Shown here: piece after piece, positions 1 through 64,000 of the stretch
How the letters are laid out: each line of letters opens with the position of its first letter
Position numbering within the stretch: position 1 is the first letter of the stretch
DNA from: Trichodelitschia bisporula
Lineage: Eukaryota
DNA: 64,000 nucleotides
Assembly (NCBI GenBank): GCA_010356995.1
Contig: ML996688.1
Span: forward strand, 1,400,579-1,464,578
Direction of reading: 5' to 3'
Program-made: the position numbers and the translations under genes
The notes under the pieces: generated by a model
Told to the model about the DNA's origin: nothing
Seen by the model: the letters and a program-made list of their open reading frames with translations, nothing else
Database searches by the model: none

Positions 1-511
1 GGACGGAGCTAGACGCCTTCGACGACGAAGAGACGATAGAGGAGCTGGAGACCTTGCTGCTGGAGACCTTCGACGACGACGGGTAGACGGAGCTAGACGC
101 CTTCGACGACGAGACGATGGAGGAGCTAGAGAGCTTACTGCTCGAGACCTTCGATGACGACGGTTGGACGGAGCTAGACGACTTCCACGATGAGACCTGC
201 GACGACGAGGGATGCACGTCGCTCGACGACTTGGAAGAAGAAACCTGAGATGACGAGATCTTAGAGGACGAAACCTTCGATGATGACGCCTCCTTCGATG
301 ATGACGCCTCCTTCGATGAAGAGTACTTGCTGCTTGACGGCGATGCCGAGGGCGAGATGCTGGAGCTTTTCGGCCAGGCGCTGCTCGACAACCTCATGCT
401 TGACGAGACGTCACCGGGGACACCCTTAGCGGGCGGAGCCCTCCGTTCGTTCGGAAGCACAGCGGCGGCGCTGGCGCTGATAAGCGCCAGCAGAGGGAGC
501 GTGACCTTCAT
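1..511 (-). CDS. Secreted Ser-rich repetitive (mucin/cell-wall-like) protein, 5' part only; runs off the window
   Basis: ATG at 511 reads MKVTLPLLALISASAAAVLPNERRAPPAK (hydrophobic signal peptide, then a dibasic RR), followed by open SSSKVSSSK / VYPSSSK repeats to position 1. TATA-like TATATA lies at ~659-665 on the minus strand. Confidence 0.8.
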   Translation of the reverse strand, partial: MKVTLPLLALISASAAAVLPNERRAPPAKGVPGDVSSSMRLSSSAWPKSSSISPSASPSSSKYSSSKEASSSKEASSSKVSSSKISSSQVSSSKSSSDVHPSSSQVSSWKSSSSVQPSSSKVSSSKLSSSSIVSSSKASSSVYPSSSKVSSSKVSSSSIVSSSSKASSSV

Positions 512-3500
512 GAAAAGAGCGTGATGCAACTATTAGTTTAAGTGCTCATAAACAAAAAAGAGTGTCGTGAATAGGACCGTAAAGAGTGAGTCCTATTAAA
601 AAAAAAAAACGAACGTGTGGATGGATGGCGATGGTGTTGACAGTGGGGAGGAGGGATCATATATAGCTTCGCCGCCATGCAAGCTACAGTCCCTGACGCT
701 ATGTCCGTTCATCATGATAGAGTCTAGTTCTCAGCCTACGCGTCGGTAGCGAAGCCACGAACAGTCTCGAGGAAGGCATGGCGCTGCCTTGCGGCGTCAG
801 TGCCGTAGCTGAGAGCGTGGGATAGCTAGACCCAGATGGTGTATCTACGCAGTGACCCCTTTCGGCCACCCCTTGTAAACCAAGCGCCATCGGAAGCAGC
901 CACAACATCGGCTAGCAAGCATCAAGCGGGATCCAAGGCAGCCCTAAGGACGGTACCGTAGGGCTAGTAGTCAATTGAGAGCCCAACTAGAACTAGATCC
1001 CGAGACTACGGTAGGTCGGTCGCGCTGTTACCGGTACTTCACCATGAAAACTGTGTTCGAATGACGAAAGGTAGGGTAAGCCGAAGAAAGCTCCTCTGTT
1101 CTCGGGAGATCGACGCGCACGGTCCGATGGGTACGGTAAGCGGGGTGACGATCTCTTCCAGAACGTGACCCACCACGGGGCCAATGCGAGCCGTGCTCCG
1201 CTAGAACGTGCAAAGGTACCTGCAGCCGACAAGGCTAAGGACGAGAGACTACCCCGGGCAGCCGGCCGATTGGGCGGTGGTGGCTTCGTTCCTGCAGCTT
1301 CGCCGAAGAGCCACGAGGCTAAGCCCTGGCTGAGTGAGTTTATAAACGTACGCAACGTGCGATTCCAGCGATGGCATGGTGCTGGGCGCGTGGAGGCGAG
1401 CCTTGGGTGAAGGGTTAACGCTTGGAAGTACGGCATTGCCTGGAAGAACCACATTTTGATAGGGGAGCGAAGGCTTCGCGCATGTCGTAAGTAATTGGAT
1501 GCTTGAAGCACGAAATCCAGGGGGGCGTGAAGAGGCGTCGGCTAGGACGCGATGCCAAGTCTATTGGTCTCCCCAAAACGACAGCCGAGTCATCCACCCG
1601 GCTTCCCGTGCGTTGTGTACTCCGTACGGTACTGTGGATGCCAGGATCCTTGATTTTTTTTTTGGATTTTGTGCCGTTTTTGCCAGCTCATGGACGAGTT
1701 GTAAGCGCAGGAGGGCCTCCTTTGATCACAGTTCCTCGAGACAACCTGAACACGGGATCTTGGATCTGGTTTGCACTCCAATCTTGTACCTTCACCCACG
1801 GCTTGGAGGGGTTGGAGGGGTTGGGGAGGGATGCATCGACGCGGACCGATGGAAGCCAGAACGCTAGTTATAGCTCTAGTTCTAGCAGGGAGCAAGTGGG
1901 AGTCGGACTTGACCGGATGGTGCAAAACTACTGAAGCTTCACATTAGGTCGCCTTCCCAAGGTCCCAAGACTCCAGGTTGGGAAAACAATAGCTTCGTCT
2001 GCCCACTCCAAGCTTTGCGTGATGTTTGCAATCAAGCACCTGTTTTAAGGCGCAAGCTTGAATTTTGTCGCCTTCGCATTGCTGCGTCCACACTGCCGCC
2101 TCGGCGGCTATGCCTGGCATTTGGCACGACTGAACGAACACATTTCACAACAAAGGTCTTGCCGGATAGGAAGGAACGGGTACATTGCCGCTGCGATTCG
2201 ACATGGTACCTGACGGTGAGGTGGGGTTGTCGAACAATAATGGCGTTGCGGGGCGTCCGACTTCCAGTATGAAAGGCGGGGGAAAGAGGTCGCGACGCGA
2301 GACAGGATGTTGTTGGGGCGAACCGCCGCTAACGCAGGGACACCCGTCTTTGCTTGGACTTGGCAAACATCCTCAAAAGGGGAAAGGGGTGGACGGGTGT
2401 TGGAACCTTGTCTAGACGCTCCTCTCGAGAGCTGAGTCTATCACCTGTGGAAAGTTCGGGCTTTATTCACGAGTCACAGTAGTTCGGTTACACGCATTGC
2501 ACATGTTGTGTCGATAGGGCTGACTGAATCAACTGTCAATTCTATCTATGGCCGGACATCAAGTACCAAGACAATCCACAGTAAATGGGAATTCCAGACA
2601 TTCCCCTTCGCCGTCGGATGAAGATCCGGGGTTGACCAGTCGCCGTGCAGCTCCAGTCAGCCCTCTCCATGCCTCTTGACCATCCCTGAACCCCTGCTTG
2701 CTCGGCCTGTGCCGCGTGGTTGTGCGTAACCAAAAGCGGCAAGGCGCCAGGGGTCAGTGCGGTGGCGCCCTGCAAGGATTCCTCAATTTCCACCCCAGTT
2801 TCAAGCAACATCATGGTGTAAGGCTGTGATGCACTTTAACCTGCCCGCGGCGAGTTTGAAAATCGGCGATTTTGCGTGCTGCTTTTTGGCAGCTCGCTTA
2901 ATACAGTATCTACAGTATTTGATGGTGAAGCCTCTTTCTTTCACAGTTAGCACCCGGCCTTCAGCTGCCGCTAGACAAGCCTACGTTGCTGAGGCGGGCA
3001 CGGCGTGGTCACTAGAAGCTTCGCCCATGGCCCGGGATTTTGGGGCCCCAGTCAGCCTTGTTGATCCTCGGGAGATCAGCACATAGGGCTACGCGGCTCT
3101 TCGCACTGTCGATCATGGCGCTCTGAGGTTGGTCTCGAGAGGTCTGCGATCATTCCAGGCATAGCAACACGGAGTTTGGATGTAGTCTTTGGAAGGGCTT
3201 ACATGCTGGAGGAACTCAAAGAAGTCTATTACTTCTCAATCCATCGGACGAAGTGTAGTAGCACATCCAGCTAAAAGGTTGTCGATCGGTAGAGCGCCTC
3301 ATGGTTGCTTTCCTAGGATGGAGATATCGTCTTGAAATAACTTCAAACCATTGTCTACTCCGTAAACTGAGTGCCAAAGTTGTGATTGAAGAGTGAAAGG
3401 ACTGATCCAATACCACATGTTTGCTTTACGAGTACAGCATCGTTCTTTCCCCCCCAAACCGCAGGTCGGTTAAGTGCCAAGAATCTTAGGTTCGAAACGA

Positions 3501-3631
3501 AGCACTACCATTTCCTAATCGGGTAACCATTCCACTGGCCGAGCTCTAAGTTTGCTTCCAAGCCGTGGATTTGCAAACCATGGATGTGCGTACCAAAGCA
3601 TTAAGACCTCTCCATGTAAACCTCTTCCTCA

Positions 3632-3737
3632 CCACAACATTCATCCCCACAACATCTTTTCCACAACATCTTCCCCACAACATCTCCCCCACAACATCTA
3701 TCCCCACAACATCCATCCCCACACCCCGCAACCATCC
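3632..3737. repeat. Imperfect tandem repeat of CCACAACAT(C/T)nnnn, six copies at ~14-17 bp period plus a degenerate tail
   Basis: Read directly: ccacaacattcatcc / ccacaacatctttt / ccacaacatcttcc / ccacaacatctccc / ccacaacatctatcc / ccacaacatccatcc. Confidence 0.9.
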
Positions 3738-3898
3738 TTTCAATTGCGTAAGGCCACTGTAGGTTGTGTAAAGCTCATCCCGTAGACGGCACGGCCTTCA
3801 CATGGAAGGCCACATAGCATTTCTTAATGTTTGTAAATTGTATACCTCAACCTCATCAGCGCTAATCAGTTACCTAGGAAGCATTAGACACTGCCATC

Positions 3899-4754
3899 AT
3901 GGCAAATGAGGCAATTCGCCTGGGCTTGGAAGTGGTGAATCGGGTCGTGGCGATGATCCCAGGTGAGCTGTTACTTCATCCATATGTACGTAATATTGGC
4001 GCTCTAAAACTAAACCCTTACCCAGATCATCCTCGTGGCGATCACAATGGTCGGCAGGCTCATGGTGACGACGGCAAGGATACTCGTGATATCTCATCGT
4101 CGTCGGATGATGAGTATCGCCGTGAGCCAGTAAGTTCCAAAGCAATATATCACAAACCCAAGCAAGGCTGAGACAACCTAGGCCGACGACCGCCACCGCT
4201 CGCACCCTCATTTCGAGGACCGTCACGGCGAGCGGCACCCTCGCCGCACCTCCACCCCGCATCCAACCCTCAGAGACCAGTATCTCAATCAGCGAGCCCA
4301 GTCCCCAGATACTGGCCGCCACGTACATTTCCGTGGATCGGACATTCGTCACTCGCCCGAGCATGGCTCCTCCCACCATCGCTCCGGCAGCCATCACGCC
4401 CCTCGCCGCCACACGACGTATCACAATTACGATCGTGAGCCCTCCTACCGTCGCTCCCCTGACCGCAACCGCGCGCACTCGCATTCCCGTCTCCGCGACG
4501 AGATGGTTCGCCAGGGCGCTTACGTCGCGGGCGCGGCCGTTGGAGGCATCATTGGGTCTGAGGTGGCACCCCGCCGGCATCGGGAGTTGGGCATGGCCGT
4601 TGGCGCGGCGATTGGGGGCATCGGGGCCGAGATGGCGCAGGCGCGGCGGAACCGGAGGCACAGTGAGTACGAGGGCCGGGATCGCACTCGGGCTAGGGAG
4701 CGCGGCGAGGACCAGGAGCGGGCCGAACGCCATTCTTCCCGGGAGTGGCAGTAG
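3899..4754 (+). CDS. His/Arg-rich low-complexity protein with a C-terminal glycine-zipper hairpin
   Basis: Exons 3899-3962, 4026-4129 and 4182-4754 (GT-AG introns) join in frame. Contains GAYVAGAAVGGIIG...GMAVGAAIGGIGA. Confidence 0.7.
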
Positions 4755-5311
4755 GGTGGGCCATCGCGGATAAGACCCTGGGCTTTGTTGGCCTCATGAC
4801 TCTGACGGCTTGATGAAAGATGGAATGAGAATGGGAAATTTTCTGCCGAAGTCGGGTTGACTGAACCGTATGAATTGCAAGAAATAATTTGTCGAAGTGC
4901 GGAAGGCGTGGCGTTGGGGACAAAGCAGATTCATGTTCCTGGACAACGTCAGGATTAACCCACCTAAACCTCACTCCGCCGCTTTCGACACTTTCAAAAC
5001 CCCAAAATCTACCGCATGCGGGCTCATCTCATCGCGGTGTTCCTTCTTTCTCTCTGTAGTCGTGATTCTTTGTATTGACATGTCCTGGGACCAGGAGGAA
5101 TGACATCAGAATAAAGTGCCGTCTCTGTTCGCAGCTCGAAGAGCGTCTAGCAGTTGATAGTCATGATAAGCCGAAATCCATTCCATCCCCAAAGGACAGA
5201 GAAAGACTTCAAATAGATCCACCAAGTCCCTATTTTCCTCTGTGACGCCCAGATTATTGTCCCATCTTCACAAGCCATTTCTCCAGGGGAAATACACGTC
5301 CAACATCAGTC

Positions 5312-7054
5312 ATGTCCGAGTCCAAGTCCAAGTCCGAAAGGGAATACCCAGCTGGCATGGGCCCCGACGATGTCGCCCCAGGCTTCGACTTGCCAGAGTA
5401 CCTGAAGGTACAGGACCTCCCTCCAGACGAACGCGATCAAAAGCTCGGCAAAGCCTTCGACTACGACACGACGCAGTACACCCGTTTAGGAATGGCCGGT
5501 AGCGGCGGCGAGGGAACAACAGACATGTACCAGCACAAGCGAACCAACGCTATTGTGATCAAGAAAATTCATCGCAAGAGTGAATACGAGAACGTGGTCC
5601 CGAACGAGATGAACATCTTCATGTCGTTGCTGCGCGGCCGCCGCTCTCCACACGTCGTCAACGCCTGGGCCTTCGAGTTCGTCACACCGCTGCAGCCTGC
5701 TCTCTGGCTCGAGTACATCGACGGCCCTACCATGGCCGACTGGCAGCAAGAGCGTATGGAGGAGGACGACTTCTCTGAGGCCCTAGCCTGGCATACGGTC
5801 TTCCATTTGTGCGCCGGCATCGCCTTCCTGCACACGGGCGCTATCTTTGACTACGAAACGCGAGGCGTGAAGCGTGCGCCGCATGGCAGCTGGGTACCCA
5901 TTGTTCATCGCGACATCTCCTTCCACAACATCATGATGCGTGACAATTACCCGAGGGACCCGACCGCGACGGACTTGACCCCGGACATGGTGCTTGTCGA
6001 CCTGGGCAACGGAGCATATATCAACAACCACGGGAACTACCGCTTGGCCAAGGAACTGGAGCCATTTGAAACTAAGATTGTCCCCTACCCCACGATGCGT
6101 TACGGCGTCGTTTATGTCCGTGCGCCCGAGCACCCTGCAGACCCTAACACGACTGAGGACGTCTGGCAGGTGGGCCACATCCTCGCAACGCTGATGGGGG
6201 CGGTGATGGCCGGCAGCCGGCCAAAGGTAATGAATGCCGGGAGAAGGAAGAGATATAGCTCCGAGCTTGGCGCCCTTGTCAACCAGATGCTCGATCCTGA
6301 CCCAGGTCTGCGGCCTACCACCGATTTCATTGTGGACAATTTGACCGCCTGGTACACTCACAAGACGAAGCTTGCAGTGGAGGAGGGGATCTGTGACATG
6401 CCTCAGACGCCCGAAGAGGCGGCAAAGAAAATGAAGGCCATGTTCTGGGATATGTATTTCGAAACGGATCCCAGTAGGCGTGCGCCTCCGCCGCCTCCCA
6501 TGACGGCATCGGCTGTGGCCAAAACGGCACCGGATGCGTCAGGAACGGCACGGGACCCTTCCACCACGCGACCGGCTGCTCCAAGGGTGCCCAGGCCAAC
6601 CAGAGACGCTGATCCCAAGGTGGGCACAAAAGATGTACCCATCTTGCTCTATGATGATGATGAGGGGGCAGCAGGCCGACCAATCGACCTTTGCAGCCCG
6701 ACGCCAGAATACGGACGGCCATTCGCACTTGGGACGGCTGAACAGCCAATTGTGCTGGACGACTCCGACGAGTCTGACGATGGAAAGCCGCCTCGCGCCG
6801 CCAGGGCAGATTTTATCAAGGGCGAGAGATTTACGGTCGAGCGTGCGGAAAAGGTTAAAGAGTTGGCGTTCGAGATTGAGAGTAAACGCTATGGGACCCC
6901 GCGTCACACTAGGAAGGATCGTCCGACAAGCTCTGAAAGCAAACGCCATGGGACTCGGCGTGACACGAAGAGAGCTCGTTCGTCCAGCACTGAGAGCCGT
7001 GATCGCTCGAAGCGTGGCAAAATGATGGGGGGGCCATTTGCTAAGTTGATGTAG
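5312..7054 (+). CDS. Intronless divergent protein kinase with a disordered, basic C-terminal tail
   Basis: 580-aa ORF with a GSGGEG glycine loop, IVIKK lysine, LWLEY hinge, IVHRDISFHN catalytic loop, DLG, RAPE and DVWQVG motifs. Confidence 0.85.
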   Translation: MSESKSKSEREYPAGMGPDDVAPGFDLPEYLKVQDLPPDERDQKLGKAFDYDTTQYTRLGMAGSGGEGTTDMYQHKRTNAIVIKKIHRKSEYENVVPNEMNIFMSLLRGRRSPHVVNAWAFEFVTPLQPALWLEYIDGPTMADWQQERMEEDDFSEALAWHTVFHLCAGIAFLHTGAIFDYETRGVKRAPHGSWVPIVHRDISFHNIMMRDNYPRDPTATDLTPDMVLVDLGNGAYINNHGNYRLAKELEPFETKIVPYPTMRYGVVYVRAPEHPADPNTTEDVWQVGHILATLMGAVMAGSRPKVMNAGRRKRYSSELGALVNQMLDPDPGLRPTTDFIVDNLTAWYTHKTKLAVEEGICDMPQTPEEAAKKMKAMFWDMYFETDPSRRAPPPPPMTASAVAKTAPDASGTARDPSTTRPAAPRVPRPTRDADPKVGTKDVPILLYDDDEGAAGRPIDLCSPTPEYGRPFALGTAEQPIVLDDSDESDDGKPPRAARADFIKGERFTVERAEKVKELAFEIESKRYGTPRHTRKDRPTSSESKRHGTRRDTKRARSSSTESRDRSKRGKMMGGPFAKLM

Positions 7055-7318
7055 TAGTACTATAAATTTGACCGTGCTTGACTTTTGGCGTTTGGTAGTC
7101 GTTTGGTAGTCGCTTGGTAAAGATAAACCTTGAAAATGATGCTCGGGTGCAAGCGGTGATCAAGATATGGTGATGAAGAGAGTACTGAATTTTACCATGC
7201 AGCGAGGTAAATATACCGAGTATCACATGGCGCTCTATTGCTACCGCCTACGCGATGTCTATTTCGATCAACGATAGAAAGGGGGTATCAAATAAACCGG
7301 GTACCGTGAAAATAATGC

Positions 7319-9004
7319 TTAGGCCTCGCATCGCCTCTCCACCCGCCACAACACCAGTCCCCTCCGCCCCAACACGCGTGCCAGTGTTGGCCACACCCCA
7401 TCCTCTCCGAAATCGAGGTCATCGAGATTCAAGTGCCGATTGAACCGCCATTTTTCTTCCAGTGATATCTCGCTCCGATTGGACGCATTGATGTAGGGGT
7501 CAAGAAAGGTAGCTGAGCCTGGTGCGACGAGATATACACCGTCATCGCGGTAGCAGTCTGTATTCCCCCGCAGTGTAGCTAGCATCTCATCACCTGGAAT
7601 GCCCATCAGATCCGTCGTCACTATCTCTTCATTCTTGCCATTCAGGAGCCAGATAGGTGGGCTGTACGTCTTCCACCAGAACGCGTGTTGGATCCCATCT
7701 TGCTTCCCCAGGTGGAGCTGCATCGGTACCACGCCACCTTGATGAAATACACCCATCAGCATGCCCATGATGACATTAAAGATGATCCAGACCACGATCC
7801 AGGCTTGCCGGAACCGCCTAGGTAGTCTCATCGACGACAGCAGAAGAGGTACAGCGGGAATGAGGAACCGGGCTTCCTGGTGGGGAAATATTGACAGGAG
7901 CAAAGTTCCGCAAAACGCTGAGTCTATGCGCGACGCCGTATCTCCACCAGAGGACCTAAGCCGGTTGTAGATCAGACAGGGCAGAAGCAGGAACGCTGGC
8001 CCTATGAGGAGCGGGAGGTTGACCAAGAAGTGCTGATAGAGTGGATGGAGGCCATGTTTCTGCAGATTGCTCCGGGAGACATTGTACAAGACGTTGTTTA
8101 GTGGTGTTATGACGGGCGACGTGAGAAAGTCGAAGAATGTGGCTTCCGGATGGTAGAAGACTGTATCAAAGTATACGGCTGTACAGGCGGTGAGGGAGCC
8201 GAAGAAAACGAGAGAAGCAAATGCAAGCGGTCTGGAGGGTTTAGCATGAGGCTCACAGGCCGGCACGGAGCTACTTACTTGCGTCTGAAGTGAGGAATCA
8301 GTCGCAGACCGGGTACTATGACGTATGCCGGGAAAGTGATGCGGTTGAAAATGCCTGTAACAAGTATGAATGCGAGAACAGCGCAAGCGAATGATCCCGA
8401 ATGTTGCTGCAAGGCGCGTAAGAAGATGCGCGAAGATGGCGGGGCAGAGCCAGTCCTACCTTGTCCGCAACAATCCGCATAACCAGATACAGACTCCATA
8501 ACACCACTAAAGTTTCAATGGCATTCGAGAAAGTATGCGTCTGATATGTCCAGGTAACGTAAGACGAAGCGACAAGCAGCAAAGCGATGCGACGGCGCCG
8601 CCACGACGTGCCGATAAGCTCTTCCAGCGCCCAATCTTCCAGCACGAAGCTCAGTGTGAACATCAGAACGCGCAGGGTCCAGTAAACCACAGCTGGCGAT
8701 GGCTCTCCCTTGCCAACTCCCACCCATATCGAGCGCAGTATGATCATAGGAAGACCGTAGATAAGCCATAGCGGAAAGGTGCTGCGAATGGGGTACTTGT
8801 CGGTGAACTCCCAGGTGTGGTGAACTGGGTAGGAGAAGACCTCGCCTGTCAGGTTAGTACACGATTTCATCAACTGCTCGAGCCGTAGCGCATACCTGCA
8901 ATCACCTCCGGACCCTGAAAGTTTTCATCGGGATGGAGGTAGCTGGGTGAGAGGGCGAAGTAGAGTCGGACAAGAATAAGGACGAGGTGAATCCGGCGCC
9001 ACAT
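7319..9004 (-). CDS. SMP3: GPI mannosyltransferase 4 (Smp3/PIG-Z, Alg9-like family)
   Basis: Starts [33 protein letters not shown]. Later motifs [32 protein letters not shown] and WWKTYSPP. Multi-exon. Confidence 0.92.
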
Positions 9005-10646
9005 GTCACCGGGCGCGTATCTGCATGAAAGGCTATGAGAGGGAGAATGTAAGTATCATCGCGCTCTTGAAGCTGGAACTTGAAGGAAGAGGACGATCAA
9101 GTGCCCCCAGAGGCCCGCAGGCGCGTTGGGGATAATCCCCTTGGTGGTGAGATTTGCTTGGCTTGGAGGCGTCTGGCCAGGATTCGAAAGCTTCTTAGAG
9201 AGCAGCGGAAGGGCTAGGCTGTCAAGGGTGGGAGGACTAGGGAGCAACAGAAGCATCAAACAATTGACGATGTTGATTATTGTTGACTACATCCGTATGA
9301 TGGACGCGACATGACGGACTAACGAGCTAGTTTGTTGTTTGGTGTCGTGGCCTTCGCTCGGCTAAAATGAGGTGTTGCGTCGGCGAGCAGCGAACCAATT
9401 GAGCCATTATTTCCAATCACCAAAGCGATGACAACGTAACTTGTTTCTCTTGCCACTGACACGAACTACCAAGGAGGTTTGCTGGCTGAGAATCAGGTTT
9501 CCTGTGAGGTACAGAGAGGTGCTATACTACTGGTAAGTCGCGATAGACATCAAAAGTACTGATGTGCAAGGTTACGGCCTCCTTTTGCCATTGGGCCTTA
9601 CATGATCCGGTCGTCACTGGCCAGATACGGGTACAGTGCACTTCCTGAAGGTGAGAGTGAGTGCCAAATGCGATGATGGCCAATCAAAAGAATCTACGGC
9701 TTTCCCATTCTGTCCCCTAAATCCAACACAGTGGACTCGGAGCTGTCGATCAAGCGCATGGCACATGAAGGAGCCATCCGCTGCCGATAGTAGCGCACAT
9801 CTTATCAGCCATGCCATCTACACATATTGATCTCCGGATGTCGCTGGAATGTGCATCCTGGACGTGCGGGATGACTTCATCTTGGTCGGACAGTCTACAT
9901 CCGTAGAGGAGGCCGACATCTGTCTGGTATAAGGTTAAGAGCAGACGGCGGCAAATTTGTTTTGAGACTGAGACTGAGACTGAGATGCGTGTTCGAAGCC
10001 ATAGAAGCTGAGCTTTCCCACGGCAAATAATACATCGTGTCTTCGCCCACAATCCGCGCGCACAAGCGACGTGTGGCCAATTTATATTGATTTTACTGTC
10101 CCAACAGCCAGTCGGACAATTTGCGTTTCAGCCTTATGTTGATGAGACTTCCAGACCTCAAACTGAACTAGTGATCATCACGCGCGAAAGAGCAATCCAT
10201 GTTCATCTTTTCGACATATGTTTAGGCGCTCTTTAGTTCCAGCTTCGATGCAGCTCTCCTACGTACGGCGTCTCCCCCGGGATGCCCTGGTTGGCAAACC
10301 ACCCCCAGCCAGGGGAATGGTACATTCTTGGGAAAGAAGCGATGAGAAGCTGGTGTGGGGTACCGGTAGCAATAGCATGCCGTCGACACAAGCCTCAAGC
10401 CGTTTAGCTGCATGAAGCCAAAATGCATAAGATACTCCGAACCGCCAAAGCTAACCTCCCTCGTGTGGCAAAGCGGCAGATACCCCACACATCACCCCGC
10501 ATGATGACAGCGCAGTTGCCGTTCAAGAGCCGAAGCGCGCCGCATAAAATCCGAGATGTGATATCCAAGATGTGCTTAGAGGCAACAGTCGATCCTTGGA
10601 CCATTTTCATCGTAGCTCTGTCCCTTGAATCAAGTGCTTGCAAAAA

Positions 10647-12436
10647 ATGCCATTTCTAGCGGAGATTGCAATTACAGTACCCAACCAGGACCTCCTGTCA
10701 TGGATGTTCGACAATCCCTCCTACGACGTGGATAAGCCCGTAAGTGCCCGGAACCAAATGTAGTCTCGTACTCACCAAAAAATGAGATATATATCGATGC
10801 TGCCATTCCTTCGCGCTCCATATCGCATAGAGAAGCCCTCCTCCTCACCCGCCAGCAGGCCGCAGGTCTTCGCGAAGCAGGGCTCCAAGATGGCGACTGC
10901 GTTTGCCTACACTCCTTCAACGATGTAAGCCGGACCAGCCTCGGGCACTGTAGTAGCTGAGACCTTGCCTCACCTCTCAGATATACTACTCGATGGCTTT
11001 CCTCGGCATCATCGCCGCAGGCGGCATCTTCGCCGGTACGAACCCCGCCTACACGACCTACGAGCTCACTCACGCCATCCGCACCGCCGCCATCCGCTTC
11101 TTCATCGTCGATCCCGCACTGCTACCGAACGTGCTAGCAGCATGTACAGAAACAGGCCTCCCGCACTCACACATCATCGTCTTTGACCCACCTCACCCAT
11201 CCGCGCACCCAGCACCCGTTCCCATCTCTTCAAACTTGCCCACGTGGTCCTCGCTTCTGAACCACGGTGAAGCAGACTGGCACCGATTCGACGCCAAAAT
11301 CTTGAGTGAATCTATCCCAGTCGCTCGGCTCTTCAGCTCTGGAACCACGGGCCTGCCCAAAGCCCTCGACCTCACACACGCCAACTTCGTGGCCCAGCAT
11401 ACACTGGTCATGGAATACCGCCCGCGGCCGTATGAAGTTCGCCGCCTCATCTGCAACCCCATGTTCCACGTCTCGCAGGTGCCGCGCGCGCACACGAGCC
11501 CGATACGCGGTGGTATTGTCACAGTAGTGATGCGCCGATTCGAGATGCAAGCGTGGCTGGCTAATCTGGCGCGGTTCGAGATCTCGGAGGTGAATCTGGT
11601 GCCGCAGATGGTAGTCATGATTTTGGCGTCTGGGCAGGCGGAGAGGAGCTCGTTTCGTACGATACGGAATTCCTGGTCCGGAGCAGCGCCGCTGGACCCA
11701 TCGCTACAGAAGAAGTTCAAAAAACTGTTGCCCGAAGGGGCGCCGTTGAATCAGGTCTGGGGCATGAGTGAGACATCATGTATTGCTACCATGTTGTATT
11801 ACCCTGAAGAAGATGCGACGGGGAGCGTAGGGAAGTTTATTCCAAACCTGGATGCAAAGATCGTGGATGACGACGGACGAGACATCAGCGGTGTCAACGT
11901 GAGAGGAGAGGTCTGTGTACGAGGCCCAACGATCGTTCGTGGATACTACAAGCGGGCGAATGAGGGAGATTGGGACGAAGAGGGGTACTTCCACACGGGG
12001 GATATTGGGTATGTGGACGAACGGGGAATGTGGTGGGTCGTCGACCGCAAGAAGGTATTCGTATATGACCGCGCCATTTCTTGGACAATACTAACCCGAG
12101 CTCTAGGAACTCATCAAAGTTCGCGGCTTCCAAGTCGCCCCTGCGGAGCTTGAAGCTGTACTCTTACATCACCCTTCCATTGTGGATGCCGCCGTGATCG
12201 GCGTGCAACCTGACCCGACGGCCTCGGAGCTACCGCGCGCATACGTGGTTCCTCGACCCGGAGCGGCAGTGACAGTAGAGGATGTGCGCAAGTTCTCCCA
12301 GGAGCGATTGGCGCGGTATAAGAATCTGGACGGTGGCGTGGTATTCGTTCAGGAGATCCCGAAGAATGCTAGCGGGAAGATATTGAAGAATCTACTGCGG
12401 GACCGTGCGAAAAGGGAGCTTGGAGCGAAGATTTAG
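10647..12436 (+). CDS. AMP-binding acyl-CoA ligase (4-coumarate/phenylacetyl-CoA ligase-like), probably peroxisomal
   Basis: MPFLAEI...DKP|IYIDAA start, FSSGTTGLPK, QVWGMSE, YFHTGDIG, DRKK|ELIKVRG and IPKNASGKIL. Ends in AKI (PTS1-like). Three introns. Confidence 0.92.
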
Positions 12437-12532
12437 TGCCGAGAAGTATCTGGCTGCCATAAAGGCACAAGTAAGACGTTGGAAGATGAGCACATAGTCC
12501 GCGAGGATGCATGATGGTACAAGCGGCTTAGG

Positions 12533-13860
<1,328 letters not shown>

Positions 13861-14195
13861 TCGGGAGGATATCGGGAGAGAATTGGACTTGTTGGTGTTC
13901 TATCGGCTTTATATGTGCAAGGTGAAGGTGAGCGGCGTGACTTTCGGTGATATATTTGTAGACAGAGCGCTTGTGGCGCCTATGTGGCGCACCGGTCCTT
14001 CGTCATCAAACACGGTTGACTCAGCCACAGGCGGTGCCTTCAGCGACGTGCATTCAACCTCGAACCTTGATCCTTCTGCCTCTCCCTCCGACTCTGACAA
14101 TTCCACACCACTCCGAAGTGTGTTGAGCTGTTTGCTTTCTGCCATCCGCTCCATTTTTACGCACTTACAGCTCGCGCATCGCACGTCTCGCCGCC

Positions 14196-15175
14196 ATGTC
14201 GTGGTCAGGTCCGTTTCCCCGCAATGCAACCGGGCATCCGTGAACTCACGTCCGCCCCAGGCTTCAAGAAGAAGGTCGACCGGGCCGCTACGCAGGTCAT
14301 GATGAAGACAGGTACGTCTTCCACCAGTTGTTATACATGAGTTATCTAACCTTGTACTACAGGCCAGGTGGAAAAGACAAACGATCGCGACTTTGAGACG
14401 GAGTTGCGCCGCTACCGTACCATGGAGTCAGCAGCCACAAAGTTGCAGAAGGAGGCGAAGGGCTATCTGGATTCTCTGCGAGGTACGTGGGAGAGCACAT
14501 GAGATTATGAATGGTGCTGATGGATGCTAGCCATGACGGCATCGCAGATGCGTATCGCGGAGACAATCGACGCATTTTACGGTGAGGCGGGGGCACGCGA
14601 TGGTGTAAGCCGTAGCTACAAGAAAGCGGTTGAGGATTTGGATGCCGAAACCATCAAGGCTCTGGATGGACCGTATAGGTTCGCTAGGCGTCCCTCACAC
14701 CTACCCCGCTGACATGGCCAGGAAATGCGTCCTCGAGCCTATTTCACGCTTCTGCGCCTACTTTCCAGACATCAACGAGTGCATCAAGAAGCGACAGCAC
14801 AAGCTGACAGACTACGACGGCCTGCGCGCCAAAGTTAAGCGCCTGACGGAAAAGCCGGACAAGGATGTGACGAAGCTGCCGATGGCCGAGAAAGAGGCCG
14901 AGATGGCACGCGGTGCCTACGAGACGCTCAACACGCAACTGCTCGACGAGATTCCTCAGCTCATCGATCTGCGTGTGCCCTATCTCGACCCCAGCTTCGA
15001 GGCTCTCGTCAAGATCCAGCTTCGCTTCTGCGCGGAGGCGTATAGTCGCATGGCGCAGGTGCAGCAGTATCTGGACAAGGATACGCGTGACCAGTACGCC
15101 GAAGGCCATCTGGATGCACGTGTCGAGGAGGTGCTGCAAGAGATTCGTGGACTGAGTATCTCAGGCACCGTCTAA
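14196..15175 (+). CDS. RVS161: BAR-domain amphiphysin Rvs161/Hob3
   Basis: MSWSG|FKKKVDRAATQVMMKTG|QVEKTNDRDF, AKGYLDSLR, LRVPYLDPSFEALVKIQLRFCAE. Four introns. Confidence 0.95.
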
Positions 15176-15433
15176 AGCACAGCGTCACGGTCATGAATCA
15201 ATTAATATCAGTTGGCATATCCGGAAAGGCGGCGTTAGGTAGAGTTGGGACCCATGTCATGTATCTTCACGTCGCGCGTACGAGCCAGCAAAGCTGTAGC
15301 TAGGAGTACCATGATTTCTAGAACGCTGAAAATCGTAGTTGCTCGAACCTGACGCAGATGCCTAACTTCCCGACCTAATCCCTTCTAGTTTTCCCATCCA
15401 GACGCCCAGCCCGTGACTCCGTGAAGAACAAGC

Positions 15434-16791
15434 TTAATCATCCAAGTCGAGAACGACGGATTCGGTAGGCTTGAGAGCCGGCTGCTCCGGATGCATGGGA
15501 TAAATGGGCGCGGAGTAAGTATCGCCATCGAATAGCAGCAGATTCTGGATGGGCTGCTCGCGCTTACTCAGGACGTTGATGATATCCTGCGCAAGCTGGC
15601 CACCCAGAATCGCCGTGACAGGTGCCAACTCGGCATCAAGGCAATCCAGAAGCATCCCGGCATCCACACCATTGTGCACAGCGTCGAGATTCAGACCCAG
15701 CACGGCAATCTCGCGGTTCACGAGCCGGCGATAGTTCACCACGTCCTCGTGCTCGCTGTCGTCGAAGATACGCCTAGCAGGCACCCGGCCGCACTCTACC
15801 TCGAAGGCAAACAGCGCACGCAGCATAGGCAGCAGCGACGGGACCTGGCGAACGCGGCGGCTGGATGCCTTGACGAAAGCGGGCAGCGGGGCAGTGACGG
15901 CAACGTCGAGCGGCACGTAGCGCTCGCGCTTGGTCACGAACTCCTTGACCTGACCGTTCTCGCGCTTCGTCGTCGCGGCTACGATGTCCCGCGTGGGCGT
16001 CTCGGGCGCGAGCACGGTCGGCACATTGCCCTTCTTGCGCTCGATGACGAAGGTGTGTGAGATCAGGTCGGCGAAGATGAAGCCCATGTAGCCGTGCACA
16101 GCTGCCGCGTAAAAGGGCTTATTCTGCTTCCGGGTGGCGGTGTTCAGCGCTTTGAGCACTAGGTACGGGAGCGACGTTGCGATGACCACGTCGTATGGCG
16201 CCAGGAAGGCACCCGTCGGATCTTTGTCGAGCTGGTCTGAGATTGGCACGGTAGACACGCTGATCTTGACACGCGGATTCAGCTCTTGGAGGTACGGGAC
16301 TGCGGCCTCCGCGCGCTGGATGCGGTGTTAGTTGGGGTGGAAGGCTCGGGGTGACATTGTTACTGACGTTCTTGCCCACATCGTCCCCCGAAACGCAGAA
16401 CTGCGCGGCTAGATCCTCTGCCGTTACTACTTCGTGGTCGGCAACTGTGAGCGAGCCAATGCCCGCCAGGACCAAGTTCTTTGCAACCTCGTTTGCCAGC
16501 GCCTTGAACGAGATCAGGAGGATGTTCGCCTTGCGGATGCTGGGGAAAGGCGTTAGCTGCTAAGTACGCCAGTCGGAGAAGCACAAGGCTGAAACAAGCG
16601 ACAATGGACGTACTTCTCCTGAGCTTGGACGCCCCACAGGCGGATCTGGCGGTCGTACAGAGCGATTTCATCTTGCGGAGCTTGTTAGAGATGGAGCTGA
16701 ACAGCGAAGGCGCAGACTTGCCAGCACTGATGTGCTCCTGGACGGGGCCGCCGTCGGTCGTGGGAGTAGCGGCGCCGTTGTTATTAGTCAT
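15434..16791 (-). CDS. AOS1: SUMO-activating enzyme E1 subunit 1 (Aos1/Rad31)
   Basis: EIALYDRQIRLWG, ANILLISFKALANEVAKNLVLAGIGSLT, LNPRVKI and ELAPVTAILGGQLAQDIINVL. Multi-exon. Confidence 0.92.
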
Positions 16792-17579
16792 TGAGGATAA
16801 CAGTGATGGTGGGTAGGTAGTGGATAAAAGTGGAAGTATATAGGGGGAGCTGATAAAGCCATGGTGGGTGGGAAGCCGCGTCGCGTCGACTGCGTCGACT
16901 GTGGCGGTGCCGCACTGGACTGTAAGTGTGGCTTTGGCGTGAAGATGGTACAATCGATAAGCGTGGGGATGAGCCTTTGCAAACTTGTGCCTCACTGATG
17001 CCTGAATAGTGCCCTGTTGCTGCCTTATCGCTGCCTCGAATGAAGGCCGGTCACTGGACTGTAGTGTCACTGGACTGCCGTTCCACTGGGACTGGACACT
17101 TCAGCAACTCGCAACCTCTTGATCAAAAGTCTCTCCCGTCTCTTCAATCTCATTCACGGACACCAGAAGAGCGGATACAATCATTCTTGCCTTGTTCGAT
17201 TGTTCCAACAACCCCCTAACCCCACCCCAATTCACTCCAAACCCCCGTCTCTCTTCAACTCGCCTCTTCACCTCCGCCTCTCCTTCACAACCCTTTCCCT
17301 CATAAATACCTTTGTTATCCCAATCGCCCTACCGCACTGCATTCGCCCATTTACAAGTCGTCTGTGCCTCCGTCTGTCGTCGTTGTCGTCCGTCTTCCCC
17401 ATCGGATGCCACAACCCCCCCCCTTCACTACCCAACAACCACGCCAACGCCCCTCCGTCCACCCCCACCCCCACCATACAGCCCCGGCTGTCCTGCCTGA
17501 ACCGCCGACTGTCCACCCCGCCGTCCATACGTATCGCAAGTACAGCTGTACACACGCACAGCACCCCTCGGACAGGTCC

Positions 17580-19433
17580 ATGACGGGATCAGGCCCAACT
17601 AGATCTAATCCTTTGTCCAACATAATGTCCGGGAACTTCGACTTCCCCCCTTCTTCCGATCCAAACAGTGTTATCGGTAGACTTACGGCACGCTTCGAGG
17701 GCCTCCGCCAAACACTGCAGGCCAACAATAATCGAGAAGAAGGTACCACTACCCGCGAGGGCGCCGTGCAGCGGCAAACCGCCTCTTCCAGAGTCCGTCA
17801 TCGCCCCGTTACCTCCATGCCAACGCCCATTCCGCCGCCCACTGGCTCCGAGGCTCGGCCTGCTGCATCAAGCTCCGGCTCGTCTAGCACCACCGCTCAA
17901 AGTCGCCCCCGCCCGCGCTCGCGCACACTCGTCAACGAAATGTCGTCGCTTCGTCGCATGCGCCAGGACACTCACGAAGAGGGTCAGCCTGCCTCAGATG
18001 AGCAGTCGCTATACACGGGCGGGGAATCACTGTCGCAGATGAACCCCGTCTGGAATGGTCTGTTGGCAGAAGCCCGCTATGCGCCTAGTGTGTCGCAGCA
18101 ACTAATAGACCTTTCATCTACAGAACCGCAAACTTCCTCCGCCGACCGACACGCTGAGGCCCGCACCATGTTTCGTCGGCGTCAGAACAAGCGCGTTAAG
18201 ATCAGCCATGGCGCCGACGTCACATTTCCTTCAATCTCCTACGGCCACTTTGGCCAGGTTGAACCCGGTCAGTTGAAGTTGGAGATTGTCAAGTGCGAAG
18301 GCGTCGACTACCACAACGACACCCGTCTTGTACACCGCGTCGAGAATGTGCTCCGGGATGACAAAACCATATACTGCGCCAAGAGCTCGCGGTGCAATTT
18401 GATGTTCCGTCATCAAGCGGAGGCCCTCTTCACGCTGGAAAGCCTTGTCATCAAGGCGGCTCAAAGCTGCTACGCCATGCTGTTAGTCTCTCGTGGCCAC
18501 GTTTTGCCGCATCGCTAAAGTTGCAGCAGGCCCCACAAAGGCATGGTCTTTGTGGGCATGTCGGCGGAGAAGCTCATCAAAGGAGCGGCCAGCTATCATG
18601 TCCGTTACAGCAGCTGCGCCTCAATACCATCGGACGACTCTGAGTTCTGCAACAGCCTTACCCGGGTGGAAGGACTGCACGACCCAGATATCCTCGAGGC
18701 TTCGAGGCGTCACGGACATGTCGGAATGGACTCGGTCTTCGCGCGCTCGGACCGGCTCCAGTCCGGACGGTCAGATTTCGCGTTTGACATGGACGATGTT
18801 GGTGACGAGAATCCCGAGCCATTTGACGAAGAACAGTTTGATTTTGACAACTGTATCCTTACTCAGGCACTGGACTCCGAGATCACCACAGCACCGACCC
18901 CGCCACCCCCGTTTACCATTGTCGTCGAACGCGACGACATGTCAGCCGACGGTGACTCCGCCTCCGACACCGAGCCCCAGCCCATACGTATACCCACAGG
19001 ATCACTCCGTCCTATCGGACGCACCACCGTCGACAGCTCCCCTTCCGGCCGCTCTAGACGCCGCATCCAGCTGTGGCCCCAACCGCCAGCGTACATGCCG
19101 CGCCGGCGGTTGTCAGTCGGGACGGTGGAGCCGCGCAATGACGCCAACGAGGACGAGCTGTTGGAGCCGTCGGCGCGCTTCTCCATCTACAAGGGCCACG
19201 GTAAGGTTACGGTCAAGTTTGACCCACCACTGTAAGTTCTCCATCGTTTGGGCCCACACGTTGAGCTCGTTTCGTATTTAATGGTTCGCTTATCAGTGTC
19301 TAGGAGCGGCCGCTTTATCCTTCTCAAGATGTTCAGTCCCCGCCAGCCGGACGAGTCCAATATCGTCATCCAACATGTTGGCGCGACGGGCTTCGTTGGG
19401 CCACGCTTCTTCCCGTCGTTTCAGATGAAGTAA
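17580..19433 (+). CDS. Uncharacterised fungal protein with a disordered N-terminus; start codon uncertain (17580 or 17624)
   Basis: Long ORF plus two further exons (18530-19231, 19304-19433). Contains YGHFGQVEPGQLKLEIVKC, ENVLRDDKTIYC, VTVKFDPPL|SGRFILLKM and GATGFVGPRFFP. Confidence 0.75.
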
Positions 19434-19773
19434 CTGCTAGGTGCAGTACATACGTGGTGTCTTGTCGCGAAACCGTCTGGTGGCTCCGCATCAGTTGCGG
19501 CGAGTAGTACCTGAAGCAGTGGTGTATTCTTTCTAGCGCTGGGCTCGATATACTGTGGGCCGACGTGCAGTTGATTACGTATGGACAGGCGGTATCTGGG
19601 TTAAGATTACAATCACTTTGCTGGGTCCAACTGTCTGTGGCATCATGTAAAATCGAGCAGCTGGATGGGATAACATGGAATACGAGAGGACAGAAGTCAA
19701 GCGTGCACACCCACCATTTGCCTCGCTACAATGTAACCTGGTATTTACGCGTAATCAAACTAGATGAGCCAGT

Positions 19774-21366
19774 CTACTCCACCTTCGCCCTCCCCACTCT
19801 CTTCACACCCAACCCCCCCAAAAGCGTCCAAAACACCCACCCAGCCCCTAACATTACCACAGCCGCTGTGCCCCAAGCCACAAGCCCCCCCATAGCTGTA
19901 TCGAGCACCGGCACCCTCACCACCCCCACAAGACCCGCACGTCCCTCCACCGACGCAGGCGTAAAATGGTAAAACATAGTCCGCGTCCCAAACAACCCGT
20001 CATACCCGAGATCCGTCCTATCAAACGGCCCTGCCGCGAACTTAGTCCCTTCCTCCGCGGGACAGGCCCAAAACACCGCAGGTGCGGGCAGGGGCACCGC
20101 AGCGCTCGGACCCGTGCTATTGGCGCCGGGGGGCCGCGGAGGCAGATACCGCGCGTGAAGTGGGAGAGTTGCGTTCCAGACTCCCTTCTCGCTTCCGGTT
20201 AGGTCCTCGGGGTCTGGAGGCGCGAGCTCGAATAATGCGGCTTGGCCCCATTGCTCGACTACCCAGTCTGGGGCTTCGAGGTCGGTGGCGCCGGCGAGGG
20301 AGTGCAGTGCTGCGACGCCGTGGGTGCCGGCGTATAGGGCGTCGGCGAAGGGATAGGGGTCTACGAAGAGGGCGGAGGGGAGGGTGAGGGCGGTGTGCAG
20401 GCGGCAGGAGCGGTCGGGGGGTGTTAGGGCTGAGAGGGGGAAGGAGAGTCGCAAGGAGGGGTGGAGGCCTTGTGGGGGCGGGAGGGAGGGGGTGAATTTC
20501 GAGGTGGTGGGGAGGGGGTGGTGGCGCGAGGGTGCGGAGAAGAGCGTTTGGACGGCTTTGGTGTCTTTGCCTACTACGGCTAGGTAGCCGCCGAAGGAGA
20601 GCGCTGCGGGCTCGGTCGCGGGCTCGTTGCGTAGGATGCCGACTTCCAGCGCGCCTGGGGAGGAGGCGTGGTGGGTTTCGTACCAGGCCGGTTCGGCGGG
20701 CGCGGAGGGTGGGGCGGGGTACAGGGCGCGGAGGACGAGGGCGTGAGAGATGGCGGAGTAGTCGGCGTCGAGGGAGACGGCGGTGCGGAGGTCATGGGCG
20801 AGGAGGCGGCAGTGGAAGTTTTCCTCGGGGCAGATGGCGCGCACAATGTAGGCGGAGAGGTCGGCGAGGGTGAAGACGGGGGCGTAGAACGTTTTCGAGG
20901 CGGAGGAGGAGAAGCGGCCGGATAGGATGGGTGGGGTGGTGAAGGTGTTTAGGGAGGTACATTTTAGGGTGCGTGAAAAGAGGGTTTTGAGTAGTGGGCA
21001 AAGAGCCGGAAGGTCGCTGTTGCTGGTACTGTCGTTACGGGGTGTGAGGGAGATGTGCAGGCCTGGAGAGACGCGAGAGACGAAAGGGGCGACGGTGGAG
21101 TAAGGGCGTGGAGAGGCCCAGCGGATGTGAAGCTCATGGAGATCTTTGAGAACTTGCCAGATCTGCAGTTTCACGAGTTAATACTGATAGAAATGCTAGA
21201 AGATGAATTGATGTACCTCTTTCGGCAGCTGTTCGAAGCCAATGGTAATCTGGTGCTCCTTGTCCGCATTAAGGCCCGATACGGCGAGAGTCGTACTTGT
21301 GATTTCAATGTCCGATGGGTCAAAGTCCGAACCCGGGTGTATTAAGTAGGTGATTCGTTCTCGCAT
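19774..21366 (-). CDS. PBN1: GPI mannosyltransferase I subunit Pbn1/PIG-X
   Basis: MRERITY start, ELHIRW, PGLH, QTLFSAPSRHH, PQGLHP, LFVDPY, DLEAPDWVVEQWG, LPLHARYL and a C-terminal TM helix. One intron. Confidence 0.9.
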
Positions 21367-21831
21367 TTTGGACTGGAGATGTGAAGGCTGAAGATGCTTT
21401 ACTTGCGTAGCGACCACATGTCGTCAAGAGACTCACGTGCTCAGAATGGGCTTCGCAATGAGCTCCAAGCACTTTGGTTCGGATAATAATTGATCCACTC
21501 CGCTTCAGCCTTACCGGAATTTGCACCGGTAATGACAAAGGGTCGCCTGAAAATTTGTGGCCGCTCTGCTGGTGTATATTTGCGAACGGGGATGGCCACG
21601 ACCTTTTTCGTATATCCAGGGATCTCGCATAGCTACCTTGCAGCTTTGCAGTCTCAAACCCATCTTGCTTTTCATCATAGGATTACAGTATCATTCAAGA
21701 GATGTTTGATGCCATCAACCAATACCAAATCGACTCCATTCCAAAAATGCACTACATTCCACTATTCATCAGGCATCCAACACAGGTCCGGGTATCTCTC
21801 CTTTTAAAAAGGCCGGTCCCAATTCTACCAC

Positions 21832-23839
21832 TTAAACCTTTTCGTCATGCACTTTCTGATCATGAACGCCGCCATGATGGACACCTGCTTCCCTATCCTT
21901 GAGCATCTGCGCAGCGACACTGCTCCGCCTCTGCTCCTGGAGTGCCGCAATCTCAGCGAGCGACTGCCTTCGGCCCGTATCTCCTCCCTCACGCTCAATC
22001 TCCGAAAATTTGATCATCGGCCTAAACTTCTTGCTCTGCCATGCCTTGCCAACCACTTCATACAGTTCATCGACTTGCTCGAGTGTAAGACCCTTAGTCT
22101 CGTAAATCATGGTGTAGGTGAAGATGATGCAGAATAAACAGAAACTACCCCAAACGAAAAACACTTTGGACTGAAGGTTGGCGTGCTCCGGGTCTACCAT
22201 GTATGGAGTCGAGTACGCGATCGCCCAGTTGAGCAGCCAGTTGGAGGCTGTGGTGAAGGATAGGCACTTCGCGCGAGCCTTGAGCGGAAAGAGTTCAGAC
22301 GTAACGGCCCATGCGACCGGACCCCATGTGCTGGCGAAGAAGAAGATGTAGATGCACACAAAGGCAATGGCTGCCTTTTGAGCTGCTATATCACTGAATG
22401 ATGCTGTCGTGCCGACAATTGCCACGATGTACTGGCACACGCACATGCCTGGGAAGTTAGCCTCTTAATCAGAAAACGTGGACGTGACCGTACCAATAGC
22501 GCCCATCAACAGAAGATTGCGTCGCCCCATTGTCTCAACGAGATACAGACCCGGGAAGGTAGACACAACATTTACGCTGTTCGTAATGACTTGGATGGTA
22601 AATGGACTGTGGAAGCCAGCATTCTTGAAATATTGTGTGCCGTAGTAAAAGATGAAGTTGACGCCGGTGAGTTGCTGCAGCGCCTGCAAGCCGCAGCCAG
22701 TGATAAGCCGCTTCAGTACAGTACCTCTGAAACAATCTTTGTAACTGGCTTTCCCCAGGGTCATTTCGAAGTTGTGATTCGCTTCGATTTCGGAGATCTC
22801 TTCCTCGATCACGGGGCTGTCATACGGGAGCCGGCGCAACTTCCCAAGCGATCTCGTCGCCTGACAATACGGTTTAGCAAGATGCACATATGACAAGGCT
22901 AACTCCATCGTACCTTATCGCGCTGCCCATTCTTGATCAGGAACCTGGGCGTTTCTGGAAGGAACAAGAGTCTAAGCACTTAGCACATGAAGGCTGAACG
23001 CCTCAAGTTGACGTACCCAGTAACGAGAATCAGGGACCAGGCGAATTGTATGGCGATCGGAATCCGATATGAACCAGAGTCGTTTCTGTCCTTTGACGAG
23101 TTGTTCACGATGGCGGCAAGAAGCAAGCCTTGAACGGGTTAGCATTGCACGTAAAATTTTACCGGGCAGTGATGCTTCCTACCGATTGTGATTGCCAGTT
23201 GATAGCATCCAACAATGGTTCCCCGAATCCACTTCGGCGCAGTCTCAGACTGATACATAGGGACTACTTTCTGTTAGTGCCATCCAGGCACAAATTGCAG
23301 GTCAGCATACTCATGACCGATACCAAGCCAACACCAAGACCGGCAAAGAAGCGGCCAGCGATGAACATGGGACGAGCAGTTGAGGCAGCCTGCAAAATGA
23401 CCCCGAGGTTGAACACCACGCCAGCGCTCAGCATCAAGCCGATCCTCCGACCAAGGAAATCGGCAAAGGGGGCTGCCAAAAGGGCACCGAAAAAAGTACC
23501 AGCGGATAGGATCGATACGATCAGGGAGTTTTGTGCGGCCGTAAGGGCACGGTCACTGCCATTAACAGCTGGGTCGGCAAATTCGTTCAGCCAGTATGGC
23601 ATGGCAATGATGCCACTGATTGTGCCCGTGTCATAGCTGCGTGCTACGTTAGCTGTCGGTCATTTGAGGACAGGTGATTTCATACCCGTATAGTACACCA
23701 CCAAAGGCCACAAAAAGGCCTATGACAATTGCGGGCCTTGGATTATATTAGCATGCTGCGAGAGGTTACAAGCTCAAAAATAATGTTCTTACCAAGCTTT
23801 CCCTGGGACATCGTCCGGCTTCTTGATTAGAGTTACCAT
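21832..23839 (-). CDS. MFS sugar porter, high-affinity glucose transporter type
   Basis: MVTLIKKPDDVPGKAW|PAIVIGLFVAFGGVLYG|YDTGTISG, LGRR, PETPRF, QALQQLTGVNFIFYYG and YETKGLTLEQVDELY. Several introns. Confidence 0.95.
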
Positions 23840-24292
23840 TTCTGCTATCGATACTCCGTTTCACGCCCGATAATGCTTGAGGCCAGAGGAAAAGTGCCAA
23901 AGCTACTATATCGCCAGGCGGGTGCGCAGCTACCCATTTTGTAGGCTTACACGACGGCACATCGAAAAGCCTGCGACAATAAGGAATACCAAGCTTTTTG
24001 GTTGTGACGTCGTGTTTGCAGCTTCAATGGCAAGGAGATGGGAGAGATCAACCAGTAACATGCTTGGATGGAAGCCACCCCCGGATCCCATTAGGGCGAT
24101 CGTGGGACGAGCAAGCTGCGGTTGGTTCCGCAAACTAACAAGTAGCCGTACACGCGAGCGGTGCACCGGACGGAAGATTCGACGACAGTAACAGCTGACA
24201 CGGGGAAGTGGACAGTCTGCGCCAATGCCTCCAATGTAACCCTCTGGATGATCAGCCACCTGCGACAGTGGCGGTCGAGGTTGGAGTGGAAT

Positions 24293-24960
24293 GCGGGGAA
24301 GTTGGGCACGCATGTCTCTTCAAAAACACCATGGGACGCGAAAAATTCTCCGCGGCTTCATCTCAGAACCTTTCCTGCCGTACAACATGCCGTCGGAACT
24401 GTTAGCTTGCTCGGCTGGATCGAAGACATGCAAGTCGCTGGTTCATGTTCCGGCCCGTCACCGAGTCCGGAACTCTGCATGCGGCGCAGGACTCGTCCAA
24501 CGCATTCTTAAGTATCCAGTTGTCATTCGAGCTGGCGAAGTTTGCTAGCCTCGCGAGACGCATTTGGACTAGACTTTTAGATAATGTACGACGGAACCGG
24601 TAATGGAATCTAGGAGCGTCCGGGTGAAGATAAGGAGTATCTCGGATGTGTTCAACTGTACAGTAATATCTGCAAGATGGCAACCGGCAGCATCGTTGCA
24701 CTCAACTTCCGCAGAGGCGAATGGGCTGTTTGAAATAAGCGCAGAAGTAATGCACTGTTTGCCGTCCCGACGGGTAGAAGGGCAGCGGGCTGGGACACAA
24801 GGACGCTGGTTGGTTTTTTTTTGGGAGTTGAGGTGGTTGGGGAAGTTAGGATGGAGCGTGTGGGGAGGCACGGGAGGGGTAGGCGTGGAAGCCCCAAGAA
24901 TAATCGCCATAGTGCGGGGTAACTTCTCGGCGAGAATGCACGGGCCAGAAACACCCCACC
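24293..24960. promoter_or_regulatory. Possible CreA/Mig1 (SYGGRG) sites in the long transporter/TauD divergent intergenic region
   Basis: GCGGGG at 24293 and 24914, GTGGGG near 24859, and reverse-strand copies near 24347 and 24954. A short motif that also arises by chance. Confidence 0.3.
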
Positions 24961-25872
24961 AGGCCGCCAGCTTTCATCATCGATCGCCTGATGGCCCCGG
25001 CGTCTGTCCCGTCAATTTTGAGAGCTTTTTTCGACCACCACCACTCAAGACACCACACATCAACACAAAAATGCTTCAACTTCTTCAAAGGCCTTATGTT
25101 TCACCCCACTGCCACGTCTCATCACCATGTACATGCAGCCATCTGCCGTGCTCGTTTCTCACGCATTAACCCATGCGTGTGAGCTTTTCCGAACGCCGCG
25201 GTATATCTCTATGCTCTTGAGGACAGGACGGCACTTGGACTTCCTAAACTTCCTAAAATGCCATTCCCTCTAGAACTAGACATTGCATGTTCATTCAACT
25301 GCCAATGGCCGAACTCTTAGCCTCGCCTACGTGGGTGGGCTACATGGGACTTTCAGCCTCTTTTGATAGAGGTAGCCGCCGCTCTTGCCGTCCCACGCTG
25401 CCCCACGCTGTGCGCAATCAGCCGATGGGGCGATTACCGCAGGGCCCCCGCCCCGCTTCCACGAACAGCTGTGGGACTGGATGGCATTCTCGGTCTGGTC
25501 CTCCGGCTCCTAGGATTCGTCTACGAATGGGCGGTGGTTTTTTTTTGCTTTTCCCTGCATCTCCTTACCTCCAAATGGCCAACGCCTGCAGCTTGCACGG
25601 ATCCCGACAGCCGCAATTCTTCAGCTCATGCAGTGGAATAACATCTCACCCTAGGACGCGATATGGCGACTGGTCGATGAGCTGTCAGTCTGAGGAAACC
25701 CAAAGAGGAGCACGCCCTACCTGCATCAAAGTAATGCCTGCGCTTCTAGATGCCCCGCCAATTACTCAGCCAGTTAGTCGAATAAAAGGATGGGTCTGCT
25801 CAAGTGGAAGTGTTTGAAAGGGAGTTTTGTCTTTGAAGAAGATTGTCGTGTTCCGCCCCACCAAGCAACAGG

Positions 25873-27416
25873 ATGGCGATGGCAATTCGGCGCTCCGCTC
25901 CACCACAACCCGCAAACCATGGCACTGGCCTGCGCAGACGCTATTCAGAAGATAAGCAGCGCACTGCAGATGCTCCGCACTCCACAGACGCTATACCAAT
26001 GAGCATCGACTCCATCCTGGCACAACCCACTCGCTCGCCGGACATTGAATGGAACCCGTCGTTCACGTGGTATGAAGAGCGCGTGAAATTTCTATCTGGT
26101 CTTGGGTTGAAGAGGCCAACCAGAGTTCCGAAAGACTTCCCGAATGTTGTGTATGAGCCCTGGGTCTGGGATGGACGGGATTTCAGGGATGAGGGACAGT
26201 ATGTTGTGCATCTGCAAGAAAACGACGTAGCCGAGATCGAAGAGGCTCTAGCTACGTTCAAAGGTGGTCCCTTAACCCGATCGTATAATATGACGTGCCG
26301 GGTTAACTCCGAGTAGACCGAATCGGACGTTTGGAACTGGCTGATGTCAACCGCCGCACCTTTCCGCTCCCGCAATTGAAGGAACGGCTTGAAGACATTG
26401 CACAAGAACTTCACCGTGGAATCGGCTTCACAGTGATTCGAGGATTGGAACCTCGCAATTATTCTCCGCTCGATAATGCCATTATCTACTTGGGAGTTAC
26501 GAGCTACATTGCCGAGACTCGGGGATGCCAAGATTCTAGTGGTAATATGTTCAGTCAGTTTCCTGTTCCCTTTTGGAAGTGCAACTAATCGTGCTGACTG
26601 ACTGTCGTAAGTCCATGTAAAGGATCTCGGTAATTCCATACCCAACTCAGATATGAGGCAATCGCCCTATGCCTCCAACGCTCAGGTAGGCCCGTGGAGC
26701 TCGTTTGAAGACAACACTGACCTGCTCCAGCCGTTCCATAATGACGTCTGCGACATTCTGGCAATGTATGTCCAGGAGCAGGCGGTAGAGGGAGGCGAGA
26801 GTCATCTGGCGTCTTGTGCCAAAATCTACAACGAGATTGCTGCGACCAGACCCGACGTGATTCACACGTTGGCCGATCCGTCCTGGATTTTCGACAAGTG
26901 CGTCTGAACCTCTGCTTCCTCGTGAGCTTGTATTTAACAGGCCGTAGACACGAAAGCCCGCCACGCTGGAATACGCGGGCCCTGCTTTTCAACTTTGGCG
27001 ATAAAGGACCCGGCTTTTGCTTTTCACGCCGGCCTATAACCGGTTCTCCGACATCCCCACGGAGTACCGGTGTGCCGGCCATGACAGAAGCTCAAGCTGA
27101 AGCCATCGACATGGTGCATTTCACCGCCATGAAACATCGCCTGACGATGAAGCTCAAGCGAGGCGACATTCAACTCATAAACAATGTTGCAATACAGCAT
27201 GCTCGCAGCGAGTTTCGGGACAGCACCATTCAGAGACGACACATCGTTCGACTGTGGTTGAGGAACGAGCAACTCGCATGGGGGACGCCTGAGGGACTTG
27301 AGCGAACATGGTTCGAGAAATATGGAGAGTCCGAGCGACGCAAGATTGCGAAATGGAACTTCCTCCCGGGTGCCACTCGTGAAAGAATACTGTTTCGCAA
27401 GGACAGCTGCAGCTGA
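25873..27416 (+). CDS. TauD/TfdA (clavaminate synthase-like) Fe(II)/2-oxoglutarate dioxygenase
   Basis: FPLP...GIGFTVIRGL, PFHND (HxD), GGESHLAS, GDIQLINN..IQHAR (distal His) and RHIVRLWL. Four introns. Confidence 0.9.
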
Positions 27417-28845
27417 TCTTGTGTCGGTATGACCTCGAAGGAAGCGTCCTTCGCGGTCTAGAGTGGCAACCGGATCCCAAATTTGCTGAGGTTGGTGTAC
27501 GAGGCGCAAGATGCCGAAGGTGACTGCATGAGCTCTTTAACGACACATTCTACGGCACGAATGCAAGTTTGGTTCACAGTCGATATCATTTCTTGAATGC
27601 AACAGAACATCCCCACGGGCCATCGTCGCGAAGGAAACGGCCCAACGGCAAGGGCCCCAGATCCACCCCACCCCCACCAACGTTGTTCGATTGCGCGCGG
27701 GCTGTACCACGCAATCCACCGGCCCATGTCTCGTCAATGCTGTCCGGATACGAGGCTTGAGATACGTCCACGGGATCCCAGATATGTGCGAGCAAGTATC
27801 CCGCATTTCCCCTCAACAACATATCATTCGGAGTTCTCTCATCAAGCTCGGCCAAATCTGCTCCGCCGATGCTCAAGGATTGAGGGCTTCTCTTGCCCAA
27901 CGAAGGTGCAGTCGCTCTGGTGGTGGCGTTTTCGAGTTCGTCTCTGCGTCTCGTAAGCCTCAAGTTTAACTCCTCCTTTGCAAAAGATCATACCGTGCCG
28001 GGAGACTTGCCGTCCCCTGATAGCCCCCGCGTCCGATGCTTAGAGAGGCGTGGAATCGCGGGCTCCTACATTGATTTCCCTGCGCATCCATGCCACTGAC
28101 AACTGAGTGATCAGCAGCAGACCCTCTGGCTGCACCACCGTACCACTCATCTGCGGCACTCTCGTCGAATTTTTGTGAGTGAGACATAGCCGTTGATTCT
28201 TCTTCACTTGAAAAATGACACCATTTTAACAACCAGCCTTGAACAGGATTTGGGTCCCGTCATTGCTAAAACCTTCCCGAATGTCCATTCTCTCTGGCCT
28301 AGACTGGACTCATGCCGCCAGATGACCATTTGGCCGAATTTCTACTTTGGGATGCCAGGAGAAATCGGTCATGATGATTGGCCAGGAGCTGTGGCCGGTC
28401 CATCGTTCTGGACTCAAGGCAGATCGAGGACCAGCACGACTACGGCGCGTAGAGAGAGATCGTGCGACTTCTGCATGGAGCAAACCGGATGACACAGTTG
28501 ATCACTTCCATATGCGGGGCCATGAAGAGAACGTGTCGGTGTTGCGGTGTTGCGCGTTGGCGCGTGGTACGTATCTAGGGGTCGCGTCGCAAACCAGCCT
28601 GATGACGTCACTACATACTTTGCACCCTGCACAATGTTAATTGAGATTAGGCGTCCGCACTAGATTCCTGGACCCTGAGATCCAACCCCGAACTCCCGGA
28701 AGCCCCGCCAACCAGACCCTGCGCCAGTGCCAGTTTCCCCTGCTGATGTCCCCGACAACACCCCATGGCTGCATATAAAAAAAGAAAAGAAGGAGAAAAA
28801 CGATGCCCCCCGGAACACCAAAAACACCCACACCGTAACCCATCG

Positions 28846-29834
28846 TCATCCTAGCGCCTTTCCCGCTGATGCTTGAAGCAAGGACTCGAGCTCCCATTCG
28901 CGAACTGCGATGGCCCAGACAATTCCTCCATGGGGTTCGTAACTCATGGCAACTGGTGCCACGCTTTCCATCTCGTCGGGCACGCGCATCTCGATTCGCG
29001 CCATGGTCTGGAAGCCCAGGCGACGGTACAGCTTCTTCCCCATTGGACTGGCAAATACTGTGACTACCATCCCCCACTTTTGAGCAAATGCCATACCCCA
29101 CTTGCACAATGCCGTTCCGGCCCCTCTCCTCTGGTAATCGGGGTGAGTTGCAAGTATCTGGAGCTGGAGGTGACGAGCGCCAAAGGAATCATCAAAGTAC
29201 TGCTTCCTAGCCTTTGCCATTGTCGCGGCCCAGAGCTCCATGCGCCTACGATGCCCATCCCGACGTTTATGCGACGGAAGGAGCAGAGGCTCACTAGGCG
29301 GGCATTGCATCGCTGCTTGCTCCATCAGCGCACGTTTGGGGTCGGGGTGTCGCGCGACGGACCACATGTGGATGTTTCAAGCTCGGGGACACCGTGTCGC
29401 CGGTGCAGGGCGTTTGCGTTGGTAACGTCCCAAACGGCAACAGCGACAATCATGCGCGCGCGGCAAACGTGAGGCCGCGCACTATCGTCGCTCTCGGCTA
29501 CCATGACGTGCCATGCATCCTTGTCGCTGAGAAACTCGTGGTATTTGGCGCTTGTGAAGGCGCGCGTGTCATCGGCGTATTCGCGCCGGCGCGGGAAGCG
29601 CCAGTCCCACTGCGGGTCGCTCGGCATGGCAGCGACAATAACCCCAACAATGGCTTCGAGATCCGAGAATTGCGCGGGACGGAAAGTAAGGGCGGAGGCG
29701 GCGGCGCCAGCGCCAGTGGCAGCAGTGACAACCGATGCAGCGCCGACAGGCATTGCGAATTTCGCGACACCGACAGGCAAGGCAGACCCCGAACCCATGG
29801 GGCTCGAGTATTCGCGATTTGACTTGACAGCCAT
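28846..29834 (-). CDS. GNAT-family N-acetyltransferase
   Basis: RPAQFSDL, AMPSDPQWDWRFP, VAVAVW, then an intron (~29363-29310), followed by LQILATHPDYQRRGAGTAL (acetyl-CoA motif A) and ASPMGKKLYRRLGF. Confidence 0.88.
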
Positions 29835-30926
29835 TTCGCGGCAAAATGATGTCGAACAAGAAACACCGGTGGTGGGTAAGAGACTTGATGGGGAGGGAAT
29901 AGTCTGGACTCGATCAGGAGTCCAGGACAGTTTGCACACACGCAGTTGCCTGGCGGTGAGCGTCGCGCGGCACCACGAGAGCAGACATGGTCATTTTTTA
30001 ATTTTTGTTCTGCTCCCTCAGCGCGCCGACTTACCAGATCGGGGGATGCGGCGTTGAATGAGGCGGCGATTCCGCGAAGAGATGGCTGGCGCATCGCGCC
30101 GGGTGCTGGGTAACCGTCGATCGCTGTCGAGGCCCATCTACGTCATGAGCCAAGAAACCCAGCCACGCTTGGCCCTTCGAGTTTCGCCGCCCGTCATGGA
30201 TTGCGTCGGTGGCTAATCGCCGGTGTCTTTTTCCCTTCGACATTATCCCCCCCCTCCCCAATCCCATCAGTGCTCGCCCTCTAAGCTAACAGCTCTTTTC
30301 AGGGCACCCCCTCCATCTCTCATCATATTGCAACCACCAAACAAATCTAGACTCGATTAAAGAGAAAAACGCCAAAAGTCACACCCCCCCCCCCTACACC
30401 GATCAACTGTTGTCCTTTTCTCAACTCAACTCACCGTTTTTATCGGAAGAGATTTCGGACCCCAAGTACTCTTCTTCCCTTTCTTCACTGTCGTCATCCT
30501 TTTACGACAGAAACATCAAATCACAGTTTAACTTTCCTCTTTCGCGCGGGGATATCCGGTCGCGCATCTCTCTTCTCTTTTGTCACCATTCCCCCGGCCT
30601 CAACCTCTTGGGACAAGGCTGCGCCTCATTTGAAGATATCAGGACCGTGGCTGTTAGGCGTCTCCCTCCTCTCTCTTTTCACTCGCACGGTTGTCCATGA
30701 CGGAAGTGTCGCAATCAAAAGTGCACCCTGTTTTCCACCACCAACCCGGCCGACTACTTAGCTGCGAGACATGCCTTTGACGGGCAAGGCCTGCACACAT
30801 TAAGACCTAACTGCACCAACGGTTGATCGGAGAACCTCAAAAGAACATCTTTCAGCCGCACATTACGCCAAAGGAAATACACGAGCATCCCACGCACGAG
30901 CATATCGCTTTTTAGTATCTGCGGCG

Positions 30927-33213
30927 ATGGCTGCGGCTAAAATGGGACCCAATACGCCCGGTAAGTTGCTTCCATCTTAAAGTGCCGCCCTTTTGGCTGT
31001 CACCGCCGCGGCCTGTCCTAACACCGGGGTCGTGCAGCCACGAGCCCACCTTTTGAGGATGCCGGCTGGACTCCACGTTTTGATGGCCATCAAAGGGACT
31101 CCTACTTCCCGGACATGGCCACCTACGATGACCCGTTTACAAATCTGAATCTTGACTTTTCGATGCCAATGTCCTCTACCGCTGTCCCCGTCACTTCATC
31201 GACCGGTCCCGTCCCATTTTTTCCTTCCGTTGATACCAGCTTCACGTCCCAAGTGGACAGGAATAGCTGGTCATCAGGCACTTCGGCTATGACATTTACC
31301 TTCGGACCATTTACCTTCACACCTCCAGCTTCCAGTTCCAATCAGCTTACCGGGTCTTACATTGTGCCGTATTCTGGTCCTCAGGTGACCCAAACGCCTG
31401 CCCAGATTGTTGGAACCTTCGCCCAGAATTGGGAGACGCTTCCTGCGCAGGCCGCAGCGTATGCTTCTGTTATTACGTCTCCAAAACCCGCGTCAGAAAG
31501 GCGATTTGGCGTCCCCAGCCCCCGTGCGGATGCTCAACCTCCAGTTGCGGAGTCCGGTCCGCTGGTGTCGAAGAAGCGGAAACGGAGCGCCAAAGACCAT
31601 GTTGGTGTTCCTACGGTGTTCAGGCTTAACGCACCGCTAAACGTTTGGTAGGAGCGTATCGTGAAAGACATCACGGGGAAAGAGGTCGGGGCCTTGATCC
31701 AATGGGGGAGCAAGAACACGCAGCGGAAGACGATGAGCGACAAAGAGCGACTTTCATATAAAGTCAATCGGAACCTCGGCGCCTGCGAGGCTTGTCGACG
31801 AAGCAAGAAGGCCGTAAGTGCTGGTGCCGCATCATCATTCCCGTCAACCTAACAAGCCGTCAGTGCAATCGCAGCTGCGCCCCATTCATCGTATGTCTGC
31901 GCTCCAAGGTCCTGCAGTTCAAAGATGGACCAGCAGATGTCATACTCTTTAGACCACGTTCGTGCTGTGAACTTGTCGCTGCTGTAACGAGATGCTTATG
32001 ATCATACAGGCCCATGGGGACCCCATCCTCTTGCATCCACCCACAGTGGCATCTACGAGTTGTCGGAGCTTGGACCATTCGACTACCCGACCCACACACT
32101 TCAACTCACTCAAGGCTTGGGCAGAGAGCTAACAACATATGTGGCGCCGTTCGAACCCGGATCTGAGTTCAAAACTAAGCACGTTTGGCAAGGAGCCGCG
32201 GGCAAGAGGGAATTGGAACTTCCTCCATATTGCCTAACCCGCTTGGACAGTATGAAGGAAAGTGTCGCCGAATACATCCGGACTTCCTGGCACAATGTGT
32301 ACTTGCAGCATATCATCTCCCAATCAGACCCGATCGCCCGTGAGGTGCTGCTTCGTTCCCAGCAGTACGCGCAGGCTCACAACGTTAGTTGATCGAACCC
32401 CGCAGCTCCCGTGATCTGCTAACAAGTAAACAGAAGCCCACTATCATTCAGGCACTAAAGGTTCTTGCCATCAACCGGATGATCGAACTCGACTGGGTTA
32501 TTTGCGGCCCAGAGACTCTTGGGATGCCTTCTATTCAAGACCCGGACTGTCCATGGCATGGCAAGGCCCCCATTACGCCTGTGATGGATACCCAGCTGGA
32601 CCAGATTGTGATTCAGGAACACCTCGTGCCGACAAGCCGGCGTTTGCTCACTGAGCTGCAGAAGAAGATGGGTTCTGGAGGAGCACCGAGTAGTGATGAC
32701 TGGTTCGAGATCTTCCTCGTCACATTTATTCTCTCGAGAAATACGGAACTGCTACTGAAGCATTCGAGGAAAAATGCTCAGCGGTACGGAGCCGAGGTGC
32801 GTCATGCGTCTCTCTTTAAGGGCCTTATTCCTGACTTGCCTCCAGAAACGGTACAACTCGATGGAACTCGCTGAGTTCTACTTTCATGGTACCCGTGTGC
32901 TACTCGCACACTACCATTATAAATATACTATGAAGCCTTTACTTCAGGCTTCGAGTGGAAAGAAGGGAAGCCGCATCGGATCGTTGCAGCATCCAGAAGT
33001 GGAGTTTCTGCAGAAGGTCCAGCGGCTTGTGGAGGACCGAAGTAAGTGGTTTGCGCCTCCTCTCCGACTTAACTGGTACTGACGTGTCGAACAGAGGACT
33101 CTTTAGTCAGTTTGCGGGCCTCCCATCAGTATGAGACGGATATGTACTGGTGCCACCAGCTCTTCACCGAGGGGTGGACGCCGGGTCCTCTAGATATTGT
33201 AGACGTGGTATAG
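30927..33213 (+). CDS. Fungal transcription-factor-like protein with an atypical Zn-cluster Cys motif
   Basis: Spliced model: MAAAKMGPNTP|ATSPP..., SKKRKR NLS, GACEACRRSKKA|CNRSCAPFIVC, TPVMDTQLDQI, DDWFEIFLVTFIL, LLAHYHY and MYWCHQLF. Multiple GT-AG introns. Confidence 0.75.
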
Positions 33214-33683
33214 ACGGCGCGAAGTGGTTATAGACGGGATTGTATAACTACCGTGTAGCATCATCATTCACCATAGCATTAGACATGGCGCGAGCGCGAT
33301 GTAGACTAGATCACTGTATGAGCGCACATTCTTTGGATGCGAATACTTCTGCTACTGCATTGCTGCTGCTACTGCTGCTGATAGAAACAGTGATGATGAT
33401 GGAACTCTTGCCTTCCCTCCCCACACCTGTCGGTGGGAGCGTGGCTGAGCAAACGCCACACCCGCATGGCGCAAGTGGCGCAAACACGGGCACTCCGCGC
33501 GACCGGTCTCGACCCCGCCCATTGTTTGAGCCTGTCACCGCCAAGCCATTCACAATCCCACCCCTACACCCGTACGCAAGGCTGCTGCCTCGCCACCCAG
33601 TATTCCACCGTGTCCTCAACGTCAATGTCGTTTTCCGCCGGCATCTCCCCCCGCACCCATGCCATAATACACTCTGCGCAAAC

Positions 33684-34670
33684 ATGAAGCTCAACGTGCG
33701 TTCAACCGGCCTTGCCGCCCTACTCCTCCTCGACGCCAGCGTCGCTGCCGCCCGCGCTCCGGCGAACCGCGTCCTCCTGTCCAACGTCAAGACACTCACC
33801 CTACGCAAAGACGCGACAACCGCTCACCGGCGCGTCCCACCCATCCCTCAGGTACCTTTCCCCGCCGCCTCTTCCCCCTTCCGTTCCACACCCCACTAAA
33901 GCACACAGCTTACCTGTATCGGCGGTTCAGCCCGGGGCCTGTACGAACCTGACGTAATCCGCTGCACGAACGCGGGGAGCGACTACTCGCCGGACAACGT
34001 GCAATGGACATGCAAAGCGAGTCTCCCACCCGAATTCAAGCTCGGCGCCACGGATGTCATCTGCGAGGGCTACGATGGGCCCGACGATCCGTACATCCTC
34101 AAGGGCAGCTGCGGGCTCGAGTATAGACTCGTACTCACCGAGGCGGGTGAGGAGAAATACGGGCACCGTCGGGATGATGGGAGTGAGAGCGAGATGACAT
34201 CGCCGTGGGCGGGGTACATATTCTGGGCCCTCTTTGTCGGTGTGCTCTGTTGGATGATATACCGCGCAGTGTGGGGCGAGCGTGCGCCAGGCGGAGGGGG
34301 CCTGCCTGGTGGAGGGGCAGGTGGATGGGGAGGCGGATGGGGAGGTGGGGACGATCCTCCCCCGCCATATGACCCGCGTCCGCCCCAGCCGCCTTGCAAG
34401 CCTTCTCCTGGGACTGGGGCAGAAGCCTGGAGACCGGGTTTTTGGAGCGGAGCTATGGGTGGTGCGGCAGCGGGGTATTTGGCTGGACAGCGCAGGCAGG
34501 GACAGGATACACGTGCGGGCCCGGCGCATGGGCAGGCGGGCGGGAGTAATTGGTTTGGGGGCGCAAGACGGGGGAATACTGGAGATGCGGGACGGAGAGA
34601 GAGCTCGAGTCCAAGCCCAAGTACGGCGAGGTGGGAGAGTACGGGGTTTGGGGGGACGAGAAGGAGGTAG
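33684..34670 (+). CDS. SARAF/TMEM66 (DUF1183) family membrane protein
   Basis: Signal peptide, VLLSNVKTLTL, RRVPPIPQ|LTCIGGSA, QWTCKASLP, VICEGY..PDDPYILKGSCGLEYRL, a TM helix, PGFWSG and the STGFGGTRRR end. Confidence 0.92.
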
Positions 34671-35409
34671 ACGGGTTAGGCATGCCGTGGAACGAAAATG
34701 ACGGGAATTTTGTGCATGAGCGTGACCGTGAGGGCTTTCACGCCGTGCAGATGGCCGCGGAGATGGCCACAGGGTCGTGTACAGATCATGGTGGGTTTAA
34801 TGTGATCGGGAAGTCGAGATCGGATCTGGCTGTCGTTTCTTGATAGGTGGTGAAGTAGCTCCGGTGGTTCGGATCGGTACCCTGAAAGATGCCACCCTCG
34901 CCTGGTGCCTTCTCGGTGCTGAGCTGAAAGCCCTGGAATATGCGCAAGGCTCTGGGAATTTACTGTAGAACGCAGCAGCAGATGGTTCCCCCAGTGTACG
35001 TGCAGATTCTTCGGCCAAATCAACAATATCTTTCAGCTCCGGGAATAGGACGAATGCTCCTATGTGCTTCCGCGGAGATACTTGGGACCAAGGGTAGCGT
35101 GACGCCATTCGACGTCAACCTTGCCTTCCAGCACAAAACTCACATCTCAGGTGAAAGGTTACGTTATAACAACACGACAATTCGTTGTAGAGGCAAATCG
35201 GCGCCATTGAATCATTGCACTGCTCTTGGAATTTCCCCTAGAGCGCAAGCCTTCCCTCACCGTTCGGGCCTTTGAGACGGAAACAACGGTACGAGCCGCC
35301 GGCAACGGGACGCAAGCGCAATCCATGGAAGCCGGTCGGGCATTCGAGCGAGGCTGATAAATGCATATTGGTCCCGCTCTTCCGCCGTTTGACATCCGAG
35401 ACGGTCATT

Positions 35410-36426
35410 ATGAAGACCAACTGGCGCATGCTGAACGTTGACCTCGACCACTATGTTAACCCCTACCTGCCGCCCTCGCCGAAGCACCGTCTCCCCGCGT
35501 TTTTGGCCCGCTGGATCGGGTACCGAAAGCATCCAGCGAAAAACATCGGCAATGTGGTTGTGGCATGGTGGGCGTGCGTGGGTGGCATCAGCAGCATCCT
35601 GCTGGTCGAGGCCGTGTACCGCCACTCGCCCGCGCTATATTGGTATCACCCACCGATCATAATCTCAAGCCTGGTGCGTCATGACTTTTCTCCAATATCA
35701 ATGGGGACAGAGGGAAGGCCGACTGCTGACAACAAACAGGGCGCCACGGCTATCCTCGACTACAACACGATCCAGTCACCGCTGGCGCAGCCGCGCGCCT
35801 CGCTGGTCGGCCACACGCTCTCGGCCGTCATCGGCGTCGGCATGACCAAGCTCTTTAAGCTGAATTCGCACTTCGAGTCGCTGCGATGGGTTGCCGGCGC
35901 GCTGGCCTGCGGCACTGCGTCTGCCGCAATGACGTTGACAGATACGATTCACCCGCCAGGTGGAGCGACCGCGCTGCTTGCGGCAATCGACCCGCAGGTT
36001 TCGGACATGGGATGGATCTTTGTGGTGTTTGTGATTATCGGCTCGCTGCTCATGCTGGGCGTCGCGCTGCTGTTGAATAATATCCAACGGCAATTCCCGA
36101 TATTTTGGTGGACGCCAAAGGACGTTGGCCGACGAAAGATAGAGGATGTCGAAGGATTGCCGGCGGCGAACGACGACTCCGACTCGGGCGCGTCAAAAGA
36201 GGAGCCGGGTGAATCACCGAAGCATCCAACGGGCCGGTCGATTGTACTGGATGCGCGGCATATCGTGCTTCCCGTCGGCTTTCCCCTCTCTCAGGAAGAG
36301 GATGAGGTACTGGAGATCTTGCGAGGGCGACTTCGGGACTGGGACGATGGAGATATGTCAACTGATTCAGTCTTGGGAGGAGACGTCGAGAAAGTCCGCA
36401 GTTGTAGCTCAAGGCGGCCGAGCTGA
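35410..36426 (+). CDS. HPP family membrane protein
   Basis: SSL|GATAIL..SPLAQPR, GHTLSA and TIHPPGGATALL. In-frame intron 35674-35739. Confidence 0.9.
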   Translation: MKTNWRMLNVDLDHYVNPYLPPSPKHRLPAFLARWIGYRKHPAKNIGNVVVAWWACVGGISSILLVEAVYRHSPALYWYHPPIIISSLVRHDFSPISMGTEGRPTADNKQGATAILDYNTIQSPLAQPRASLVGHTLSAVIGVGMTKLFKLNSHFESLRWVAGALACGTASAAMTLTDTIHPPGGATALLAAIDPQVSDMGWIFVVFVIIGSLLMLGVALLLNNIQRQFPIFWWTPKDVGRRKIEDVEGLPAANDDSDSGASKEEPGESPKHPTGRSIVLDARHIVLPVGFPLSQEEDEVLEILRGRLRDWDDGDMSTDSVLGGDVEKVRSCSSRRPS

Positions 36427-36784
36427 TGAATTAGGATACAAATGATATCGAGATATTATTTAGACACGGCGGGTTGCCGTTCCAGCGAAGGCATACGTCG
36501 TTCGATACAGAACAGCATGATAGAGACGGATTTGGAAGTTGAGTTGGATTCGAATGAAGGTTTCGCGAACATATCAATCTATTGCATATCACATGATAAA
36601 GTGGCGCAACATGCTCCTAGGAAACACGAAGCCTCAGGTGGAAGCAAACGAGGGGATGGCGAGGAGGGGGATGGGGATGAGGGGTGTAAGGGATGGGTGA
36701 GGGGAGGCGAACCAGGGTCATGAAATTTCCACTTGAAAGGCTTGGACGGCCAGCGCAGGTGCAACAAAACTTGGACGACCCTTT

Positions 36785-36797
36785 CAAAAGTTTTTTT
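36785..36797 (+). promoter_or_regulatory. RRPE-like A/T element upstream of ARB1
   Basis: caaaagttttttt about 300 bp upstream of a ribosome-biogenesis gene; only an approximate match to AAAAWTTTT. Confidence 0.25.
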
Positions 36798-37094
36798 GTG
36801 AATCTGCGAACTTGCACTTCACAACAACTTCCTGATAAAAAGTCCAAAGCGCACAGACATCTGCTTGTACGCCTTTTCTCTCGCATCATTTTCGCTTCCG
36901 GGCGTCTTTCTTCAACGCCCTTTGCTCACGTCTTCCACACACCTGTCGGGCATTCCCGTGTGTCTTTGTTTCTTTCGCCTGTGCGTCAGCCATTAGGTTC
37001 TATCGATAACGGACCGTCAGCCTCAACGCCCCCACCACAAATTCCCGGCACTACAGACCTAACGCCTCACACCCACACGTACTCTATATTCATC

Positions 37095-39059
37095 ATGGTT
37101 TCCGCTTCCAAGGCCGCTCGTAACGCCAAGCGCGCTGCCGACGGCAAGGAGCCTAAGAAGACGGCTGCCTCCAAGCTATCGTCCAAGGCCAACTCGAAGG
37201 CTGCATCGAAGGCCAACTCGGATGCCGAGGACTCAGATGGCGAGGTGGACTTTGTTGACGAGAAGGTCAAGAAGTTGGCGCTGCAGGAGGACAAGGACGG
37301 ACTCAGTGACCGCGTCACCACCGGCGTTCTTGCCAGCTTGGAGGCGTCTCGCGACGTCAAGATCACCTCCGCCAGCTTGGTTTTCCACGGCAAGGTCCTC
37401 ATTAACGACACCGTCATCGAAGTCAACTATGGCCGGCGGTACGGTTTGCTGGGAGAGAACGGCTGTGGTAAATCTACGCTTCTCAAGGCCATCGCCAAGC
37501 GCGAATTCCCCTTCCCTGAGCACATTGACATCTACCTTCTGAACGAGGGCGCCCCTCCCAGCAACCTTGGTGCGCTGGAGTGGGTTGTGAGGGAAGCTGA
37601 GAATGAGCTGGCGCGGATGGAAAAGTTGGCTGAAGATATCCTCGAGCGCGATGGACCCGACAGTCCTCTGCTGGAGGACCTGTATGAGGTAGGTCAAATG
37701 TGACATTTTGGCGTAGTGCAAAGCTAACGCAATACCCAGCACATGGAATCGATGGACCCCTCCACATTCCACACCCGCGCCTCGCTCATCCTGACTGGTC
37801 TTGGTTTCAACAAGAAGACCATTCTCAAGAAGACCAAGGACATGTCCGGTGGTTGGCGCATGCGTGTCGCTCTCGCGAAGGCGCTTTTCGTGAAACCATC
37901 GTTGCTGCTGCTCGACGACCCGACTGCCCATCTGGATCTCGAAGCCTGCGTGTGGCTGGAAGAGTACCTGAAGAAGTGGGAACGTACGCTTATTCTCGTC
38001 TCTCACAGTATGGATTTCCTCAATGGTGTCTGCACGACCATGATCGACATGCGCATGAAGCAGCTTCTCTACTACGGCGGTAACTACGACTCGTATTGGA
38101 AAACCCGCATGGAGCAAGAGACCAACCAGATGAAGGCGTACGAGAAGCAGCAAGAGGAAATCAAGCACATCAAGAAGTTCATCGCTTCCGCTGGTACCTA
38201 CGCCAATCTTGTCCGACAAGCGAAGTCACGCCAGAAAATTCTGGACAAGATGGAGGCCGAAGGTTTCATCCAGCCGGTTCATCAGGACCGCGTCTTTACG
38301 TTCCGTTTCGCGGACGTTGAGAAGCTGCCGCCTCCCGTACTGTCGCTGGACAATATCACCTTCTCGTACTCGGGAAATCCCGAGGACAACCTGTACGAGA
38401 ACCTCGATTTTGGTGTAGACATGGACTCCCGGACGGCGCTTGTCGGGCCGAACGGTGTTGGCAAGTCAACCTTGCTCCGCATCTTCACTGGGCAGGTCAG
38501 CCCCACTAAGGGCAGCGTGTCTCGCCACACCCATCTGAAGATGGGCATGTACACGCAGCACTCGGCCGACCAGCTAGACCTGACCAAGTCGGCGTTGGAT
38601 TTTGTGCGCGACAAGTACTCGTCTCAGTCCCAGGACTACCAGTACTGGCGTCAGCAGCTCGGCAAGTACGGCCTGTCTGGTGACTCGCAGACGGCGCTCA
38701 TGGGGACGCTCTCCGAGGGTCAGAAGAGCCGTATCGTATTTGCCCTGCTTGCAATTGAAGGCCCGAACATGCTTCTGCTTGACGAGCCGACGAACGGTCT
38801 TGACATTCCTACAATTGACAGCTTGGCTGATGCCATCAACGCCTTCAGCGGTGGTGTCGTTGTTGTTAGCCACGACTTCAGGTATACAACGAGAGATTCT
38901 CTCACTATATTGCCATTGCTAATGACGCGTAGACTGCTTGATAAGATTGCGAAGGACATCATGGTTTGCGAGAACAAGACGGTTCGGAGGTGGGACGGTA
39001 GCATCGGCGAGTACAAGAACCACCTGCGGAAGAAGATGATGGCTACTGGTGCTGTTTAG
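37095..39059 (+). CDS. ARB1: ABC-F ATPase Arb1/ABCF2
   Basis: MVSASKAAR start, GENGCGKST, MSGGWRMR, LLLDDPT, GPNGVGKST and LSEGQKSR. Two NBDs, no TM domain, two introns. Confidence 0.96.
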
Positions 39060-39708
39060 AGGATCATGGGATGGGTGGCAATTGATTTGTGGTTTCTGCA
39101 TTGATGATATGATGCTTGGACAATGCGGATGGCATACCGAGGGCGGTGCATCATGGCTCGCGGCAAGACAGTTTGCAGCCATTTTTCGTGGGGCTTGAAC
39201 ATACAGCACGACCAACGAAGTACCTACAGCTTCATCCGCATTCATGGGTGGGTTTAACGAGATAGAGGGACTATAGATTGCCACTCATGAATTGAAGCGC
39301 ATAAGATACAATCAAAAAGTTAATGTTTGCTGTTTGTGTATAAGTTTTGTACTCCAATGTGATAGGATATAAGATAGCTGATTCAGCGACCGCATGTTCG
39401 ATGCGATGAGTGACAACCGCCGCGACCGGTCCCTTCGGCCTCCGCTTGGACCACTCCGGAGCCCCGGCGGCAGCACCCACTCAGAGATCTCGAAGTTTCT
39501 CTCCGCAAATCTTCAGTTGGTGCGCCGCCTACAAATCTCCAAATTTTCTCCATCAACAAAGATCAATTCACTGTCGCCCTCCCCACAACCGCTATCCCTT
39601 CCTCTCGCATTCATCTGGATCGCTGGGCTCTGGAGTTCTAGGTGCAAGGCTTTCGTTATCGGCTGCCGTTTCCTCTTATAATCTTACCTCTCCCCACATT
39701 TCACCGCA

Positions 39709-41557
39709 ATGCAGCGCGCTCTGTCTGCTCGTGCGAGAGCTACTGCTCTGAATGCGTCGCGGCTCAGGTCGACCGTCAGCTTCCAGCAGCAGCGCTTCGC
39801 TCACAAGGTACGGCGTGACCATCCCTTGTGTAAGTTGCGGTAGCTTACAATGTTTGACAGGAACTCAAGTTCGGCGTTGAGGGCCGTGCTGCCCTCCTCG
39901 CTGGTGTCGACACCCTTGCTCGGGCCGTCGCAACTACCCTAGGTCCCAAGGGCCGAAATGTCCTGATTGAGTCCAGTTATGGCTCGCCGAAGATCACCAA
40001 GGGTAGGCTTCGCAATTGCGCTTCTGGCACACAAACGTGCTGACACATATAGACGGTGTGTCCGTGGCCAAGGCCATTACGCTCAAGGACAAGTTCGAGA
40101 ACCTTGGTGCCCGGCTGATCCAAGATGTTGCCTCCAAGACGAATGAGGTTGCCGGTGACGGCACCACCACTGCTACCGTCCTTGCCCGCGCCATCTTCTC
40201 CGAGACCGTGAAGAACGTCGCCGCTGGCTGCAACCCCATGGACTTGCGCCGCGGCACACAGGCCGCCGTCGAGGCTGTCGTCGAGTATTTGGCGCGCAAC
40301 AAGCGGGATATCACCACCAGCGAAGAGATCTCGCAGGTTGCCACCATCAGCGCCAACGGCGACACCCATATTGGCAAGCTCCTGTCTAGCGCCATGGAGA
40401 AGGTTGGCAAGGAGGGCGTCATCACGGTCAAGGAGGGCAAGACCGTTGAGGACGAGCTTGAGGTCACTGAGGGCATGAAGTTTGACCGTGGCTTCGTATC
40501 CCCGTACTTCATCACCGACCCCAAGGCGCAGAAGGTCGAGTTCGAGAAGCCTCTGATCCTCCTCTCGGAGAAGAAGATCTCGGCTGTCCAGGACATCATT
40601 CCTGCGCTCGAGGTCTCGCAGCAACTTCGCCGCCCGCTGGTCATCATCGCTGAGGACATTGAGGGCGAGGCCCTTGCCGTCTGCATCCTCAACAAGCTCC
40701 GTGGCCAGCTCCAGGTTGCGGCAGTCAAGGCTCCCGGCTTCGGCGACAACCGCAAGTCTATCCTCGGCGACATTGCCGTTCTCACCAACGGCACCGTCTT
40801 CACCGATGAGCTTGACATCAAGCTCGAGAAGGCTACCGCGGAAATGCTTGGTTCTACTGGTTCCATCACTATCACCAAGGAAGACACCGTCATCCTTAAC
40901 GGTGAAGGCTCCAAGGATGCCATCGCCCAGCGCGCAGAGCAGATCCGCGGTGTCATGAGCGACCCTACTACCTCCGAGTACGAGAAGGAGAAGCTGCAAG
41001 AGCGGCTTGCCAAGCTTTCCGGCGGTGTTGCGGTCATCAAGGTTGGCGGTTCGTCGGAGGTCGAGGTCGGTGAGAAGAAGGACCGGATCGTTGATGCGCT
41101 TAATGCCACGCGTGCCGCCGTTGAGGAGGGTATCCTGCCCGGTGGTGGCACGGGCCTGCTCAAGGCTGCCGCCAACGCGCTCAACGAGATGAAGCCCGCC
41201 AACTTTGACCAGAAGCTTGGCGTGGATATTGTTCGCAAGGCTATTACGCAGCCTGCTCGCATGATCGTCGACAATGCCGGCGACCAGGGCGCAGTTGTCG
41301 TTGGCAAGCTGATGGAAGAATTTGGCTCCGACTTTAACAAGGGCTATGACAGCGCCAAAGGAGAGTTCGTCGACATGATCGCTGCCGGTATCCTGGATCC
41401 CTTCAAGGTTGTCCGGACCGCACTTGTTGACGCCAGCGGTGTCGCTTCGCTGCTAGGCACGACTGAGGTTGCCATCGTGGAGGCGCCTGAGGAGAAGGCG
41501 CCGCCGATGCCTGGCATGGGCGGTGGCATGGGCGGCATGGGCGGTGGCATGTTCTAA
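39709..41557 (+). CDS. HSP60: Mitochondrial chaperonin Hsp60
   Basis: Presequence ...[40 protein letters not shown] and a GGM-repeat tail. Two introns. Confidence 0.98.
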
Positions 41558-42434
41558 ATGAGACGATGCTAACGGCCTTTTCACGTTTTCAGGCGCTGTA
41601 CATTGTTTCCTTCGCCGCATGAGGTTCGGTGAAAAAGTGATCTCCACTCCTGCATTTGTGTTCTTTGGCATGTTATCAGCGGCGTTTGTACCATAGCACG
41701 GACCGCGGGAGGCGAGCTTGGAGTAACATGGCCGTTAGAATAATGTAGAAATGTGAATATGAATTCTAGAGAGCTACAGCATGCTGTCTTTGGAGTTTCG
41801 GAACACTTGACGCATATTAGACATGCGCATTACAACACCATGATTCGTCACCTCGCGTGGATCATTGCGACACTACAGTTTGTTTCTCATCATGGTTCTA
41901 CTTCATCAGTGTTGCCTAGCAACGCCCTTTAATTGATGAGTGCAGGCGGGACCCGGGAACTTTGATCTGATTGCATGAGAAGGACAAAAGGACTGGGGAA
42001 TGAGAGGATGAGGTGCTTGCAGTGTTTTGTAGCAGTGCGATAAAGGCGGTGCGTGGAGGCAAGCCCCGCTATCCTACCTAGGCCGCCACATCAAACAAGA
42101 AACCTACTGTACTCGTAGGGTCCAACTGCCTGCACCCTTTCATCAGCTCCCCACCCCTCCAAACCTTTCTCCTTCAAAAAATCGCATCCCCCACCTTCGT
42201 CTACCAAAGCAAACAATCCTCTGCTCCGCAAAGCCAAAGGGTTAATTTCTTTGTACGTGATGACGCTGTCCTTCCAGCAACCCCTCCCCCTAGCACCCCC
42301 CCCCCCCTTCCCCGCTTACGGGACTCGACCCCGCGGCTGAAGGCCTCTTTTGCTAACGAAGCGGTCTTGTGCAGCACACGCCCGACCCGACCCGATTTTT
42401 CTCTCTCCCAACCGTAACTCAACCTTCATACAAT

Positions 42435-43204
42435 ATGGTGAGTAGATGAGCATACCGCGTACTCTGTAAAGTGGAGTGACAGCTTGCTAACGATATATCT
42501 TGATAGGCCGCATCGGGGTACGTCACTGCACTCGCCGTCCATTTCTCCATAGCTCCCTCCTGCAAAATCTTGAATCCGTCGCGGCGTGAACAATGTGGCC
42601 TGCAAGATGCTGGGACAAAGAATACGACCGCTGACACTGGTCGTGCAGGGTTTCCGTGGCGCCGGAGTGCGTCCAGGCGTTCAACGAGTTGAAGTTGGGC
42701 AAGAACACGAAATGGATCATCTACAAGATCTCGGACGACTGGAAGCAAATCGTCGTGGAGGAGACGTCGACCGACCCTGACTACGAGGTGTTCCGCCAGA
42801 AGCTCCTCGATGCGAAGTCTAAGGATCGCCGGGGCAAGGAGGGTATCGGTGGCCGCTACGCTGTCTACGATGTCCAGTACGAGCTTGAAAGTGGCGAGGG
42901 CACCCGGTATGTTGACCTTGCGATCTTCCACTGCGACTCGGGGCGTGCTAACAGACTTGCAGGAACAAGATCACCTTCATCTCATGGTGCCCCGATGAGG
43001 CCCCGCAATATGTAGGCTATCCTACAAAGTGCGAAGTTTTTTTTGTTGCTTTTGCTGACCTCATGATAGCCTCGCATGATGTACTCGTCGTCTAAGGAAG
43101 CCATCAAGCGCTCGCTCAACGGTCTCGCTGCTGATATCCAGGCCAACGACGCTGATGATCTGGAGTACGACAGCATCGTCAGCAGAGTTTCCAAGGGACG
43201 TTAA
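42435..43204 (+). CDS. COF1: Cofilin/actin-depolymerising factor
   Basis: Exons ATG (42435-42437), an 11-nt microexon (42507-42517), then 42649 onward give MAASGVSVAPECVQAFNELKLG. Also RYAVYD, NKITFISWCPD, MMYSSSK and DIQAND. Confidence 0.95.
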
Positions 43205-43513
43205 GACGTGGCTTTCGCGACAGCAGCTTGCCGGATGTTCTTGGGCGGACTTGTTACTTCATTGCGCGCCGACTCTCCACGCGACTATATCTAGGCCCGG
43301 GGCAGGACGACGGATTTGATGATAGCTTGTATGCTGTGATGTGAGCGTTTCTCTGACCGACACTGCTAGCTTGAGGGATAGAATGAACTAAGTGGATTAA
43401 ATCAAACTGGTGCTTCAGCTACAAATCATTGCGCTTGGCATTTGGCACAGTATATGTCCAGATTCATCGTTGTGGGTATATGCTATCTTTGCTTAACTCA
43501 CTCCATGCGCTTC

Positions 43514-44221
43514 TCACCGGCTCTTCTCCCACGACGTTTTGAACTGTCGTGTTAAACGTTCCGCCTCCTGGTCACCCCCTATCTTTTGAGATATGAAGCC
43601 TTGAAGCTCGTGCCAAAATGCATCTGATTGCAGCATAGTAGTCGCACTCGAGGCACCCGCAGCAGCGGGAGCATCCTTGGTAGTTGCAGGTTCTGCCTCA
43701 TTCTTCGTCACCAACGGCCCCATCGCCATGACGGTAAGCTCCACCTCCTTCGTTGACACCGCCGTATCCCCAAGAAGGTCCTTGAGCGTCTTGGAATCCT
43801 GCGTCGGCTTCTTATTGAACAGCAGCTTGATTTTATCGACAGGCGTAGTCAGTCCTGCCTTCTCTACATATGCCGTCTTCAGATCGTAAATGCTTGCCGA
43901 CAGCGGCTGGCCTGCCAGTGCAACATTGTAGTTCGGTGCCTTGAGGTTTTTGAGCGCGACCGTGAGAGTGGGTGCTGCGGGACTTGTGCCCGGTGCGGTA
44001 GTGGCATCGGCATCGCGCTTGCGCTTCGTGGGGAGGGAAGGTGTCTTGGGAAGGATGTACTAGGAGCGTCAATATAGTGAGCGGGGGAGGGCAAAGGTGG
44101 GGGTGCGCACGGCGGATTGCGCTGGGAAGCCTCGCGGGTCTTGGACATGGTCACTTGCAAGCTTGACGGGGCGTGAGTCGAGAGCAGAGAGGAATTGACG
44201 GGCGAAGGAGAGTTCGGACAT
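43514..44221 (-). CDS. Get5/Mdy2-like ubiquitin-like domain protein
   Basis: MSELSFARQFLSALDSRPVKLASDHVQDP, a UBL segment (SIYDLKT...DKIKLLFNKKP..DSKTL) and C-terminal FWHELQGFI. One intron. Confidence 0.8.
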
Positions 44222-44474
44222 GGCTGCGGCTTGCTGGAGAGGCACAGTAGGAAGGTGTTCGATGGTGATGGGCGGCGGATGTCATAGTTTCGCTGCCAAC
44301 ATGAGTTCCACTCCGTAGGCCAAGGGCGGAGTTTAGTGCCAAGCTTCACTCCCTCTTGACCCCCAGACACCGGGAGATCGATTTGCCGACCCGCGAAAAA
44401 GTTCCCTCCTGCCTGGGGACTTTTTTCTCTTCGCGGTTGCGCTGAAGCTACATCAATTCTTTTGCAATACAACC

Positions 44475-46550
44475 ATGGGAGTCGGGCGTCGCATGAAGAA
44501 ACAAGGCCCTCCGGGCCTGCTCGATGAATCCTTGATCACGAAGAAACGTAAGGTGTCCGCCGCTGCACCCCCGGAGCCAGAAACTGCCAATGGCCGCAAC
44601 AAGAAGCGTCGCACGTCCGGCGAGGGCCTGGGTGTTAAGAAGCCTGGGAACAAGAACAGGGAAGGCAAGCCGAAGGGTGGGAATGACAGGAAAGAGAAAA
44701 AGAAAGGGCCCGCTGCGAACCCCCCCAAGGCGAAGGCTGCTAAGCCTACACCGGCGAATCGACAGAAGGCCGTCAAGGAGCCGTTACCCGCTGTTTCAGA
44801 CGAGGAGGACAATTTCGCCGGCTCAGACCTGGGGAGTGATGCTATTGACGACCCGGATGTCATGGAAGAAGAAATTGGCGGCGTCAATGTCACTGGCCTG
44901 GACGCTCTGGGGAGTGCCAGCGAGGCAGAGGATGACGAGTTCGACGATTTCGACTCTGATGTTGCGGATTCAGATACCAGGGAGAGGAGGGGAATGTGGT
45001 CAGAGGACGAGGACGACGAAGATGCGCAGGAAAAGCTTACTGCCGCCAACATCGAAGGCCTTACCCGGAAACTGGATCTCGAGCAGGCGCAAGAGGAGGC
45101 TGACGCGCAAGCCGAATTGGAGGAGCTCCAAACCAACATCACGGGCGATAGACCGAAGATTCTTGGAGATGAAGACGAAGACGAGGAGAGCCGCCCTCTG
45201 GCGCCAGATCTTCAATTGCTTCGTAGCCGCATCAACGACACTATCCGCGTACTGGACGACTTCGCCAAACTTGCCGAGGAGGGACGTTCGCGCGCCGAGT
45301 ACACCGCCCAACTTCTCAAAGACATTTGCGCCTACTACGGATACTCCGAGTTCCTTGCTGAAAAACTCTTGAACCTTTTCTCTCCCCGTGAAGCCTTTGC
45401 CTTCTTTGAGGCCAACGAAACACCCCGTCCTCTTGTCATCCGCACGAATACCCTCCGCACCCATCGTCGCGAGCTTGCGCAAATTTTGATAAACCGTGGT
45501 GTTACCCTGGAGCCTGTCGGAAAATGGTCCAAGGTTGGGTTGCAGATCTTCGAATCTCAGGTTCCCCTGGGTGCTACGCCCGAATACCTTGCTGGCCACT
45601 ACATTCTGCAGGCCGCTTCCTCATTTCTGCCTGTCATGGCGCTTGCGCCGCAGGAAAATGAACGTGTTCTGGATATGGCTGCTGCTCCCGGTGGTAAGAC
45701 GACGCACATTGCGGCGCTCATGCGGAACACGGGCTGTGTCTTCGCCAACGATGCGAATAAGGAACGTTCTAAGGGTCTCATTGGTAACATCCACCGTATG
45801 GGCGTCAAGAACACCATTGTGTGCAACTACTCCGCTCTCGAATTCCCCCGCGTTATGGGCGGCTTCGACCGTGTGCTTCTGGATGCGCCTTGCTCTGGAA
45901 CCGGCGTCATTTCCAAGGACCAGAGTGTCAAGACCAACAAGACGGAGTTGGACTTCATCAAGCTGCCCCACCTGCAGAAGCAACTGCTACTCGCGGCCAT
46001 CGACTCCGTCGACCACTCAAGCAAGACCGGCGGCTATATCGTCTACTCGACGTGCAGCGTGACCGTTGAAGAGAACGAGCAAGTTGTCCATTACGCACTG
46101 ATGAAGCGTCCGAACGTCAAGCTCGTGTCGACAGGCCTGGTCTTCGGCAAAGAAGGCTTCACGCGGCACATGGGCAAGGTGTTCCATCCCAGCTTGAAGG
46201 AGACCCGTCGGTACTATCCGCACACGTATAACGTCGACGGCTTTTTCGTTGCCAAGTTCAAGAAGGTTGCTCCTACGAAGGCCGGTGCCGTACATGCGGA
46301 TTCGAGTGTGAAGGCGTCCACGACTGACGAAGTCCCGGTTGATCGGACACCGATTTTGGAGGAGGGTAAGGAGGAGGAGGATGACTTTGCTGGGTTTGAT
46401 GAGGAGGAAGATGCGAAGATTATTGAGCGTGCGAAGAGGGCGAGTTTGAGGCGGAAGGGCAAGGATCCGAGGGCATTGGGCAGGAAGGGGAAGAAGAGCG
46501 AGAAGAGCGAGAAGAGCGAGAAGGCTGAAAAGGCTGAAAAGGCCAAGTAG
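44475..46550 (+). CDS. NOP2: 25S rRNA m5C methyltransferase Nop2
   Basis: MGVGRRMKKQGPP, GATPEYLAGHY, LDMAAAPGGKT, DRVLLDAPCSG and YSTCS. Confidence 0.97.
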   Translation: MGVGRRMKKQGPPGLLDESLITKKRKVSAAAPPEPETANGRNKKRRTSGEGLGVKKPGNKNREGKPKGGNDRKEKKKGPAANPPKAKAAKPTPANRQKAVKEPLPAVSDEEDNFAGSDLGSDAIDDPDVMEEEIGGVNVTGLDALGSASEAEDDEFDDFDSDVADSDTRERRGMWSEDEDDEDAQEKLTAANIEGLTRKLDLEQAQEEADAQAELEELQTNITGDRPKILGDEDEDEESRPLAPDLQLLRSRINDTIRVLDDFAKLAEEGRSRAEYTAQLLKDICAYYGYSEFLAEKLLNLFSPREAFAFFEANETPRPLVIRTNTLRTHRRELAQILINRGVTLEPVGKWSKVGLQIFESQVPLGATPEYLAGHYILQAASSFLPVMALAPQENERVLDMAAAPGGKTTHIAALMRNTGCVFANDANKERSKGLIGNIHRMGVKNTIVCNYSALEFPRVMGGFDRVLLDAPCSGTGVISKDQSVKTNKTELDFIKLPHLQKQLLLAAIDSVDHSSKTGGYIVYSTCSVTVEENEQVVHYALMKRPNVKLVSTGLVFGKEGFTRHMGKVFHPSLKETRRYYPHTYNVDGFFVAKFKKVAPTKAGAVHADSSVKASTTDEVPVDRTPILEEGKEEEDDFAGFDEEEDAKIIERAKRASLRRKGKDPRALGRKGKKSEKSEKSEKAEKAEKAK

Positions 46551-46854
46551 CGTTTGCATTGTAAAAAGTAATGGATGGTATCCGGTGGGCTCGGACTTGC
46601 ATCATCTTCTTGATTGATATGGGACGTTCACCATTTGTTGCTTCTTGAATATGGCCTGTCTATCTCACGCATATGTTTTCAACTGAAACCTACGAGGCAG
46701 GTCTTTCATCATTTGGTCGAGAACCACGAGACTAATTCAAGTAACCGACAGACATAATTGCTAAATATGATGTGGACAACGTACAAACACCTGACTCCAG
46801 AAAGCGAGCATCATCAAATGGCCAACCACCAAGAGGAGAAGTTAAGCATTCAAG

Positions 46855-47445
46855 TCAAGCGTTCTCAACCTTCTCGACGGCGCCTTCATCCACTGCTTCC
46901 CCCAGCTCAGCCTTGTCCTCCTCAGTACTCTCCGACACCTTCTTGCGCTTCTCCACTGAGGCGTCATCATTCGACGATCCAAGTTTGACGTCGATGTCCG
47001 TATCTTCCGGAGTTGCGCGCTTGCGCTTATTCCCTGCACGAGTCCTCTTGGGCGCGGCCTTCTTCTTCGGAGTCGCTTGCGGTGATGGGAGACCCTCCTC
47101 TTTCGGCGGAGGGGTCCCGCTGGACTTGGGTCGGATGGGGCCCCCGCCTCTGCAGACAGCGGGGTTGATCCCGTGTGCCTTGAGAAGACATTCCCAACGC
47201 TTGGCTCTATGGAGCTATTAGCAACCGAACTTTATCACAGATGGAGTTAGGCCTTTCTCACGCTGCAGCTTTGCCAATGTTCAACTCTTTTGCGACAGCG
47301 TCGAAGTTCACCTAGGATATGGATTAGTGCACGGACAATTCCCGGTCTGGCATGTCTTTGCCCTGCCACTTTCGGCATGCCGAAGGCATGAAAGAAGATA
47401 GCCCACTACATCGTACGCCGGGGTTGGGTTCGTCGAAGGAGCCAT
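46855..47445 (-). CDS. Small Myb/SANT-like protein with a basic tail (triad gene 1, 161 aa)
   Basis: Exons 47445-47362, 47311-47262 and 47206-46855 (first intron GC-AG) give YLLSCLRHAESGR|VNFDAVAKELNIGKAAA|AKRWECLLKAHGI...TPKKKAAPKRTRAGNKRKR. Confidence 0.75.
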
Positions 47446-48016
47446 GTTGATAGAGAGTTGGATTGATGGAAGGTGATGTGAAAAGAAAGATGGTGGGGTG
47501 GTCTTGGTCTCATATACCAATCCACTCAACAGCCATCTGGTTGCCGTGGCCGTGGACGAGCACGAGAACCTGCATGTCCGGCAAGGTTAACTTTCAGCCT
47601 TGAGTGCAACTGGATTGTCCTGGATTGACCTGGATTGATCCCCACGCAGGGAAGTGGTGACTCAAAGCGGAAATCTGATGGCCCGATTTTAGCCCAGACG
47701 ACCAACAGACGTAACTTGGACACTACGGAGGAGCTGTTTGAAATTCCAAACCCAACAGTGATCTGCACAGACGCCTCCAGGAAGCCTAAAAGTTTAATTC
47801 TCGAATAGTCAATCCGATGCTTGCGTACGTCCAGTTGCTCCATGCGAACTCTCACTGCGGTACAACTTGCCGCATACGGACAGGATCAGACCATACTTTT
47901 CAGGTTGGATTTTATACTAATCACAAGAAATGGCATAGGTCCCACCCAAACTCCCAAGTTCTATCCGAGGACACCGACGCAGACACAGTTAAGCCCCTCC
48001 CCCACAATACCGTCCC

Positions 48017-48588
48017 TCAAAGCGACTCAGCCTTTACGATTATGGGTGCATCTGACGTACCCGCCTCAACCTTGATCGTCGATGCCTGATCCGTCGCCGG
48101 CTCAGCACCAATCTCAGTCTTCACTGCACTCTTATCGTCCTCCTCCACATCCTCGTCTTTCACCTCTCCCTTCACATCCAACTTCTCGCGCTTGACCCGA
48201 CGCCCAGTGGGAAACTCGGCATCCGCATCAGCTTCACTAAGTCTCCGCTTTATCCGGGTACGCCGGATGGGTTCATCCTCGCTGGTATCGTCGAGAACTT
48301 TCTTGCCCTTCATCCCCTTCTTTCCCTTCCCATCCGCGGGCGTTGAACGTTGCCGAGTGGGTAAGTCATCCATGACCTTGCGGAGGCGGTGGAATCTCAT
48401 TCGCGCTGCGTGCCCATTGCTGATGCTGTTGGAGGAGGCGACTATGCTCCAGTCGATCTAGTGCCCGTCGTCAGCCTCACTCACCGTCTGTATGCCCGAC
48501 GGCACGTAAGGATGTAACTCACATGCTTGACCTCCAGTTGTTTGATGATGGCGTAGAGGAACTCCACATTCTGCTTATCGGTGGGCAT
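48017..48588 (-). CDS. Small Myb/SANT-like protein with a basic/acidic tail (triad gene 2, 168 aa)
   Basis: Intron 48522-48458; MPTDKQNVEFLYAIIKQLEVKH|IDWSIVASSNSISNGHAARMRFHRLRKVM. Confidence 0.82.
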
Positions 48589-49681
48589 GACTGCGGTCTC
48601 ACTTGAGGAGCGAGCGAGCAAAAGACAGTGAGGTTGGAGGACTTTCTTCTCTGGCACGGTATCTGGATCTCTGGACACGGCACTGCTGAGTGAACCCAGA
48701 ACGGTGGCAGAGGCGGATCACGCTGCCTTATTAACCGCTGAGAACAGTACTGGACAAACCTAGTGAACGTTCATCCTCCTGTGTGTTTGGCCGCGTCCGC
48801 GACCTGAAGGCTTGTTCAAAGCTGTCTTTATCCCGCGCTTGTTTGCCTCCGACATGTTTGCGCCTGCGCCGGCAACCATGCTATCTTCACTCTCAGAGCA
48901 TTGTCGGTGCCGTGGGTTTCTGGACGAGGTGCAGGTAAATAATGCCGATATGCCTTTGTGCTGCGGTTCGGGAAGATGCGTCAAAGAATCGCCGATGAGA
49001 CATGGATGTACTGTTAAGGCAGCGTACGGTGTGGATGACAATGGCAAGATAAAGTCACAATATCTCCATGAGTAGCGCTGATCGTTCATGGTGGGCACAT
49101 TGTGAAAGGGGCCGGGTAGGCTGGCCCACAGGGCTACTGTCACTCAGGAAGCCAAACCGTTCGCACCGGTTCTTTCGTACGCTGTACCGATTGCTTTTGC
49201 ATGCTTTGGGGTTTGCTTTGTGGCTTGGGTTTTATTCCGCGGGTTGGTGAGGCTGCCGTAAGGAGTGCGTTTCTGCTGGTTTCTCGGTGTTGGTGGAGTG
49301 TACCAGGGCACTTGCTTGATTTGGTCTTTGATTCAGGGTGCAATGCGTGCCTTTCACGTTCTGTGCGAACTCAACGCAGTTGGGTGGCGATATGGACGTG
49401 CATGCGCGAGATTAGCAAAACATAATGTCGAATGTTAGGAAAACGACGTTCTTGATTGCAAATACAGTATGACTCCTAGAGTAAGAGCTTAATCATTCCA
49501 ATACTCAAGCAGAACAGAAAGATCAACTCATCACCACAAAATAGCAAATACAACTCCTTAGATACATGCTAACAGTTTCAGTGCCAGCCAACCGCTCGTG
49601 AAATCATCCTCCCATTCCACCCCCAGCTTCTTCATGCCATCTCGTACTTGAAATGAGTAAAAGGGGGATTAGCATATGGCG

Positions 49682-50298
49682 TCACCCGATGCTTGCCTGC
49701 TCAAGACTGTCGAGGTAGTCAGTGCCATACTCCGGTTTAACCTCACCAGAGTGCAGGTACTCTTAGAACGATGTATCAAAACCGGTTCTAAATGTGGAGA
49801 TCTTCTGAGGCGAAGGCTTTTTGGGCGAAGGCTTCTTCACCACACGACCCGCTACAACAACGCCTGCAACACCACGACCTATGTGGGTGAATACGACGCA
49901 TGTACTACTGTGGATGGCTGGCAAAATGGCATACCTTTTGACTCCTTCTTGGGTGTCGTCTTCTTAACCTCTTTCTGATGGCGAGGCCAGCGCGCGCTGC
50001 TGGGTTGAAACGAGCAACTGCTCGCCTGTCCACTTTCGATTGCCTTCGCCAACACCTTGACTTTACGAAAAAAACCTTCGACGGCATCATAGGTGGCGGG
50101 CGGGCCGAACACATGCGAAATGGAAGCAAAGTCTATCTGGATAGCAATACCAATCAGACTCGTTGCACGATTGATAATGGGCGGGGATTATGAAGCGGAA
50201 GAAGATGTCTTACCTTTCCATTTTTTTTCACAATGTCAAGGTTCGACACTGGCGAAAAGGCGTTCAACATTCTTTTGATCTTTCCAATTGATACCCAT
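49682..50298 (-). pseudogene. Frameshifted third small Myb/SANT-like gene (triad gene 3)
   Basis: MGINWKDQKNVERLFASV hits TGA at 50238-50236. The adjacent frame continues LDIVKKNGK|IDFASISHVFGPPATYDAVEGFFRKVK with intact introns 50213-50137 and 49934-49879. TAA at 49765-49763 is followed by more coding-like sequence. Confidence 0.65.
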
Positions 50299-51872
50299 GG
50301 TTCAAGATGGTGTGGTTAACGAGCTTGTGGGGTGAAAAGCTGAGTGCGGCCGGTGAGAAGGACTTGTCGAGTGCAAAGGGATGGGGATGATAGTAGGAAG
50401 GTAGAAACTGAGAGTGGAAGACTGAACTGACAGGCTGTAGAATGGAATTGGGATCTGTGAGAAGTTTTCGTCCGAGTGCATAACTCCACGGAGCTGGGCG
50501 ACTAAATGGTCGAGGGAGAGGCATATTTGCCCCTGAAGCATGATCAGCCGAGTTAACATCATCTCCAAACATCCTTCATTACTCCATGAACACAGTCTCC
50601 CGTGGGCATCATATCGCTACTCGAGTACCAGCCTCCAGAATACCAAACGGATGTTCGCCAAGTTGTGAAGATGGTTGATTCGGGGGCCATATGCGTATAG
50701 CCACAGACGCCAACCCCGTTCCCCGTCCCCATTACCGTTCGACGGCATTAGTTCCCGGTTTCCCCCCCGCTTGACGTACAGCGGCGCCGTCATGCACATA
50801 CCCGACCCACATATCCGCCTTGCAAAGCCGTCATCATGGGGCAGTGATAGGCAGAATGTAGGATCATGTGAGCAAAGCCTCAAAGACTCTAAGCCCCGCA
50901 ACACTAAGATGTGGCCTATCCTAGGCCACGGGGAAGTTTGATAAGTCTCCGCTATCGGGGTGAGGCCATAGTTTGTCGCCATCACACGGAATGCTGTTGT
51001 TGTGGCGTACCCGTCAGTATGTTACCACCGTGACGGGGCGCAACGCGAACCTCTACGGCTGGGGTTGTCTCCACGCTTCTCCCCTGCATGCAATCGCATA
51101 TGCGGATAAAGATCGCAATCATTGGCGTTAAGGGTGCATGACCTGTGCGTAGGAAAGTTAGTAAATCGGAATCGATTAGCACGAGAATGATATGTACCTA
51201 TGTCAGCCGACATCGCGTCCAGGGAGGTCAATTAGTGCTTCCTTAGCTAGCTGAGCGTAGTCGTAGCATCCCGGGGTCGTTCGGCAGCGCGGCCCGGGAC
51301 GAAGATACCCCCACCGTGAGGCTTTGCTCGTGCCAGCTGATGTTGATACGGCTGGGTACTTCGACGCAAGGTCGTCGTTGAGCGGCCTTCGTACCACCGT
51401 GGTTCTTCTCCGCATATTTCAGCCTTCGGGCAAAAAGGGAAAAAGTCAATTGTGCAACCACCCGTTGTCATTTGGCGATACAGCACGCGGGGGTTTCGGG
51501 TTAGTGATACTCTCACGAAACTCAACAGGTCCTATTTGGCGCTCCCTAGCATGCAGCCGCGTGAGCTTGGCATGTCGCATTTGGGTGGCTGGCGTGCAGT
51601 GATCCAATAGTAAGGCGAGCCTTACAGCCTCGACCTTTTTTTCCTTTTTCGTGCCTGTCTGGGTGATATCATCCACACCGACACACGCAGGGGTATGGGA
51701 TGTAACCGGATGCACTTTACAAACGCCCACAAAAGGCTTCCAAAGAAACCGGGCGCTCGTGCCGATCTGGACGGTGTCACTGGCGGCGAGGGTTGAAGGA
51801 GTGCATGCCGTCCGAAGACAAGATTTCCTTGCACCGGCAGGGGAGAGAACGGGCAAGGATACTTTCACAGAG

Positions 51873-54800
51873 CTATTCAGATTTCGACCACAGTGCATAG
51901 ATCTCGTGAGACCCGAGCACCTTGTCAACCAGAACATGCTCCCCAGAATAGCTGAACGGAATCCTGGACTCTTTCATCACAGCAGGGTCAATCAGCTTGC
52001 TGCTCAGCTTGGTCATGAGCGCACCCGGCGGGACTACCAGGGCTTGCCCATCCAAAAGAGGGCGGCGCTCAAGCAGATCGGGCCCGCAGAGATACTTCAG
52101 CTGATCTTGAAGGTCAACAATGCCGGAGGCCAGGGCCTCGTCGGCTAGGCTGAAGCCAGGGAAGCGGCATCGTATTATGCGCGCCTGGGCTTCGTTCCAT
52201 ACCTCCAGCTCGGCGCGAAAATCAGCTATCGGAGGCCGACACTCGATGCGAAGAATGATGCCAGGCCACGAATCATTCGAAGTCGGCCTAGAATCGAGGC
52301 TGCGGCGCTCGTGAATAGTCAGAATAGACCCGCTCGTAACTTCGTAGAAGTCTCCGCCAGCGGACGGGAGTTTCAACTCTGCTTGATCCAGACGCAGGAC
52401 AAAGTCGCTTTCTGTGGTGTATAGCAGCCACTTAGTCTGGTTGCGTACGAAGGCACAGATCGCCGCAGACTTGCCATGTCCGAAGTTAGGTGGTCCTGGT
52501 AATACCAAGGTTTGGCTGGCCCACGGTGTAGCACGGACTCCTCCGGATCCGATGTACACGCTAAATCGCTCTGCAGCGGATGAAATGCACTCGTGGCCGA
52601 ACTTCTTAGCCTGTTGCCATGCACGAAGTACTGCAGCATGCTCGGATAGCTCATCATCCTTGCCCACATCCTGCACACTGAAGTGGCTGTATTCACCAGG
52701 GCTTGATGACTGCAACACAGTGAGCCAGAATCTTCACATGGAGGACGTGGCTTGTTAACTCACCTTCCAGTCCCAGGAAACCCCGTAGTAGTCGAGCGTA
52801 TCCATAGACAGAGCGGCCCGACTTACTTGGTTAAAGTGATGCGAATTGTCGGCTGACATATGTCGGCGCCCCCAATCAAACTTTGAAGGCACTCCCATCT
52901 CAGGAGACCAGACCGTGCATACCGTGAGCATAGCCGGGGCTATCTGCCCGTCTCTGTAGGTCTCCAGCTGACACCAGCTGCATGCTTTGTGAAAGCACAC
53001 CAGGCAATTGCGAGTGATCATGGGGCGAGCTGCGCACATGCAGCAGGTCCAAGGCGCTGCGCTTCTCAAGCTCTGGGTATAGGGCGAAGAATTCAAAGAT
53101 GATGACTGGGGGCGGGAAAGCGAAGAACCTGTCCATGAGCGTTGCTGTTGCGGCGGCTGAGGACCGGGAACGGACTCATGAAGCCGGTTTGTCGAAGAGC
53201 GTCGCTGGAAGGAACGCCGTGTAATCTCATCCTGAGCGATATCTAGGCCAAGAGCAAAGTACTCGCTAAATTGAGAAGTCAGCATCGACCTTTTGGGCAG
53301 CAAAATGGTTCACGGCAGCGTCGACACAGTTTGAAAGGCCGGGAAGGTGAATCAAACTCACTTGAGAATTGCTTTGTACATATGCCACAGAGATTTCTGA
53401 GGAGTGGTTAGCATTCCACCTTAGAAAGTCGCCACCCTGCTTACCGTATACACACAGAAGATGACCTGCTTTAGGCTCGTTTCCTTTTCCTCCTCTAAGT
53501 ATCGCTTAACCTCGTCAACCGCAATCTCGGCGGCCTCCGCAGCAAACGACCCCCGATTAAGGTTGGCAAGCGCAAGAGATTTTAACCCCGCACGGGAAGC
53601 CATTTCGAGGCACGCCCGGTATTGGCGACGAAGCACATGCTTTTGACGTGCTTTGGCAGTGAGGCTCGGGGGAGCACCGACGCTGTGGATAACCTTGGAG
53701 CAGGGCAGATAGTGACCATCGGTCATGACGGCGTCCCCTTCACCACAGTCGGGAAGTTGAGCACAGTCACTCTGGAGTAGAGGTCCAGCAGCGTTGAACA
53801 CTGCCGCCCGGAGTTGAGAAACGCCAATGATGCCTAGCCTTTTCGTTGCGGAGATGGCGATAGCCTCAACATCAAGCTTGGATATGTCGTGTTTCACCAA
53901 GCTTATCCGGTCGGTAATCTGAAGTCTCTGTATATGTGACTCGAGAACGGCAGGGGGCGATGTCGAGCGCTTCTTTTGCGGTTGATCAACAGGAGTAGGT
54001 ACCTCAACTGGTGATCTAGTTGCCGGTTCAACTGGTATGAGCGGTTGAACGGATGTCGCTGTTGATGGTTGAGAAGACTGCTCCGATGGCGAGGACGTGG
54101 ACGGCCTGGGAGGAAAGAAGCGGCTAAGACGGCCAAATTAGTGCCCCAACGTTCGAACTACCGAATGGCCTAGGTCTTCACTTACGGAATTGCCTGTTCA
54201 TATGCAACTCTAATGTCTTCGGAAAAGACGCAGAAAACGATGCGGTCAAATTTCTGTCCTGCCTCACTGTCCAGGAGCGATCGTGCTTCATGAGCGGCAA
54301 TGAGAGCCCCGGTAAAGGGAGGGCACGCAAGACTTCCAGTCAATAGCGACGGAATTGCTATGCTACGCACCCCATTCTCCACTGCAAGGGCAAATATGCG
54401 GCGATAGAGTTTTCGGAGAAAGGCCTCGCCATCCGGAAGTGCCGTGGGCCAAGGTACTCCAGCAGCATGAAAGATGAGTTTGCAAGGCAGTTTGTAGCCC
54501 TTGGTCACCACGACTGATCCAGGTTTGCACTGGCCTATAGCCTTCAAGTCGTTGGCAAGTTCAGGGCCTGCAGCATTCGAAACTGCTCGACTCACGGTCT
54601 TGCGTCCACCAGGTGACAGATCAACATGCGTGGGACAAGCAATGGCGTCGACTTGCATCTGGACGATATCCGCAAAGACGAAAGAGAGTTTGCTGTTGGC
54701 GCTCATAGAATATTCCGCCTTAGCCTGGGAGGATGGTGCAAGCTGTCTGTGTTGATAGAGTTCGTCAACGGTTCCTATCATGTGCAGGGGAGTCGGTTTG

Positions 54801-57163
54801 GTGACCTGTCGTTGGCGGAGTTCTTCAAGTTCGTGGAAATCTCGAGGTTCAATCAGTATCATGGGGTTCGCAGCAAGCTGATCCGTCTTGTTTTTGGAGC
54901 TTTCAGCGGTCAGTTAATGGTCTTTGAAGATGATTGAAGCCATGCCTTGGATCAGTGTATAGCACGAAGTGCAACGCGACATCCAAAATCTTTTTGAATG
55001 TCTCAAAGCGCTTTATGAGGTTGAAACCTTCTTGAGCGAAATGGTTTACCAAACTGTCCCAGTTTCTCTCATTGAGTAAATTGTCCTCCGCACCGCGGCT
55101 TGACAGCTCGAATTGTCGGGAGTAGCCATCAAGAGTCATGGAAAGAGTGTCGTGCAGCAATTCAAGGGGGGTTTCAAGGTCAAGTCGGTATCGTTCTTTA
55201 TCAAAACTTCCGAGCCCCGTGGCAAGTGCATGAACCTTAGAAGATATCTTGAGAAGTTGTTGCGTAGTACTGTGAATGACGACGTAGTTCTTTAGGGTTG
55301 GGAGCTGGTGATTAAGCGCATTGAGTTGGCTAACGAATGCATCGACGCCCTCCACAAACTTGAGTAGACGTGAGGCAAGCGGTATATCATTACTCTCATT
55401 CTCCGCACTGCCTTGGCCGGAGCTGACGGAATCCGACCCGGATGTAGTGTTGTCGTATCCTTCTGAAACCGCGAGCGAGTTTGCATCTCCTTGCTGGCTG
55501 TTGTCGACATCTCCGATAAGAAGCACATCCCGCGGAAGTGAAAAGAGAGCTATGCGTTCGAGGTGATTAGCGATGTGACTTTGCAACCCACCATGGACTG
55601 TAGTGGAATCGGCGTAGCAGATGGGACAGTGAGCACGACTGTCAATTGCGGTTGTCCTGGCAGCTGTCACAACATTGGCAAGCTGAGAGTATGTGAGATC
55701 CTTGCCATGATCCACTTCCAGATGACGTTCGAGAGCGCTTCTGGTCTTGAATACAGCATCTATGTGTACCGGGCACTGCCAGAGTTGACGGTGGGATGTT
55801 GCCTCATGCTCTAGCCACTCACGACGGCTGCGGAATATTTGGTCCGGATGCTCGCAATCGGGATATGTACACATGTATGGTGACAAATCTTGCAGCAGAT
55901 GAGACCTAGATATATGTCAACATCAGAAAAAGACACGTACGGACGAGATGCCTACCTCCATCCCCTTTCGGTTTCTCCATATCTTGACGGACATATGATG
56001 AAGCAATAAGGACACTCGAAGTCTCTGCCGCTTTTTGCGTTCGCTGGTATCCCAGGAATTTCGATGGCTCTGCCTGAAAGATCGCGGGCGGTCGTCGCAA
56101 CTGAGGTAACGGACATGGAATCCACTGCTTCATCCAGGCTGACGTGGTGCTTAGTCGCTTCCGTCGCAGAGAGAAGAGTTTGGGGTGTCCGGTCTGTGGG
56201 CGCAACGGGGACATGAGCGGCATCGCGGATTTCCGTGACAGTATGAGCATCGTTGGCCTGATGGAGTCCCGCCTCCTTCTGCTCATCTCGTGCTTCATTT
56301 TCCAGCTCCAAGCGCAGTTCCTTAGCTACAGCGGTGAGCTTTTCTCGATGTCGTCGCCAGTATCGAAACTGTTGACGCCGACGAGTGACTGCCCTGCCCA
56401 ACCGTTTGACTATGAAGTCATCCTTGGCAAACGGAGCAGAACGACCCTGACGGAGGTCTCGGATCGTGTCCTCAACGAACTGCCTGTCGTATGTAGCGTA
56501 CTTTTCGATGAGATCAACACCGGTTTCTCTGTCCATCTCTTTGTACGAAGCCGCCTTCACTCCACGGGAACGGACAGTGGGGCTTCGAATCCTTATGGAT
56601 AACTTGTAGAGGTTATCAATGATGTCCACTACCTCTGAGAGTCGCATAGCAAGTTCATATCGCGGCACATCATCGTCGTCTACGTCGGTACTGGCCAAGG
56701 AGCTGACAGAATCGCCCATGTCACTCCATCCATCATCGGAAACATCGTCATTTGTCGATCTGAGCTCCTCCATAGGCAACCTGTGGCCATGCACGACATC
56801 ATGAGCTACATGCACCTTAGCCATCAAGCAAATGAGAAGGAGCAAGTCAGTGGTCAAACCTTCAATAAGATTCTGATTCAGCTCCGTCAACAGCTTCGTC
56901 ACATTCTCCATCAACAACGGAGACTCTTTGAGGCGATAATCCAGTGATGAGTGCCCGCGCTGCAGCGCTCCCAGATTGCCACACCAAACCCGAAAACGTC
57001 CTTGTTCATCGACGAGCTCCGACGTGGGCATCGCATTCTGGAAGGTATCGGATCCCGTTGCCAACCCAGCCAAAACGTTCTTAAACAGTATCACACATTC
57101 TGATGCCAGACTACTGATAGTCCATACCGTTCCCGGAGTCTCGTTCATGGCCGTTGCCTTCAT
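51873..57163 (-). CDS. ~1,626-aa multidomain protein: helical N-terminus, C2H2 zinc fingers, two macrodomains, Cys-rich zinc ribbon, unknown C-terminal domain
   Basis: Introns 56859-56806, 55955-55906, 54945-54900 (GC-AG), 54185-54124, 53444-53397, 53361-53266 and 52763-52710 leave 4881 nt (1627 codons) in one frame. Motifs GRFRVWCGNLGA..SLDYRL, FECPYCF, DLSPYMCTYPDC, CPIC..HIANHLE, NAAGPEL..TKGYKLPCK, NAAGPLL..TDGHYLPCS and WTCCMC..CLVCFHKACSWC. The 3' end is less certain. Confidence 0.78.
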
Positions 57164-57748
57164 TGCGGAAAGTTGAATTTGAAAAGGTCCCGTGATTAAG
57201 ATGAGGTTGAGAACTTTGAGATTTGCGCGAGAGCTGTCTCTGCACTGAGAGCCGATGGCGAGACCCCAGACCTCGCTGGGTTCATGTTACATATGTATGT
57301 ATCGGCGTCGAGCAAGGCACTTTCTCTGACTCAAGTGGCTCTGGCAGGCTGTGATGGCTGATGGCCACGACTGACGGCGGGGCAGACTCAAGATGTCGGG
57401 GGCGGTGCCTCGATGTATCTTGGCGAGGATGGGAGCATTTCAAATCCCTTGCAGGCCGTGAGAGTGGCGGTGTCGGTTGCTGCGTGCGAATCGTCCCGTC
57501 TGGCCGCGCCACTACTGCAGGCGGATTCTGGACGTCTGGTCTTTAATATCTTCGTCCTTCCCCACCTAACTCCTTCCTCGATCTCTCCGGAATCAGCCTG
57601 TCCAACTTGGCCAGTTCGACTAATAGAACGTCGGATTTATAGCACAGTTTCTGGCCCCCAAATCAGCCGTACCCCGCACCTGGACATGAGCATATCACTG
57701 TAGAAGAGTGCAACCCACCTGTCTCACGAAGCAGTCAAAGTCAACGCA

Positions 57749-59663
57749 ATGAGCGGCATCGAAATCGCCGGCCTCATTCTTGGAGGGCTGCCGCTTGTCA
57801 TCTCGGCGCTGGAGCATTACAACAACGGGCTCGATCCCATCAAGGCGTTCTACCGATGGGAGCGCGAGCTGCCGCAGTATATCCGTAAGCTGCGTAACCA
57901 GCATGTTCACTACCAGCAGACACTGCGCCTGCTCCTCGAGCCCATCACCGACGAACATGAGCTGGCGGATATGATTGCCAACGCCGATGCGCCGGCGTGG
58001 ACCGACGACCGCATCGCGCAGGCGCTGGAGGAGCGACTTGGTGATTCATATGTTGCTTATGGGGATACGGTGGCGGAGATCAGTCGTGTCATGCGTACAA
58101 TTGCAAGCAAGCTGGACGTCGGAAGCACGAATGTAAGTGCCCGCACAATGGCGAAATGAGACGAGACAAAGACAGGGTTCCAATTCTTACTCTCGTAGAC
58201 CTCTCGGAGTGACCTCGAAGCTCTACTCCTCTCAAAGCAGCGCCCCTCGGGCCGAAACGGCTTCGAATGGAAGAAACGCATCAAGTTCGGCATGTCCAAG
58301 CGTGCCATCAAGACGCTCCTCGACGAGCTGGACGGCTATGTCAAGGAACTAGAGCGCTTCACCGAGCGCGGCGAGAAGCTTGAATCGCAACAAGCGGTTG
58401 GCGCAGGCTCAGGCTCTGTCTCAGGCACCTGGAAAACGTCGTTCGTGGCCCCGCTGGAGCATGTACGTGCTGGTGCACGGCTGCTGCATCAGGCTATGAC
58501 GCAGTGGAATTGCGCATGCGAAGCGTTGCATTCCACACATATCAAGCTCGAGCAGCGGGTTATCGTATCGCGCTCTAAGACACCGAAGCGCCCCAAGAAT
58601 GCGGATGAGCTGCGGTTTCGGGTGTCGGTCACTACGGCTGAGACTACTTTCAAGTGGAATGATGTCGAGGTTTCGGTCCGGCACACCGAACCCGAATCAC
58701 CACCACCCGAGTACGAACAGTACGTATTCCATCCCTCTCTCGTATAGTCTAAATCCTAACCCACCTAGAAACTTGCCGGAGCTCAAACACTCCGCAACAG
58801 CAATATCTGCCTATTCCGTCAAGTCGGTCTCAACCATGAAGTCCTCCCTGACAATGAAATCCTCCGTCACATTCAGCGTAACCGCCCCCTCCATCCCCCC
58901 CAGCGTCCACGACCTCAGCCTCCTCGAAATCGACAACATATGCCACACCCTCCGGCAAGCCTCCCGCACCACCCCACTCCTAGGCTTCTGCCTCGACCCT
59001 TCCGGTAAGCTACGCGGAATATATCCCGTTTCAGACGAGGATACCACCCTCAAGCCCCCTCCACAAGGCACCATCACGCTGGACGAGCTGCTCCGCAGCC
59101 CCGTCATCAAAGGCAAAAGGGCGCGTCTCAGCAGGAAAGACCGCCTCGCGCTCGCCGTAAACATCGCTTCAAGTACATTACAGCTATGTACAACGCCCTG
59201 GCTGCCCGCGCACTGCTACTGCGCATCGGACATCGTCTTCCCGCGCACAGACGGGAGCCCCGCCTTCGACATCGAGTCCGCATATCTGCGCTCCACCCCC
59301 TACGGGCCGGACACAAAGGGCACCAAGCCACTCTTAAACAACGACAACGCCACGCTCCTCGCGCTCGGCCTCATGCTACTAGAACTCTACTTCGGCGAAT
59401 CGAGCGACACCCACACGGAGACCGAAGACCTAGGCCCTAACAACAAACCAAACGCCTTTACTGCGCTCGCCGTCGCCCAGCGCTGGGTGCTCGACGAGCG
59501 TGATAATCTCTCCGCTGGCTTCTTGCAGGCTGTGTCTCATTGTTTGCGCTGCTTTGCTGATCCACGTAGTAGCCTGCATGACCCGCCCTTTTTGCAGGCT
59601 GCTATTGATGAAATCATTGTTCCCCTCCAAGTCGAGCTGTGGCAGTTCACTGGTGCGCGGTAA
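57749..59663 (+). CDS. ~599-aa protein with a HeLo-like N-terminus and a DUF7580-like (kinase C-lobe-like) C-terminus
   Basis: Introns 58133-58198 and 58720-58768 leave 600 codons. Motifs MSGIEIAGLILGGLPLVISALEHY, IDNIC, TITLDELL, RLALAVNIASSTLQL..TPWL, DIVF, LLALGLMLLELYFG and AVSHCLRC. Confidence 0.82.
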
Positions 59664-59683
59664 CCGCGGATTCACGGCGCCGC

Positions 59684-62600
59684 CTACGAAGATGCCCCGT
59701 ACGCCTCGGCTAGCTGCGCTGTATGCTCGTCCAACCCGCGCTTCGCCTGCACAGCGAGTTCGCGCCGCTCGCTAGCCATGTTTTCAGAGTAGCAGAGCGC
59801 GAGGAGGGTGCGCAGCTGCCCCTGATCGAAGTTCCTTTCTCGCGCGGCAGCAACCACGGCAGCAGGTCCTGCGGCGAAGAGTTCGAAGTAGGCCTTTGAG
59901 CGCATGAGAAGGGCATCCGGCTCCACGTTCTTGAGATTATGCTGCACGACCAAGATATTGAGCTGGACGCGGGCGCAGCCGTTTTCATTCATGATGGAGA
60001 TGTTGGAAGCGGCGTGGATAAAGAGGTGGTCGAGGAGATGGGCGAGACCGGTAATGATGAATGCTTGTTGCGGGGCTTGGAGGTGCGTGGCGAAGACTTC
60101 GTCGAAGGTGATCATGTCGGCGTTCAGGGCTGATATCTCCGGATCGGGTTCCTGCAGCCGCTGCTCTAGGCGGAAGGTGCGGCTCATGGAGCGCTTGATG
60201 TGGAAAAAGACGTGGGCGCGCGTTTCGAGATGTAGCATGCGAAGCACCTTCGCCGCGAGCTGTTGGTAGGAGGATACGACGCCGTCGAATGCACTGTATT
60301 GTTAGCATAGCATATATGGTTGAAAAAAGGGAGCATACACAGCGGAGTCTTGATTTAGCGGCAAGAATGCGATGCCTTCTTCTGTAGACTTTTCGGCACT
60401 GGGCACCAGCGTCCACCGTCGCTGGAATGTGTACCTAGATTCGCGCCGTGAGGAATCGATAGACTGGGGGCTGATGTGGCGCATGCGTGCGATTTTGCTG
60501 GCTAGCCATTTCTGCGAGACGTCAGTTTCCGAGCGCCACGTCAAATGACAGGTATACGTACCATGCTGGTGTACATGAGGCACAGCGCCGCCATCGTGCG
60601 CTGGTCCGAGATAACGTCGATCTCATCGATCGTAACATCGCTCGTGGCCTGAATGAGCAACTTGGTTTCCTGCTCGAGCAACTCGCCCGCAGACCCCTTA
60701 TCCGCATTCGCCAGCGCCCTAAGCAACTCCTGCACCTGATCCTCATCATCCAGCATCGCAGCAAACTTCAGCCTCTTCCCCGTCTGCGGATGCGGCACGA
60801 GGCGCGAGACAAGAGCCCTAAACCAGCCATAGCACTTATCATAGTACGTAACCATCTGATTGATAACCAGTTGGCTGAACGCCTGATCATGCGGCAGATT
60901 GCAAAGCATCTTGCAAAACGCAGTGATGAGCGTGAAGAACTTGCCCGTGCCCTTGAAGATGGGCTTTTTGGCCAGCGTCGCCCACTTGGGATCCGCCTGG
61001 AAGGCGTCTGATTCGATGAAGGTCTGGGCCGAAAGCTCCATGAGGGTTTCCTCGAGCTGCGGTAGGAAGACATTGATTAGGAAGTCGTCAAGGAAGGAGG
61101 TTAATGTGCTGAGTGCAATGTCCGATGTCGGTGGCACCACCTCCTTCAGCCGGTTCAGGAACTTCAGCGACGGCGGCAGCAAAATGCCCATATTAAAGAC
61201 ACTTGGTTCGACGAGCAGCTTGTGGCCCGTAGCGCTGCCATCGTACGCATTAGCGGTGCTGGTCTGCACCTCCGCGGGGCGTTTGGAGTCAGACACGAGG
61301 CCCGGAACCGACGACTTTAGAATCTGCTCCAGGGCGTCGCGCTCCGACTCGAGGTCTGCAGACTTAGGGTCCAGGTCGGCTAGCTTGAAGAGCTTCTTGT
61401 TCTTGTCCCTGTTGCGCTGGAACACGCTACCCGCCTTCTCACCGGGGCCGCCGCGGAAGTTTTCGCCATCGGTGGCGAGGTAGTCGTGCAGAAGGGAGCG
61501 GATCTCGCTCTGGTATAGCTTCCAGAGCTCTCGGAAGCCTCCGGTAAGAGACATCGAGCCACGTAGACCCTCACGCTTGATGATGCCAGAAATGACCTCA
61601 TGTACCACACGATGCCCTTCGGCGATCGCCTCGAACCGCGCATACAACGTGCCGAACAAGTCGTTCAGAACCGTAGCCCGAGGGCCATTATCCGTGTCGA
61701 TGGATCCCATGTTGTCCTTCATTCCACGTAAACTGCTCGGATGGCGCTGGTCAACTTCCGCACTCGTCTTCTCCACGATGCGGAATAGCTCCATCGGTAG
61801 GCGCTGGTTGATGGTTTCCACGGCCACGTCGAGCTGGTTTAAGCTGTGTAGTGACTCCACAAGAAGTTGGATGTATGCGAATGATTCTGCTTCAGGGTTC
61901 CGCGTCGGGTCATCCTGAATCGGTTTTGATGTGTCCAGCTTATCCAGAAACTGATACAACAGACGTCCCCTCGTATCCAAGCCGTTTGGCTGGACCTCGG
62001 CATTCTTTGCATGAGTGGCATACTCCTTCCAGCGGTTCTCGCAGTATGGCGATTTGAGGTAAAGGTGGTTATGAAGCTCTTCCCGGAGAATGTCGCCCAA
62101 AGAATGCTCCTGGTTGCTCAGGTAAACCTTCAGATCCCCTAACGCCCCAATCTTGTCCATCTCCGCCTTACGAATAGACAGCAGCGCATCCTGGAGCAAC
62201 TCAACCGCGCTGAGAAAGCGCTTCTCGGAGATGCGCGCCTCCAACTTCTCAGGAATGCCCTGAAGATTCTCACTGCCACTTATTAGCTCTCATCCATGCC
62301 CACATCCGCCGCCTTGCACTCACATCGCCGCCAGTACCTGCAACATATCATCATAATTCCTCGACGAAACCGCCAACTCCTGCAACTCCGGCTTCGACGC
62401 CGCAAGTGCCGTCTTCGCCTGCCCCAGCCCCGCCCTCAACGCCCTCAGCCTAACCTGACTCATCTGAATCGCAGCCTGAATACTATGAAATGTGCCAATC
62501 GACGAATTAAACCCCTGATGATGCTCATTAACAATCACCCTCAACGCACTCTGCAACTCCCTCTGCCTTGCGCGGAAACCCTCATACCGTCCCGCCAGCC

Positions 62601-63063
62601 CAAGCGAGCTCTCATCCAGCAACTGCAGTGCAACCTGCACCGGCACGCACTCCTCCCCCGTCATAACCCCCCACTCGTGCTGGATATCCCGAATCACAGC
62701 CTCCATCTGCTTGCTCCCATCGCCGGCACCCCCGGCTCCACGCCTCGTCGGACTCCGCTGCGCCAATCCCGCGCCCGTACTCCGCCTCTTCGCCTGCGAC
62801 CGCTCCAGACTCGTCGGCCGTGTCACAGCAGCCACAGCACTATTCCCAGCCACGCTGCGCGGCTCACCGCGCGGATCGCTCCGCGCATCGTCGGCGTACC
62901 CAGCATAGGAATCGGCACCATACCCGCCGGCGCGGCGCTCGCGGGGGCGGAAGGCGGGGCGGGATGTGCTGGGTTCGTCGGGTTGCGGGGTGTAGCCGTT
63001 TGTGTAGGAGGGGCCGTAGGCGGGGGTTGAGCCGGTGCGGAGGGAGTCGGGGAGGCGGGACAT
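59684..63063 (-). CDS. SEC8: Exocyst complex component Sec8
   Basis: CVPVQVALQLLDESSLG, VNEHHQGFNSSIGTF, EELHNHLYLKSPY, PEAESF, ATGHKLLVEPSVFN, FLDDFLINVFLPQ and LNILVVQHNL. Multi-exon. Confidence 0.96.
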
Positions 63064-63255
63064 TGTTGTGGTGTTATGTGTGGTTTAGAGGGTGGGGTAC
63101 ATTGCGGTTTGGGGTGGTTTGCGGATGGTGAGGGCGGGTTGGGGGTGGGATTGTGCGAGGATCGAGGTTGCAGGACAGTGCTGTGCTCGTGGCGGAGCGG
63201 ATGAGTTGACGTTCCGCGCCTGGTGGAGAGCTATCGACTTTCGAGGTAAGGTCGT

Positions 63256-63265
63256 ATCACGTGAC
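63256..63265. promoter_or_regulatory. bHLH E-box (RTCACGTGAY, Cbf1/SREBP type) upstream of SEC8
   Basis: atcacgtgac about 190 bp upstream of the SEC8 ATG. Confidence 0.4.
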
Positions 63266-63767
63266 CGCGCGTATGCAGCGCTGCTGAAATGCAACCGCCT
63301 CGCTTTCGACAACAGCTCGAAGAAAGTGGAGTGGATCATTTCTTAATGGAATTAGTGCATGCACTGGAATCAAGGTGCACTGGAATCAAATCATCATCAG
63401 AAATACTCATGGTTATGTTCGCACATGTATATACATCGCGGCCCCACTCCCAACAGCAGCAGTAGAACAGTGTATAGACACCACGCCTCCGACCACACCA
63501 ACTACAATGCACAGATCCATATCACCACAGCCACCAGGTATCCACAACAGCAAGCTAGGCATGGAACAACGGTCAGACTCCCAACTCCCGAAATGCCACA
63601 CGCTCGCAACAAACAGCGCTATCCGAGCATCGCACCCATCGAAAGCAACACACAAGCTCAACAGCTATGATAAACGCCAGTCCATGAGTCCGCCTATACA
63701 TCGTCAAACAAAGCGTCCAAAGTACATATGTACAGACAGGCATCCAGGGAACCGTCGCAGGTCAGTC

Positions 63768-64000
63768 CTAAAGGATAGATAACAACCGGCCTAAAGCCCG
63801 GTCATCGTCCTCCCCGGCATCACGCATTCCGTCCTCCTGGCCAGCCCCTCCCTCATCCGCACTCTCATCCCAAGCAACTTCCTCCATGAGGTCCCGCGCC
63901 TGTCCCCGGTGTCCACTGGGTGTAGCAGGACCACTCTGCGTCTGCCTCAATGGCACTTCAACGCCCAAATCATCCGATTCCACACTAGCCTCTTCTCCCA
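63768..64000 (-). CDS. 3' end of an unidentified gene entering from outside the window (acidic C-terminal tail)
   Basis: Frame is open from the window edge: GEEASVESDDLGVEVPLRQTQSGP...EEVAWDESADEG...RLLSIL*. Confidence 0.55.
   Translation of the reverse strand, partial: GEEASVESDDLGVEVPLRQTQSGPATPSGHRGQARDLMEEVAWDESADEGGAGQEDGMRDAGEDDDRALGRLLSIL

Follow-up and report, generated by a model that had tools for sequence, protein, structure and literature searches.

Animal MLKL, plant MLKLs and fungal HELL-kinase/pseudokinase proteins combine a helical bundle at the N terminus with a kinase fold that is catalytically dead. The fungal proteins appear in a figure legend of a 2025 review, which notes the HELL-pseudokinase type and calls for a wider study of HeLo/4HB proteins (PMC12881547). 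In wheat, R3NLR/R3AK forms an NLR/MLKL pair (bioRxiv 10.64898/2026.08.07.743466); among Sordariales, NLR pairs in head-to-head orientation are reported to be rare (13 of 225 two-NLR clusters; PMC12258605). As for ADP-ribose, a 2026 review describes the fungal reading of ADP-ribosylation as unknown and suggests that erasers were adapted into readers (PMC13720257). Here, we describe a divergent gene pair, A and B, from Trichodelitschia bisporula, in which B shows a predicted MLKL-like architecture and A carries two MacroD-derived domains. We found no published description of this pair in the literature, and we consider it a promising candidate for a self-destruct switch of a kind not yet described, possibly one that responds to ADP-ribose.

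Two intact divergent genes

The window, by which we mean the whole stretch of 64,000 nucleotides that was analysed, contains the following genes:

44337-46550: NOP2-like gene, flanking the region
51873..57163, minus strand: gene A, 8 exons, 1626 aa; ATG at 57163, stop at 51873, spliced translation without internal stop
Exons of A, minus strand: 57163-56860, 56805-55956, 55905-54946, 54899-54186, 54123-53445, 53396-53362, 53265-52764, 52709-51873
57164..57748, no strand: intergenic region of 585 bp, divergent, presumed shared promoter
57749..59663, plus strand: gene B, 3 exons, 599 aa; predicted MLKL-like architecture
Exons of B, plus strand: 57749-58132, 58199-58719, 58769-59663
59684-63084: SEC8, flanking the region

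The earlier note had described a divergent pair with about 585 bp between the starts, and the gap between the two ATGs is exactly 585 bp. The NOP2 and SEC8 surroundings that it pointed to do flank the pair here; however, they are not conserved, as neither gene was matched in any of 34 metagenome loci, among which many are short. The most frequent intergenic 6-mers occurred in 13 of 15 regions as compared to at most 11 of 15 in mononucleotide shuffles, a slight excess.

Both genes are intact. All nine predicted introns (seven in A, two in B), including one GC-AG intron and one in-frame intron of 54 nt, are skipped in contigs of runs X1 and X2; thus, A and B are transcribed and spliced, with the two runs representing one sample whose RNA nature is a tool's guess. 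None of the matching runs listed is on record as RNA.

Domains of the two proteins

Gene B encodes two predicted domains:

57749..58399, plus strand: N-terminal four-helix bundle (about aa 1-195), a HeLo-like candidate killer domain with a conserved Gly-rich hydrophobic first helix, from the model of orthologue P0061
58442..59660, plus strand: DUF7580 region (PF24476, E 1.6e-22), a degenerate protein-kinase fold that lacks both HRD and DFG

The model of P0061 (pLDDT 83.3) places four long helices in residues 3-195. This bundle matched the Sw-5b SD (Z 11.1, rmsd 3.0, 124 aligned) and Rx-CC (Z 9.2, rmsd 3.1, 106 aligned), Z values of 9-11 being common for helical bundles. The first helix, which had been singled out as Gly-rich and hydrophobic, indeed reaches a best 19-residue hydropathy of 1.96. 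It is 72% identical across 18 orthologues, and three paralogues of B likewise begin with a hydrophobic helix. Over 16 orthologue pairs, the mean hydropathy of the first helix was 1.83 in B as compared to 0.70 in A.

The similarity of the bundle to HeLo is weak. HeLo (PF14479) was found in 20 of 80 B orthologues at E up to 0.1, with a best E of 0.0025, and an Atlas HeLo cluster was assigned to the bundle (0.94, 178 of 256 features), while Pfam gave no HeLo match on exon 1 of the window's own B. The DUF7580 match passes the Pfam cut-off. The Foldseek matches listed for the B model were all kinase folds; with neither the A nor the B model did any Foldseek match reach E 0.001. In a separate fold search, the kinase matches were tied among RAF/TKL-type kinases (for BRAF, Z 9.7, rmsd 5.0, 191 aligned). 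Across 80 aligned sequences, the catalytic-loop columns read T/S-P-W and the DFG-equivalent columns H-P-Y, at positions assigned by reference to kinase motifs. As judged from these columns, the kinase fold of B is catalytically dead, that is, a pseudokinase. The profile search of solved sequences returned no relative of B below E 0.02, and MLKL and HET-S were absent from the best 50 matches of fold searches with the B model, in which the bundle was folded as part of the whole. The models thus predict for B an MLKL-like order of hydrophobic helix, bundle and pseudokinase. Of the HeLo-like/DUF7580 reading in the earlier note, the N-terminal four-helix bundle with weak HeLo similarity stands, whereas DUF7580 appears to be a degenerate kinase fold and not an extension of HeLo. 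The B family is large: at an E of up to 1e-30 it comprises 2,125 clusters (50% identity).

Gene A encodes the following, from the N terminus on:

56324..57118, minus strand: N-terminal helical domain (about aa 16-262), a coiled-coil/four-helix-like bundle whose first helix is not hydrophobic; predicted to form the surface that binds B
55524..56032, minus strand: zinc-finger block (about aa 360-512) of the AcuF-like C2H2 type
54946..55397, minus strand: lineage-specific segment (about aa 555-705), with a weak sub-cut-off Pfam match only
54188..54709, minus strand: macrodomain 1, MacroD-derived (PF01661, E 1.3e-19); retains the presumed adenine-binding Asp, has lost the loop-1 Asn and the loop-2 aromatic
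53250..53924, minus strand: macrodomain 2, spanning two introns (PF01661, E 1.8e-14); presumed adenine-binding Asp kept, hydrolase signature absent
52965..53048, minus strand: Cys4 zinc-ribbon-like small motif (about aa 1254-1281), seen in the sequence and matched in 3 of 53 homologues
51876..52709, minus strand: C-terminal domain of 278 aa, matched weakly by 3 of 53 homologues

In the model of orthologue P0012, the N-terminal bundle resembles Rx-CC (Z 11.6, rmsd 2.9, 106 aligned) and MLKL (Z 8.3, rmsd 3.4, 100 aligned), the latter a middling Z for a bundle. The C2H2 fingers and two macrodomains attributed to A were borne out: both Macro matches pass the Pfam cut-offs, and the fingers, weak on A's own exon (PF13894, E 6.5e-4), carry the AcuF-like C2H2 family PF26082 in precomputed annotation of close homologues. 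The zinc-finger block shows a mean identity of 60% over 18 orthologue pairs. In contrast, the segment at aa 555-705 had no match among 53 A homologues, and the C-terminal domain gave neither a Pfam match nor a usable Atlas match. NACHT and NB-ARC were absent from every A exon and from the 19 macrodomain orthologues scanned.

The best solved relative of macrodomain 1 is human MACROD1 (E 9.6e-21). The two window domains are 33-36% identical to the stand-alone MacroD of the same genome, a canonical gene located elsewhere that carries the hydrolase signature; PARP-family genes are also present in this genome. A conserved Asp, which we take to bind adenine, is retained in 57 of 60 integrated macrodomains, both window domains included. 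None of the 60 carries the hydrolase signature, a count that depends on the alignment. This signature comprises Asn/Ser at loop 1 and a hydrophobic-aromatic pair in loop 2, following PMC10221186, whose loop-1 Gly was tabulated and left out of the score. Loss of the signature together with retention of the Asp makes the integrated macrodomains look like enzyme-dead, predicted ADP-ribose readers or decoys. Among orthologues, macrodomain 2 retains the loop-2 Gly in all 24, the Asp in 23 of 24 and the stacking aromatic in 22 of 24; in macrodomain 1, loop 1 varies strongly. The window copies are more eroded than those of the orthologues, for example in Glonium or Lepidopterella: they lack motif residues that the orthologues retain and have the longest branches in the tree (1.40 and 1.42; median, 0.27), which suggests that the macrodomains of this species may no longer bind ADP-ribose. 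One Aulographum macrodomain clusters with stand-alone MacroD (99/89), which suggests re-capture of the housekeeping domain.

Linkage, tail exchange and predicted contact

In this genome (25.8 Mb), all four DUF7580 loci are the 5' neighbours of the four loci encoding the A N-terminal domain; these paralogous loci lie on four contigs and are all head-to-head, the counts being lower bounds from family and single-protein queries. A fifth zinc-finger match (C9:587985) is a different gene, lacking the A helical domain and any B in the 9.9 kb read around it. In 20 of 22 species, A and B orthologues bear consecutive identifiers; for Glonium, Zopfia and Ophiobolus, where there is a second copy of B, the survey covered the partner of one copy. 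The two exceptions are Lasiodiplodia, where both genes are on the same contig with accessions 146 apart, and Geoglossum, where a non-macrodomain A lies on a 4.5-kb contig and B on another. All 22 informative metagenome loci (14 distinct) are divergent, with gaps of 335-843 bp between the genes. Thus, the conserved head-to-head linkage that the earlier note had proposed to look for was found, and the pairing of A and B is real, beyond chance.

KNR4/SMI1 adjoins B in 12 of 34 metagenome loci. In this genome it lies about 139 kb away while A is still adjacent, which provides an internal control for the A/B linkage. Orthologue lists suggest a broad, stable presence of the pair, and its macrodomain form is stably inherited across Dothideomycetes, in many loci at a syntenic site beside KNR4; simple microsynteny may thus account for some of the linkage. 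This pattern is not the patchy distribution that the earlier note had proposed to look for and is unlike that of a polymorphic het gene. The distances of A and B track each other (Spearman 0.90), a value that shared ancestry alone can give.

The tails of A differ at all four loci of this genome, while the bundle and C2H2 cassette are constant. Those of the paralogues are mutually unrelated and comprise ankyrin/VHS with a kinase frame downstream, ULD/PHD/C2H2, and PNP_UDP then NACHT, the NACHT frame following the paralogue on C20 only. In other fungi, the tails include kinase, TPR, SH3, AAA, RGS, annexin and BAG domains, and in the macrodomain clade many of the additional domains are nuclear or bind nucleic acids (RPA32 C-terminal, HSF, RRM, Zn2Cys6, winged helix). 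The cassette of A is therefore fixed and its tail exchangeable, the macrodomains being one type of tail among many.

A direct interaction, for which the earlier note had proposed to model the complex, is also predicted. For the Glonium orthologue pair (B 1-575, A 5-420), folded without alignments, the complex score was 0.65 as compared to 0.00 for the best of three controls; the runs agreed in at least 74% of contacts, and partner pLDDT was at least 61. This score mark was reached by 51 of 78 solved versus 2 of 108 mismatched microbial pairs, by 39 of 65 solved versus 2 of 126 mismatched eukaryotic pairs, and by 7 of 44 blind neighbour pairs. In the predicted complex, the A N-terminal bundle contacts helix 2 of the B bundle and, at the same time, the C-lobe of the pseudokinase. 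Residues placed at the interface, in the numbering of the window proteins, include R46, R49 and H52 of B and W60, D162 and Y168 of A. Conservation is higher in the interface columns than in the remainder of the domains (B, 0.85 versus 0.72; A, 0.86 versus 0.66; buried as well as surface residues counted), and these columns are 73-76% identical in the window proteins as compared to 48% elsewhere. Unlinked orthologues, an N terminus of B that does not model as a bundle, and a lack of interaction or co-expression had been named as findings that would speak against the pair; instead, the orthologues are linked, a bundle is modelled, a contact is predicted and both genes are transcribed in one sample.

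Interpretation and comparison with described systems

The reading that we prefer, and hold at about even chances, is that of a sensor/executioner pair that would work without NLR, amyloid or protease, with A clamping the bundle of B. B, with its hydrophobic first helix, four-helix bundle and pseudokinase, would be the executioner. By binding helix 2 and the pseudokinase C-lobe, the A bundle would hold the killer domain packed, and behind its fixed bundle and zinc-finger cassette A would bear exchangeable baits, in the Dothideomycete clade one or two apparently catalytically dead MacroD-derived domains. The trigger may be ADP-ribose or an ADP-ribose-modified protein bound by the bait, or an enemy protein aimed at macrodomains that hits the bait instead. 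Once triggered, A would release or activate B, whose first helix would permeabilise the membrane, with cell death as the presumed outcome. The linkage, bundle and predicted complex accord with part of the interpretation in the earlier note, which missed the pseudokinase part of B and the exchangeability of the A tails.

The complex may be real and yet serve non-lethal signalling or gene regulation, with the B pseudokinase as a scaffold and A as a nuclear zinc-finger protein brought by its macrodomains to ADP-ribosylated chromatin or repair sites. Stable, syntenic inheritance, the nuclear or nucleic-acid-binding extra domains of the macrodomain clade, the transcription of both genes in one sample and the PARP-family genes all agree with this. 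However, a scaffold needs no conserved hydrophobic first helix, and the paralogous tails, including an NLR-type PNP_UDP/NACHT block, are mutually unrelated; we consider such a role rather unlikely.

Less probable still, the pair would be an immune switch whose signal is not ADP-ribose, the macrodomains being decoys for effectors that target MacroD-like proteins, or vestigial here; this differs from the preferred reading in the trigger only. It is favoured by the variable loop 1 of macrodomain 1, the strong erosion of the window copies and the re-capture suggested by the Aulographum domain, whereas the pocket residues kept in orthologue macrodomain 2 are those expected if the pocket is still used.

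That B is the poison and A the antidote of a selfish element is very improbable. Tight two-gene linkage, several copies per genome and predicted direct binding would suit such an element, but orthologous syntenic inheritance across orders with correlated A and B distances would not, and an antidote needs no large variable tails. Equally improbable is that A and B are mere neighbours held by a shared promoter or microsynteny with no joint function, as the persistence of KNR4 might suggest, given that the pair is kept at four paralogous loci on four contigs, that A stayed where KNR4 moved away, and that the complex is predicted well above its controls with a conserved interface.

Returning to the sensor/executioner reading, A is a candidate regulator for the large B family of HELL-pseudokinase-type proteins, and the conserved hydrolase-dead MacroD copies fit the eraser-to-reader suggestion in the 2026 review (PMC13720257); two open questions could thus be tested with one two-gene construct. 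If this reading is right, fungi would have an integrated-decoy system that resembles that of plants but does without NLRs, and the various A tails would show what the enemies of these fungi attack. It is possible, although we hold this on the doubtful side, that in Dothideomycetes copies of the housekeeping MacroD eraser became ADP-ribose readers, coupled through a zinc-finger adaptor that is not an NLR to an MLKL-like protein that forms pores. If true, fungi would possess a dedicated reader of ADP-ribose and a switch leading directly from ADP-ribose to necroptosis; the pair would then be one of a large class of fungal receptor pairs with integrated decoys.

Among known systems, MacroD hydrolases and the non-catalytic PARP14 macrodomains (PMC10221186) share the fold and the presumed adenine-binding Asp with the A domains, and loop 2 of PARP14 macrodomain 2 resembles that of the orthologues' second domain, with Leu replacing the aromatic. 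The A domains differ in that they are in tandem, have lost the hydrolase signature and are fused to the zinc-finger partner of a predicted MLKL-like protein and not to a PARP. As compared to MLKL-type proteins, the kinase fold of B is far more degenerate, with no HRD or DFG in the 80 aligned sequences, and its partner is not a RIPK3-like kinase. In het-S/nwd2 and gasdermin/protease pairs (PMC10197012), as in A/B, a sensor of variable architecture adjoins a membrane-targeting executioner, putatively B here; a predicted direct contact of helical bundles takes the place of amyloid templating or proteolysis, and no amyloid motif was noticed on inspection of A and B. A further parallel is R3NLR/R3AK, together with the sensor/helper NLR pairs of plants that lie head-to-head and carry integrated decoys: like A and B as proposed here, these are paired genes that couple a sensor to an MLKL-type executor, with baits grafted on the sensor and a predicted bundle-to-bundle contact. 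Unlike the plant NLR pairs, A has neither NB-ARC/NACHT nor LRR, and its constant part is a bundle with C2H2 fingers.

The divergent gene pair and its linkage

The earlier note had described two divergently transcribed genes, one of them with two macrodomains, and this arrangement was borne out by gene models, Pfam, and spliced contigs. The two start codons are separated by 585 bp.

Genes of the pair
57163 to 51873, minus strand: gene A, C2H2 zinc-finger protein with tandem macrodomains; 8 exons, 1626 aa
57749-59663, plus strand: gene B, helical bundle followed by DUF7580 (PF24476); 3 exons, 599 aa

Pfam searches assigned two Macro domains to A and DUF7580 to B. All nine predicted introns of the two genes were skipped exactly in contigs from two runs of one sample; thus, both genes are transcribed and spliced. 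A, B, and the end of SEC8 all lie on one of these contigs, which is no proof of a single transcript.

One 46-nt intron of gene A (54900-54945) is of the GC-AG type, with AAG as its acceptor, and was confirmed by the contigs. B and SEC8 are convergent, with ends 20 bp apart (59663-59684), and because the expressed contig crosses both, their 3′ ends probably overlap. A spliced, minus-strand Myb-like gene (PF22980) occupies 46855-48460, and ~3 kb between it and gene A (48700-51800) holds no identified gene.

The note had further proposed a survey for conserved linkage, and conservation was confirmed in this genome and beyond. At least four DUF7580 matches and at least four loci with the A N-terminal domain were found in the Trichodelitschia bisporula genome, and a full-length B query recovered the same four loci. 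All four are head-to-head, on four contigs, with ~400-600 bp between matched starts. Among the 22 species with both A and B records from one assembly, 20 carry consecutive locus tags or accessions for the two, and 18 of these 20 have an annotated A with a macrodomain. The exceptions are Lasiodiplodia, where A and B share a contig, and Geoglossum, where a non-macrodomain A lies on a 4.5-kb contig. A metagenome set provided 34 loci with a B relative; a divergent A lies 335-843 bp from B in all 22 loci (14 distinct sequences) with at least 995 bases upstream, the remaining 12 having at most 707. A macrodomain was seen in 13 of the 13 loci long enough to show one, while the other nine stop before the zinc fingers or at most ~500 bases past them. 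Together, these data establish the pair as a unit, a real, conserved, and expressed two-gene module.

Architecture of B and its predicted complex with A

B and the A-B complex were modeled on the orthologues from the relative Glonium. The B model (80 sequences; pLDDT 83.3, pTM 0.70) contains four long helices up to residue 195, followed by a beta/alpha domain. The bundle matched the Sw-5b Solanaceae domain with Z 11.1 and Rx-CC with Z 9.2; scores of this size are common among such bundles. The remainder matched protein kinases throughout (BRAF, Z 9.7, rmsd 5.0, 191 aligned) and lacks HRD and DFG. Thus, DUF7580 is a pseudokinase and B, as modeled, is MLKL-like in layout. Of the HeLo-like nature previously ascribed to B, the four-helix bundle of the model and the conserved first helix (the best-conserved part, 72% identity) stood, while similarity to HeLo itself is weak though recurrent: PF14479 matched 20 of 80 orthologues (best E 0.0025), and the second Atlas hit was a cluster that is 93% HeLo (0.94). 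The B family is large, with 2,125 clusters at E up to 1e-30. Apart from the four B genes, contig C15 carries two canonical HeLo (PF14479) matches, at 552,271 and 726,895.

An association of the two proteins, as the note had proposed, was supported by complex prediction. The Glonium pair (B 1-575 with A 5-420) passed with a score of 0.65 versus 0.00 for the best control; at least 74% of contacts agreed between runs, with a partner pLDDT of at least 61. In calibration, microbial pairs passed in 51 of 78 solved and 2 of 108 mismatched cases, eukaryotic pairs in 39 of 65 solved and 2 of 126 mismatched cases, and blind neighbor pairs in 7 of 44 cases. A sequence search revealed no relative of B with a solved structure, which makes it unlikely that the predictor passed by reproducing a known one. 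The predicted contacts place the A bundle against helix 2 of the B bundle and the pseudokinase C-lobe. With surface and buried residues taken together, interface columns are more conserved than other domain columns across 18 orthologue pairs, and the window proteins are 73-76% identical at these columns versus 48% elsewhere. The model thus favors A-B binding, short of proof, and we regard a physical partnership as very probable.

Constant cassette, variable tails, and macrodomains of A

The constant cassette of A begins with a helical bundle, which a disordered linker joins to C2H2 fingers of the AcuF-like type. In the orthologue model the bundle matched Rx-CC (Z 11.6), MLKL (Z 8.3), and HET-S (Z 6.7), and it has no hydrophobic first helix. 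The tail is variable, and the three paralogues in this genome, read unspliced with assumed gene limits, all differ.

A paralogues in the genome
Contig C6, 387,000-393,600 (L010): ankyrins and VHS; C2H2/kinase frame downstream
Contig C9, 1,017,000-1,025,000 (L013): ULD_2, three near-identical PHD repeats, C2H2 fingers
Contig C20, from ~246,396, plus strand (L015): in the readable part, PNP_UDP then NACHT frames, as in NLRs; faces a B paralogue

Among the 29 of 53 homologues scanned, tails in other fungi carry kinase, TPR, SH3, AAA, RGS, annexin, BAG, or PAH domains, and the macrodomain clade has gained or lost RPA32-C, HSF, RRM, EVH1-like, Zn2Cys6, and winged-helix domains. Macrodomains occur in 33 of the 53 longer homologues (two in 24, one in 9); the 26 named ones are all Dothideomycetes. 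Separately, a 1227-aa, mostly low-complexity open frame at C9:585,486-589,166 (L054:1987-5667) has an A-type zinc-finger block; an A-type bundle, a B neighbor within the 9.9 kb covered, and a Pfam match were not found there.

Judged by sequence, the integrated macrodomains are derived from MacroD, a housekeeping ADP-ribosylhydrolase whose canonical gene is present elsewhere in the genome. By the criteria of PMC10221186, none of 60 integrated macrodomains keeps the hydrolase signature, which stand-alone MacroD retains; the adenine-binding Asp is kept in 57 of 60. The second macrodomain of the orthologues is tightly constrained in its own way, with Asn replaced by Asp in 21 of 24 and the loop-2 aromatic by Leu in 24 of 24. 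It resembles PARP14 macrodomain 2 in alignment, and its pattern fits an ADP-ribose reader. The window's two macrodomains form the two longest tree branches (one fragment row excluded) and have lost more motif residues; thus, the T. bisporula copy may be weakened.

In the Aulographum homologue P0004, the first macrodomain (residues 634-805) has a nearly canonical loop 1 and groups with stand-alone MacroD (99/89), which suggests that the housekeeping domain was captured anew. At C3:832,134 (L019; 45 bits) the genome has another stand-alone macrodomain gene, of a type other than MacroD.

A possible mechanism and related systems

In the most likely reading, to which we give about an even chance, A would hold the killer bundle of B against the pseudokinase and, once a bait on A is engaged, release or activate it. 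By analogy, a role in cell death or defense is fairly likely, while ADP-ribose as the trigger is doubtful. Either an ADP-ribosyltransferase of an enemy or a PARP of the fungus itself could act as the trigger; PARP-family matches occur at three loci. The chief rival, a non-lethal nuclear signaling unit, is rather unlikely. That the macrodomains are protein decoys or vestigial is improbable, and a poison-antidote element is very improbable. Equally so is adjacency by synteny alone: in 12 of the 34 metagenome loci (one at L020:13963-15555) the next gene after B is KNR4/SMI1, so the region is syntenic in many relatives, but in this genome KNR4 is ~139 kb off, at C2:1,319,677, and A is still beside B.

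Our literature search found no publication on DUF7580. It found none on the pair by title or abstract start, in mostly open-access literature (bioRxiv included); the A N-terminal domain could be among the NLR N-termini in the domain tables of PMC9815663 and PMC12258605. The two-gene module was thus not found in print, while related systems have already been described. We propose that the pair, although not an NLR system, would operate in the manner of the integrated-decoy pairs of plants, with an executor of the MLKL type.
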